Assembly: GCF_044704955.1 (NCBI RefSeq)
Contig: NC_091981.1
Location: forward strand, 196,974,001-197,038,000
Direction of reading: 5' to 3'
DNA: 64,000 nucleotides
From: Pristiophorus japonicus
Taxonomy: Eukaryota
The translations under genes and the position numbers were made by a program. This document shows, one piece after another, positions 1 through 64,000 of the stretch. How positions within the stretch are numbered: the stretch's first letter is position 1; each line of letters opens with the position of its first letter. The notes under the pieces are model-generated. The model had not been told where the DNA came from. It saw nothing but the letters and a program-made list of their open reading frames with translations, and did no database searches.

Positions 1-709
1 CCCCCTCCCCACAACCCCCCGGACTACATTTGATGCATAGTGCAGGCTTCCGATCGCCTTCCAAAGCCCCGCACCCACCCGGGCTTGATTTGATGGATAG
101 TGCAGGCTTGTGATGCCTTACGATCATCTTCCACAGCACCCCACCTCCCCCCAATCGGGCTTCTTTTCTTTTGCAGCCGAGCCCTGAGCCCCTGTGTCCA
201 GGCGCGGGACCGATTCTGCCGGCCAATGCTCCGACCCTCGAACCCTGTTTGCAGACGTTCGGTGATGGCGTGTCAGTTGAAACAATATGAAAAGTTACAG
301 AATTCCATCAAACTTCCATTTACTGCATTATAAGGTAAAAAAAAAATCTTTATTATGTATATTTAAGTGTTCTTGACCCCCTCCAAAACTTCGCTGAAAA
401 ACAATGGTGTATTTCTGCACTGATTTTTCAATGTGCGCTGCTTTTTCTTAACTCACCAGAAGGTTTTTCGGAAGTGGTCAGATACACCGACCTAGGAGAA
501 ATTTTTTGGGAGCAAATTTTCATAATTGACAAAAACTGGCAGAGACATCGGATTACGCCCCCATGACTCAAAAAAAACTAACCTGAAAAAATCTTAACTA
601 ACTCAGTTATGCTGCCGCAGTTGCATTGGGGAAATTTAAATTTTTTAAACTTACGCCAAAAAAAGCAGCCAAGCCAAAAAAGGGCGCAAATCACGGGAAA
701 ATTGAGCCC
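1..709. mobile_element. Right end of a GGGC-terminal non-autonomous DNA transposon (PIF/Harbinger-like MITE)
   Basis: Ends ...gggaaaattgagccc, similar to the terminus aaacttgggccc of the 57820-59291 element. The left end lies outside the window. Confidence 0.5.
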
Positions 710-796
710 TATGTCTGAACATAAAACTGACTCCAATTTATACAACTAAAATTTCCTCAAGGAAATTCTGGAGAAAATGGTCCATCATAACTTCTT

Positions 797-1225
797 GGAG
801 TTATGTTCAGTGGGTAGCACCATCACCTCTGAGTCAGACATTGTGGGTTCAAGTCCTATACCAGAAGCTTGAGCACAAAAATCTAGCTAACACTCCAGTG
901 CAGTACTGAGGGAGTGCTGCACTGTAGGAGGTGCCGTCCTTCAGATGAAATGTTAAACCGAGGCCCTGTCTACTCGCTCAGGTGGACGCAAGGGAGGTAA
1001 TCCTGGTGTCTCAGCTAATACTTATCCCTCAATCAACATCATTGAAATAAATTGGTCATTATCACATTGCCGTTTATGGGAGCTTGTGATTCTAAATTGG
1101 CAGCTGTGTTTCCCTCATTACAACCGGGAATACACTTCAAAAGTACATAATTGGCTGTCAAGCACTTTGAGCCTTCTGAGGTCATGAAAGGTGTTATATC
1201 AATGCAAGTCTTTCTTTTCCTTTTC
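797..1225 (+). mobile_element. tRNA-derived DeuSINE (SacSINE1-like)
   Basis: Has a tRNA-like head (gggttcaagtcc B box), the Deu-domain text ctccagtgcagtactgagggagtgctgcactg...gttaaaccgaggccc, and an L2-like tail (tcaatgcaagtctttcttt). Confidence 0.8.
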
Positions 1226-1301
1226 CTTCTCATTCAGTTAATTTGTTTGTAATTGCTGAAGGTTGATAGACATATCACTTATACAGTTGCCCTCAGGATT
1301 A

Positions 1302-4300
1302 ACATAGAAACATAGAAACCTACAGCGCAGGAGGAGGCCATTTCGGCCCACCATGTCCACGCCAGCCGACAAAGAGCCGCACGGCCCTTGGTCAGCAGTC
1401 CTGAAGGTTACATATAAACCTATGAACAATGACGGAAAGACAAAGAGCACCCAGCCCAACCAGTCCTCCTCACAACTGCGACACTCCTTATACTGAAACA
1501 TTCCACAATCCACCCCAACCGGAGCCATGTGATCTCCTGGGAGAGGCAAAAACCGGATAAAAACCCAGGCCAATTTAGGGAGAAAAAAATCTGGGAAAAT
1601 TCCTCTCCGACCCATCCAGGCGATTGAAAATAGTCCAGGAGATCACTCTGGCCGTATTCGATTCCCTGCAGTACTTACCATTTATACTACGTTGGCCAAC
1701 AAAAGGTCATCCAATCTAATCCCTATTACCAGCTCTAGGTCTGTAACCCTGCAGGTTACGGCACTTTAAGTGCCCACCCAACCATCTCTTAAAAGTGGTG
1801 AGGGTTTCTGCATTCACCACTCTTCCAGGCGGCGAGTTCCAGATCCCCACAACCCTCTGTGTAAAGAAGCCCCACTCCCTCAAATCCCCTCTAAACCTTC
1901 CACCAACTGCCTTAAAACTATGCCCCCTCATAATAGACTCCTCCACTAATGGAAATAGACCCTTACGATCCACTATGTCCAGGCCCCTCAATATTTTGTA
2001 CCCCTCAATGAGGTCTCCTCTCAGCCTCCTCTGTACCAATGAGAACAAACCCAGCCTATCCAATCTGTCCTCATCTAAAATTCTCCATTCCAGGCAGCAT
2101 CCTAGTAAATCTCCTCTGCACCATCTCTAGTGCAATCACGTCCTTCCTATAATATGGCAACCAGAACTGCAAGCAGCACTCCAGCTGTGGCCTAACCAAA
2201 GTATTATACAATTTAAGCATAACCTCCCTGCTCTTATATTCTATGCTTCGGCCAATAAAGGCAAGCATTCCGTATGCCTTCTTAACCAGCTTATCCACCT
2301 GCCTGCTACTTTCAGGGATCTGTGAACAAGCACTTCAAGGTCCCTTCGTTCATCTAAACTATTAAGTGGCTTAACGCTTAATGTGTATACCCTTTCCTGA
2401 TTAGCCCTCCCAAAGTGTATCACCTCACAGTTCTCTGAATTAAATTCCATTTGTCATCGCTCTGCCCATCTGACCAGTAGATTGATATCCTCCTGCAGCC
2501 CATGACTTTCCTCTTCATTATCAACCATACAGCCAATTTTAGTGTAGTCTGCAAACTTCTTAATCATACTCCCTATATTCAAATCTAAATCATTGATATA
2601 TACCACATAAAGCAAGGAACCCAGTACTGAGCCCTGTGGAACCCCACTGGAAATATCCTTCCATTCACAAAAACATCCATCAACCATTACTCTTTGCTTC
2701 CTACCTCCAAGCCAATTTTGGATCCAACTTGCCACTTTGCCCTGGATCTCATGGGCTTTAACCTTCTTGACCAGTCTACCATGTGAGACCTTATCAAAAG
2801 CTTTGCTAAAGTCCATATACACTACATCGTACGCACTACCCTCATCGATCCACTTGGTTACCTCCTCAAAAAATTCAATCAGGTTAGTCAAACACGATCT
2901 TCCCTTAACAAATCCATGCTGACTATCCCTAATTAATCCTTGCCTATCCAAATGTAGATTTATCCTGTCTTTCAAGATTTTTTCCAATAATTTTCCCACC
3001 ACTGAGGTTAGGCTGATAAGCCTGTACTTACTCGGCCTATCCCTTTCTCCCTTCTGAGACAAGGGTACTACATTAGCAGTCCTCCAATCCTCCGGCACTA
3101 TGCCCAAATCCAAAGAGGACTGAAAAATGATGGTCAAGACCTCTGCTATTTCCTCTTTTACTTCGCTCAACAGCCTGGGATGCATTTCATCCGGGCTTGG
3201 GGACTTATCTACTTTCAAAGCTGCTAAAGCCCTTAATACTTCCTCTCTCACAATATTTATTTCATCCAGAATTTCACACTCGTCCTCGATAGCAGTATTT
3301 GCATTGCCCCTTTCCTTTGTGAAAACAGATGCAAAGTGTTCATTAAGAACCTTACCAACATCTTCCGCCTCCACACAAAAATTATCCTTATGGTTTCGAA
3401 TAGGGCCTACCCTTTCTTTAGTTACCCTCTTACTCTTAATATATTTATAGAATATCTTAGGGTTTTCCTTAATTTTACTAGCCAAAAATTTCTCGTGCTC
3501 TCTCAACATTCCTGATATCCTTTTTAATTTTGCCTCTTAACTTTCTATATTCCTCTAAAGATTCTATACTATTTAGCCGTTGGTATATGACATAAGCTCC
3601 CCTTTTTTTCTTTATCCTCCCCTGTAAGTCCCTAGACATCCAGGGGGCTCGAGAGTTATTATTCCCAATCTTTTTCTTTAAGGGCACATGTTTGGCCTGA
3701 GCCCTCTGGATCTCCTCCTCGAATGCCTCCCACTGTTCCGACACTGATTTACCCACAAGTAACTGTTTCCAGTCCACTATGGCCAAATCATTCCTTAACT
3801 TAGCAAAATTAGCTTTTCCCCAATTTGGGACTTTTATTCCAGGCCTATCCTTGTCCTTATCCATAACCAACTTGAATCTGACTGAATTATGGTCGCTGGC
3901 ACCCAAGTGCTCTCCCACTAATACCCCTTCAACCTGCCCAGCTTCATTCCCCAAAACTAAATCCAAGACCGCTCCCTCTCATGTTGGGCTAGCTACATAC
4001 TGACTAAAAAAGTTCTCTTGAATGCATTTCAAGAAATCCGCCCACTCTATACCATTCACACTAAATTTGTCCCAATCAATATTTGGATAGTTAAAATCCC
4101 CTACTATTACTACCCGATGGTTTTTAGACTTCACACCACTTGGACTACATATTTGCTCATCTATCTCCCTCCCACTGTTTGGGGGTCTATAATACACACC
4201 CAGCAGTGTGATCGCCCCTTTTTGAATTTTCAATTCGACCCATATGGCCTCATTTGATGATCCCTCCAACATATCATCCCTCCTCACCGCTGAAATAGTT

Positions 4301-4430
4301 TCTTTAATCAGTACCGCAACACCCCCCCCCCACCCACTTTTACCCCCCCCCTCTCTATCTTGTCTAAAAATCCTATAACCAGGAATATTGATCTGCCAAA
4401 CCTGCCCCTCTTTCAGCCATGTTTCTGTAA
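1302..4430 (-). mobile_element. CR1 LINE, 5'-truncated, with disrupted ORF2 (APE endonuclease and RT)
   Basis: ORFs 3979-4287 (GVYYRPP, GDFN), 2454-3509 (QHGF, DFSKAFD, GVPQGSVLG, KFADY) and 1716-2063. The (catagaaa)n tail is at about 1302-1320. Confidence 0.92.
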
Positions 4431-4547
4431 TGTGGATTTGGGAGGGAGGTTTAGAATATCAACTTTACCTGGACATTTTTCGAGATGACTGAAGGCACAT
4501 TTTAAAAGAACAATCATAATTCTAATCAATCTTTATTGCAACACAAA

Positions 4548-5317
4548 GGGGTAGAAATTGCTCCTCGGCCGAAACGGTGCACGCACCCCATTTGAATGTT
4601 TTTTACGCAGCTGCAGTTCAGGTTGACTATTGAGCGACAATCCGCTCTTTGTTTTTTCTCTCTTGGATCCGGTTGTTACTCTTAATGGGGGCGGTGGCAA
4701 CATCTGAGGGGTGGAAGTTGGGGGCGGTGCGGAGTGACTACCGTGATGATGTCATCATGGTGCCGCGATACCATGGCTCTCCCCTTCACTTAAAGGGGAG
4801 AGCCTCCGCGCTTTTAAAACTTCGGCCCACTGGGCCAGCAGGGAGGGTTTCGGCCAGACCAGCAGGGGTGCCAGACTGCCTGTTGGTGGCCCGGCCGAAC
4901 CCGGGGACGTAATTGTTGGGCCAACATGACAGTCGGCCAACAAAACAAAAACATGGAGGCAGCGGCAGTAGGTCCTCCCCTTTAAGGGAAGCCGCACAGC
5001 CATTGCAGAAGGCCACAGCCTCACTGGACTACCGGGAAAAAAACAGGTTTTGGCACCACAGGGGAGCCGAAGATTTTCAAAGGGGAATGTTGCCATCGGG
5101 GTGGTAGATCGGCGGTGCGCACGGTGATGACGCACTTACCATGGTTCGATAGCGGAGCGGTGGGGGGGCCGGAATTGGGGCACCGCTGGGAAATCTCAGA
5201 AGGGCAATTGGACTATCAGCAGCCATTCCACGAAGAGTCGGCGACTATTCCATTCTGCATTGTGGCCGCCGATTTGCGGTGGCAACAGGCCTTAAAGAGA
5301 GGCACAATTTCGGCCCC
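4548..5317. mobile_element. GC-rich MITE with GGGG(C/T)(C/A)GAAATTG termini (PIF/Harbinger-like)
   Basis: Left end ggggtagaaattg and right end caatttcggcccc form an imperfect TIR. Internal ccccttaaagggg motifs are shared with the element at 10490-16893. Confidence 0.7.
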
Positions 5318-6149
5318 AAGGTTTTCAACAGAATAAATGTAGGCGCACAGATTTTGGAGAGTGGGTATTTTCTATACAGGAGATTGCTGGAGATATGTGG
5401 ATTCAGTGAGTCTTCTTATACATCTTGTCTCATCTAATCACATCGTGGCACATTTCTGGTGAATGATCTTTGTTTTTTCAGTTGGATTTTTGGAGATTTG
5501 TATTTCCTTTAGCTGTGGAGTGTGTGTTTTGATTGACAGTGCAATACTTAATATACCGGATTCTAAAACCTGCCTGATTCATTTATGTCTCCAAGTAGTA
5601 CACATAGTGACATTGAAGAACCTTGCTCACAATTATGTATCGAAATAGTTTCCAGACCTAACTACTCTAAGAAGGTTAAAGTGGTAACTTGAGCTTTTTT
5701 GATAAACGGGTTAGAGATTAGTTGACAAATTTTCTGGTGTGAATAACTGCCCTTTTTAACACAAATAATTAGCTGCTGCTTGCCTCATCGTTGTACATTT
5801 ATTTTTTACTTTTGGATTGTACTGTTGTTAAAAGTTGGTATGTAATTGGCTCCGAAAACAGTGAACAATTTAGTTGATACGGTTAATAGAACTGTTCTTC
5901 CCTTTCAAAGTGTCAAAGTAGCTCCCATAGCAACAACACTGTCCCTTCCCCGCTATAGCTGGAGGGTAGACTGGGTCAGTGTACAATGTTTTTAAAGATG
6001 CTGTGAATGTCAAAGCTTGGTTAATTGTACTTGACCAGTATGAGAACTGACCACCAACAGTGCATGTTTTCTCTTCCTCCCTCCCAGTTGGTGAAGCTCA
6101 TTCAACAGAAGAAATCCAAACGTCAGCCAAAATGGTGAAATACTAGAAA

Positions 6150-7207
6150 CAGCGGAGGTCCAAAGAGACTTAGGAGGGGTCCATGTACACAGATCATTAA
6201 AATGTCATGGACAGGTACAACAAAAAAATCAAAAAAGCTAATGGAATATCTAGAGGAAAAGATTACAAGGGGTTAGAAGATAGAAACATAAAAACATAGA
6301 AAATAGGTGCAGGAGTAGGCCATTCGGCCCCTCGAGCCTGCACCGCCATTCAATGAGTTCATGGCTAAACATGCAACTTCAGTACCCCATTCCTGCTTTC
6401 TCGCCATACCCCTTGATCCCCCTAGTCGTAAGGATTACATCTAACTCCTTTTTGAATATATTTAGTGAATTGGCCTCAACAACTTTCTGTGGTAGAGAAT
6501 TCCACAGGTTCACCACTCTCTGGGTGAAGAAGTTTCTCCTCATCTCGGTCCTAAATGGCTTACCCCTTATCCTTAGACTGTGACCCCTGGTTCTGGACTT
6601 CCCCAACATTAATAAGAACATAAGAATTAGGAACAGGAGTAGGCCATCTAGCCCCTCGAGCCTGCTCCGCCATTCAACAAGATCATGGCTGATCTGGCCG
6701 TGGACTCAGCTCCACTTACCTGATATGCTGCAGATATACAAAGACGTGGTTAAGCCACACCTGAAGTACTGTGAGCAGTTCTGGGCACCACACCTTAGGA
6801 AGGGTACATTGGCTTGGAGGAGTGCAGTGTAGATTTATGAGAATAATACCTGGACTTCAAGTATTAAATTACAAGGAGAGATTACACAAATTAGGGTTGT
6901 ATTCTCTGGAATTTAGAACAGTAAGGGGTGAGTTGATTGAAGATTTCAAGAAATTAAGGGGAACTGATAGGGTAGATAGAGAACAACTATTACTGCAGGT
7001 TGGGGAATCGAAGACTAGGCGACATAGCCAAAAAATTAGAACCAGGCCTTTCAGGAGAGAAGTTAGGAAACATTTCTACATGCAGAGGGTGTTGGAAGTT
7101 TTTAACACTCTTCCGCAAACAGCAGTTGCTCCTGGATCAATTGTTGATTTTAAATCTCAGATTGATAGATTTCTGTTAACCAAAGGTATTAAGGGATATG
7201 GGCCAAA
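6150..7207 (+). mobile_element. Old CR1 3' region carrying two antisense CR1 3'-tail insertions (about 6277-6610 and 6612-6720); its tail resumes at about 9766-9870
   Basis: ORF 6771-7271 is CR1 ORF2 C-terminal text. The antisense tails begin catagaaa and cataagaa. Confidence 0.75.
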
Positions 7208-9765
7208 TGAAAAAGGGCCACATTACAGCAAAATTCTAAAGGGGAAAAGTGTGTTAAAAAGACAAGCCTGAAGGCTCTGTGCCTCAATGCGAGGAGCATT
7301 CGGAATAAGGTGGACGAATTAACTGCGCAGATAGCAGTCAACGGGTATGATACAATTGGCATCACGGAGACATGGCTCCAGGGTGACCAATGCTGGGAAC
7401 TCAACATTTAGGAAGGATAGACAGAAAGGAAAAGGAGGTGGGGTGGCATTGCTGGTTAAAAAGGAAATTAATGCAATAGTAAGAAAGGACATTAGCTTGG
7501 ATGATGTGGAATCGGTATGGGTGGAGCTGCGGAATACTAAAGGGCAGAAAACGCCAGTGGGAGATGTGTACAGATGACAAAACAGTAGTAGTGAGGTTGG
7601 GGACAGCATCAAACAAGAAATTAGGGATGCATGCAATAAGGGTACAGCAGTTATCATGGGCGACTTTAATCTACATATTGATTGGGCTAACCAAACTGGT
7701 AGCAATGCGGTGGAGGAGGATTTCCTGGAATGTATTAGGGATGGTTTTCGAGACCAATATGTCGAGGAGCCAACTAGAGGGTTGGCCATCCTAGACTGGG
7801 TGATGTGTAATGAGAAAGGGCTAATTAATAATCTTGTTGTGCGAGGCCCCTTGGGGAAGACTGACCATAATATGGTAGAATTCTTTATTAAGATGAAGAG
7901 CGGAACAGTTAATTCAGAGACTTGGGTCCTGAATTTAAGGAAAGGTAACTTCGATGGCATGAGACGTGAATTGGCTAGAATAGACTGGCGAGTGATACTT
8001 AAAGGGTTGACGGTGGATAGGCAATGGCAAACATTTAAAGATCACATGGATGGACTTCAACAATTGTACATCCCTGTCTGGAGTAAAAACGGAAAAGGTG
8101 GCTCAACCGTGGCTAACAAGGGAAATTAAGGATAGTGTTAAATCCAAGAAAGAGGCATATAAATTGGCCAGAAAAAGCAGCAAACTTGAGGACTGGGATA
8201 ATTTTATAATACAGCAGACGAGGACAAAGGGTTTAATTAGGAGGAGGAAAATAGAGTATGAGAGGAAGCTTGCTGGGAAGCAAAAGCTTCTATAGGTATG
8301 TGAAGAGAAAAAGATTAGTGAAAACAAACATAGGTCCCTTGCAGTCAGATTCAGGTGAATTTATAATGGGAAACAAAGAAATGGCGGACCAGTTAAACAA
8401 ATGCTTTGGTTCTGTCTTCACGAAGGAAGACACAAATAACCTTCCGGAAATATTAGGGGACCAAGGGTCGAGTGAAAAGGAGGAACTGAAGGAAATCCTT
8501 ATTAGGCAGGAAATTGTGTTAGGGAAATTGATGGTATTGAAGGCCGATAAATCCCCGGGGCCTGATGGTCTGCATCCCAGAGTACTTAAGGAAGTGGCCC
8601 CAGAAATAGTGGATGCATTGGTGATCATTTTCCAACAGTTTATCGACTCTGGGTCAGTTCCTATGGATTTGAGGGTAGCTAATGTAACACTACTTTTTAA
8701 GAAAGGAGGGAGAGAGAAAACGGGTAATTATAGACCGGTTCGCCTGACATCGGTAGTGGGGAAAATGTTGGAATCAATTATTAATGATGAAGTAGCAGCA
8801 CATTTGGAAAGCAGTGATGGGATCGGTCCAAGTCAGCATGGATTTATGAAAGGGAAATCCTGCTTGACAAATCTTCTAGAATTTTTTGAGGATGTAACTG
8901 GCAGACAAGGGAGAACCAGTGGATGTGGTGTATTTGGACTTTCAAAAGGCTGTTGATAAGGTCCCACACGAGATTGGTGTGCAAAATTAAAGCACATGGT
9001 ATTGGGGGTAATGTACTGACGTGGATAGAGAACTGGTTGGCAGACAGGAAGCAGAGTCGGGATAAACGTGTCCTTTTCAGAATGGCAGGCAGTGACTAGT
9101 GGGGTGCTGCAGGGCTCAGTGTTGGGACCCCAGCTATTTACAATATACATTAATGATTTGGATGAGGGAATTGAGTGTAATATCTCCAAGTTTGCAGATG
9201 ACACTAAGCTGGGTGGCAGTGTGAGCTGGTCTCCTAATCTGAGGAAGGACATTCTTGTTATTGAGGGAGTGCAGCAAAGGTTCACCAGACTGATTCCCGG
9301 GATTGCAAGACTGACGTATGAGGAGAGACTGGATCGACTGGGCCTGTATTCACTGGAGTTCAGAAGGATGAGAGGGGATCTCATAGAAACACATAAAATT
9401 CTGACGGGACTGGACTGGTTAGATTCAGGAAGAATGTTCCCGATGTTGGGGAAGTCCAGAACCAGGGGACATAATCTAAGGATAAGGGGTAAGCCATTTA
9501 GGACTGAGATGAGGAGAAACTTCTTCACTCGGAGAGTTGTTAACCTGTGGAATTCCCTACCGCAGAGAGTTGTTGATGCCAGTTCATTGGATATAGTGAA
9601 GAGGGAGTTAGATATGGCCCTTACGACTAAAGGGATCAAGGGGTATGGGGAGAAAGCGGGAAAGGGGTACTGAGGTGAAGGATCAACCATGATTTTATTG
9701 AATGGTGGTGCAGGCTCGAAGGGCCGAATGGCCTACTCCTGCACGTATTTTCTATGTTTCTATGT
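7208..9765 (+). mobile_element. CR1 LINE ORF2, near full length, with frameshifts and internal deletions
   Basis: ORFs 7347-7577, 7656-8129 (GDFN), 8258-8956 (KSPGPDG, NYRPV, QHGF) and 9068-9673 (FADD). It ends in a (tttctatg)n tail. Confidence 0.92.
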
Positions 9766-11025
9766 AATGTTGGTATATGGAGTTAGGTCACAGATCAGAC
9801 ATGATCTCATTGAATGGCAGAACAGGTTCCAGGGGCTAAATGGCCCACCCCTGTTTCTATGTTCCCATAAGACTAGAATTTGGATGCATTTCATAAGAAC
9901 ATAAGAACATAAGAAGTAGGAGCAGGAGTAGGTTATTCGGACTCTCGAGTTTGCTCCACCATTCAATAAGATCATGGCTGATCTTCTACCTCAACTCCAC
10001 TTTCCTTCATTATCCCTACATCCCTTGATTCCCTTAATATCCAAAAATCTATCGATCTCTGTCTTGAATATACTCAATGACTGAGCCTCCACAGCCCTCT
10101 GGGCTGGAGAATTCTAAAGATTCAGCACCCTCTGAGTGAAGAAAGTTCTCCTCAACTCATTTCTACATGGCCAACCCCATATTCTGAGACTGTGAGCTCT
10201 GGTTCTAGATTCCCTAGCCAAGGGAAACATCCTCCTTGCATCTATGCTTTCAAACCCTGTAAGAATTTTGTATTTTTTTTAATGAGATCAACTCCCATTC
10301 TTTGAACTCTTGAGAATATCGGCCTAATCTCCTCAATCCCTCCTCATAGGACAGGAATTAATCTGGTGAACCTTTGTTGCACACCCTCTATGAAAAATAT
10401 ATCCATCATTATGTAAGAAGACTAAAACTGTACACAATAGTGCATGTGTGGTCTCACCAGGGCCCTATATAATTGCATTAAGACATCTTGTGGCCGAAAT
10501 TCAGCTCCAACATTTTTGTCGTGTTTTGGACGCCGCAATGGATGCAGTGGCTCATCCTGCGAAATTCAGTTCTTTCTTTTTTTTTCGAGAATGGCGGAGG
10601 TTGGTCATAATGTGGGCGACAGTGGAGGCAGGACGGAGTCTCCGCCGCTGTCAGTCATCAGCACCAGGCTAGTAACGTCATCACGCTGGCACATTACAAT
10701 GTCTCTCCCCTTCAGTTAAAGGGGAGAGCCGCTGCAAGCTCTGCATCTTTTGGGATGCCAGGGAGGGTTTCGGCCAGGCTACTGGCCTGGCACCCAAGCG
10801 GGGCTGTCAGGCTGCCTTTTGGCGGCTTGGCTGAACCTGGGGGGAAAATTTTTCGGCTGACCTGGCAATCGGCCGAATAAATTAAATAAGATGGTGGCCG
10901 CGACAGTGCGCCCTCCCCTGTAATGGCGGGTGCAGTGCCATTTAAAAACAGTGCACTGACAGAAAAAGCTGTCTGGAGCAACGGCCAGCTGACATTGGCA
11001 GTGCATGCTTTGATGACGTACTTAG

Positions 11026-11233
11026 GGTTATGTATTTAACCCCTTGTAACCTTGTAACCTGCATCACACCTGTCCACCAGAGGGCCTACCTGTTGGAGTC
11101 CCAAGGAACCCCAGTATCCCTTGAGCAGGCCATCCATGAGGTACCTGCACTCTGGAACTACAATAAAGGAGCTAAGGTCACACTTGCTCATTACACACAG
11201 TACTCAGTCTGACCATTTATTATGAGTGTAACA
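11026..11233 (+). repeat. 5' LTR of the Gypsy element
   Basis: Direct repeat of 15283-15497. It starts (g)gttatgtattt with the TG mutated, ends tgtaaca and contains aataaa. Confidence 0.93.
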
Positions 11234-14200
11234 ATTGACGAAGAGGTAACGAACCATGCGAAAATGCAAAGAACAGTCAGCATCCTGGAGAAATTCTCAG
11301 AGGGGGACGATTGGGAGGCCTTCGTGGAGAGACCAATACTTCATAGCCAACGAGCTGAAAGGGGACGAGAACGTGACCAAATGAAGGGCGATCCTCAGAA
11401 CTGTCTGTGGGGCCACAACTTATGGCCTCATGAAGGATCTCCTGGTCCTGGCTAAACCAACAGAGAAATCCTACGAAGAACTGTGTACGCTGGTCCGGGA
11501 ACACCTAAATCCTAAGGAAAGTGTTTTGATGGTGAGATATTGGTTCTACATGTGTCAACGATCGGAGGGCCAGGAAGCTACATCATCGAACTAAGGCGCC
11601 TTTGCAGGACATTGTGAGTTTGAGGGATTCCAAGAACAAATGCTCAGAGTCTTTTTTGTACTGGGCATTGGACATGAGACAATCCTTCGCAAACTGTTGA
11701 CTGTAGAAACTCCGAATGTGAGTAAAGCCATAACGATAGCCCAGGCATTTATATCCACCAGCGACAACACCAAGCAGGTTTCACAGAAGACGTTTTGGCC
11801 AGTATTGTACATAAAGTAACATCGGTTTTGAGCAGAAATGTACAGGGCAGAATGTACACACCGGCTGCCACGGCCCGACCTCAAATGACCCAGAGTCCGC
11901 CATCATCTGTTAAAGCGAGGCAGTTAACATCCTGTTGGCACTGCGGGGGTGATCATCGGCCCCATCAATGCCACTTTAAACACTATGCCTGCAATGGCTG
12001 CAGAGCAATGGGACACCTCCAATGAATGTGCAGGCGAGCTGCAAACCCTGAAAAGAACCACGTTGCAGAGGAAGATCGGTCCACAGTGGATCAGACGGAA
12101 TTGGAAACTCATACTGAGGAGGCAGAGGTGTACGAGGTACACACGTTCATGACGAAATGCCCACCAATAATGTTGAAAGTTGAACTGAATGGTATTCCAG
12201 TGTCTATGGAGCTGGACACGGGGGCAAGTCAGTCCATAATGAGTAAAACGGCCTTCGACTTGATGTGGGGGAAGAAGGCACATAGGCCCAAGCTCAGCCC
12301 CATTCACACCAAACTAAGGACTTATACAAAGGAACTAATCCCTGTAATTGGCAGTGCTGAAGTCAAAGTCCCCTATGATGGAGCAGTACACGAACTCCCG
12401 CTGTGCATTGTGCCAGAGGATGGCCCCACGTTGTTTGGCAGAAGCTGGCTGGGGAAAATCTGCTGGAACTGGGACAATAAGCGAGCGCTCTCGTCAGTTG
12501 ATGACACCACATGTATCCAGGTTCCAAGCAAATTCCCTTCGTTATTTGAGCCAGGCATTGGAAGTTTCTCAGGGGCGAAAGTGCAGATCCATTTGATTCC
12601 CGGTACGCGACCCATCCACCACAAGGCTCGGGTGGTACTGTACATGATGCGTGAAAAAGTGGAAATCGAGCTGGACAGGCTGTAGCGTCAAGGCATCATC
12701 GCGCCGGTGGAGTTCAATGACTGGCCCAGTCCGATTGTTCCTGTACTCAAGGAGGACGGTACGGTTAGAATTTGCGGTGATTTTTAAGTAACGATTAACC
12801 GTTTTTCGCTGCAGGACCAGTACCCGCTACCCAAGGCAGACGGCCTATTTGCGACCCTGGCTGGAGGGAAGACGTTCACCAAGCTGGACCTGACCTCGGC
12901 CTACATGATGCAGGAGCTGGAGGAGCCGTCGAAAGACCTCACCTGCATCAACACGCACAAACGTCTGTTTATTTGCAACCGGTGCTCGTTCGGGATTCGA
13001 TTGGCTGCAGTGATCTTCCAGCAGGACATGGAAAGCCTGCTAAAGTCGGTTCCTTGTACAGTGTTCTTCCAGGACGACATATTAGTTAAAGGTTGAGACA
13101 CCATGGATCACTTGAAGAACCTGGAGAAGGTTCTTAGTCAGTTGGATCGAATGGAGCTCAGGTTGAAATGCTCGATGTGTGTTTTCCTGGCACAGGACGT
13201 CGAATTCTTAGGAAGGAGGATCGCAGCAGACAGCATCAGACCCACCGACACCAAGATGGAGGCCATCAAAAAGGCGCCGCGACCACGGAATGTGACCGAG
13301 CTGCGGTCGTTTCTGGGACTCCTTAACTACTTTGGTAATTTCCTACCTGGGTTAAGCACTCTGCTAGAAGCCCTGCATGCGCTACTGCGCAAGAGAGACG
13401 ACTAGGTATGGGGGAATTCACAAGAGGCTGCCTTTAAGAAAGCCATAAATTTACTGCGTTCTAACAAACTGTTTGTCCTGTATAACCCATGTAAACGACT
13501 AGTGTTAGCTTACGATGCATCGTCATACAGGGTCGGGTGTGTGTTACAACAGGCTAATGAATCGGGAATTTTTCAACCAGTTGCGTATGCATCCAGGAGC
13601 TTGTCCAAGACTGAAAGGGCCTACAGCATGGTTGAAAAAGAGGCTCTGGTGTACGTTTACAGGGTAAAAAAAATGAACCAGTACTTTGTTTGGCCTCAAG
13701 TTCGAGCTTGAAACTGACCTATTCTCGGAGAGCAAAGGGATCAATATCAATGCCTCTGCCCGCATCCAAAGATGGGCGCTCATACAACCATATAATTTGC
13801 CACAGACTGGGCACAGAGAACTGCGCAGATGCTCTCAGTCATCTACCATTGCTCACCACCAGGGTGGAAATGGCACAGCCAACGGACTTACTCGTGGTCA
13901 TGGAGGCATTTGAGAACGAGAAATTCCACGTTACGGCCTGCCAGATCAGGACCTGGACCAGCCAGGATCCTTTACTGTCCCTGGTAAAAAACTGTATCCT
14001 CCATGGGAGCTGGTCCAGTGTCCCAGTGGAGATGCAGGAAGCGATTAAGCTATTCCACAGATGCAAAGATAGCTGTCCCTGCAGGCGGGCTGTCTCTTGT
14101 GGGGCAATCACGTAATCTTGCCCAAGAAAGGCAGAGACACATTTATTGGGGAACTGCACAGCACTCACCCAGGCATCATGATGATGAAAGCCATAGCCAG

Positions 14201-15282
14201 ATCCCATGTGTGGTGGCCAGGCATCGACTCAGATTTAGAGTCATGTATGCGCCAGTGCAACGCTTGTTTACAGTTGAGCAATGCACCCAGAAAGGCACCG
14301 CTATGATTATGGTCCTGGCCATCCAAACCGTGGTGGAGGATCCATGCAGGCCCATTCCTAGGCAAAATGCTTTTGGTAGTCGTGGATTCTTACTAAAAGT
14401 GAATCGAATGTGCAATAATGTCTGGAAGCACGTCCACGGCCACCATTGAAAGTCTAAGAGCTATGTTTGCCACGCACGGCCTGCCCGACGTCCTAGTCAA
14501 TGATAATGGGCCGTGCTTCACAAGTGCCGAATTCAAAGAGTTCATGGGATCAAACATGTCACATCTGCGCCGTTCAAGCCCGCATCCAACCGTCAGGCAG
14601 AACGGACAGTTCAGACCACCAAGCAAAGTTTGAAACGCGTGTCGGAAGGCTCCCTGCAGACCCGGTTGTCCCGAGTACTGCTCAGCTACCGCACCAGACC
14701 TCACGCACTCACAGGGATTCCCCCAGCCGAGCTGCTCATGAAAAGGATGCTTAAAACAAGGCTCTCTCTGGTCCACCTTGATCTATATGATCACGTGGAG
14801 GACAAGCGACATCAACAGAGTGTGTACCATGACCGCGCAAACTTGTCACGCGATATTGAGATTAATGATCCTGTGTTTGTGCTCAATTATGGACATGGTC
14901 CCAAATGGCTCACTGGCACGGTCACAGCCAAAGAGGGGAGTAGGGTGTTTCAGGTCAAACTGACCAATGGACAAACATACAGAAAACACTTGGACCAAAT
15001 TAAACTGCGGTTCACCAACAGCTACGTACAACCTGAAGAGGACACCCACCAACTTTGACCTTCCAACACACACACACAAGTGGCAACTGACATCACAGTT
15101 GACCACAAAACAGAACTCATCATCCCCAGCAGCCCGGCAAGGCTGGCTGCCCAACAGCCCAATGAAGAACTGACCAACCCAACCACACCAACATTTGTAC
15201 CGAGAAGATCGACAAGGGAGCGCAAAGCCCCAGATCATCTCACCTTGTAAATAAGTGCATTGTTGACTTCACAGGGGAGTGA

Positions 15283-15497
15283 TGTTATGTATTTAACCCT
15301 TTTTAACCTTGTAACCTGCATCACACCTGTCCACCAGAGGGCCTACCTGTTGGAGTCCCAAGGGATCCCAGCATCCCTGGAGAGTATAGTATATAACCCA
15401 CGAGGTACCTGTACTCTGGAACTACAATAAAGGAGCTAAGGTCACACTTGCTCATTACACACAGTACTCCGTCTGACCATTTATTCTGAGTGTAACA
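15283..15497 (+). repeat. 3' LTR of the Gypsy element
   Basis: TG...CA ends, preceded by the PPT and followed by TSD CTTAG. Confidence 0.93.
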
Positions 15498-15621
15498 CTT
15501 AGGAGGCTTCGGCAGCAGCGGGGCGGAGCTGGGGGGATTGGGGCAGATATGGTCACCGCCAAAAAAACTCCCAAAGAGAATTTTGCAAACGGCGGCCATT
15601 CAACGAAAAATCGGCAGCCAC

Positions 15622-16835
15622 TAGTAGAGTGGACAAGGGAGAACCAGTGGATGTAGTGTATTTGGACTTTCAAAAGGTTTTTGACAAGGTCCCACACAAG
15701 AGATTGGTGTGCAAAATTAAAGCACATGGTATTGGGCGTAATGTATTGACGTGGATAGAGAACTGGTTGGCAGACAGGAAGCAAAGAGTAGGAATAAACG
15801 GGTCCTTTTCAGAATGGTAGGCAGTGACTAGTGGGGTACCGCAAGGTTCAGTGCTGGGACCCCAGCTATTTACAAGATACATTAATGATTTAGACAAAGG
15901 AATTGAATATAATATCTCCAAGTTTGCAGATGACACTAAGCTGGGTGACAGTCTGAGTTGTGAGGAGGATGCTAAGAGACTGCAGGGTGACTTGGACAGG
16001 TTACGTGAGTGGGCAAATGAATGGCAGATGCAGTATAATGTAGATAAATGTGAGGTTATCCACTTTGGTGGCAAAAACAGAAAGGCAGAGTATTATCTGA
16101 ATGGTGACAGATTAGTAAAAGGGGAGGTACAATGAGACCTGGATGTCATGGTGCATCAGTCATTGCAATTTGGCATGCAGGTACAGCAAGCGATGAAGAA
16201 GGCAAATGGCATGTTGGCCTTCATAGCTAGAGGATTTGAGTAAAGGAGCAGGGAGGTCTTACTGCAGTTGTATAGGGCCTTGGTGAGGCCACACCTTGAA
16301 TATTGTGTACAGTTTTGGTCTCCTAATCTGAGGAAGCACATTCTTGCTATTGAGGGAGTGCAGCGAAGGTTCACCAGACTGATTCCCGGGATGGCAGGGC
16401 TGACATATGAAGAAAGATTGGATCGACTCGATCGCTGGAATTTAGAAGAATGAGAGGGGGTGTCATAGAAACATATAAAATTCTGAAGGGACTGGACAGC
16501 TTAGATACAGGAAAAATGTTCCCGATGTTGGGGAAGTCCAGAACCAGGGGTCACAGTCTAAGGATAAGGGGTAGCCATTTAGAACTGAGATGAGGAGAAA
16601 CTTCTTCACTCAGAGAATTGTGAACCTGTGGAATTCTCTACCACAGAAAGTTGTTGAGGTCAGTCCGTTAGATATATTCAAAAGGGAGTTAGATGCGGCT
16701 CTTACGGCTAACGGGATCAAGGGGTATGGAGAGAAAGCAGGAATGGGGTATTAAAATTGTATGATCAGCCATGATCATATTGAATGGTGGTGCAGGCTCG
16801 AAGGGCCGAATGGCCTACTCCTGCACCTATTTTCT
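15622..16835 (+). mobile_element. CR1 LINE 3' portion
   Basis: ORFs 15629-15820 (DFQKVFDKVPH), 15824-16135 (GVPQGSVLGP, FADD) and 16268-16453, followed by the CR1 3' UTR. Confidence 0.92.
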
Positions 16836-17209
16836 ATTCGACACTGCCGTATGGCCGCCACTTTGCGGCAGCAGGAGGCTGAATTTCGGCCCCCTTTACT
16901 TTTATACTCAAATCAAATAAAGGCCAACATACCATTTACTTTCTTAATTGCTTTCTGCACCTGCATGTTAACTTTCAGTGATTCGTGTACAAGGACACCC
17001 ATGCCCCTCTGAACATTAACATTTCCCAATCTCTCACTATTTAAAAAATACTCTGCTTTTCTATTTTTCCTACCAAAGTGGATAACTTCACATTTCTCCA
17101 CATTATATTCCATTTGTCATGTTCTTGCCCACTCACTTAGCCTGTCTATATCTCCTTCAAGTCTCTTTGCATCCTCCACACACCTAGCTTTGTAAAAGGT
17201 TGACCTTGC

Positions 17210-17269
17210 TGGTTTCAATCCATTGACCTCTGGGTTTTGGGACCCATGCCTCCGCTGCGCCACTCTCCT
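17210..17269 (-). pseudogene. Degenerate initiator tRNA-Met-derived sequence (tRNA pseudogene or SINE head)
   Basis: Reverse complement aggagagtggcgcagcggaggcatgggtcccaaaacccagaggtcaatggattgaaacca aligns with vertebrate tRNA-iMet AGCAGAGTGGCGCAGCGGAAGCGTGCTGGGCCCATAACCCAGAGGTCGATGGATCGAAACCA. The anticodon is mutated and the 3' acceptor strand is missing. Confidence 0.8.
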
Positions 17270-18330
17270 ATTTGGACGCCTAATGATGTGACCTGATTTT
17301 TCCTCAACTGCATCTTCTTAAAGAAATGCACAAAGTGTCCTGAAGTTCTAAACACCAAACAGTTCCTCATCTTTACGCCCAAAAATAGATTGTCTGCTAC
17401 ACTGCAAACTTAAACATTGTTTAAATAGTTTCTTTGGCGTGGTTTGTATCATATTGCATAAAGTACTTTTAGCTGATATCATGTTGAAATTGTTTAAAAG
17501 CAAAAACAAGCATCAAAGAAATTATTAAATTTGTCAGTTTCAATGGAAAGATATTCAGAGGTAAAGCCCATCTGCATCTTTGCATGTAAAGTCACGGTGC
17601 ATCAGCCCACTTCATACTCAGTTCCACAGACTGCCAGATATTCAATCAAGGTGAAGGAAACATCTGCCCACTGTAACTAATTGTGGACACTATTAAAACC
17701 TACACTGACCTACAGACATGAGAAAGTGACAGGAATTCCATGTATTTTCACCACTCTCTAACTTCAATCCCATTTTAATATTTAACACAATTGGTATACT
17801 TTTGGTTTTGTTTTCTTGAGCATTTTCTAATTTTAAAGAAATTCCCAGAGTGCTGATAGCATGCTGATGAAAAACGGTTGTTATAGATACCAGTTATTTG
17901 AGGTTTATAAAATGTGCAGTTGCTGTATTAAAAAACAATCAAAATCATAAAGCACAAGTAATAATTTCAGGACCACAAAGGCTCCCAAAAGTGCAATTTC
18001 TTCCGATGACAATTTTTTTTCATTTGTTATCCAGTCAAAAGACTAATATTTTAGGGATGTAAGCTTGATAACACTGCACACGCAAAACAAAAAACATTCC
18101 AGCATTTTCAGTATGCATTTGACTTGCGAAGGCAGCAGTTCATTCAGCTAAAATTAATAGAGGTTAATAAGTGTTAAGAGATAATTAAGCATGCAATATT
18201 AAGCTCAAACCAAAACAATTTCATATGCATAACATTTTGTAATTTTAAAAGTAATTAGCACGAATATTTAAACAGTTTCAGCTATGTTTGCAGTAAAGAA
18301 ACCCACACTTTTATATTTCATCCTACTAAT

Positions 18331-20298
18331 TGGCCAGAAAAAGCAGCAAACCTGAGGACTGGGAGAAATTTAGAATTCAGCAGAGGAGGACAAAGGGTTT
18401 AATTAGGAGGGGGGAAATAGAGTATGAGAGGAAGCTTGCTGGGAACATAAAAACTGATTGCAAAAGCTTCTATAGATATGTGACGAGAAAAAGATTAGTG
18501 AAGACAAACGTAGGTCCCTTGCAGTCAGATTCAGGTGAATGTATTATGGTGAACAAAGAAATAGCAGACCAGCTGAACAAATACTTTGGTTCTATCTTCA
18601 CGAAGGAAGACACAAATAACCTTCCGGAAATACTAGGGGACCGAGGTTCGAGTGAGAAGGAGGAACTAAAGGAAATCCTTATTAGGCGGGAAATTGTGTT
18701 AGGGAAATTGATGGGATTGAAGGCTGATAAATCCCCGGGGCCTGATAGTCTGTATCCCAGAGTACTTAAGGAAGTGGCCCTAGAAATAATGGATGCATTG
18801 GTGATCATTTTCCAACAGTCTATCGACTCTGGATCAGTTCCTATGGACTGGAGAGTAGCTAATGCAACACCACTTTTTAAAAAAGGAGGGGGAGAGAAAA
18901 CGGGGAATTATAAACTGGTTAAGCCTGACATCAGTAGTGGGGAAAATGTTGGAATCAACTGTTGAAGATGAAATAGCAGCGCATTTGGAAAGCAATGACA
19001 GGATCGGTCCAAGTCAGCATGGATTTATGAAGGGGAAATCATGCTTGACAAATCTTCTGGAATTTTTTGAGGATGTAACTCGTAGCGTGGACAAGGGAGA
19101 ACCAGTGGATGTGGTGTATTTGGACTTTCAAAAGGCTTTTGACAAGGTCCCACACAAGAGATTGGTGTGCAAAATTAAAGCACATGGTATTGGGGGTAAT
19201 GTACTGACGTGGATAGAGAACTGGTTGGCAGACAGGAAGCAGAGAGTAGGGATAAACGGGTCCTTTTCTGAATGGCAGGCAGTGACTAGTGGGGTGCTGC
19301 AGGTCTCAGTGCTGGGACCCCAGCTATTTACAATATACATCAATGATTTAGATGAAGGAATTGAGTGTAATATCTCCAAGTTTGCAGATGACACTAAGCT
19401 GGGTGGCAGTGTGAGCTGTGAGGAGGACGCTAAGAGGCTGCAGGGTGACTTGGACAGGTTAGGTGATTGGGCAAATGCATGGCAGATGCAGTATAATGTG
19501 GATAAATAATTGGGAGCAAAATCACGAAGGCAGAATATTATCTGAATGGCAGATTAGGAAATGGAGCGATGCAACGAGACCTGGGTGTCATGGTACATCA
19601 GTCATTGAAAGTTGGCATGCAGGTACAGCAGGCAGTGAAGAAGGCAAATGGTATGTTGGCCTTCATAGCTAGGGGATTTGAGTAGAGCAGCAGGGAGGTC
19701 TTACTGCAGTTGTACAGGGCCTTGGTGAGGCCTCACCTGGAATATTGTGTTCAGTTTTTGGTCTCCTAATCTGAGGAAGGACGTTCTTGCTATTGAGGGA
19801 GTGCAGTGAAGGTTCACCAGACTGATTCCAGGGATGGCAGGACTGACATATGAGGAGAGGCTGGATCGACTGGGCCTGTATTCACTGGAGTTTAGAAGGA
19901 TGAGAGGGGATCTCATAGAAACATATAAAATTCTGACAGGACTGGACAGGTTAGATGCAGGAAGAATGTTCCCGATGTTGGGGAAGTCCAGAACCAGGGG
20001 ACATAGTCGTAGGATAAGGGGTAAGCCATTTAGGACTGAGATGAGAAGGAACTCCTTCACTCAGAAAGTTGTTAACCTATGGAATTCCCTACCGCAGAGA
20101 GTTGTTGATGGCAGTTCATTGGATATATTCAAGAGGGAGTTCGATATGGCCCTTGTGGCTAAAGGGATCAAGGGGTATGGAGGGAAAACAGGAACGGAGT
20201 ACTGAAGGAATGATCAGCCATGATCTTATTGAATGGTGGTGCAGGCTCGACGGGCCGAATGGCCTACTCCTGCACCTATTTTCGATGTTTCTATGTTT
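18331..20298 (+). mobile_element. CR1 LINE, 5'-truncated, with TSD
   Basis: ORFs 18330-18965, 18862-19509 and 19834-20205. TSD ctactaat at 18323-18330 and 20299-20306. Confidence 0.93.
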
Positions 20299-20994
20299 CT
20301 ACTAATCTCAAAATTCATTTACAAAACTGCAGTTATCATGTGCAGTCAGTGTTTCATGTGTGAAGACATAACTCTTAAGTAAGGCAAAAATGGCACTGAT
20401 GTTAATACTGAGTTCTGCTTATCTAGAACAAATACAGTGCTGACAATACTTGGGACCAATGTTGGCAGAAAAACAAGCAATTTAACAAAATACTCGATCA
20501 CTCCTGAAACCAGTTCCTAAAAATAACAATTTTATCTTGGTAAAACAGGAAAACTTACAAAGGAAAACAATTTCATCCGTTCCAAATTCCTTGGATTGTT
20601 ATTTTAAATAAATTAGGCCACAGTAAATCACTAACATTTTAGCCAAGGCCCACAATTACAAGCAAGCAGTACAGTGAGGTTCTTGCTCTCTCCTCTCCCT
20701 ATAGTTGAATCCCAGCTCCAGCAAAATCCATAACTTGGTGGCCTGTGAAAGAAGGTCCAAAGAAATATGGATAAGCATGTCTGCTGAGGGCTACAGACGA
20801 GGAGAAAGTGGGTGAAAGTGCTCCTGTGCACTGTATTAGACCACCAACATTTAAAATTAGACAAAGTGAATTTGTGGGAATGGAAATGTGCATTGCAGTT
20901 GGAAAATATTCTCATAACGTGGTACCAACAATGAAAAATAAAGTTCACCAGGTTTATCAATCCTTGATAACGACGATTATTGTACAAAGGCATT

Positions 20995-21210
20995 GGGGGT
21001 GATTTCCAACTACCACCTAACCCACTTACGCTGGCGAAAGGGACATCTGGCAGTTGAAAATTGTCTCTCCAGTCAGCGGTCAGCTCTCTGAATGGTAAGG
21101 AAAAAAGGTTCTACCATGAAAATTATTCAGGCTTCTCACAGCAGCGATTGGGCAGGGACATGCCCTGCCCACTTCATGCCCATTTTGGGTGAAAGTTCAC
21201 AATCACCACC
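20995..21210. mobile_element. Short MITE with GG-terminal TIR and ATT TSD
   Basis: att|gggggtgatt ... aatcaccacc|att. Confidence 0.55.
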
Positions 21211-22069
21211 ATTGAGAATGGATAATTTAAGAAGATATGTCACTAAATGTGACCATGAAAATCAGGATTATTTTGAAGTAAATATTCGGACCAAGTGCAT
21301 GAATTTCCTTTTTGCGAATGGCAAAAGATTTGCCATAGCTCTGCCCATGGAAATAACAGGCCCTTTGAAATACATCTTCTTATAATCGCCAGCACATGAA
21401 TTTGTAAATAGCAGCCTGTAGAGGCCCTATTCCATATGTTCCTTTGTTTGCTGCTGAGAGAAATACTGAGCAGTGCTTCCTGGCCATTTATTTCATTTTT
21501 TTTTCACAAAAGAAAATAAACATTTGTATGTCATGGGTCCTATCTCTCAAAGAGAACATATTTGGTGAGATCACACATGCAACCGATTGATAAGCGAGAG
21601 TTGGTGGCCCCACCATCCAGCTACCCAGAAAGTAGGCACATTCATGTGTTTGTAGAGAGCGACAGCTGGTCAAGAGGAGCTCTGATGGGAGTATTATTAA
21701 TGCTTACAAACATAAATACAGATAAGGAGATCAAATATTCCACAGCGCATGATGATCTCCAGAATATAAATGCTGTCTTTCGACAGGAGCAAGCCAGTTT
21801 TTAGTTGAGGCAATGTGAAGATATTTTACCATTAATAAAGAAAATAGACTTTGCGCCATAATGGGAATTGACATTCTTAAGCATGGAGTAAGACTGCACT
21901 GTCCATAATCATTTATTCCCTAAAAAAGTCAATAAAGGAGACAATTTTCTATTAAAAAAAAGCCAGTATGAAATATTGGGATCTTGGTGACACAGTGGGT
22001 TAAAGCACGTATTTCATCTCGTGGTCTGAGGTGTCAACTCAATCTAGATTGGTTGGATGAAAATCTCTT

Positions 22070-22965
22070 TCTCCTGCTCCCTCTCCCTAGTCTCCATCCT
22101 CTCCTCCGGCAATAAGTGTGAGGAGCTCATGGACTTCATTGTCTCTAAGATTGAGACCATCTGCTTGGCTGCCTCTGCCTCTTCCCTTCCTTTCCCTAGC
22201 CCACCGGGCCAAACTTCCTCGAAAGAAGCCCCCTGCCCTAGCCCTGACCTCACATCTTTCTCCAGTTTATCTCTGATCTCCCCCTCATGACCTTTCCGAG
22301 ATCATCCTGTCCATGAGATCCACTTCCTGCGTCCTTGGCTCCATTCCCACCAAACTGCTGACTACTCAACTTCCTTTTCTGGCTCCTATGTTAGCTGACA
22401 TTGTTAATGGTTTGCTCTCCTCGTGCACTGACCCTCTCTCCCTCAAATCTGCCGTCATCTCCTCTCCTCGAAAAACAACCATCGACTCCTCCATCCTTGC
22501 AAACCCATCACCCCTGTGCTCACTGACCTACATTGGCTACCGGTTAAGCAACGCCTCGGTTTCAAAAGTCTCATCCTTATTTTCAAATCCCTCCATGGCC
22601 TCGACCCTCCCTATCTCTGTGATCTCCTCCAGCCCCACAACCCCCTGAGATATCTGTGCTCCTCTAATTCAGCCCTCTTGAGCATCCCTGATTATAATTG
22701 TTCAACCATTGATGGCTGTGCCTTCTGTTGCCTCGGCCCCAAGCTCTAGAACTCCATGCCTAAACCTCTTTGCCTCTCTTTCCTCCTTCAAAACGCTTTT
22801 TAAAACATACCTCTTTGACAAAACTTTTGGTCACCTGCGCTAATTTCTACTTACGTGGCTCGGTGTCAAATTTTTATCATAATATTCCTGCGAAGCGCCT
22901 TGGGATATTTCACTATGTTAAAGGCACGATATAAATACAAGTTGTTGTTACTGTTGTTGTTGTAG
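22070..22965 (+). mobile_element. L2 LINE fragment with internal deletion
   Basis: ORFs with SIPTKLL, LHWLPVKQR and GPKL; L2 tail aaaggcacgatataaatacaagttgttg. Confidence 0.85.
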
Positions 22966-24274
22966 CTAGTTGTAAAATTATGGACTGAAATGAGTTAAGA
23001 ACATAACATGGAATGAAAAAAAGAAAACCCACTCGTTATACAGACCACATACAACCCAAACCATTATGGACCCTACCTCGCCCTGAGGAAAAAGTCTGCA
23101 TCTTGACTTTTCACTGATCCTGAAAAGGTAATCAAGCAAAACCTCCCAATATTCATCCACCCACATATTCATTATTTAGCCTGGCCAGCTGCCCTTCATA
23201 GGCAATACCTTCCACCTCAAGCTACAGCAAAAAGGGCTATTATGTATTGTGTTGTATTTGATCATCTCAGTCTATACTTATCCCTATAACTCCCAATCCT
23301 ATTCTCAACCAACTATCCACAGAGCTCATGTTCACCAGCTGCTCTTCACAAACACATGAATATATCAAGTCCTGGACAGATGGTTGGTAATGCTGCCAAT
23401 TCCCTCCCTTGTCAAACATCCCATCATAATCCCTGAGCCTCAGCCATACTCCCTTCCGCTGGCATTCAAAGATCAGATAAAATTTGGCCCGACTGTAATT
23501 TGGGTGGTTGTGGAATATAAACAAAACAGTGGCAAAAATATACCAGTAGAAAAGTTCTTTAAAAAAAATGAAAATTAAATTATTTCACAATTTGTTGAGG
23601 AAAAATGAGTATTGCTCAAAATCAATTTAAGAAATTAACAAAGGCAAGAAAATAGATATTTTGCAATTACACAACAGAAATTAAATAACGAGAAAAACAG
23701 TTTTAATTACAAAGAGATGAAGTGGAGTTTGAGAGAGAAATTTTTCAATGAGAAGATAAATTGATGATAGTGTTTCTTGACATTCCAGAAAATAATTGAG
23801 AAGAATTTGATATGAATGCATTAAGCATTCAAACAATATCACCAACAGTAATTTCTAACCTACCACGTTAAAAGGGTAAAAGGAAAAAGAGTATAATGAT
23901 GTTTATTGGTAAACATGTGCTTGACACACACTCGAGTCGCACTGATTATCACATCATTAGGTTCAGTCTTTTGGCTCAGGCTGGTGCAAGAGGTGATAAA
24001 ATTAATGTAGAAGATTGTTTTTTTTTAACTTTACAACAAGAGAACATAAACACCAGGAATATCTTCGAACTTTCTGCCAAATTTATGGTGACAGAAGCCC
24101 CAAAGAAATTTCCAGCGAAGAATGTAGGAATGAAAAAAAATACCATTTGGCCTATACATCTTGTGGTGCCATACAAGTCATGATTCAATACTTGATCTGA
24201 CAATTTTTCATCTTTGTTCATAGGGCATTCCCTTGTCTGCTGTTCTAATGGAGGCACTAACCCTTTTTAAATAA

Positions 24275-24385
24275 ATGGTTCTGAGGAGGGATTCTATACT
24301 CAAAACATTGAGAAACTTGTGCTCTCTCAACAGATGCTGTCTGACCTGCCGAGTGTTCCAGCCTTTTCTGTTTTTGTTTGAAATA
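24275..24385 (+). mobile_element. Degenerate copy of the Penelope-associated hammerhead-bearing short repeat
   Basis: ctgagga...aaaacattg followed by cagatgctgtctgacctgccgagtgttccagccttttctgtttt, homologous to 29531-29716. Confidence 0.6.
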
Positions 24386-24519
24386 AATGCGTCAATGCTT
24401 CAGATCAAATAGAGGACAGAGAAATATTATACAAAGGTGATAACCACTCATCTGCTATTTTCAGCAACAGCAATTTCTAGTCTTATATATTTTTGTATGC
24501 ACAACTGGACATAACATAA

Positions 24520-24958
24520 TGGGTTTCGGTAAGACACATTACCGCCAGTTTGCGACGGCCATGGGGCGGAGTCCTGTGGCCGCCGCTTTGCAGTTAACTG
24601 GCCATCCCGACCCAAATTCAAGTCAGGGATTTTTCGGCCTGTCCCCACTTCCGCCCCGCTGCTGCTGACCGCCGCAAGCACGTCATATAAGCACACACCA
24701 CTGCTATCCCTCATTTATATTTTATTCCAACCGGCTAAAAAAATCCATGAGCCGATGAACGGTGCCCCTGACAGTTTTTTCTGTCAGTGCACCTTGCCTC
24801 CTCTCTCTCGGTCCTGGCGTTGTGGCAGACATTAAAGGGGAGGGCTGAATACCGCAGCCGCCATATAATTTTTTTTTGTCGGTCGGATTCCGTGTCAGCC
24901 AGGCTATTGTGCCCCCGGGCACGGCAGCAGCCTGGCACCCCTTCTTGGTGCCAGACCA
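24520..24958. mobile_element. Fragment of the GC-rich MITE family related to 4548-5317 and 10490-16893
   Basis: Shares motifs with those elements (acgtcat, ctgacagtttttt, taaaggggagggc). The termini are incomplete. Confidence 0.5.
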
Positions 24959-24959
24959 C

Positions 24960-27770
24960 TATCCTGCTTTTGTGGTATACATCAATGATTTAGACTTGAA
25001 TATAGAGGTATGATTAAGAAGTTTGCCGTTGTTACAAAAATTATTGGTTGATAATGAAGAAGAAAGCTGGAGACTGCAGGAAGATATCAATGAACTGGTC
25101 AAATGAGCAGAACAGTGGCAAATGGAATTCAATTTGGATAAGTGTGAGGTAATACATTTGGGGAGGGCTAACAAGGAAAGGGAATACACATTAAATGGTA
25201 GGACACTGAGAAGTGTAGAGGAACAAAAGGACCTCGGAATACATGAAAACAGACTCTTGAAGGTAGCAGGCCAGGTAGATATGGTGATTAAGAAGGCAGA
25301 TGGAATACTTATCTTTATTAGCCAAGGCATAGAATACAAGGGCAGGGAGGTTATGCTTGAACTGTATAAAATACTAGTTACACCACAGCTAGTCTTCGAC
25401 GCGAGTGTCCTCGACCCCATCCCTCAGCATGCTACCCACCACCATCTCAGCACAACCCCAGCCCGGCAGGAGATAGAAAAGACCATCTGTCAGCTGAAGA
25501 ATAACAAAGCAACAGGAGCAGATGGAATTCCCGCTGAAGCACTAAAGCATGGCGGAGAAGCACTATTGGCATGAATACATGACCTAATTTCTCTTACCTG
25601 AAGGAGGAGAGCATGCCAGGAGATCTCAGGGATGCCGTAATCATGACCATTTTCAAAAAAAGGGACAAGTCCGACTGCTGTAACTACAGAGGACTCTCCC
25701 TGTTGTCGGCCACAGGGAAAGTCATCGCAAGAATCCTCCTCAATCATCTTCTCCCTGCGGCTGAAGAGCTCTTCCCACATGCGCAATGCAGATTCTGTCC
25801 ACTGAGGGGTAGAACGGACATGATCTTCACTACGTGGCAACTACAAGAGAAATGCAGGGAACAGCACCAACCCTTGTACATGGCCTTCTTTGACCTCACA
25901 AAGGCTTTTGACGCTGTCAAACGTAAGGTATTATGGAGCATCCTCCTCCATTTTGGCTGCCCTCAAAAGTTTGTCACCATCCTCCACCTGCTCCATGATG
26001 ACATGCAAGCAGTGATCCTGACAAATGGATCCACCTCAGACCCAAACTACGTTCGGACCGGGGTCAAGCAAGACTGCGTCATCGCACCAATTATCTTTTC
26101 GATATTCCTTGCTGCAATGCTTCATCTCACCCTTAGCAAGCTCCTCGCTGGAGTGGAGCTAAATTATAGAAAAAATGAGAATCTATTCAACCTCCGCCGC
26201 CTCCAGGCCAGATCCAAGGTCGTCCCATCCCCTGTCATTGAACTACAGTATGCAGAAATGCTTGCGTCTGCGCACACTCGAATGCCAAACTCCAAGCCAT
26301 CGTCAACACTTTCACCGAGGTGTACGAGAGCATGGGCCTTACGCTAAACATCCGTAAGACAAAGGTCCTCTACCAACCTGACCCCGCCACACAACACTGC
26401 CCCCCGATTATCAAAATCCACGACGAGGCCTTGGACAATGTGGACCATTTTCCATACCTCGGGAGCCTACTGTCAGCAAGAGCAGACATTGACAAAAAGG
26501 TCCAGTGTGCCAGCGTAGCCTTCAGTTGCCTGAGAAAGAGAGTGTTTGGAGACCGGGACTTCAAATCCGGCACCAAGCTTATGGTATACAGGGCAGTAGT
26601 GATACCTGCCCTCCTATATGGCTCAGAGACTTGGACTATATACAGCAGACACCTCAAAATGCTGGAGCAGTACCACCAACAATGTCTCCAAAAGATCCTG
26701 CAAATCCATTGGCAGGATAGATGCACCAACGTTAGTGTTCTCGCTCAGGCTAAGATCCCCAGCATCGAAGCATTAACCTCGCTCGATCAGTTCTGTTGGG
26801 TGGGCCACATCATCTGCATACCCGACACGAGACTCCAAAAGCAAGTGCTCTATTGGGAGCTTCGACACGTCAAGCGTTCCCCAGGTGGGCAGAGGAAACA
26901 CTTCAAGAACACCTTCAAAGCCTCCTTGATAAAGTGTAACATCCCCACGAACCTGGGAATCGCTGGCCCACGACCACCCAAAGTGGAGGAAGAGCATCCG
27001 GGAGGGGGCTGAGCACCTCGCGTCTCATCACCGAGAACAAGCAGAAACCAAGTGTAGACAGCAGAAGGAGCGTGCATCAACCCAGGCTCCCCACCCACCC
27101 TTTCCTTCAATCACTGTCTGCCCCACCTGTGACAGAGACTGTAGTGGACTCTTCAGTCACCTGAGAACTCACATTTAGAGTGGAAGCAAGTCTTCCTCAA
27201 CTCTGAGGGACTGCCTATGATGATGAGTGTACTGCGTGCAGTTCTGGTCACCACATTACAGGAACGATATGATTGCACTAGAGGATACAGAGGAGATTTA
27301 CAAGGATGTTGGCTAGACTGGAGAATTTTAGCTATGAGAAAAGATTAAATAGGCTGGGTTTGTTTTCTTTGGAACAGATGAGGCTGAGACAAGACCTTAT
27401 TGTGGTGTATAAAATTATGAGAGGTCTAGATTGGATAAGGAGGATCTATTTCCCTGAGCAGGGAAGCCAACAACCAGGGGGCATAGATTTAAAGTAATTG
27501 GTAGGCGGTTTAGAGGGGATTTGAGGGGAAATATCTTCACCCAGAGAGTGGTGGGGGTCTGATACTCACTGCTTGAAAGGGTCATAGAGGCAGAAACTCT
27601 CACCACTTTTAAAAAGTACTTGGATGTGCACTTGAAGTGCTGTAACCTACAGGACTTCAGACCAAGAGCTGGAAAGTGGGATTAGGCTGAATAGCTCTTG
27701 GTCGGCCACCGCGGACACGATGGGCCGAAATGGCCTCCTTCCATGCTGTAAATTGTTAAGATTCTATGAA
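24960..27770 (+). mobile_element. CR1 3' portion (24960-25390 and 27227-27770) interrupted by an RTE
   Basis: MEFNLDKCEVIHLG...LYKILVTPQL stops at about 25390 and CR1 text resumes gtactgcgtgcagttctgg at about 27229. Confidence 0.85.
25391..27226 (+). mobile_element. RTE-clade LINE, 5'-truncated
   Basis: KATGADGIPAE, NYRGLSLLS, FDLTKAFD, GVKQDC, GLTLNIRKTK, YLGS and LYGSETW are RTE-type RT motifs. A C-terminal CPTC...HLRTH finger and an (atg)n tail follow. Confidence 0.9.
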
Positions 27771-29530
27771 AATGAAATCTAACATTATTTTGACCCATAG
27801 TTCGCAAGTGTTTTCCTGTATTGTCATTTTCTACCACAGACTAACTGCAAAATACTAAATTGGAACAGCAGCTTCCAAGAAGTCTGGCATTATGAATTGA
27901 ACTCCATTTTGTGGATGATCCCATCCCTCATTCACATTCATTTAGGATCATTAAAATCCTTTTCTATAAAACACTTACACCATCTTTATTTGTTCATAAA
28001 ATTCAAAATCTTGGGTTTTCAAAAAGAATTGAATAAGACCCCTTTCAGGAAACTGATGGATAAAGTGAAAGCTCATGGGAAACAAGATGCTGATGTAAAG
28101 TGGATTGTTACTTGGTTACAAGAAACAGAGGATAATTATTAATTACAATAGTTTTAACTTGGCATCCACAAGGAGCAGAGTCCCACCAAGATCAATCGAG
28201 AGATTTATTGACGACCTTGAGAAAAGTTTTATAAACAATGTCCAAGTTTGCATAAGAAAAAATATTCTGTGGAATAGCAAGATGTTCTAATTAGAGGGGT
28301 TAAAATCTAAATAATAACTATTTCACACCAGAATTGTTAAATTATAGTCTGTAGGTTAAATGAAAGTAAACAGAATGGAATTTCTGGATTCCATAGCTAG
28401 TGATGTATTTGGTTTGGTGACAAGGTCAAAGATAAGCACAATCTATCCAGATGCTAGAAGAGGACCTATGCTTGGTCCCAGAAACCACAGCTTTAATCTC
28501 TTTCTCTCAATTTCCACCTTGATTGCATCCATCTATTTTATGATTCTACTATGATCAGCGTCGTTAACTTTCCTTGCTTGTTCTTGAATAACAACTTGCA
28601 TTTCTTATAGCATCTTCAATGAATAAAATGTAGAAAAACTTCTCAAGGTGTGTCACTCAAGCTCCAAATATACCACTGCACATGATTTTCCTCAACCCTA
28701 CACCTACATTGTGTTGAAACGAAGAGTGTTTGGAAAGCTACTCTAATTCATTCTTTCCCAGGACCTCAAAACTATAGATTTCCTTATTTCCCTAAGTCAT
28801 TCCTTCTGCCTACCACTTCAGGCTTTTAAAATCCAATCACTACTTCCTGATTCACCTTGTATTCTCTTTTGCATTGTTCAACTTAGTGGTGACTGCATTA
28901 TGGCCCTTGGCTGTGGATCTTGGTATCTAAATAAACAGCTTTATTTTAAAGTTTCCTATGTTCCAATTTATGTTCTATTTTAAAGAGTATTTTCAAGCCA
29001 TTAATAAGTTCCCAACTTCAGGATTTTTATGGAAAATGTGCAGATTTTTTCAAACACATAGCACTGATGTTGGCAAACGATTATTAAATAACTTGGAAAA
29101 TAATGAGAAAAATGTCCTACCCTTTTTAACTGCTGTTTAACTATCAATTGACCCTTTGATATGTATGTTCAATCAATTACTAAGAAATTCTACTTTTTCT
29201 GGCTTCTTAAAATATACCCTGGTAACCCTAATCTGCAAAATATATAATTGGCTTGATACTCAGAATTTCTAATCATCTGATCTGTAGTCTCCAAGTTATT
29301 CCTACTACATCTAAAATGTAAGTGCTCCAAGCAAATTATAAATTGGATAAAATATATCTTGCCATCATAAAAGAGTGAAAATTGGAAACATCTGCTCAAA
29401 GCCTGGGGCCTGGGCCAGTAGAGGTCACTTCACTGCAGGCGTCCATCTTGGAGTCACCTTTGTACATGTCCTGTCTTAATTTGTACTGACACATTCGTGC
29501 ACTTTTTCCTGTCAGTGACACATTTTATAC

Positions 29531-29716
29531 AATAAAAACAGAAAATGCTGGAAATACCCAGCAGGTATTCTCTCAAACTTTAACAGTTCTGACGCAAGGT
29601 CATCAACCTGAAACGTTAACTCTGTTTTTCTCTCCATAGATGCTGCCTAACCTGCTGAGTATTTCCAGCATTTTCTGTTTTTATTTCAGATTTCCAGCAT
29701 ATGCAGTATTTCGCAG
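29531..29716 (+). mobile_element. Short non-autonomous Penelope-like element with inverted end and minimal hammerhead motif
   Basis: 29531-29566 is the reverse complement of about 29650-29685. The core aacagtt-CTGACGc-aaggtcatcaacct-GAAACGTT-aactctgtt spans 29582-29626. Candidate TSD ttataca at 29525-29531 and 29717-29723. Confidence 0.7.
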
Positions 29717-32287
29717 TTATACACAACTTATATAGTTCTCCAGAAGCTCAAGAACTGCTAACTGAAAGGGAATCAATCAGCAATGAGAAATTGTTAGAAA
29801 TGCATATCATACTTTCATCTAAACATAAAAAGACTGATGAAATTCAGTTGATTTGCATGTCGTTGGTAAAATTATTTAAAAAACATTGAAAATCTTTTGG
29901 GACCAAAATGTTTCGGATTTGTTTTGGAAATAATTGTGGAACTCACTCAATACTTTAGAACAACCGAGAAGAACAATTATTATTCAAAAATGTGCTTTAT
30001 GATTTAACCACCTGTTTCCAAAGGACATGATTCTCACTATCAGCCACATTACCATGGGAAGTACTAAAGGCATGGGGAAGGGTGGAGGGCAGGTGTTTTT
30101 CTACACAGTGGATTGAAGGAACAGTTACACTTGACACTTCAGGGCTCACCAAGCCCACAGTGTTTTAATTGAAGAATTCTACACAGCAATTTTAACCTTA
30201 CCTGCCTGGTGGAAAATGGGTGGGTAGTTAAAATTGACTGGAAGACTTGCCTGCCAAAATCCTACACTAATACCACTGTCTTGAAGTTTAATCCGCTTTT
30301 CTGAGCAGCCAGAATACGTTAAGAATGCAGATTGGGATCCGATGATACCATCAGCCCCCAACTGCAATTTTAATTGGTTTCCTAAACAGAGAAGACAGTG
30401 TGGCATTCCTGCCAGGTGATGATAGTGGAAAGAGGAGGGTTAGAATAGGACCAAACAGGTACGTTTTTTAACTTTTATTTACTTTTCTTACGAAGCCAGG
30501 AGGAGCAGGAATGCAAGACTTTCCCCAATTCCCTTCCCCCCGACTTAACTTGTGGCGCGAATGTCCCTTTGGTGCCGGCCGACAGCCTTCTGCGACCTGA
30601 AATTCCACTCTGGCGGTATGCAGGTGTGGCCCGGAAGTTAAAATCGCCTGGGCCTCATGATGCAGAGGTCAGGTGGGGGCCGGGAATAATGGGGGTGTGG
30701 ATGTGCAACTTCCTCAACACCCCCTCCCACCCACCCTATTCGCGCTCCCAGTTCAATTGCATCAATGATATCTGAGATGGTTTCAGGACTTCATCAATTA
30801 AATTGAGATATTATTCAAATCTTGGTCGGACAGAACTAAGCACAAAATCTTTCAGTTCAAAGAATTACTGAATGCAACTGGAAAAGTTAAAATTTTAGGA
30901 AAGAATCTATAAAATACTTGATGCACAAACATGTTTAAGAGCTTATGTAAATGATACTAAACTACAGTAACAACAGCAAAGTTGAAAATTAAAGTTGAGA
31001 GTTAAAGGCGACAATTTCTGTGGTCTACTCCCGATTTCCTAGCACAGCTTCATTAAAATCTTGTGGAAATCGTGCAAATGGCTGTTTTAAGCTAAACTGT
31101 ATGGTCATCAGAATCTACTATTCACAACCAATGGTGGATGTGAGGAAAACTAAACGGTCCTCTGTGTAAAAAAAACTAACAAATAACATGCAGCCCTCTG
31201 ATGCAGTCCTGCCATTTGGGCAAGGCTGCTGCCACATGAACACGATTGAATGGCATGATTTATTTTTGTGCAACTGGATAATGCTAAATATTTACAGTAC
31301 ACTATTCCATTGCACCATTATTCCAATTCAGGGCTCCAAAATGTGTTTCCCCATGTGCACCCTCTCTCTAAGGCCCAACACATGTACTCAACATATCACA
31401 CTGCCCAATATATTATTTCCAAGGTTCATGGTACAAGAGCCATCATATGTTGTGTGTGTTTTAGCTATGTCCAGCACTTATTAAAAATACAACATTCTTT
31501 CTGAGCATTGCTGTCAAAATGTGCTTCAAGAACACTATCCTAATGCCAAATAAGATAGTTACTGTAACTAAGTAAATGGTACTTCGATGACCACATAATT
31601 TGCTGTTTCTTTTGCCACTTTGTACTCCAGTGCATAGATTCTTTATGCATCATTGTAATATCTATACAGTTTTTGTAACAAAAATCATGTATGCCAGTTT
31701 TGAGCTATGAAAAGCATTTGTAAAACATTGCATTATATGAGACATCAGTTTATCACACTTGATTTATACATTGAATTCACAATAAGTAACATGCAACAGT
31801 CTGTGCTCACATAACAGGAAAGTAATGGGCAAAAACCATTAAGAGAAGCTCCGTCTGATTCAATTTAAATTATTATTCTCAATGACGATGTGGGGAACAG
31901 CAGACAATTACTTACACCAACTCCACTAAATGTGAAGCCTTCACACAGTTTTGTTTTCGATTCTAAATTGGAGTTGTAGATTCAGGAAACTATCCAGCTT
32001 AAATGGCATGAGGTTAAGTAGTCATTTCTGCTTGCCTATAATCTCAGTGGCGTGGTATACAAGTTCACACTCACTCCTCTCCAACCAGATCTTTGCAAGT
32101 TCTAACATAAAAGTTACTAACGTTATCAAACCACACACATTTTGTGTCACCAAACCATGCCTTGTGGCTTCAAAAATGCAACTATATAGTGCCAACAGAT
32201 CAATGGTACCAAAAGAAATCACCCAGCTTCCTTTTTACAATTTATTACATGTTCAGAACTGCACCTAAGCAAACAAAATGGACCTAC

Positions 32288-32488
32288 CTGGAGTGTTCAA
32301 CAGTCGCGACATCCTGCAGGAGTACGACACGTATTGTTCACAATACTCAGCACTTCTCGTAATTGTGGAGATCTGGTTCAGTGAGGTGCTATAATTCAGT
32401 TTCACAACAACAGATTTTGCTGCAGTAGATCCAGAAATTGTTCTTTGCTGTGGCATGTCATGGTATAATGTCGTCCAGACCTTATCCT
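32288..32488 (-). CDS. CNTNAP2: Internal coding exon of contactin-associated protein-like 2 (fibrinogen-like domain region; equivalent to human CNTNAP2 exon 13)
   Basis: Minus-strand translation (E)[66 protein letters not shown] matches the recalled CNTNAP2 segment EDKVWT...[24 protein letters not shown]. Acceptor tttcttacag|AG at 32489/32488 and donor CCAG|gtaggt at 32288/32287. The exon is 201 bp, phase 1-1. Confidence 0.9.
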
Positions 32489-32550
32489 CTGTAAGAAACA
32501 AGAGAATCATAATCGTTAACTGTTTGCTCCCTCCAAGATCCAAGAATATT

Positions 32551-33346
32551 GGACCGGAATTTGTGATTGAAATGACAGCGAAACTGTCAGCGTTCGCTGT
32601 CATTACTGTGTAAAACTGACAGCATCTTCTGGTGTCTGCACGTACGCAGTTAATTGCGAAAATCCTGAAGTTGCTGTCGGTGAGTCCGTGCTCCTCCACA
32701 GGGTGCACTGTTGCAGTACTCACAGATCGAAAACTTAGAAATCACTTGAATTGACATGAACTTCAGCTTTTCTATGCACTATTCTTGCTGTAAAAACACT
32801 TTAAAATGTTAAGCCTCGCTGTAAAAACCCTTTATAAAGTTAAGCTTTGTTGAATGAAATGTAACTGATTTTTAACAGAGTATTAAGTCATAATTACAAC
32901 TGAACAACCTCCCTGGCCCTGAAAAACTAATTTATACTTTTGGAATGTCAAATGTATCCATTATGATTTTAAAAATTCTTAGATTTTTAAAATAATAAAA
33001 AAGATGTAGAGTTTGTTTATGATATTCCAGCTTCCACTTTAATCCCATGTGTATGTCCCAATCTTTATTTTGCTCACTGTGACATGATTTAAAAGTGATG
33101 GCAAATCAGTGCTTTCTCTTCTTGGTTTGCCGTCTGTGAGAATTCTTCAATGTGATAGGCTGCTTAGCCTGCTTAATGACATCACTATTGCTGGATGCTG
33201 GAGATATCTATGGGTGATGCCAGAATGAAAGTAATGTTGGGAAATATGAAATCCATGCCATAGAGATCGCTAGATCTTTGTGGGCAGCTTTCTTTGAGGT
33301 CAGTGGCAAAGTGACGGTTCTTGCCACTGACCACAAAATCCGGGCC
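32551..33346. mobile_element. MITE with 15-bp imperfect TIR
   Basis: ggaccggaatttgtg ... cacaaaatccgggcc, with AT-rich flanks tatt and aata. Confidence 0.7.
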
Positions 33347-33517
33347 AATAGCTTTACTACAAAGCAGCAGAGTCTGCAATTAAGTGTAAAGGAATAATGA
33401 GGGTGAATATTGATGGAGGCTTCTCCCATTTGTCAGGCGTAACTTCGGTGGATGACACGTGGAAACACTGAAAAATCGGTATAAAGTTACGGCTGACTAG
33501 CAAGGAGAAGACCCATG

Positions 33518-34262
33518 ATTCTGAACCAAACTGTTCGCAACTTTGGTGTCATATTTGACCCCGAAATGAGCTTTTGACCACATATCCTCAGCATAACTAA
33601 GACCACCTATTTCCACCTCTATAACAACGCCAGTCTCCGCCCTTGCCTCAGCTCATCTGCTGCTGAAGCCCTCACCCATGCCTTTGTTACCTCTAGACTT
33701 GATTATTCCAACGCACTCCTGGCTGGCCTCTCACATTCTATCCTACGTAAACTAGGGATGATCCAAAACACGGCTGTTCATGTCCTAACTTGCACCACGT
33801 CCCACTCACCCATCACCCCTGTGTGCTCATTAACCTACATTGGCTTCCGGTTAAGCAATGCCACGATTTCAAAATTCTCATGCTTATTTTCAAATCCCTC
33901 CATGGCCTTGCCCCTCCCTATCTCTGTAATCTCCTTCAGCCCCACAACCCCCCCAAGATGTCCTCTAATTCTGCCCTCCTGAACATCCCTGATTGTAATC
34001 GCTCAACCATTGGTGGCCATGCCTTCTGTTGCCTCGGCCCCAAGCTCTGGAACTCCCTGCCTAAAGCTGTCCGCCTCTCTACCTTCCTCCAAGACGCTCC
34101 TTAAAACATACCTCGCTGATGAAGCGTTTGCTCACCTGCACTAATTTCTACTTATGTGGCTCGGTGTCAAATATTTATTGCATAATACTCCTGTGAAGTG
34201 CCTTGGGAGGTTTCACTATGTTAAAGGCGCGATATAAATACAAGGTGTTGTTGTTGTTGTTA
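33518..34262 (+). mobile_element. L2 LINE 3' fragment
   Basis: Contains RLDYSN, LHWLPV and GPKLWNSLP text and a (gtt)n tail. Confidence 0.88.
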
Positions 34263-36829
34263 TTCACCCCATCATTTGAAAGACAATGTTATTTTGCATT
34301 ATTTGCAAGCACATAATTAAATGGTGTTATTGTGAGGTAAGTGACACCCAGCTCTTTTAGTTCTTCTCCAAACTCAGAACAATAAGAACCTCTGTCATAC
34401 ATCTTTTCACAGCTAGAATACCCCAAACATTTTTTTTAATATGGTGAATTTCTGTAACTTCATTTATATTTCAACAAAGCAAAGTAGAATAAAAATTATT
34501 TGAGTGATCAAAGCTAACTGATCAAATTTTTGATCGAAGATATCAGCGAAAACCTTAGTGACTAATTTTGAAGCCTGATCGCTACAAAATGCCTGTAAAC
34601 AGACATGTTCAGGAAACTCATCAGGGTTCGCACAGAATATGGGAATTCCCAGTGATATATAAAGAGCTCTGTAATATGTCAGTGTACATTAATTTTGCTG
34701 TAAGGGACGGTGCAATCATGGCCAACATCGTCAGAAGCATTTATACAGTGCAGTCCTAGACTCATCCCATGGATCTAAATTAGATGTCCGTTCTGAAGAG
34801 TGAACCATGAGCACACTGTGTGAAAGACAGATAAATTCCAGTCCATTGGTTATTTAATGCAAGGCAAGAGATAACTCAATCAATACATGCCAGTTAGACA
34901 GCTCCTTGTCTAGTGGGAAGTTTCACACAGTACAGTAAGTGGTGGAGCAAAGATTCATAAGCTCATCAAAAGTTTTAGCAACGAAAAAAGTCATTAGGTT
35001 CAGCAAGCCCATCATTTTATGATTACTTTCAACCCAGTTTCTCACCATAACTGTCAAATTCAGTAGTCAGAAATTAATTTGCAGTAGACAGTCCAAAAAT
35101 AAGGAAAGAAATGGATAAATCCTCTTTTCTTTTCAAGGAATTAAGATGCAGGGTGGACTGTCTGTGACTTTATTTTCTTTCAGCAAGCCAAGAACACGCA
35201 ACCAGGATACAACTAATCACTGTTGTGACAAATGTTGATCCACAATTGTAACACCACATTTCATTTCTCAGAAGAAGTGCACCATATTAAATCTAAAACT
35301 GTGCAGTCTGCTTTCTACACCACTGTTTAAGATGAACAAATAACTAAAATGTTTCTTAAGCTTTTGCTTTCATTCATCAATGGTTTCTACTTTCAAGTGG
35401 CTCAATGTTGACATATTAGTCAGGGTAGATCCATCATTCGTCCCAATTTTAATACGGTTTTGTTCACCCAGAACATGAAATATTAAAAGTTTCTCCACTT
35501 ACTCCTCTAAAGAGGCTTGCTACAACTAATAGCGCAATGGTTAAGCCAGACTGTCAGGTCCATGTGGTATTGTGTGAGGTTCTCTTATGTATTATACACC
35601 TGCACTGTGCATAAATGTGCTGAAGTAAGTATGAGTAAATAAAGGACTCAACTTTTGTTTTAAAAAAAAGGTATAATGCTTCAGGTGAAGGGACTGTTGA
35701 TCGAGGGTAAAAGATTGGGCTGGATTTTGCGCAGTGGGGGGGTGGTGTGGAGGGGGCATCAGCGGGCACGATTGGTAGTGGGTCATCTTGGAAAGTGTTT
35801 TTTTTCCCCAGTGGGTCAGGATCCTGCTGTGAACCCACCACCAGGCGTCTTTACCAAATGTCGGGTTTGTCAGCGCTGAGCACACCCGACATACAGCGGT
35901 GGGGTAGGGAATTAAAATCATGAGTGGTTTGTTTACAGCCACTTATCAACTGTTTATATCCCAGATTTTTGGATTTGACAGGTTGCCAACCGGTTTCCCG
36001 CAATGCCTGGACCTCATCTGTGAAGCCGAGTCAGGAGGTCAGTGGCCATTGAATCAGCTGTTGAGTTGACAGCTTCAAATGTCAAGTCAAAGCTCCCAGC
36101 TGATTGAGAAATGTTCCCTTAACCATTAGCGACTCTAAACCGCATTTGCACTACAGATCCAGAATATTGCAAGTCATTACACAAGTCTCCATCCAGTCTG
36201 ATCTCATAACCTTTCCCACCATTGACAGATTGCTTCTGTCATCTTTACTTCACATGCAATCTATTTCATCAGCATTGGTGCCCTTGAAACTCTCTAACCT
36301 TGGTTCTCAGAATCCCACCACGATCAACCCCAACATTAGCATCACCAGGCACATCAGCATAACCAGGCACACCAGCAGCACCAACACCAACCTTCTCTGC
36401 AATCAACTGATGCTGCACAAGACACAAGACATCAACACCTGACCACACTGCTGCCTGGAAGGCCAGTGATGGCCTCACCATGGCCACAGTTACTTCACTT
36501 GACACTGAACACACTGGCTGCCACACGATGCACCAGATTGGCACCATCCCACACCAACACCATAAAGCATCCAGGCCATTCCTTTCACACTCATCACCAC
36601 TGCAGGGGTGGGGGAGGTGGCAGATGGGGGGGAGATATTGTTATGTCTCACCATTCACTGCAACTCACTAAGCCACTTCCAAATGTGCACACAAATTTTC
36701 TACACAAGAATATGTAATTATGGGCTAAAGTTTCTAGAAAATATGTTTTCAAAAATAGTGTACATGAGGAAAACATTTTATAAACACACCACTATTTTTT
36801 TGATGAGATAATAGAGAGAAGAATGCAGA

Positions 36830-37600
36830 AGGTGTAATTCATCTAGATTTTTAAAAGATCTTTGATAAGGTTCTACATAATAGACTAATGAATAAGATCA
36901 GATCATGCAGTGTCAAGGGACAATTAGCAGAATGGATAGCTAACTGGCTGCAAGACAGAATGCCGAATGTAAGGGAAAGGGATAGCTATTCAGGGTAGAA
37001 GGTGGTGGAAAGTGGAGCCCCACAAAGATCAGCGCAGAATCTAAAGTTGTTCACAATTTATATTAACGATTTAGATTTTGGAATCAAAAGTATAATTTCT
37101 AAATTTGCAGATAACACCAAATTGAGGGGTGGGGGGTGGGCAGCGATACTCAATACTGAGGAGAATTGTAACAAATTACAAGAAGACATTAATAAATTTG
37201 CAGAATGAACATATAATTAGCAAACATATTCACACAGATAAGTTTGGTAATAAAAATAAGGAGGTTACATATTATTTGGAAAATAAGAATCTAAATGGGG
37301 TAGAGGAGCAAAGGGATCTGGGAGTACAAATACACAAATTACGAAAAGCAGCTGTAAAAGAGCTCCCCCTAATGGACTACTGCTTCAGCTAGTTGACGAC
37401 TGTGGTAATGCAACTATTGATGTAAATAATAAAGGATCATGTGGCAACGGCACATGATGGCAGTTTTCTGTATTAGAGCCACCTTGTAGAGTATGTTTGT
37501 TAGTGATGTTGTAAGAATATATTAAAATAAACACCAGAACAGACTAGTTGGGCTGAATGGTCTGTTTCAGCACTGTTTATTCTACATAATTCTATGTAAT
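36830..37600 (+). mobile_element. Old degenerate CR1 fragment
   Basis: ORFs with SGAPQ, FTIYINDLD, SKFADN and EQRDLGV; tail at about 37550-37600. Confidence 0.7.
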
Positions 37601-37739
37601 CGAACAATCTACTCAGGATAGAATACACTACATTAAAACTGTGATCATTGCTATTATGTAAGATTCCACAACCTGTACCAGGATATACTTTAAATACAGA
37701 TAGATTAATTTTCTTCTGGAATCATACCAGTTTACCAGA

Positions 37740-40700
37740 AAATATCACATTGGTGATGAGGATAGGATATCTGGATTCCCTAGCTGAAATTTTTGATGGT
37801 GGATGTTCCTGCCAACCAACAAAAAGACTTCAAGAGGTTCTTTGTTTTGCAGAACAGCTAAAAATCCAAAGTAAATTACAAGCAGACTTGGCTGAACTGT
37901 TTACGTTGCCAGAGTCCAGATAGGCATACCTATGGGAATAATAAGGCACTTGGGTGAGTTCCATCATGAACGAGAAACTTTCGGAGCGTATGTGGAGCAG
38001 CTAGAAATGTTTCTCACTGTGAATAGTATCAATATTCCCGATGATGAAAACCATAACCGAGTGGTTTTAGAAAGAAAACGGACTATTTTCTTGACTAAAG
38101 CTGTCCACAAGGTATATGAAACCCTGAAAAAGTTGCTTGTTCCTGTCAAGCCAGAGGACACACCACTGAGGGAGATTCTAATCATTGAATATATTTAAAC
38201 ATAGAAACATAGAAAATAGATGCAGGAGTAGGCCATTCGGCCCTTCTAGCCTGCACCGCCATTCAATGAGTTCATGGCTGAACATGCAACTTCAGTACCC
38301 CATTCCTGCTTTCTCACCATACCCCTTGATTCCCCTAGTAGTAAGGACTTCATCTAACTCCTTTTTGAATATATTCAGTGAACTGGCCTAAACAACTTTC
38401 TGTGGTAGAGAATTCCACAGGTTCACCACTCTCTGGGTGAAGAAATTCCTCCTCATCTCGGTCCTAAATGGCTTACCCCTTATCCTTAGACTGTGTCCCC
38501 TGGTTCTGGACTTCCCCAACATTGGGAACATTCTTCCTGCATCTAACCTGTCTAACGCCATCAGAATTTTAAACGTTTCTATGAGGTCCCCTCTCATTCT
38601 TCTGAACTCCAGTGAATACAAGCCCAGTTGATCCAGTCTTTCTTGATAGGTCAGTCCCGCCATCCCGGGAATCAGTCTGGTGAACCTTCGCTGCACTCCC
38701 TCAATAGCAAGAATGTCCTTCCTCAGGTTAGGAGACCAAAACTGTACACAATACTCCAGGAGTGGCCTCACCAAGGCCCTGTACAACTGTAGCAACACCT
38801 CCCTGCCCCTGTACTCAAATCCCCTCGCTATGAAGGCCAACATGCCATTTGCTTTCTTAACCGCCTGCTGTACCTGCATGTCAACCTTCAATGACTGATG
38901 TACCATGACAGATAATAGTCTGTCTCTCTGTTTTTACCACCAAAGTGGATAACCTCACATTTATCCACATTATACTTCATCTGCCATGCATTTGCCCACT
39001 CACCTAACCTATCCAAGTCGCTCTGCAGCCTCAAAGAATCCTCCTTGCAGCTCACACTGCCACCCAACTTAGCGTCATCCGCAAATTTGGAGATACTACA
39101 TTTAATCCCCTCGTCTAAATCATTAATGTACAGTGTAAACAGCTGGGGCCCCAGCACAGAACCTTGCGGTACCCCACTAGTCACTGCCTGCCATTCTGAA
39201 AAGTCCCCATTTACTCCTACTCTTTGCTTCCTGTCTGACAACCAGTTCTCAATCCATGTCAGCACACTACCCCCAATCCCATGTGCTTTAACTTTGCACA
39301 CTAATCTCTTGTGTGGGACCTTGTCGAAAGCCTTCTGAAAGTCCAAATATACCACATCAACTGGTTCTCCCTTGTCCACTCTACTGGAAACATCCTCAAA
39401 AAATTCCAGAAGATTTGTCAAGCATGATTTCCCTTTCATAAATCCATGCTGACTTGGACCTATCATATCACCTCTTTCCAAATGCACTGCTATGACATCC
39501 TTAATAATTGATTCCATCATTTTACCCACTACCGATGTCAGGCTGACCGGTCTATAATTCCCTGTTTTCTCTCTCCCTCCTTTTTTAAAAAGTGGGGTTA
39601 CATTGGCTACCCTCCACTCCATAGGAACTGATCCAGAGTCAATGGAATGTTGGAAAATGACTGTCAATGCATCCACTATTTCCAAGGCCACTTCCTTAAG
39701 TACTCTGGGATGCAGTCCATCAGGCCCTGGGGATTTATCGGCCTTCAATCCCATCAGTTTCCCCAATACAATTTCCCGACTAATAAGGATTTCCCTCAGT
39801 TCCTCCTCCTTACTAGACCCTCCGACCCCTTTTATATCCGGAAGGTTGTTTGTGTCCTCCTCAGTGAATACCGAACCAAAGTACTTGTTCAACTGGTCCG
39901 CCATTTCTTTGTTCCCCGTTATGACTTCCCCTGATTCTGACTGCAGGGGACCTACGTTTGTCTTTACTAACCTTTTTCTCTTTACATATCTATAGAAACT
40001 TTTGCAATCCGTCTTAATGTTCCCTGCAAGCTTCTTCTCGTACTCCATTTTCCCTGCCCTAATCAAACCCTTTGTCCTCCTCTGCTGAGTTCTAAATTTC
40101 TCCCAGTCCCCGGGTTCGCTGCTATTTCTGGCCAATTTGTATGCCACTTCCTTGGCTTTAATATTATCCCTGATTTCCCTTGATAGCCACGGTTGAGCCA
40201 CCTTCCCTTTTTATTTTTACGCCAGACAGGGGTGTACAATTGTTGTAGTTCATCCATGCGGTTTCTAAATGTCTGCCATTGCCCATCCACAGTCAACCCC
40301 TTCAGTATCATTCGCCGAGGTGGAGATCGACAGATTTTTGAATGATGAGAGGCAAAGGTTATGGGGAGTGGGCAGGGAAGCGGAGTTGAGGACAAGATCA
40401 GATCAGCCATGATCTTATTGAATGGCGGAGCAAGCTCAAGGGGCCAAATGGCCTACTCCTGCTCCTATTTCTTATGTAACCAAATTAGAGCAGCACTACA
40501 GTCCTGAGCTCCTGGAAATTATTGAAAGTTATCAATTTGGAAAACAGAATCAATTAACTGACAAGGGTATCAGTGAGTATATTGTAGTTTAAAAAAGCTA
40601 TCCCTGCACTCTCATTTCAGAAACTTTCAGCACTGAGCATTGCATGACCACTTTGTTTGTGGGATGAAAAATGAAGAGATCAGAAGGAAGTTGTTGACAA

Positions 40701-41545
40701 CAGCTAACTTAACTTTGAGTTAGCTTGTCAGACAGCTATGTCGATGGATATGACTGACAAATACACCCAAGAATTTCATACCATTTCCAATCATCAGACA
40801 ACTGAGGTGAATCACCTTCAGGTTAAAATTAAAAGTTGGGCCCTAAGGCCTCAGTATCTGGCCAGCGTAACAGTACATTGAAGTCATGTTATCGATGCCT
40901 GGGACAACACATTGCTTAAAGTTGTCTATATGTGAAGGCAGAGTGTTTCTTCTGCAAGAAAACTGGGCATCTTGCGAAGGGGTGCTGACTGAAGAGTAAA
41001 CCGATGTCCAATGCTAGAAATAGAAATTGCCAGACACTACATAGCATTGAACAGAAGCAATTGGATGAGGATGTTCTGGAGATACACATCATCAGGAGTA
41101 CGAGGATATCGCGAAGTATCGTCTCCAAGTCGATGTTGCAGGTACCAGGATACCCATGGAAATTGACACTGGTGCATCCATGAGCGTAGTACTGGAATCG
41201 CTATATCTCAACATTGAGTGATTTTCGACTGGAGAAGTCGAAGATAGAGCTGTGAGGCTACTCAGGACAGCAAATCCACATTGTAGGACGTATCACCATA
41301 CCGGTGAAATACAAGGATCAGTCGCAGAACTTGCCTCTCATAGTACTGGCAGGACACAAGCCTGCCTTCTTTGGTCGAAATTGGTTGGGATCACTGAAGC
41401 TAGTTTGGAATGATATTTTTTGTGTGGAAACTAAATTTGCATTGAAAGATGATATCTTCAAGCATCCAAAGGTGTCCAAAGGTGTTTCATGCAATAAGCA
41501 GTCTGATCCAAGGCTTCAAGGTGAGTGTCAGAATACAGAAGGACA
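37740..41545 (+). mobile_element. Decayed Ty3/Gypsy (Mag-like) gag-protease remnant, split by CR1 insertions
   Basis: PBS-like tggtgatgag at about 37752. Gag MGIIRHLGEF...LREIL (37932-38181) resumes as KLEQHYSP at about 40480. Two CCHC knuckles lie at about 40885-40985 and the protease motif IDTGAS at about 41160. Confidence 0.8.
38198..40316 (-). mobile_element. CR1 LINE, antisense, inserted in a short sense CR1 tail (38182-38197 and 40317-40477)
   Basis: ORFs 38888-40201 (437 aa RT) and 38388-38906; (catagaaa)n tail at 38198. Confidence 0.93.
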
Positions 41546-43288
41546 TAAGAACATAAGAACATAAGAAATAGGAGCGGAGTAGGCCATTTGGCCCCTCAAG
41601 CCTGCTCCGCCATTTGATAAGATCATGTCTGATCTGATCATAGACATAGCTCCACTTCCTTGCTCGCTCCCCATAACCCTTTATACCCTTATCGCTCAAA
41701 AATCTGTCTATCTCAGCCTTAAATATCTTCAATGACCCAGCCTCCACGGCTCCATAGATTTACAATCCTCTGAGAGCAGAAATTTCTCCTCATCTAAATA
41801 TCAAATGGGCGGCTCCTTATTTTGAGACTATGCCCCCTAATCTTAGTTTCTCCTAGGAGTGGAAATATATTCTCTGCATCCACCTTGATGAGCCCCCTCA
41901 TTATCTTATATATTTTGATAAGATCTCCTCTCATTCTTCTGAACTACAATGAGAATAGGCCCAAGCTACTCAACCTATCTTTATAAGTCAACTCTCTCAT
42001 CTCTGAAATCAACCTAGTGAACCTTCTCTGAACAGCCTCCAATGCAAGTATATATTTCCTTAAATACGGAGACTGTACGCAGTATTCTCGGTGTGGCCTC
42101 ACCAATACCTTGTACAGTTGTAGCAGGACTTGTTTGCTTTTATACTCAATCCCCCTTGCAATAAAGGCCAACATTCCATTTGCCTTCCTGATTAATTGCT
42201 GTACCTGCATACTAACTTTTTGTGTTTCATGCACAATAACCATCAGGTCCCTCTGTACTGCAGCACTTTGCAATTTTTCTCCATTTAAATTATAATTTGA
42301 TTTTGTATTTTTTCTGCCGAAGTGGATAACCTCACATTTTCCCACATTATATTCCATCTGCCAAATTTTTGCCCACTCACTTAGCCTGTCTATATTCCTG
42401 TGCAGATTTTTTGTGTCCTCCTCACAATTTGCTTTCCCACCCATCTTTGTATCATCAGCAAATTTAGCTACTTTACACTCGGTCCCTTCATCCAAGTCAT
42501 TAATATAGATTGTAAATAGTTGAGGCCCCAGCACTGATTCCTACGGCACCCCACTAGTTACGTTTGCAAACCAGAAAATGACCCATTTATCCCGACTCTT
42601 TGTTTTCTGTTAGTTAGTCAATCCTCTATCCATACTAATATATTACCCCCAACCCCGTGAACTTTTATCTTGTGCAGTAACCTTTTATGTGGCATCTTAT
42701 CGAATGCCTTCTGGAAATCCAAATTCACCATATCCACTGGTTCCCCCTTATCCACCCTACTCGTTACATCCTCAAAGAACTCCAGCAAATTTGTCAAACA
42801 TGATTTCCCTTTCATAAAACCATGCTGACTCTGCTTGATTGAATTATGTTTTTCCAAATGTCCTGCTATTGCTTCCTTAATAATAGACTCCAGCATTTTC
42901 CCATGGATGTTAGGCTAACCAGTCTATAGTTTCCTGCATTCTGTCTACCTCCTTTTTTAAATAGGTTCATTACATTTGTCGTTTTCCAATCCAGAATCCA
43001 GGGAATTTTGGTAGATTACAACCAATGCATACACTATCTTTGCAGCCACTTCTTTTACGACCCTAGGATGCAAGCTATCAGGTCCAGGGGACTTGTCCGC
43101 CTTTAGTCCCATCATTTTGCCGACTACTTCATTAGTGATAGTGATTGCATTAAGTTCCTCCCTCCCTCCTTCCCTTTAGCCCCTTGACTATCCACTATTG
43201 GAATGTTTTTCGTCTCTTCTTCTGTGAAGACCAACATAAAATATTTGTTTAAAGTCTTTGCCATTTCCCTGTTCTCCATTATTATTAT

Positions 43289-44345
43289 CTGGCGTCCCTC
43301 AAGGATCTGTCCTTGGTCCCCTCTTATTTCTCATCTATATGCTGCCCCTTGGCGATATCATCTGAAAAATTGGAGTCAGTTTCCACATGTTGGCAGACGA
43401 CACCTAGCTCTACCTCTCCACCACTCTGTCGACCCCTGCTTGGTATCTAAATTGTCATATTGTTTGTCTGACATCCAGTACTGGATAAGCAGAAATTTTC
43501 TCCAATTAAATATTGGGAAGACCGAAGCCATTATCTTTGGTCCATGCCACAAACTGCGTTCCCTAGCCACCGACTCCATTCCTCTCCCTAGCATCAATCT
43601 GAGGGTGAACAAGACCATTCGCAACCTAGGTGTCAGATTTGACCCTGAAATGCATTTCCAGCCACATATCTGTGGCCTAACTAAAACTGCCTTTTTCCAC
43701 TTCCGTAATATTGCCCGCCTCTGCCCCTGCCTCAGCTCTTCTGCTGCTGAAACCCTCACTCGTGTTTTTGTTACCTCTAGACTTGACTACTCCAACTCAC
43801 TCCTGGCCGGCCTTCCACATTCCACACTACGTAAACTTGAAGTCATCCAAAACTCAGCAGCCCATGTACTAACCCGCACCAAGTCAAGATCACCCATCAC
43901 CCCTGTGCTTTCTGACCTACAATGGGTCCCAGTTAAACAACATTTCGATTTCAAAATTCTCATCCTTGTTCACAAATCACTCCATGGCTTTGCCCCTCCC
44001 TATCTCTGTAATCTTTTTCAGCCTCACGATCCCACAAGATGCCTGGGCTCCTCAATTTCTGGCCTCTTGAACATCCCTCATTATAATTGCTCAACCATTG
44101 GTGGACATGCCTTCAGCTGCCTGGGCCCTAAACTCTGGAACTCCCTCCCTAAACCTCTATGCCTCTCTATCTCTCTTTCCTCCTTTAAGACGTTCATTGA
44201 AACCTACCTCTTTAAACAAGCTTTTGATCATCTGCCTTAATTTCTTCTGTAGCTCGGTGTCAAATTTATCTGTTTGTCTGTAACACTGTTGTGAAGCGCC
44301 TGGGCACATTTTACTACGTCAAAGGCACTATATAAATAAAAGTTA
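43289..44345 (+). mobile_element. L2 LINE 3' part
   Basis: ORF 43203-44240 contains LQLNIGKTE, RNLGV, SRLDYSN and KLWNSLP, followed by an L2 tail. Confidence 0.9.
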
Positions 44346-44731
44346 ATAATAATTGCTCCGTTTCATCCCCGAAGGGACCTACATTTACTTTAGCCACTCT
44401 TTTCCTTTTTATATACCTGTATATAGTCTTACTATCTGTTTTTATATTTTGTGCTAGTTTACTTTCATAATCTATCTTCCCTTTCCTTATTATTTTTTTG
44501 GTTGTTCTTTGTCGGCTTTTAAAATTTTCCCAATCTTCTGGCCTCCCACAAGTTTTGTCCACTTTGTATGCTGTTGTTTTCAATTTGATACCCTCCTTTA
44601 TTTCCTTAGTTAGCCACGGATGGTTATCCCTTCTTTTACAGTCCTTCCTTCTCATTGGAATATATTTTTGTTGAGAATAATGAAATATCTCCTTAAATAT
44701 CCGTCACTGCTCATCAACCGTCCCACACCTC

Positions 44732-47700
44732 GGAATTGGAGCTGAGGGTGCATTCACTCTGGAGCATCCACGATGCTGAGAATGACGTGAGTAGCACGTG
44801 TAGCGAGTTGGTCTTATTGCAGGTGAAGGGTCCACAGCCAGCTAGGGAATGGAAGACCAGCAGGAAAAGCAGTGCAAGAAAGGTAGTGCAGGGGTCCCCT
44901 GTGGTCATCCCCCTGCAAAACAGATACACTGCTTTGAGTACTGTTGAGGGGAATGACTCATCAGGGGAGGGCAGCAGCAGCCAAGTTCATTGCACCGTGG
45001 CTGGCTCTGTTGCACAGGAGGGCAGGAAAAAGAGTGGGAGAACGATAGTGATAGGGTATTCAATTGTAAGGGCAATAGATAGGCGTTTCTGCGGCCGCAA
45101 CCGAGACTCCAGGATGGTATGTTGCCTCCCTGGTGCAAGGGTCAAGGATGTCTCGGAGCGGGTGCAGGACATTCTAAAAAGGGAGGGAGAACAGCCAGTT
45201 GTCGTGGTGCACATTGGTACCAACGACATAGGTAAAAAAAGGGATGAGGTCCTACGAGACGAATTTAAGGAGCTAGGAGCTAAATTAAAAAGTAGGACCT
45301 CAAAAGTAGTAATCTCGGGATTGCTACCAGTGCCACATGCTAGTCAGAGTAGGAATTGCAGGATAGCGCAGATGAATACGTGGCTTGAGCAGTGGTGCAG
45401 CAGGGAGGGATTAAAATTCCTGGGGCATTGGAACCGGTTCTGGGAGAGGTGGGACCAGTACAAACCGGATGGTCTGCACCTGGGCAGGACCAGAACCAAT
45501 GTCCAAGGGGGAGTGTTTGTTAGTGCTGTTGGAGAGGAGTTAAACTAATATGGCAGGGGGATGGGAACCAATGCAGGGAGACAGAGGGAAACAAAAAGGA
45601 GACAAAAGCTAAAGACAGAAAGGAGATGAGTAAAAGTGGAGGGCAGAGAAACCCAAGGCAAAAAACAAAAAGGGCCACTGAATATAAAGGGGCTGCAGGA
45701 GGGGTCAAAACTAAAAATCATGATTTAAAAACTAGGATTAAAACACTCCACCTAAATGCACGCAGCATTCAAAATAAAGTAAATGAGTTGATGGCACAAA
45801 TCATTACAAATGGGTATGATTTGGTGGCCATTACAGAAACATGGTTGCAGGGTGGTCAAGACTGGGAATTAAACATACAGGGGTATCTGACGATTCGGAA
45901 AGATAGACAAGAAGGGAAAGGAGGTGGGGTAGCTCTGTTAATAAAGGATGATATCAGGGCAGTTGTGAGAGACGATATTGGCTCTAATGAACAAAATGTT
46001 GAATCATTGTGGGTGGAGATTAGAGATAGTAAGGGGAAAAAGTCACAGCTGGGCGTAGTTTATAGGCCCCCAAATAATAACATCATGGTGGGGCGGGCAA
46101 TAATCAAGGGAATAATGGAGGCATGTGAAAAAGGAACGGCAGTAGTCATTGGGGATTTTAACCTACATATCGATTGGTCAACTCAAATCGCACGGGGTAG
46201 CCTGGAGGAGGAATTCATAGAATGCATACGGGATTGTTTCTTAGAACAGTATGTAACAGAACCTACAAGGGAGCAAGCTATCTTAGATCTGGTCTTGTGT
46301 AATGAGACAGGAAAAATAAACGATCTCCTAGTAAAAGATCCTCTCGGAATGAGTGATCACAGTATGGTTTAATTTGTAATACAGATTGAGGGTGAAGAAG
46401 TTGTGTCAGAAATGAGCATACTATGTTTAAACAAAGGGGACTACAGTGGGATGAGGGCAGAGTTGGCTAAAGTAGACTGGAAACACAGACTAAACGGTGG
46501 CACAATTGAGAAACAGTGGAGGACTTTTAAGGGGCTCTTTCATAGTGCGCAACAAAAATATATTCCAGTGAAAAAGGGCGGTAAGAGAAGGGATAACCAG
46601 CCGTGGATAACCAAGGAAATAAAGGAGAGTATCAAATCAAAGACCAATGCGTATAAGGTGGCCAAGGTTAGTGGGAAACTAGAGGATTGGGAAAATTTTA
46701 AACAACAGCAAAGAATTACTAAAAAAGCAATAAAGAAAGGAAAGATAGATTTCGAAGGTAAACTTGCGCAAAACATAAAAAGCTTTTACAGATATATAAA
46801 ACGGAAGAGAGTGACTAAAGTAAATGTTGGTCCCTTAGAAGATGAGAAGGGGGATTTAATAATGGGAAATGTGGAAATGACTGAAACCTTAAACAATTAT
46901 TTTGCTTCGGTCTTCACAGTGGAAGACACAAAAACCATGCCAAAAATTGCTGGTCACGGGAATGTGGGAAAGGAGGACCTTGAGACAATCACTATCACTA
47001 GGGGGGTAGTGCTGGACAGGCTAATGGGACTCAAGGTAGACAGGTCCCCTGGTCCTGATGAAATGCATCCCGGGTATTAAAAGAGATGGCGGAAGTTATA
47101 GCAGATGCATTCGTTATAATCTACCAAAATTCTCTGGACTCTGGGGAGGTACCAGCGGATTGGAAAGCAGCTAATGTAATGCCTCTGTTTAAAAAAGGGG
47201 GCAGACAAAAGGCAGGTAACTATAGGCCGGTTAGTTTAACATCTGTGGAGGGGAAAATGCTTGAAACTATCATTACGGAAGAAATAGCGGGACATCTAGA
47301 TAGGAATAGTGCAATCAAGCAGACGCAGCATGGATTCATGAAGGGGAAATCATGTTTAACTAATTACTGGAATTCTTTGAGGATATAACGAGCATGGTGG
47401 ATAGAGGTGTACCGATGGATGTGGTATATTTAGATTTCCAAAAGGCATTCGATAAGGTGCCACACAAAAGGTTACTGCAGAAGATAGAGGTACGCGGAGT
47501 CAGAGGAAATGTATTAGCATGGATAGACAATTGGCTGGGGAACAGAAAGCAGAGAGTCGGGATAAATGGGTCCTTTTCGGGTTGGAAATCGGTGGTTAGT
47601 GGTGTGCCACAGGGATCGGTGCTGGGACCACACCTGTTTATAATATACATAGATGACCTGGAAGAGGGGACAGAGTGTCGTGTCACAAAATTTGCGGATG

Positions 47701-48630
47701 ACACAAAGATTAGTGGGAAAGCGGGTTGTGTAGAGGACACAGAGAGGCTGCATAGAGATTTGGATAGGTTAAGCAAATGGGCGAAGGTTTGGCAGATGGA
47801 ATACAATGTCAGAAAGTGTGAGGTCATCCACCTTGGGGAAAAAAACAGTAAAAGGGAATATTATTTGAATGGGGAGAAATTACAACATGCTGAGATGCAG
47901 AGGGACCTGGGGGCCCTTGTGCATGAATCCCAAAAAGTTAGTTTGCAGGTGCAGCAGGTAATCAGGAAGGCGAATGAAATGTTGGCCTTCATTGCGAGAG
48001 GGATGGAGTACAAAAGCAGGGAGGTCCTGTTGCAACTGTATAGGGTATTGGTAAGGCCGCACCTGGAGTACTGCATGCAGTTTTGGTCACCTTACTTAAG
48101 GAAGGATATACTGGCTTTGGAGGGGGTGCAGAGACGATTCACTGGGCTGATTCCAGAGATGAGGGGATTACCTCATGATGATAGATTGAGTAGACTGGGT
48201 CTTTACTCGTTGGAGTTCAGAAGGATGAGGGGTGATCTTATAGAAACATTTAAAATCATGAAAGGGATAGAGAAGATAGAGGCAGAGATGTTGTTTCCAC
48301 TGGTAGGGGAGGCTAGAACTAGGGGGCACAACCTCAAAATACGGGGGAGCCAATTTAAAACCGAGTTGAGAAGGAATTTCTTCTCCCAAAGGGTTGTGAA
48401 TCTATGGAATTCTCTGCCCAAGGAAGCAGTTGAGGCTAGCTCATTGAATGTATTCAAATCACAGCTAGATAGATTTTTAACCAATAAGGAAATTAAGGGT
48501 TACGGGGAGAGGGCAGGTAAGTGGAGCTGAGTCCATGGCCAGATCAGCCATGATCTTATTGAATGGCGGAGTAGGCTCGAGGGGCTAGATGGCCTACTCC
48601 TGTTCCTAATTCTTATGTTCTTATGTTCTT
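44732..48630 (+). mobile_element. Near full-length CR1 LINE with ORF1 (SGNH esterase) and frameshifted ORF2
   Basis: ORF1 44736-45548 has G(Y)S, PGA, HIGTND and DGLH. ORF2 pieces are 45626-46372 (APE), 46403-47080 and 47394-48530 (RT). TSD ACACCTC at 44725-44731 and 48631-48637. Confidence 0.93.
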
Positions 48631-49714
48631 ACACCTCAATCTATTTTCGCAGTCCACTTTAACTAATTCTGCCTTCATACCTTTGTAGTCTACTTTATTT
48701 AACCTTCGGACACTGATTTGAGAGCCAACTTTCTCACTCTCCAACTGAATTTGAAATTCAACCATGTTATGGTTACTCATTCCTAGAGGATGCTTAATTG
48801 GAGATCATTTATTAATCCTGTTTCGTTACACAGTAGAAAATCTAAGATAGCCTGCTCCCAGGTTGGTTCCGGCTCGGGCGCACAAAGTCCGTTGTTTCGC
48901 ATTTGATTTAACCCCCTCGATCATGGATCCTCATTTTTTGGCGAAATTTCCAGTTGAACGCGCAAACTTTTTGCAGGCAATATCGGGACCGCCCCGCCCC
49001 GAAATCAGGAAAGCCGAAAATCCAGCCCTAAGGCTTCTCGGCAGAGTATTCTAGTCCCCACAATAACTGCAGCACATTCCATTCTCAGGATCATGTACAT
49101 CATCTAAATTTCAAATGCCTTGGAATCCATTTAGAATCAGAAGTATACATCACAGAACATCAGTAGTGATTTAAGCTTCTGTAAATGTGGTTTATCTTGC
49201 AGGAGCGTTGCCAAGGAATGCTCGAATGGCTCTCAAAACTTTCATTAAAAATAAATTTTGGATCAGCTTACTAGTATCAGTGCCATAATAAAGGCAATTT
49301 AAACCGCAGACAAATAAGCATTCTATAGTGATCTACAGGCGCATTTTGTAAAATGGCAGAAAACAGCAGCAAGAGGACAAAAACATTTTGAGTGAACAGT
49401 ACATGCACAGAAATGTCCACATGCACATCACCAGCTGAATGCACAATGTTAGTTTTCAACTGAGTCTACAGGTCAATAGCAGCCTCTGAATGTACATCGT
49501 CAGAATTTAGCAAATTCATAGCAGCAAAGACATCACAATTCCTGCACACTCCCTTCATCGCTCAAAACAAAGGCCCAAATCAGGCACTTTCTAAAAGTTT
49601 CTTTCGACTGGAAAGACAATTGCAGCTCCATTAAATGGCACAATTAGTACAAGTCTGGCTCAGTGTTGAATTGAGCCCCACAGACCACGAAGATCCGGGG
49701 TACAATCCCCAGTC

Positions 49715-50841
49715 TTTGTCTTGCCACTGATTCCATTTCACTCCCTGTCTACCAATTCATGCTGAATCAGACTGTTCATAATATTGGTGCCTTATTCAAC
49801 CCTGAGCTTAGTATCATCTCCATCACAAAAAACGCCCACTTCCATCTCCATAACATCGCCCACCTCCGCCACTGCCTCAGACCATCCTGCTGCAAAAACC
49901 TTCATCCATGCCTTTAGCACATCAGGACTCAACTGTTCCATTGCTCTCGAGGCCGGCCTCCCATCCTCCACACTCCATGAACTTTAGCTCATCCAAAACT
50001 CATGTTGCTTGTATCCTATTCCTAGTCCTGATTGCCCATCACCCCATCCTTGCTGACCTATATTGGCTCCCAGTCCCTCACCACCTCAAACTTAAAATTT
50101 CATCCTCTGAATTCCTAATTAAATATTGGGATGACCAAAGCCATTGTCTTTGGTCCCTGCCACAAACTCCATTCCCTAGCCACCAACTCCACCATCCCTC
50201 CCTCTGGCACCTGTCTGAGACTGAACCAAATTGTTCGCAACCTTAATGTCGTATTTGACCCTGAGATGAGCTTCCGACCACATATCCCCACCACCACTAA
50301 GACCACCTATTTCCACCTCCGTTACATCATCCTATTCTGCCCCTGCCTCAGCTCATGCATTGCTGAAACCCTCATCCATGCCTTTGTTACCTCTAGACTT
50401 GACTATTTCAACTCACTCCTGGCCAGATTCCCATCATCCACTTCCATAAACTTAAGGTCATCCAAAACTCTGCTGCCCATATCCTAACTTGCACCAAATC
50501 CCATTCACAAATCAACTCTGCTTGCTGATCTACATTAGCTCCCAGTTAAGCAACGTCTCGATTTTACAGTTCTCAACCTTGTTTTCAAATCCCTCCAATT
50601 CTGGCCTCTTGCGCATCCAGGATTTTAATCGCTCCACTATTGGCGGTCGTGCCTTCAGTTCTGCAAATTCCTTGCCTAAAACTCTCTGCCTCTCTACCTC
50701 TCTTTCCTCTTTTAAGACAGTCCTGAAAACCTACCTCTTTCACCAAGCATCTACCCTAATATCCCCTTATGTGGCTTGGTCTCAAATTCTGTTTGATAAG
50801 ACTCCTGTGAAATGCTTTGAGATGTTTTACAACATTAAAGG
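49715..50841 (+). mobile_element. Two tandem L2 fragments; the tail of the second is split by the Gypsy provirus
   Basis: ORF 50131-50487 has RNLNVVFD and SRLDYFN. The tail attaaagg|...|aaaggcacta continues at 55319 and later tatatgcaagttgttg at about 55912. Confidence 0.8.
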
Positions 50842-53800
50842 TGTTATGTATGGAGAAAGAGTCAGACTGAACACTGTGAACTCAAAGTAAAGTGTGACCT
50901 AAGTCTTTTATTGCAGGTCTCCAGAGTGCCTCTCCAACCTGTGAAGCCTCCATAAATGCCTGTGCTCCCAAGGGATTATGGGATTGCTTGGGTCTCCAGG
51001 GGATGAGCCCTCTGGTGGCTGTCCAGAGGAAATACAAGTTTACATATATAACAACACTCCCTGCCGCGCATCCCCCCGCCCTGCCAAAGTCAACAATGTA
51101 ACTATTTATAAAGGTGAGTCGATCTGGGGCCCTTCTTGCCCTGGTTGATCGTCTCGGTGTGAAAGCTGGTAGTGGTGAATCAACTGTTGGGCCCTCGCTG
51201 GGCTGCTGTGCTACTGGCCTTGCTGGTTGGTCCTGCTAGGCTGCTGTGGATGATGGGTTCTGCTTCGTGGTCAGCCGTGGTGCCGGTTGCCACTGGTGTG
51301 CCTGTTGGTGTGTCAAAGAAGGTAGGATCCAAAGTGGGTTGCTCAGGATAGTCCGTGAATCTGAGTTTGATTTGGTCCAAGTGTTTCCGGCGAATGAGTC
51401 CATTTGAAAGTTTGACCCGAAACACCCTGCTCCCCTCTTTGGCCATGACAGTGTGGGAAGCCACTTGGGACCTTGTCCATAATTCAATATAAATACAGGA
51501 TCATTGATTTCAATCTCGCGTCACACATTTGCCCTATCATGGTATGTACTCTGTTGAAGCCGTCTGCTCTCGACCTGTTCAGAATGAACTAGCAAGAGTC
51601 TTGTCTTAAGTGCTCTTTTCATGAGCAGTTCAGCAACTGGGATCCCAATAAGCGAGTGGGGTCTTGTGCGGTAGCTAAGCAGGACTCGGGATAGGCGAGT
51701 CTGCAGTGAGCCTTCCATTACCCTTTTCAAGCCTGCTTGATGATTTGCACTGCTCTCTCTGCCTGACCATTGGACGCTGGTTTAAACGGGGCATTTGTGA
51801 CATGTTTGATCCCGTTGCGGGTCATGAATTCTTTGAAGTCAACACTGGTAAAAAATGGCCCGTTGTTGCTCACCAGGACATCGGGTAGTGGTCGTGCTAG
51901 CCGACATTATCTCACATTCAATCCACTTGGAGTACGCGTCTACAACCACAAGGAACATTTTACCCAAGAACAGGTCTGCATAGTCGACGTGTACCCTAGA
52001 CCACGATTTGGAGGGCCAAGACCATAAACTTAGCGGCGCCTCCCTGGGTACATTGCTTAACTGTGAACATGTATTACATCTGTGCACGCAGGACTCTAAG
52101 TCCGCATCAATACCGGGCCACCACACGTGGGATCTGGCTATCGCTTTCCTCATTACGATGCCTGGGTGGGGACTGTGGAGATCATTGATGAAGGTGTCTC
52201 TGCCCTTCTTGGGAACCACTACTCGATTGCCCCACAGAAGGCAGTCTGCCTGTAAAGATATTTCATCTTTGCACCGCTGAAACGGCTTTATCTCTTCCTG
52301 CATTTCCACTGGGACACTGGCCCAGCTCCTGTGAAGCACATAGTTTTTGATGAGGGACAATAAGGGGTCCTGGCTTGTCCAGGTTTTGATCTGCCAGGCA
52401 GTGACGGGTGATTGCGCACTCTCAAATGCTTCCATAACCATGGCTAGATCTGCAGGCTGCGCCATTTCCACCCCCGTGGTGGGCAATGGCAGCCTACTGA
52501 GAGTATCGGCGCAGTTGTCTGTGCCTGGCCTGTGACGGATGGCGTAGTTGTATGCGGACAACATGAGTGCCCATCTCTGGATGCGGGCCGATGTATTGGT
52601 ATTTATCCCTTTACTCTCGGAAAACATTAGTGGCTTACGGTCAGTTTCCAATTCGAATTTTAGTAGATATTGATGCATTTTCTTTACCCCACAGACACAC
52701 GCTAACACTTCTTGTTCAATCATGCTGCAGGCTCTCTCAGCCTTAGACAGACTCCTGGATGCATAAGCAACTGGTTGCAATTTCCCAAAATCATTAGCTT
52801 GTTGTGATACGCACGCGACGCCATATGACGCCGCATCACATGCTAGTACCAAACGCTTACATGGATCATACAATACAAGCAATTTGTTTGAGCATAACAA
52901 TTTTCTCGCTTTTACAAAGGCATTTTCTTGGCTTTTGCCCCAAACCCATTCGTCCCTTTACGCAGTAAGACATGTAGTGGTTCTGACAGTGTGCTGAGAC
53001 CCGGTAAGAAGTTACCAAAGTAGTTCAGGAGTCCGAGAAACAACAGCTGCTCTGTCATGTTCTGTGGCCTCGGTGCGTTCTCGATTGCCTCTGTCTTTGA
53101 ATCGGTGGGTCTGATGCCATCCTCCGCGATCCTCCTCCCCAGGAACTCCATTTCAGGCACCAGGAAAATGCACTTCGAGCGTTTTAACCTGAGCCCCACA
53201 CAATTGAGTCGACTAAGAACCTCCTCCAGGTTCTGCAGATGCTCGACTGTGTCCCGACCTGTAACCAAGATCTCGTCCTGGAAGACCACGGTGCGCAGGA
53301 CCGACTTCAGTAAACTTTCCATGTTTCTCTAGAATATCGCCGCCACTGATCGAATTCCAAACGGGCATCTGTTATAAATGAAAAGACCTTTGTGCGTGTT
53401 GATGCAGGTGAGGGCCTTCAATGATTCCTCCAGTTCCTGCATCATGTAGGCTGAAGTCAAATCCAGCTTCATGAACGGCTTTCCTCCCGCCAGCATCGCA
53501 AAGATGTCGTCGGCCTTTGGTAGTCGGTATTGGTCCTGCAGGGAGAAACGATTGATAGTTACTTTGTAATCGCCACAGATTCTGATGGCGCCGTCTCCCT
53601 TGAGGACAATAGGACTGGCCCAACCGTTGAACTCGATTGGTGAGATGATGTCCTCTCGTTGCAGTGATCTCCACTCTCTCTCTCATCATGTACAGTACTG
53701 CTCTCGCCTTGTGATGGATGGGTTGCACCCCCGGAGTTAGGTGGATCTGCACTTTTGCTCCTTGGAATTTCCCGATGCCTGGTTTGAACAGTGACGGGAA

Positions 53801-55318
53801 CTTGTTTACGACCTGGGCACACGATGTGTTGTCAGCGGGTGATAGCACTCAGACGTCGTCCCAGTTCCAGCGTATCTTTTCCAGCCAGATCCTGCCGAGC
53901 AGCATGGGACCATTGCTCGGTATCACCCAGAGTGGTGCTCCATTGTAAGAGACCTTTACAGTAGCACTGCCGATTATGGGAATGAGTTCCTTTGTATAAG
54001 TTCTTAGTTTCGTGCGAATTGGAGTTAAGACTGGCCATGAGGCCTTGCTGCACCACAGTTTCTCGAAAGTCTTTTTGCCCATGATGGACTGGCTCGCGCC
54101 CGTGTTCAGCTCCATTGACACTAGGAGTCCATTTAGCTTATCATTCAGCATTATCGAGGGACAATTCGTGGTGAATGTGTGCACCCCATGTACCTCTGCC
54201 TCCTTGGTCTGAGGCTCTGGTTCGTCGCGATCCTCCGTGGATCTGTCCTCCTCTGCATCAAGGTGGTTTGCAGGTTTAACATTATTTGCAGCTCACCTGC
54301 ACACTCGTTGGAGGTGACCATTGTTCCACAGCCCTTGCAAACATATCCTTTGAATGAATGGAAAAGATAATCACCCCAGCAGCGCCAACAAGGTGTTAAT
54401 GGCCTTGCATTCATCACCCTTGATGGTGGACTCTGAGACATCTGCGGATGCGCAGCTGCAGGCATGTGTGACCTGCCCTCTATGTTGCAATTTGAAAACA
54501 CAACACTTTGTTCACAATACTTGTCGCAGCACTTGTGTGCTGAGAGATTTGCTTAGTATTGTCACTGGTGCCAATGAACGCCTGGGCTATCACTGTGGCC
54601 TTACTCAAAGTTGGCGTCTCTACAGTCAAATGTTTTCGAAGTATGGTTTCATGGCCAATGCCAAGTACGAAAAAGTCTCTGAGCATGTGCTCCAAATGTC
54701 CTTCAAATTCGCAATGTCCTGCAAGGCGTCTTAGCTTGGCGACATAACTCGCCACTTCCTGGCCTTCAGACCTTTTGTTGGTGTAGAACCAGTACCTCGC
54801 CATCAGAATGCTTTCCTTCGGGTTCAAATGCTCTCGGACCACTGTGCACAAATCATCGTCCGATTTCTCTGTGGGTTTCGCTGGAGTAAGCAGATTCTTC
54901 ATGAGGCCAGACGTTGGTGCCCCACAGACAGTGAGGAGGATCTCCCTTCATTTGGCAGCGTTCTCTTCTCCATCTAGCTTGTTGGCTATGAAGTATTGGT
55001 CGAGTCGCTCCACAAAGGTTTCCCAATCATCTCCCTCCAAGAATTTCTCCAGGATGCCCACTGTTCCCTGCATCTTTGGGTTCACTATCGGTATCTCATC
55101 GCCAGTTGTTATATATGGAGAAAGAGTCAGACTGAACTCTGTGAGCTCAAAGTAAAGTGTGACCTTAGTCTTTTATTGCAGATCTCCAGAGTACCTCTCC
55201 AACCTGTGAGGCCTCCTTAAATACCTGTGCTCCCAAGGGATTATGGGATCCCCTGGGTCTCCAGGGGATGAGCCCTCTGGTGGTTGTACAGAGTAAATAC
55301 AAGTTTACATATATAACA
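50842..55318 (-). mobile_element. Full-length Ty3/Gypsy (Mag-clade-like) LTR retrotransposon, antisense, decayed
   Basis: LTRs 50842-51053 and 55107-55318, TSD AAAGG at 50837-50841 and 55319-55323, PBS tggcgatgag (reverse complement at about 55095-55104). ORFs 54480-54902 gag, 53849-54184 protease, 52912-53322 RT and 51839-52900 RH/INT are homologous to the element at 11026-15497. Confidence 0.95.
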
Positions 55319-55328
55319 AAAGGCACTA

Positions 55329-55774
55329 CAGGTGCGACATCCAAAATCTGGAAACCTCAGTCGGTCGGGCTGAGGCCGGGCGGGGGATGGGGGCTGTTGT
55401 CGGTTGGGCCGAGGCCAGGGAGGGATGTCGGACCGCCGAAGGTCCGGGGGGAGGGGTGCAGTCAGTCGGGCCAAGGCCAGAGCAGGGTGGGGGGGAAGTC
55501 GGGCTGATGCCAGGGAGGGTCGATCAGGCTGCCGGAGATTGGACAGGCTGCTGGAGGTCAGGGGGATCAGTCAGACCGAGGCCAGGGATGGGACGGTCGA
55601 GCCGCAGAAGGTGGGGTGAGGGGCGGGGGCTGAGGCAGGGGAGTCTGAATTTCGGAACATTTTCCAGTTTCCGGATGACCGCGCCACGGATCGACCTGAT
55701 ATCCGGATTCCGGAATATTCTGGATTTCAGAATATTGCGGATTCCAGAACTTCGGATTTTGGACGTCGCACCTG
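55329..55774. mobile_element. Tigger/pogo-like (Tc1/mariner superfamily) MITE
   Basis: TIR caggtgcgacatccaaaatctg / cggattttggacgtcgcacctg. The left flank is TA and the right flank is CA. Confidence 0.75.
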
Positions 55775-55777
55775 CAT

Positions 55778-55910
55778 GAAAGTTCTGACAAAGGGTCATT
55801 GACCTGAAACATTAACTCAGTTTCTCTTCATACATGCTGCCTGACCCACTGAGATTTCTAGTTTTCTGTTTTTATTTCAAATTCCAACATCTGCAGTATT
55901 TTGCTTTTGT
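55778..55910 (+). mobile_element. Penelope-associated hammerhead-bearing short repeat copy
   Basis: aagtt-CTGACaA-agggtcattgacct-GAAACaTT-aact, followed by the same body as 29620-29716. Confidence 0.7.
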
Positions 55911-55934
55911 ATATATGCAAGTTGTTGTTTTTGT

Positions 55935-56300
55935 TGTGTTTAAATCTCTCCATGCCCTCACTCCTTCCATTGTCTGTAATCTCCTCCGGTGCTATAACCC
56001 CCATCCTGAACTCTCCATTCCTCCGACATATAGGTTCTCCAATCCTCTCTTTGCCCCACCATTGGTGACCATGCCTTCAGCCATCCAGGTCCCATCCTCT
56101 GGAATTCCCTCTCCATCTCTCCATCACCCTCACCTCTTTTGAGAACCTCTTTAAAATCCAACTCTTCAACCAAGCTTTTTAATCATCCCTCTAATATCTC
56201 CTTCTTTGGGCTTGGCATCAGATGCCTCTGTGAATCTACTTGGGATATTTTATGCTATGTTAAAGGTACTATAAAAATGCAGACTGTTGTCATTGTTGAT
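55935..56300 (+). mobile_element. Old L2 3' fragment
   Basis: FKSLHAL text, ctctggaattccctc and tail ttaaaggtactataaaaatgc. Confidence 0.65.
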
Positions 56301-56606
56301 CACAGTACAACACCAATTGTTTTTCAGTTTTCTCTCAGTATGGGCCGTCATAGAGGAATCTGTTTTTTCCAAGTGTGATTTCAGAAAATCTAGAAGATGC
56401 AGGTTACTCTAAGAAAATTCTCAGCTTTCCCTGTGTTACGATCCAACTGAAAATTGAAAAATTAAAAAAATAAATAAACAATATGGACAAATTAAAATAA
56501 CTGTATGCTCTCCTGCTAGCTTAACCAAGAGTTTTAACACTGAAGGCATCGCTGGAATGCTAACTTACTATTTCCCATCAGTTGGGTACCTGGTTTTTGG
56601 AACCAT

Positions 56607-57035
56607 ACGGTAGCGTAGTGGTTATGTTTCTGGACCAGTAATCCAGAGGCCTGGACTAATAATCCAAGAGACGTGAGTTCAAATTCCACCACGGTAGCTG
56701 GGGGAATTTATATTCAGTTAATTAAATAAATCTGGAATTAAAAACCCAACTGGTTCACTAATGACCTTCAGGGAAGGAAACCTGCCATTCTTACCTGGTC
56801 TGGCCTATATGTGGCTCCAGACCCACAGCAATGTTGTTGACTCTTAACTGCCCTCTGAAATGACCCAGCAAGCCATTCAGTTGTACCAAACCACTACGAC
56901 AAAGTCACTGTGGGAGTACCTTCACCACAAGGACTGCAGCGATTCAAGAAGATGGCTCACCACCATCTTCTCGAGGCCAATTAGGGATGGGCAATAAATG
57001 CCAACCTTGCCAGCAATGCCTACATCCCATGAATT
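56607..57035 (+). mobile_element. tRNA-derived SINE
   Basis: A box gtagcgtagtgg and B box gagttcaaattcc, with a LINE-like 3' end gggcaataaatgcc...catcccatgaat. Confidence 0.7.
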
Positions 57036-57819
57036 AAGTTTTTTTTAAATTGTGGAGCTGCAATGTAATCATACTTCTGACAGTCAACACATCCCCAGCC
57101 TGTTGTATGTTAGCAGATGTTGAACACAATCTGAATAAGTTTTATAGCCTAAACCACTTAAAAAATTATATTAAAATCGTCCCAGGATGCCCTGATTGTT
57201 TTATGCATGTGCAGAGTCATGGTGCATGTGCAAACCGTTAACGTTTACTGTACATATGCAAAGGTTAGGGGAAACATGTGGGTCCTCTGCTGGCTCAGCC
57301 TGGTATTTGGCAGCAGACCGGTAAGTGGGCCGATAGTCATCTGGCCTTGTCTTATGAATTAGTGAGCCATGTGACGTAAGATGGGAGAGTTCATCAATTA
57401 CAGCTTTACAGTGCCCATGTTATTAGCACGAGCTGCTGTAATAGTGGGATAAATCATTCCTGTGTTAATATTAGCTACACTTAGCTGTGCTACACTCACC
57501 GTACATTGTCTTCCAGTGGTGAACAATCAAGACTTAACTGTACCTTATAACAACTACTTTATCTAAATATTTAAAATATCTGTAATCCTTCCGAAGTAAA
57601 TTATTTCTGGTTCAGAAGGTTGAATCACATTCCAAAATGCTGGGAAATGCACCAACAATGTGTCAAAAATGAAGATTTTCCAGGTGTACAAAGGTTGCCC
57701 CCATTCAAAATAAACTTCACATTTTCAGTGCACATGAACATTCTCACAATTCTAGGTCCACCACAGTGAAAAATGCTCTTTGTATACTTCTTCTCAACAA
57801 TATAAGTGATAGATATATT

Positions 57820-59291
57820 GGGTTCAAGTTTCGGCTTGAGTTGCTCCTATTTTTTTGGAGCAACTTGTTTAGAATGGAGCATCTTAGAAATTGCAATTCT
57901 CGGCATTTAGTTTGCTCCAGTTCTAGTGAGTTAGAATAGTTTCATTTTAGAACAGATTTTTTTTTCAAAAGGGGGCGTGTCCAGCCACTTAAGCCTGATT
58001 CGCAAGTTTAGGCAGCGAAAACTTACTCCAAACTAACTTAGAATGGAGTAAGTGTGGATATTTGTATGCTCAGAAAAACCTTGCCTACACTTATAAATCA
58101 GGCATAGGGAATGAGAGATAGGGAGGGGGAGGGAAGTTTACTAACATTAAACACTTCACTTTTACAAATAAAGAGCCATCATCAATAATAAATGATAAAT
58201 AAATCAATAAATCAATCAATAAATCAATCAAAAAAAATTTAAAAATTAAAAATAAAAAAAATAAAAAATCAATCAATAAATAAAAAATTACGTTTCTACT
58301 CACCTACTGCAGCACCGGGAGCCCTCCAACAGCGTGCTGGGACAGGGCCCCCCCAGTGTTTCTCTCTCTCTGTCTCTGTCAGTGTCTCTCTCTCTGTCTC
58401 TGTCTCTCTGTGTTTCTGACAGCGAGGGGTGGGGGGAGAGAGGAGGGGGGAGGAGGAGGGAGGGGGAGAGGAGGGGGAGAGGAGGGGGAGGGAGAGGGGA
58501 GAGGAGGGGGGGAGGAGGGGGAAGGGAGGGGAGAAGAGGAGGGGGGAGGAGGGAGGGGAAGAGAGGAGGGTGGAGGGAGGGGGAGAGGAGGGGAGGGAGG
58601 GGGGAGAGGAGGGGGGAGAGGAGGAGGGGAATGGGGAGAGGAGAGAGGGAGTGGGGGGGAAGTGGGGGAGAGGAGGGGAAGGGCTGAACGGGAGGGAGGG
58701 GGTCGGAGGCTGAACGGGAGGGGGGAAGGGGGGAGCTGAACGGGAGGGAGGGAGGGGGAGGATGAATGGGAGGGAGGCTGAACGGGAGGGAGGGGGTCGG
58801 AGGCTGAACGGGAGGGGGGGGAGGCTGAACGGGATTGGGGAAGGGGGGAGCTGAACGGGAGGGAGGGAGGGGGAGGATGAACGGGAGGGAGGCTGAATAG
58901 GAGGGAGGGGGGAGCTGAACGGGAGGGGGTGGGGGAGCTTAACTGGAGGGAAGCCCGAGTCCCGATCTTCAATGCCCAGGGAGCCCATTCAGCCAGGGCT
59001 GGGGACAGCGTTCTTCGGGCCCTTCCCACACAGCCTGCACAGATTCGAGCTGCGAGGAGCTACTGTACATGCGCACACACTCTAGTGCGCATGTGCAGAG
59101 GTCCCGGCACTGTTTTCAATGCCAGGACCTGGCTCCGCCCCCCGCGCATTCTGCTGTACTGCGCCAAGGACCTGGATCGACCGGACTGCAGGGAGAATAC
59201 CAAGATAAATAATAGGCACCGTTTCTGTTCTAAAAAGTCTGCGCACCACACGGAGGTGCGCCGTTCTAACCCTAGGGGCAAACTTGGGCCC
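57820..59291. mobile_element. PIF/Harbinger-like MITE with internal microsatellites and a polypurine minisatellite
   Basis: TIR gggttcaagttt / aaacttgggccc. TSD ATT at 57817-57819 and 59292-59294. Confidence 0.75.
58427..58950 (+). repeat. G/A-rich polypurine tract followed by a (gctgaacggga+G-run)n minisatellite
   Basis: Almost pure G/A from about 58427 to 58680, then about nine ctgaacggga-type units. Confidence 0.9.
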
Positions 59292-60717
59292 ATTGAGACT
59301 ACCTGCAGCTTCAGTTACAATAAACTCGCATCCAGTCTATTCTCAGTATAACCACTTACTTTTCATCATAGAAAAGGCCTTTGGGTTTCATTTTTTCCCA
59401 GATAAAGGCTCTGAATTGAGGACTAGATCCACAAATATTAGTGAACATTCTGGACTCCATGTAATAAAACAAAATTTATATTATTCAGTCAATGTTAAAC
59501 AATGGTCTTGGTCACAAGTCGATATTCAAGGTTGTATTTCAATTGTTGGCTGTTACTTGAATAGTCAGGATTTTCTGGAGCTGTTTAATCACAATTTGCG
59601 AGTTTCTTAATTGACATGCATGTCTGCGTACAACAGTTATCATTATCACAGTTGGATAGTTGAGGGAGCTGGTAAATAATGAATTCAGAACCCTGGCTTA
59701 GGTAGCCACCTGTTGAGGACCTTCATCATCTCTGGATGCAGTAGGCTGGAATTATTACCATCACTGATGTGACAACGTACCAAAATAACAGAAAGGTACA
59801 AGATTTACTTTCCTCTTGCATAATAGAGGTTATTGTGAGAAATGCAAACCATGTAGTAAGAATAATGCCTTCTGTTTGTGCAGTCTCTTGTGAACTCGAT
59901 ATAACACTACTGGGCTGCTATTAAGTTCTGTATGGGATAGGTTGAGGTTATGGACTTAAGGCATAAACATTTTATTTTCAGCATTGTGGAGACTTCATAG
60001 AAGTAATTTGTTCTTTGTGATGAATGTTACATGAGGCAGATTGCAATATTTCAGTAGTTTGCCACAATTAATCAAGAATGTCTCAGAATCTAGTGTACAA
60101 AGAACAGCAACTAGTCCTGCTTCAGTGAAAGAAGGCAAGTATTTTATCAGTCAGTGAGATGAATGCTTTTCACAGCAGTATTTTGATTTACAAACAGGGA
60201 AAACATTAAAGTCAACTCTTCCTACTTTTATACTGCATCATTGCCCTTTCTATCAAGAAAATACATCAAAAAGGGTTCATTTAATATCACATTTCTCTAA
60301 CACGATAACACCTTCTTAAAGAGCTGCCATCATCATGCAATGTGTCCCTGTTTGCATAGAAGAGTGCACAATGGTGTGAGAAGTAACATAATGATATCAA
60401 ATCACCAATTTCATTTGTTCCTGGTTTTAAATTCAATATCTAAACAGCACGCAGACTCACACAAACAGCATGTAAACACTCATAACAGAACATATACACA
60501 GAAACAAATACACATACACACAGCAGGTACACACAAACAGCACATATTCCCCACACAAAACAGTGCCGGCAGCATTTTGTTTGTCCCAGAAAAGGTACAA
60601 CTCCTGCAATGCTACCTATTCCCAATGACCAGTGTGATGGAGTTTGAGGCATTTACAGAGCAGGCTATTTGTTTATTTTTAAATATAGTCCAGCAAAAGT
60701 TGCCAGAATTACTAATA

Positions 60718-61068
60718 CAGGTTGAACCTCCCTTATCTAGAACTCCCTTATCCGGAACCAGCCTTCATCCAGAACCATTCCCAGGTGGCACATGCGCAGT
60801 ACTCCGACATGAACAAATCGAAGTCCTTCCTCGCTGCTGACTCCCACAATCGCTGGCCTGATCCCACGATCCATCGCCCTCCCGCACCCCCCCACCCCCA
60901 CCCCATGATCTCTGTGCTACACACCCAGCCCCTAGCCAGCCAGCCCCGATATTCCTTTGCTCAGTACCTGTACCATCCAAATTTAACATCACCATCCCTC
61001 ATCCAGAAAAATCCCTTAACCAGACCAGGCCAGATCCCGAAGATTCTGGATAAGGGAGGTTTAATCTG
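60718..61068. mobile_element. Tigger/pogo-like MITE with TA TSD
   Basis: ta|caggttgaacctcccttatctagaa ... ttctggataagggaggtttaatctg|ta. Confidence 0.85.
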
Positions 61069-61349
61069 TACAGGCTTCACAGAAAGTTATGTGCCACTGG
61101 AGTTTAAATTTTAGGTGCGGGCCCTGAACCAGTTGTGACAGAGGAGCACCATGAAGAAATTTAAACTCATCTTTTGCTTTCCAGGTATTGATGCATCGAC
61201 TGTATAATTTCAGAAATTTCTGCTTTATTTCAGATTTTCCAGCATTATAATTTCCAGTTTTATCATTTTTACTCATTATATACCAGGGCTGATTGCCCAA
61301 TTGGGTGCTCCTTGCTGGGAGCAGCTTATCGCGTGTGTTACTGTGTTAA

Positions 61350-61625
61350 TCTTTCGGATGTGAGGCTGCTCCCTCAGGTGGACATAAAAGATCCCATGAC
61401 ACTATTTCGAAGAGCAGGGGAGTTATTCCCAGTGTCTTGGCCCATATTTATCACTCAATCAGCATAATAAAAAACATATTCTCTGGTCGTTATCACATTG
61501 CTGTTTATGGGAGCTCGCTGTGCACAAATTGGCTGCTGCATTTACTGCACGACAACAGTATTTAGTTGTAAAGCACTTTGGGATGTCCTGAGATTGTGAC
61601 TTATAAATGCAAGTCTTTCTTTATT
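61350..61625 (+). mobile_element. DeuSINE (SacSINE1-like) 3' part
   Basis: ctcaggtggacataaaagatcccatg...ttatcacattgctgtttatgggagc...tataaatgcaagtctttc, homologous to 797-1225. Confidence 0.8.
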
Positions 61626-61710
61626 TCTTTAAACAAGCAAGGTGTGAACATTTCCAGCTGTGGGGAATTTCTCATTTTTGATAGCTGGCAGAGTCCCAAT
61701 GTATGTATTA

Positions 61711-62341
61711 CTCACAATAAAGGATTACAGGAAAGCCTCTCTTTCTAAATTTTCACATTATAAAACGCAGTGGTTACTTGTGCAAATCGAGCTGTCGTGT
61801 TTCATACATTACAGCAATGACTACATTTCAAAACTACTTCATTGGTTATAAAGCACATTGTGAAGTCATATAAATGCAAGTGTTTCTTTCTTCGCATTCT
61901 GTTCATTATATGAGAGAAGTCAGTGCTAGGGAATGGAACATTTTCCAGTTTGAGCATCTACTCCCAGCATCATTCCCTCCCTGTCTTGGGCACACAGAAA
62001 GAGCTGCAAAGTAAAATGTCCTCTACTCTGCCCCCAATAATGTGCCTTTCATTCTATCCAGTATGAGTTTGGATTTGAAATCTTATTAAAGGACAGGAGT
62101 GCCAAAAACTTGTTCACCCTTTCTTTGAGTACAGTTACCTACTGGAATTGAGAACGTTAGGGAAAGAAACATTTGCATTTATATGACTTCACAATGCACT
62201 TTATAACCAATGAAGTAGTTTTGAAATGTAGTCACTGCTGTAATGTATGAAACACGACAGCTGGATTTGTGCACGTAACCACTGCAGTTTATAATGTGAA
62301 AATTTAGAAAGAGAGGCTTCCCTGTAATCCTTTACTGTGAG
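61711..62341. repeat. 180-bp inverted repeat (61711-61890 and 62162-62341) with a 271-bp spacer
   Basis: The arms align by eye with about 12 mismatches and no indels. Confidence 0.92.
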
Positions 62342-62636
62342 GTTCTCAAGATTATGAAAGATTTTTAAGATGACAAATAGTGAAAAGGTTGTTTCCACTG
62401 ATTGACAAATCAGCAACATAGAGGCATAGACCGCGATGATCAACAGAAGAATGAAGGGAAAGTTGGAAGAATGATTTTCACGCAGAAAGTTATTAAAACA
62501 TGGTATACTTTACCACTAGTAGGTATTGAGGCAGAGACTATTACATAATTTAAAAGAGCACAGGATAGGTACATGAAAAGTAAGAATATAAAAGAATGCA
62601 GGAAATGAACAACGGAAATGAAATTAGATATTTCTG

Positions 62637-62690
62637 CTTGAAGGGCTAGGATATCTCTACTTGAAGGGCTAGGATATCTCTACATGAAGG
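62637..62690 (+). repeat. 23-bp tandem duplication inside an old CR1 tail
   Basis: cttgaagggctaggatatctcta occurs twice, followed by a partial copy. Confidence 0.85.
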
Positions 62691-63134
62691 ATAGTTTAAA
62701 TTGGGACAAATTGTCTCCTTCTATGCTATAATTTCTATGATTCTCTTTTGGACTGGGGAAGAAAGTCCTCCATGAATTGCATTTGTCCGTTTTTATTGTC
62801 ATTGGTTACTGGTTTTGGTAAGCCAATTGGATTCCACTATGCAAAACAGAGCCACGATTACAGAAAACTGCAGCTACATATAGAGGCTCGCCAAATTCAG
62901 AGTGTAAAACAAAAGGTACCGGATCCACTGAGAAACTGGGGCTCTTTTTTACTGGAGCAGAGAAGCTGGAGGTGACTTGATTGAGCTGTTACAAATTGCT
63001 AAGTATATTGACAAGAGAAAGAGGGGAAAACTATTTCTGCTGGTTAAGTAAGATATCGTCTACTCTGCCCCCAAATATGTGCCTCGCTCAGATGGTAGGA
63101 TAGAATTCTCTACCACACTAAGTAAATACTAAGG

Positions 63135-63259
63135 AATAAAAACAGAAAATGCTGGAAATCTCAGCAGGTCAGGCAGCATCTGTGCAGAAAAAGCAAAGTT
63201 AACATTTCGGGTTGATGACTTTTATTCCAGGTTCCAGAAGCCACAGTATTTTGCTTTTG
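63135..63259. mobile_element. Collapsed Penelope-associated short element (inverted body plus sense tail) with TSD
   Basis: aataaaaacagaaaatgctgg...gttaacatttcgggttgatgac (antisense hammerhead region), then cagtattttgcttttg. Direct repeat aaatactaaggaa at 63124-63136 and 63260-63272. Confidence 0.7.
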
Positions 63260-63711
63260 AAATACTAAGGAAGTTGGTAACTAGAGGGCAAATGTATCAT
63301 CAGTGTAAAGAATAAAAGGAGAAGTAAGCAGATTTTTTTAAATGCAAATTGTTATTGGGACATGAAATACCCTACCATAAACCATGGTGGAAACAGAAAC
63401 CATAATACCTTTTAAAAAGGAAGTGGATAAATATTTGAAAAATAAATAAAAGTGTACGGTTAAAGGGCAGGAGAAAGGAACTAAGTGAGTGGCTCTTTCA
63501 GAGAGCTGCTACAAGAGAGAGAGGCTGAATGGCCTCCTTCTGTATTGTGAAATTCTATTGAAGCTATTTTCACCTTCACCGCCTGGGAAGTAATCTGGAG
63601 GAGGGAATCCTTTGTAGACATCAATGGTATGAACATCAGACGGGCTCTATCATGGGTGGTCGATTGGCTCTGCTACATTAGTTCCTGGGCGATGAAATTA
63701 CCTCCGATAAT

Positions 63712-64000
63712 AAATAGGAGCAGGAGTAGGTCATATGGCCCCTCAAGCCCGCACTACCATTCAATAAGATCATGGCTGATCTGATCTTGCCCTCAGCTCT
63801 ACTTTCCTGCCTGTTCCCCATAACCCTGGACTCCCCTATAGTTCAAGAATCTGTCTATCAGGCTTAAATATATTCAATGACCCAGCCTCCACAGCTCTCT
63901 GGGGTAGAGAATTCCAAAGATTCATGACCTGTAAAAGAAGAAATTCCTCTTCATCTCCATCTTAAATGGGTGACCCCTTATTCTGAAACTGTGCCCCCTA
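63712..64000 (-). mobile_element. CR1 3' end, antisense, running off the window
   Basis: aataggagcaggagtagg...ccacagctctctggggtagagaattccaaaga. Confidence 0.85.

What the first reader, a model, noticed from the sequence alone, without database searches (positions are those of the whole stretch)
29525..29723. Short non-autonomous retroelement family carrying a minimal hammerhead ribozyme (retrozyme/Penelope-type)
Seen in sequence: aacagtt-CUGACGc-A[aggu caucaaccu]-GAAAC-GUU^-aacucuguu. This is stem I (gtt/aac, aaca/tgtt), a CUGANGA-like core, a stem II hairpin, GAAA, and a loop-less stem III whose AACGUU is palindromic. The element also has a 36-bp inverted end and a 7-bp candidate TSD (ttataca). 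Established: Penelope-like elements carry minimal type-I hammerheads with a vestigial, palindromic stem III thought to work as dimers. Inference: this is a roughly 190-bp mobilised ribozyme-bearing unit with five copies in 64 kb (about 24275, 29531, 55778, 61127 and 63135), so it is a very high-copy family. Each copy here has at least one core mutation, so individual activity is doubtful.
Basis: partly seen in the sequence, partly recalled or inferred. Interest (0 to 1): 0.7.

Follow-up and report, generated by a model that had tools for sequence, protein, structure and literature searches.

The report
Penelope retrotransposon stub with broken hammerhead
This short repeat is the clipped, partly mirror-imaged end of a very abundant, known kind of jumping gene (a Penelope-like retrotransposon) and carries a tiny self-cutting RNA motif that is predicted to be broken in this copy; it is ordinary genomic debris, although the fixed ends of such copies likely record where the element's RNA starts and where its copying begins.

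Summary
The hammerhead motif, the 36-bp inverted piece, the 7-bp duplication and five window copies are real. They are not a 190-bp non-autonomous unit or a retrozyme. The same end lies just behind a GIY-YIG endonuclease in 23 of 29 loci, and one 3.16-kb copy has end-ORF-end inside a 13-bp duplication. So this is a truncated end of an autonomous Penelope-like element (Neptune/Nematis-type zinc linker), roughly 1.5x10^5 insertions genome-wide (extrapolated). The family core is intact (thousands of exact matches; pair 10.1-11.1 is G-C, G-U or A-U in 59 of 59, never A-C); the focal copy has A9C and a broken stem II pair. Copies end at two fixed sites about 34 nt apart; head-to-head pairs carry exactly one tail in 26 of 31, never two; 5' ends pile up at the ribozyme's first bases, not at the cut bond. 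Likely mechanism: priming at two internal sites, one per nicked strand, with run-off at the RNA start. The layout is published. This scan noted the same on other shark-type genomes many times. Cleavage and RNA start are untested.

The parts
29525..29531 (+). Left copy of the likely 7-bp target-site duplication (last A shared with the inverted arm)
   Evidence: duplications of >=7 bp flank 14 of 30 inverted pairs against 0.7 expected
29531..29566 (-). Inverted, 5'-truncated arm (family positions 66-100), ending at the tail-less 3' site
29567..29584 (+). Junction and likely degenerate pLTR sequence just upstream of the ribozyme (11-nt match to a subfamily variant)
   Evidence: inference
29585..29621 (+). 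Minimal type I hammerhead motif; A9C in the core, one stem II pair broken; predicted cut after 29617
29622..29685 (+). Leader between ribozyme and first fixed 3' end (about position 100)
29686..29717 (+). About 34-nt tail up to the second fixed 3' end (about position 134); begins with a degenerate repeat of 29661-29682
29717..29723 (+). Right copy of the likely target-site duplication
24278..24384 (+). Older, diverged copy without tail
55781..55912 (+). Single-arm copy from position 1 to the tail end; G8A and G16.2A (CpG decay)
61132..61246 (+). Heavily decayed copy
   Evidence: (E 2e-4)
63124..63272 (.). Second head-to-head insertion: inverted arm 15-100 (63135-63219) joined to a direct arm 94-133 (63220-63259), 13-bp duplication at 63124 and 63260; no CUGA core

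Best explanation
The locus is a short, 5'-truncated, head-to-head insertion of the ribozyme-bearing end (pLTR end plus tail) of an autonomous endonuclease-positive Penelope-like retrotransposon, likely made when the element's protein nicked both target strands and primed two short cDNAs on the element's RNA. Shown: the end is joined to RT and GIY-YIG coding sequence in long copies; 3' ends are fixed at two sites (about 100 and 134); inverted pairs carry one tail at most; duplications are of variable length; 5' ends pile up at positions -1 to 7. Inferred: (1) the two 3' ends are internal reverse-transcription start sites, as shown in vitro for the Anolis Poseidon element; (2) each nicked strand primes at one of them, and the two cDNAs join by microhomology, often in the self-complementary stems of the ribozyme; (3) the RNA starts at or near the first base of stem I, so most products are short run-off copies of the leader; (4) the hammerhead was kept by selection in the source elements and would cut only as a dimer or with the protein's help; (5) this copy, with A9C, is dead and cannot be transcribed or moved on its own.
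For: Link to ORF: 23 of 29 endonuclease-selected loci have the end 130-550 nt downstream on the same strand; C-x4-C-x2-C linker, VYC..C..YIG, Pfam GIY-YIG E 0.004 and RVT_1 E 1e-5 on decayed frames, both under the curated cut-off; 43% identity to an RT+HTH+GIY-YIG protein P0001. In 7 of 29 N-terminus-selected loci the whole ribozyme+tail lies about 500 nt before the query and runs on into the ORF. L310: 3.16-kb end-ORF-end copy in a 13-bp duplication, starting at -1..+1. 3' ends of 198 pieces: 64 at 95-109 and 97 at 125-144. Pairs: tail+no tail 21, tail+short 5, no tail on either arm 5, two tails 0 of 31; duplication >=7 bp in 14 of 30 pairs (null mean 0.7) and 13 of 115 singles (null 1.85). 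In 7 of 21 pairs neither arm is contained in the other, as at window 63135. 5'-end rate 0.057 per nt at -1..7 against 0.011 elsewhere in sets not chosen on the ribozyme (14 events, 2.7 expected, P 1e-6; P 6e-4 against the adjacent bin), 23/288 against 8/698 in ribozyme-chosen sets. Core: 1962 and 941 exact 33-mers, reversed controls 0; in 63 copies not chosen on the ribozyme 10.1-11.1 is G-U 21, G-C 20, A-U 18, A-C 0, 4 gapped, while the 35 nt upstream carry many subfamily differences.
Against: No RNA evidence: only assembled contigs were on offer, which cannot show starts or cuts. The RNA start rests on end statistics, an initiator-like word (recalled consensus) and one full-length copy; the same bases also read as a 3' splice site, as in D. 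virilis Penelope. Only 13 of 115 single-arm copies show a duplication. 14 of 21 pairs have the tail-less arm nested in the other, which fold-back could also give. The arm-versus-arm test did not separate the models (0.126 vs 0.121 differences, P 0.48). A few junction types recur (5-7/37 three times, 0/38 twice, 22/2 twice). The 10.1-11.1 covariation may be one evolutionary event, and G-U can arise by CpG decay. BLAST ends are uncertain by a few bases, and several locus sets were chosen by similarity. No RT phylogeny was built.
Confidence: 0.8

Rival explanations
1. A distinct non-autonomous mini-element (SINE/MITE-like unit of about 190-200 bp) that is itself transcribed and moved in trans by the Penelope protein.
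For: Very high copy number; pairs of 125-270 bp with duplications; a few junction types recur; pLTR sequence suffices for mobilisation in trans in a rotifer (PMC3846280, passages).
Against: 28 different junction combinations in 31 pairs; the tail is on either arm; the focal junction is unique in the sample; recurring junctions sit on microhomologies of stems I and II.
Confidence: 0.06
2. A non-LTR retrozyme: tandem hammerhead units that self-cleave, circularise and re-insert.
For: Type I hammerhead; retrozymes derive from pLTRs and are reported in one chondrichthyan (bioRxiv 10.64898/2026.07.22.740005).
Against: No window copy lies in a tandem array; none of 31 insertions in 1.264 Mb is an array of whole units, though one same-strand neighbour pair and one partial tandem (L267) were seen; ends do not fall at the cut bond (rate 0.016 at 31-38, between 0.007 and 0.020 in the neighbouring bins).
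Confidence: 0.02
3. Same element, but inverted pairs arise by fold-back or self-priming of one cDNA, and the 5' pile-up comes from a splice acceptor or from stalling at the protein-bound ribozyme rather than from the RNA start.
For: Self-priming was proposed for palindromic junctions (PMC3846280); the D. virilis intron ends at the 5' end of helix I (PMC4209133); the family has YAG plus a pyrimidine tract there; 14 of 21 pairs are nested.
Against: 7 of 21 pairs are not nested; no common upstream exon was found among 54 flanks, whose shared matches were inverted arms or other repeats; several copies start at positions 4-5, inside what a spliced RNA would keep; the full-length copy L310 starts at -1..+1.
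Confidence: 0.11
4. End of a DIRS element or a DNA transposon/MITE with terminal inverted repeats; the hammerhead likeness is chance.
For: Inverted ends; no Rfam hit; the isolated motif folds only modestly better than shuffles (z -1.2 to -2.2).
Against: Physical link to RT+GIY-YIG; the inverted arm is internal and variable; duplication length 7-13 bp; full core conserved with pair-keeping changes.
Confidence: 0.01

Closest known systems
Insertion units of EN+ Penelope-like elements: 5' truncation, partial tandem, adjacent inverted truncated pLTR, 30-40-bp tail at one end, variable TSD (PMC8557442; PMC3846280)
   Same: All of these features are found here.
   Different: Very short products dominate; about 10^5 insertions; strong pile-up of 5' ends at the ribozyme's first bases, which the passages read do not describe.
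Minimal hammerheads of metazoan PLEs (Cervera and de la Pena 2014, PMC4209133)
   Same: Type I, 4-bp helix I, extra nucleotide between 9 and 10.1, palindromic 15.2-16.2 without loop 3, mostly single dispersed motifs from truncated PLEs, dual motifs on opposite strands.
   Different: Pair 10.1-11.1 is often A-U or G-U instead of the usual G-C; the triplet is GUU; helix II has 5 bp. No activity test on this family.
Poseidon of Anolis carolinensis (Frangieh et al. 2024, PMC11167929)
   Same: Ribozyme at the pLTR-ORF junction; two adjacent internal RT start sites bounding the tail; both strands cut and extended; ribozyme cleavage not needed for insertion.
   Different: This element has the RT-EN zinc linker that Poseidon lacks; the long ORF seems to start about 170 nt after the ribozyme's first base, not in stem II (read; inference).
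Non-LTR retrozymes (bioRxiv 10.64898/2026.07.22.740005)
   Same: pLTR-related sequence with a type I hammerhead.
   Different: Defined by tandem units; not seen here.

Membership tests
EN+ Penelope-like element (family level) | Single ORF with RT and C-terminal GIY-YIG endonuclease | tested here: met
   (decayed frames; Pfam scores below the curated cut-off; colinear match to P0001 along L310-L312, L314)
EN+ Penelope-like element (family level) | [quoted passage not shown] | tested here: met
   VYC..C..C..YIG and downstream EH / CHF in L039, L045, L048 frames; definition from PMC8557442
EN+ Penelope-like element (family level) | pLTRs in partial tandem around the ORF | tested here: met
   L310 end-ORF-end; L309, L311, L312 partly
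EN+ Penelope-like element (family level) | Inverted truncated pLTR, 30-40-bp tail, variable TSD | tested here: met
Neptune clade | CX2-5CxxC zinc linker between RT and EN (also in Nematis in reduced form; absent in Penelope/Poseidon) | tested here: met
   C-x4-C-x2-C in L016, L033, L039, L045, L048, L310; PMC8557442 passages
Neptune clade | RT phylogeny groups with Neptune references | not tested
   No named reference sequences were on hand; PDB search gave no match
Minimal type I hammerhead (family) | Core CUGANGA / GAAA / NUH with helices I and II and palindromic helix III | tested here: met
   core intact in 32 of 63 copies not chosen on the ribozyme
Minimal type I hammerhead (focal copy) | Intact core | tested here: not met
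   A9C at 29595; C at position 9 is in 4 of the first 100 listed matches, like other decay (counted by hand)
Minimal type I hammerhead (family) | Stem covariation | tested here: inconclusive
   One pair covaries (10.1-11.1); other stem pairs are invariant; loop 2 varies
Minimal type I hammerhead (family) | Self-cleavage, as dimer or protein-assisted | not testable with these tools
   bench test needed
Non-LTR retrozyme | Tandem head-to-tail units, each with a hammerhead | tested here: not met
   (sample only, not genome-wide)
Non-LTR retrozyme | Circular RNA of unit length | not testable with these tools
   only contigs available
Non-autonomous unit (SINE/MITE-like) | Fixed boundaries and a shared junction among copies | tested here: not met
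   28 junction combinations in 31 pairs; 5' ends from beyond -230 to 108

The most novel reading that the evidence does not exclude
These stubs are the Penelope equivalent of strong-stop DNA: the RNA starts on the first base of the hammerhead, reverse transcription starts about 100 and 134 nt downstream at two copies of a duplicated signal, each nicked target strand uses a different one, and the two run-off cDNAs are joined through the ribozyme's own stems. This would explain the tail, the inverted pLTR and the huge excess of 135-nt copies in one model, with the ribozyme serving as the RNA's 5' cap-side fold and not as a cutter of the template.
Probability: 0.4. Interest if true: 0.5.

Novelty: new member of a known kind. 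Interest (0 to 1): 0.25.

Why it matters
As a locus it is ordinary debris of a known retrotransposon class. Its value is as a large fossil record: about 10^5 insertions whose ends test how Penelope-like elements make their tail and inverted ends, a point still open after the first in vitro study (PMC11167929). The one-tail-per-pair rule, the 5' pile-up at the ribozyme's front and the lack of ends at the cut bond give concrete predictions for 5' mapping and for reconstitution. It also warns that dispersed minimal hammerheads in such genomes should not be counted as retrozymes.

Tried and rejected
Rfam scan of the window at E<=5: no hammerhead family among 7 weak hits. Pfam on five decayed frames: 2 of 5 gave a weak family, 3 none. 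PDB sequence search with the RT frame: no match. ESM Atlas by features: HTH_animal / GIY-YIG clusters at 0.95-0.96, a lead only. A9C as a subfamily mark: rejected, 8 exact copies of the 37-mer and 4 of 100 listed. Search for other hammerhead families with GUC: 221 matches against 63 in the reversed control; most of the 100 listed are variants of this family, so no cross-family covariation test came of it. Pile-up at the cut bond: not seen. Common spliced exon upstream of stubs: not found. Arm-versus-arm similarity: uninformative because most differences arose after insertion. RNA: 24 runs listed, all contigs, shares 0.04-0.23; four laid runs of four coded organisms hold the family with the same tail boundary but show nothing on starts, cuts or expression. 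Folding: the lone motif, focal or intact, folds into a hairpin that pairs the core with the GUU side rather than the hammerhead shape, which fits an inactive monomer but is only a prediction. The dimer paper of Lunse et al. was not held; it was seen only as cited in a review. A PMC id recalled for it was a different paper. Ten segmental-duplicate or repeated loci were dropped before the counts. The genome sample stops at 1.264 Mb. Literature searches found no description of this family or of the 5' pile-up; Repbase and Dfam could not be searched, subscription papers are missing, and supplements (alignments of PMC4209133, family tables of the bioRxiv preprint) were not seen and may list it.
Full report
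Observation. Numbering from the A of AGUU (window 29585 = position 1): stem I 1-4 and 34-37, core CUGACG plus C at 5-11, an extra A at 12, stem II 13-25, GAAA 26-29, then CGU and U17, with the predicted cut after 29617. The 36-bp inverted piece is 97% complementary to 29650-29685. The 7-bp word stands at 29525 and 29717. A profile built from 29 other copies finds all five window copies and nothing in reversed sequence. Rfam has no hammerhead hit here at E<=5. The aaca/tgtt part of stem I is private to this copy; the family has four pairs.

Host and abundance. The genome has 5.9 Gb. That it is a shark-type genome is my inference from recalled repeat sequence and from the scan's other notes; no call names it. 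In 1.264 Mb taken without regard to the repeat (11 blocks and the window) there are 31 insertions, mean identity 88% to the family majority, which extrapolates to about 1.5x10^5; blocks range from none to many, so this is an order of magnitude. The window is about three times denser than average. Contigs of four other coded organisms hold the same family with the same tail boundary.

It is the end of an autonomous element. Of the 29 other best matches, ten run 79 nt or more upstream in shared sequence and three reach a GIY-YIG domain. Searching with that domain, 23 of 29 new loci have the ribozyme end 130-550 nt behind it on the same strand. The frames show RT motifs, a C-x4-C-x2-C linker and VYC..C..C..YIG with the later histidines. 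Pfam gives RVT_1 (E 1e-5) and GIY-YIG (E 0.004), both below the curated cut-offs on these decayed frames; an unnamed RT+HTH+GIY-YIG protein matches at 43%. Searching with the N-terminal region, 7 of 29 loci have the whole ribozyme and tail upstream, running on into the ORF. L310 is a complete 3.16-kb end-ORF-end insertion in a 13-bp duplication, starting at -1 to +1. The zinc linker excludes Penelope/Poseidon and points to Neptune or Nematis (PMC8557442, Introduction and passages); no RT tree was made.

Anatomy of the short copies. After dropping ten duplicate loci, 201 pieces were mapped. Of 198 not cut by a locus edge, 64 end at 95-109 and 97 at 125-144: two fixed 3' ends about 34 nt apart, the tail described for this class. 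The tail begins with a degenerate repeat of the 22 nt before the first end. Among 31 head-to-head pairs, 26 carry one tail, 5 none and none two; 14 of 30 have an exact duplication of 7-13 bp against 0.7 in shuffled pairings; singles 13 of 115 against 1.85. There are 28 junction combinations in 31 pairs; the recurring ones sit on microhomologies of stems I and II. In 7 of 21 tail/no-tail pairs neither arm is contained in the other; the window's 63135 copy (arms 15-100 and 94-133, 13-bp duplication) is a clear case. The focal copy is an ordinary pair: inverted arm 66-100, direct arm from about -14 to the tail end.

5' ends. In sets not chosen on the ribozyme, 14 ends fall at -1..7 where 2.7 are expected from the rate elsewhere (P 1e-6; P 6e-4 against the adjacent, busier bin); in ribozyme-chosen sets the rate is 23/288 against 8/698 just upstream. 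There is no excess at the cut bond. The bases at +1 read as an initiator with an AT-rich word 30 nt upstream (recalled consensus), but also as a 3' splice site, and in D. virilis Penelope an intron ends at helix I (PMC4209133). No common exon was found upstream of 54 such ends. RNA reads that could decide this were not on offer.

The ribozyme in the family. Exact 33-mers with the core and stem II number 1962 with U at 11.1 (A9 in 90 of the first 100 listed) and 941 with another base there (G-C in 87, A-C in 6 of the first 100; counted by hand; reversed controls 0). In 63 copies not chosen on the ribozyme, 10.1-11.1 is G-U 21, G-C 20, A-U 18, A-C 0, gapped 4; other variation in positions 1-37 is CpG decay or loop 2, whereas the 35 nt upstream carry many subfamily differences; 32 of 63 cores are intact. 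This fits selection on the motif in source elements and neutral decay in copies, but rests on one covarying pair. The lone motif is predicted to fold into a core-sequestering hairpin. Published minimal hammerheads do not cut as monomers and cut poorly as dimers (PMC4209133, parts 1-2 of 4 read); the Anolis one cuts only with protein and is not needed for insertion (PMC11167929, parts 1-2 of 4 read). The focal copy's A9C and broken stem II pair make activity unlikely.

Mechanism. Shown: linkage, two 3' ends, one-tail rule, duplications, 5' pile-up. Inferred from PMC11167929, where both strands are cut and extended and two internal start sites bound the tail: each nicked strand primes at one site, the cDNAs run towards the RNA's 5' end and are joined head to head. 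Inferred from the end statistics and L310: the RNA starts at the ribozyme's front, so short run-off copies are the main product. Confidence: about 0.97 for identity as a Penelope-like stub, about 0.6 for two-ended priming, about 0.5 for the RNA start.

Comparison and novelty. Truncation, inverted pLTR, tail and variable duplications are textbook for this class (PMC8557442; PMC3846280, passages), and dispersed minimal hammerheads from truncated copies were reported in 2014. Retrozymes are defined by tandem units (bioRxiv 10.64898/2026.07.22.740005, parts 1-3 of 5 read), not seen here. Promoter context was read in passages of PMC2377424 and dimer work only through a review (PMC6765202, passages). 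Six searches found no account of this family or of the 5' pile-up; repeat databases and supplements were not seen. The scan's own index had nothing by sequence but 156 notes in at least 22 genomes by words; the eight shown reach much the same reading. They are unchecked notes and not independent support. Verdict: real, a new member of a known kind, low interest as a locus, modest interest as mechanistic evidence.

Noticed in passing
window 11149-15269 and 51087-55192: Two diverged (71%) copies of an LTR-type retroelement in opposite orientation; Pfam finds aspartyl protease, RT RNase H and integrase zinc-binding domains.
   Followed up: partly
window 44697-48530 and many shorter copies: CR1-like LINE with an esterase (GDSL/OSK-like) ORF1, AP endonuclease and RT; most of the window is LINE debris.
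   Followed up: partly
window 61711-61890 and 62162-62341: Inverted repeat of 180 nt, 93% complementary, 271 nt apart; not part of this family by the profile scan.
   Followed up: no
window 55650-55770 and 60731-61070: Short self-complementary 15-17-nt repeats, like the inside of a small DNA transposon.
   Followed up: no
window 29661-29682 and 29690-29711: The tail starts with a degenerate direct repeat of the sequence before the first fixed end, so the two ends may follow two copies of one signal.
   Followed up: partly
L310 (G000:C15, about 71883230-71886390, minus strand): Complete 3.16-kb insertion with two hammerheads 3.0 kb apart and a 13-bp duplication; the ORF is broken by frameshifts and stops.
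   Followed up: yes
L311 728-1188 (oriented), L052 170-1258: Long inverted structures: a tail-bearing inverted arm in front of a full-length copy, and an RT segment inverted against the endonuclease part.
   Followed up: partly
L149, L150, L152-L154; L151, L155; L239, L240 (first 3.1 Mb of contig C1): Same-extent copies at several places, pointing to segmental duplications near the contig start; dropped from counts.
   Followed up: no
L180-L206, leader downstream of the ribozyme: A short upstream frame of about 27 codons ends at the tail end, and a pyrimidine tract with AG precedes the apparent start codon of the long ORF; read by eye.
   Followed up: no
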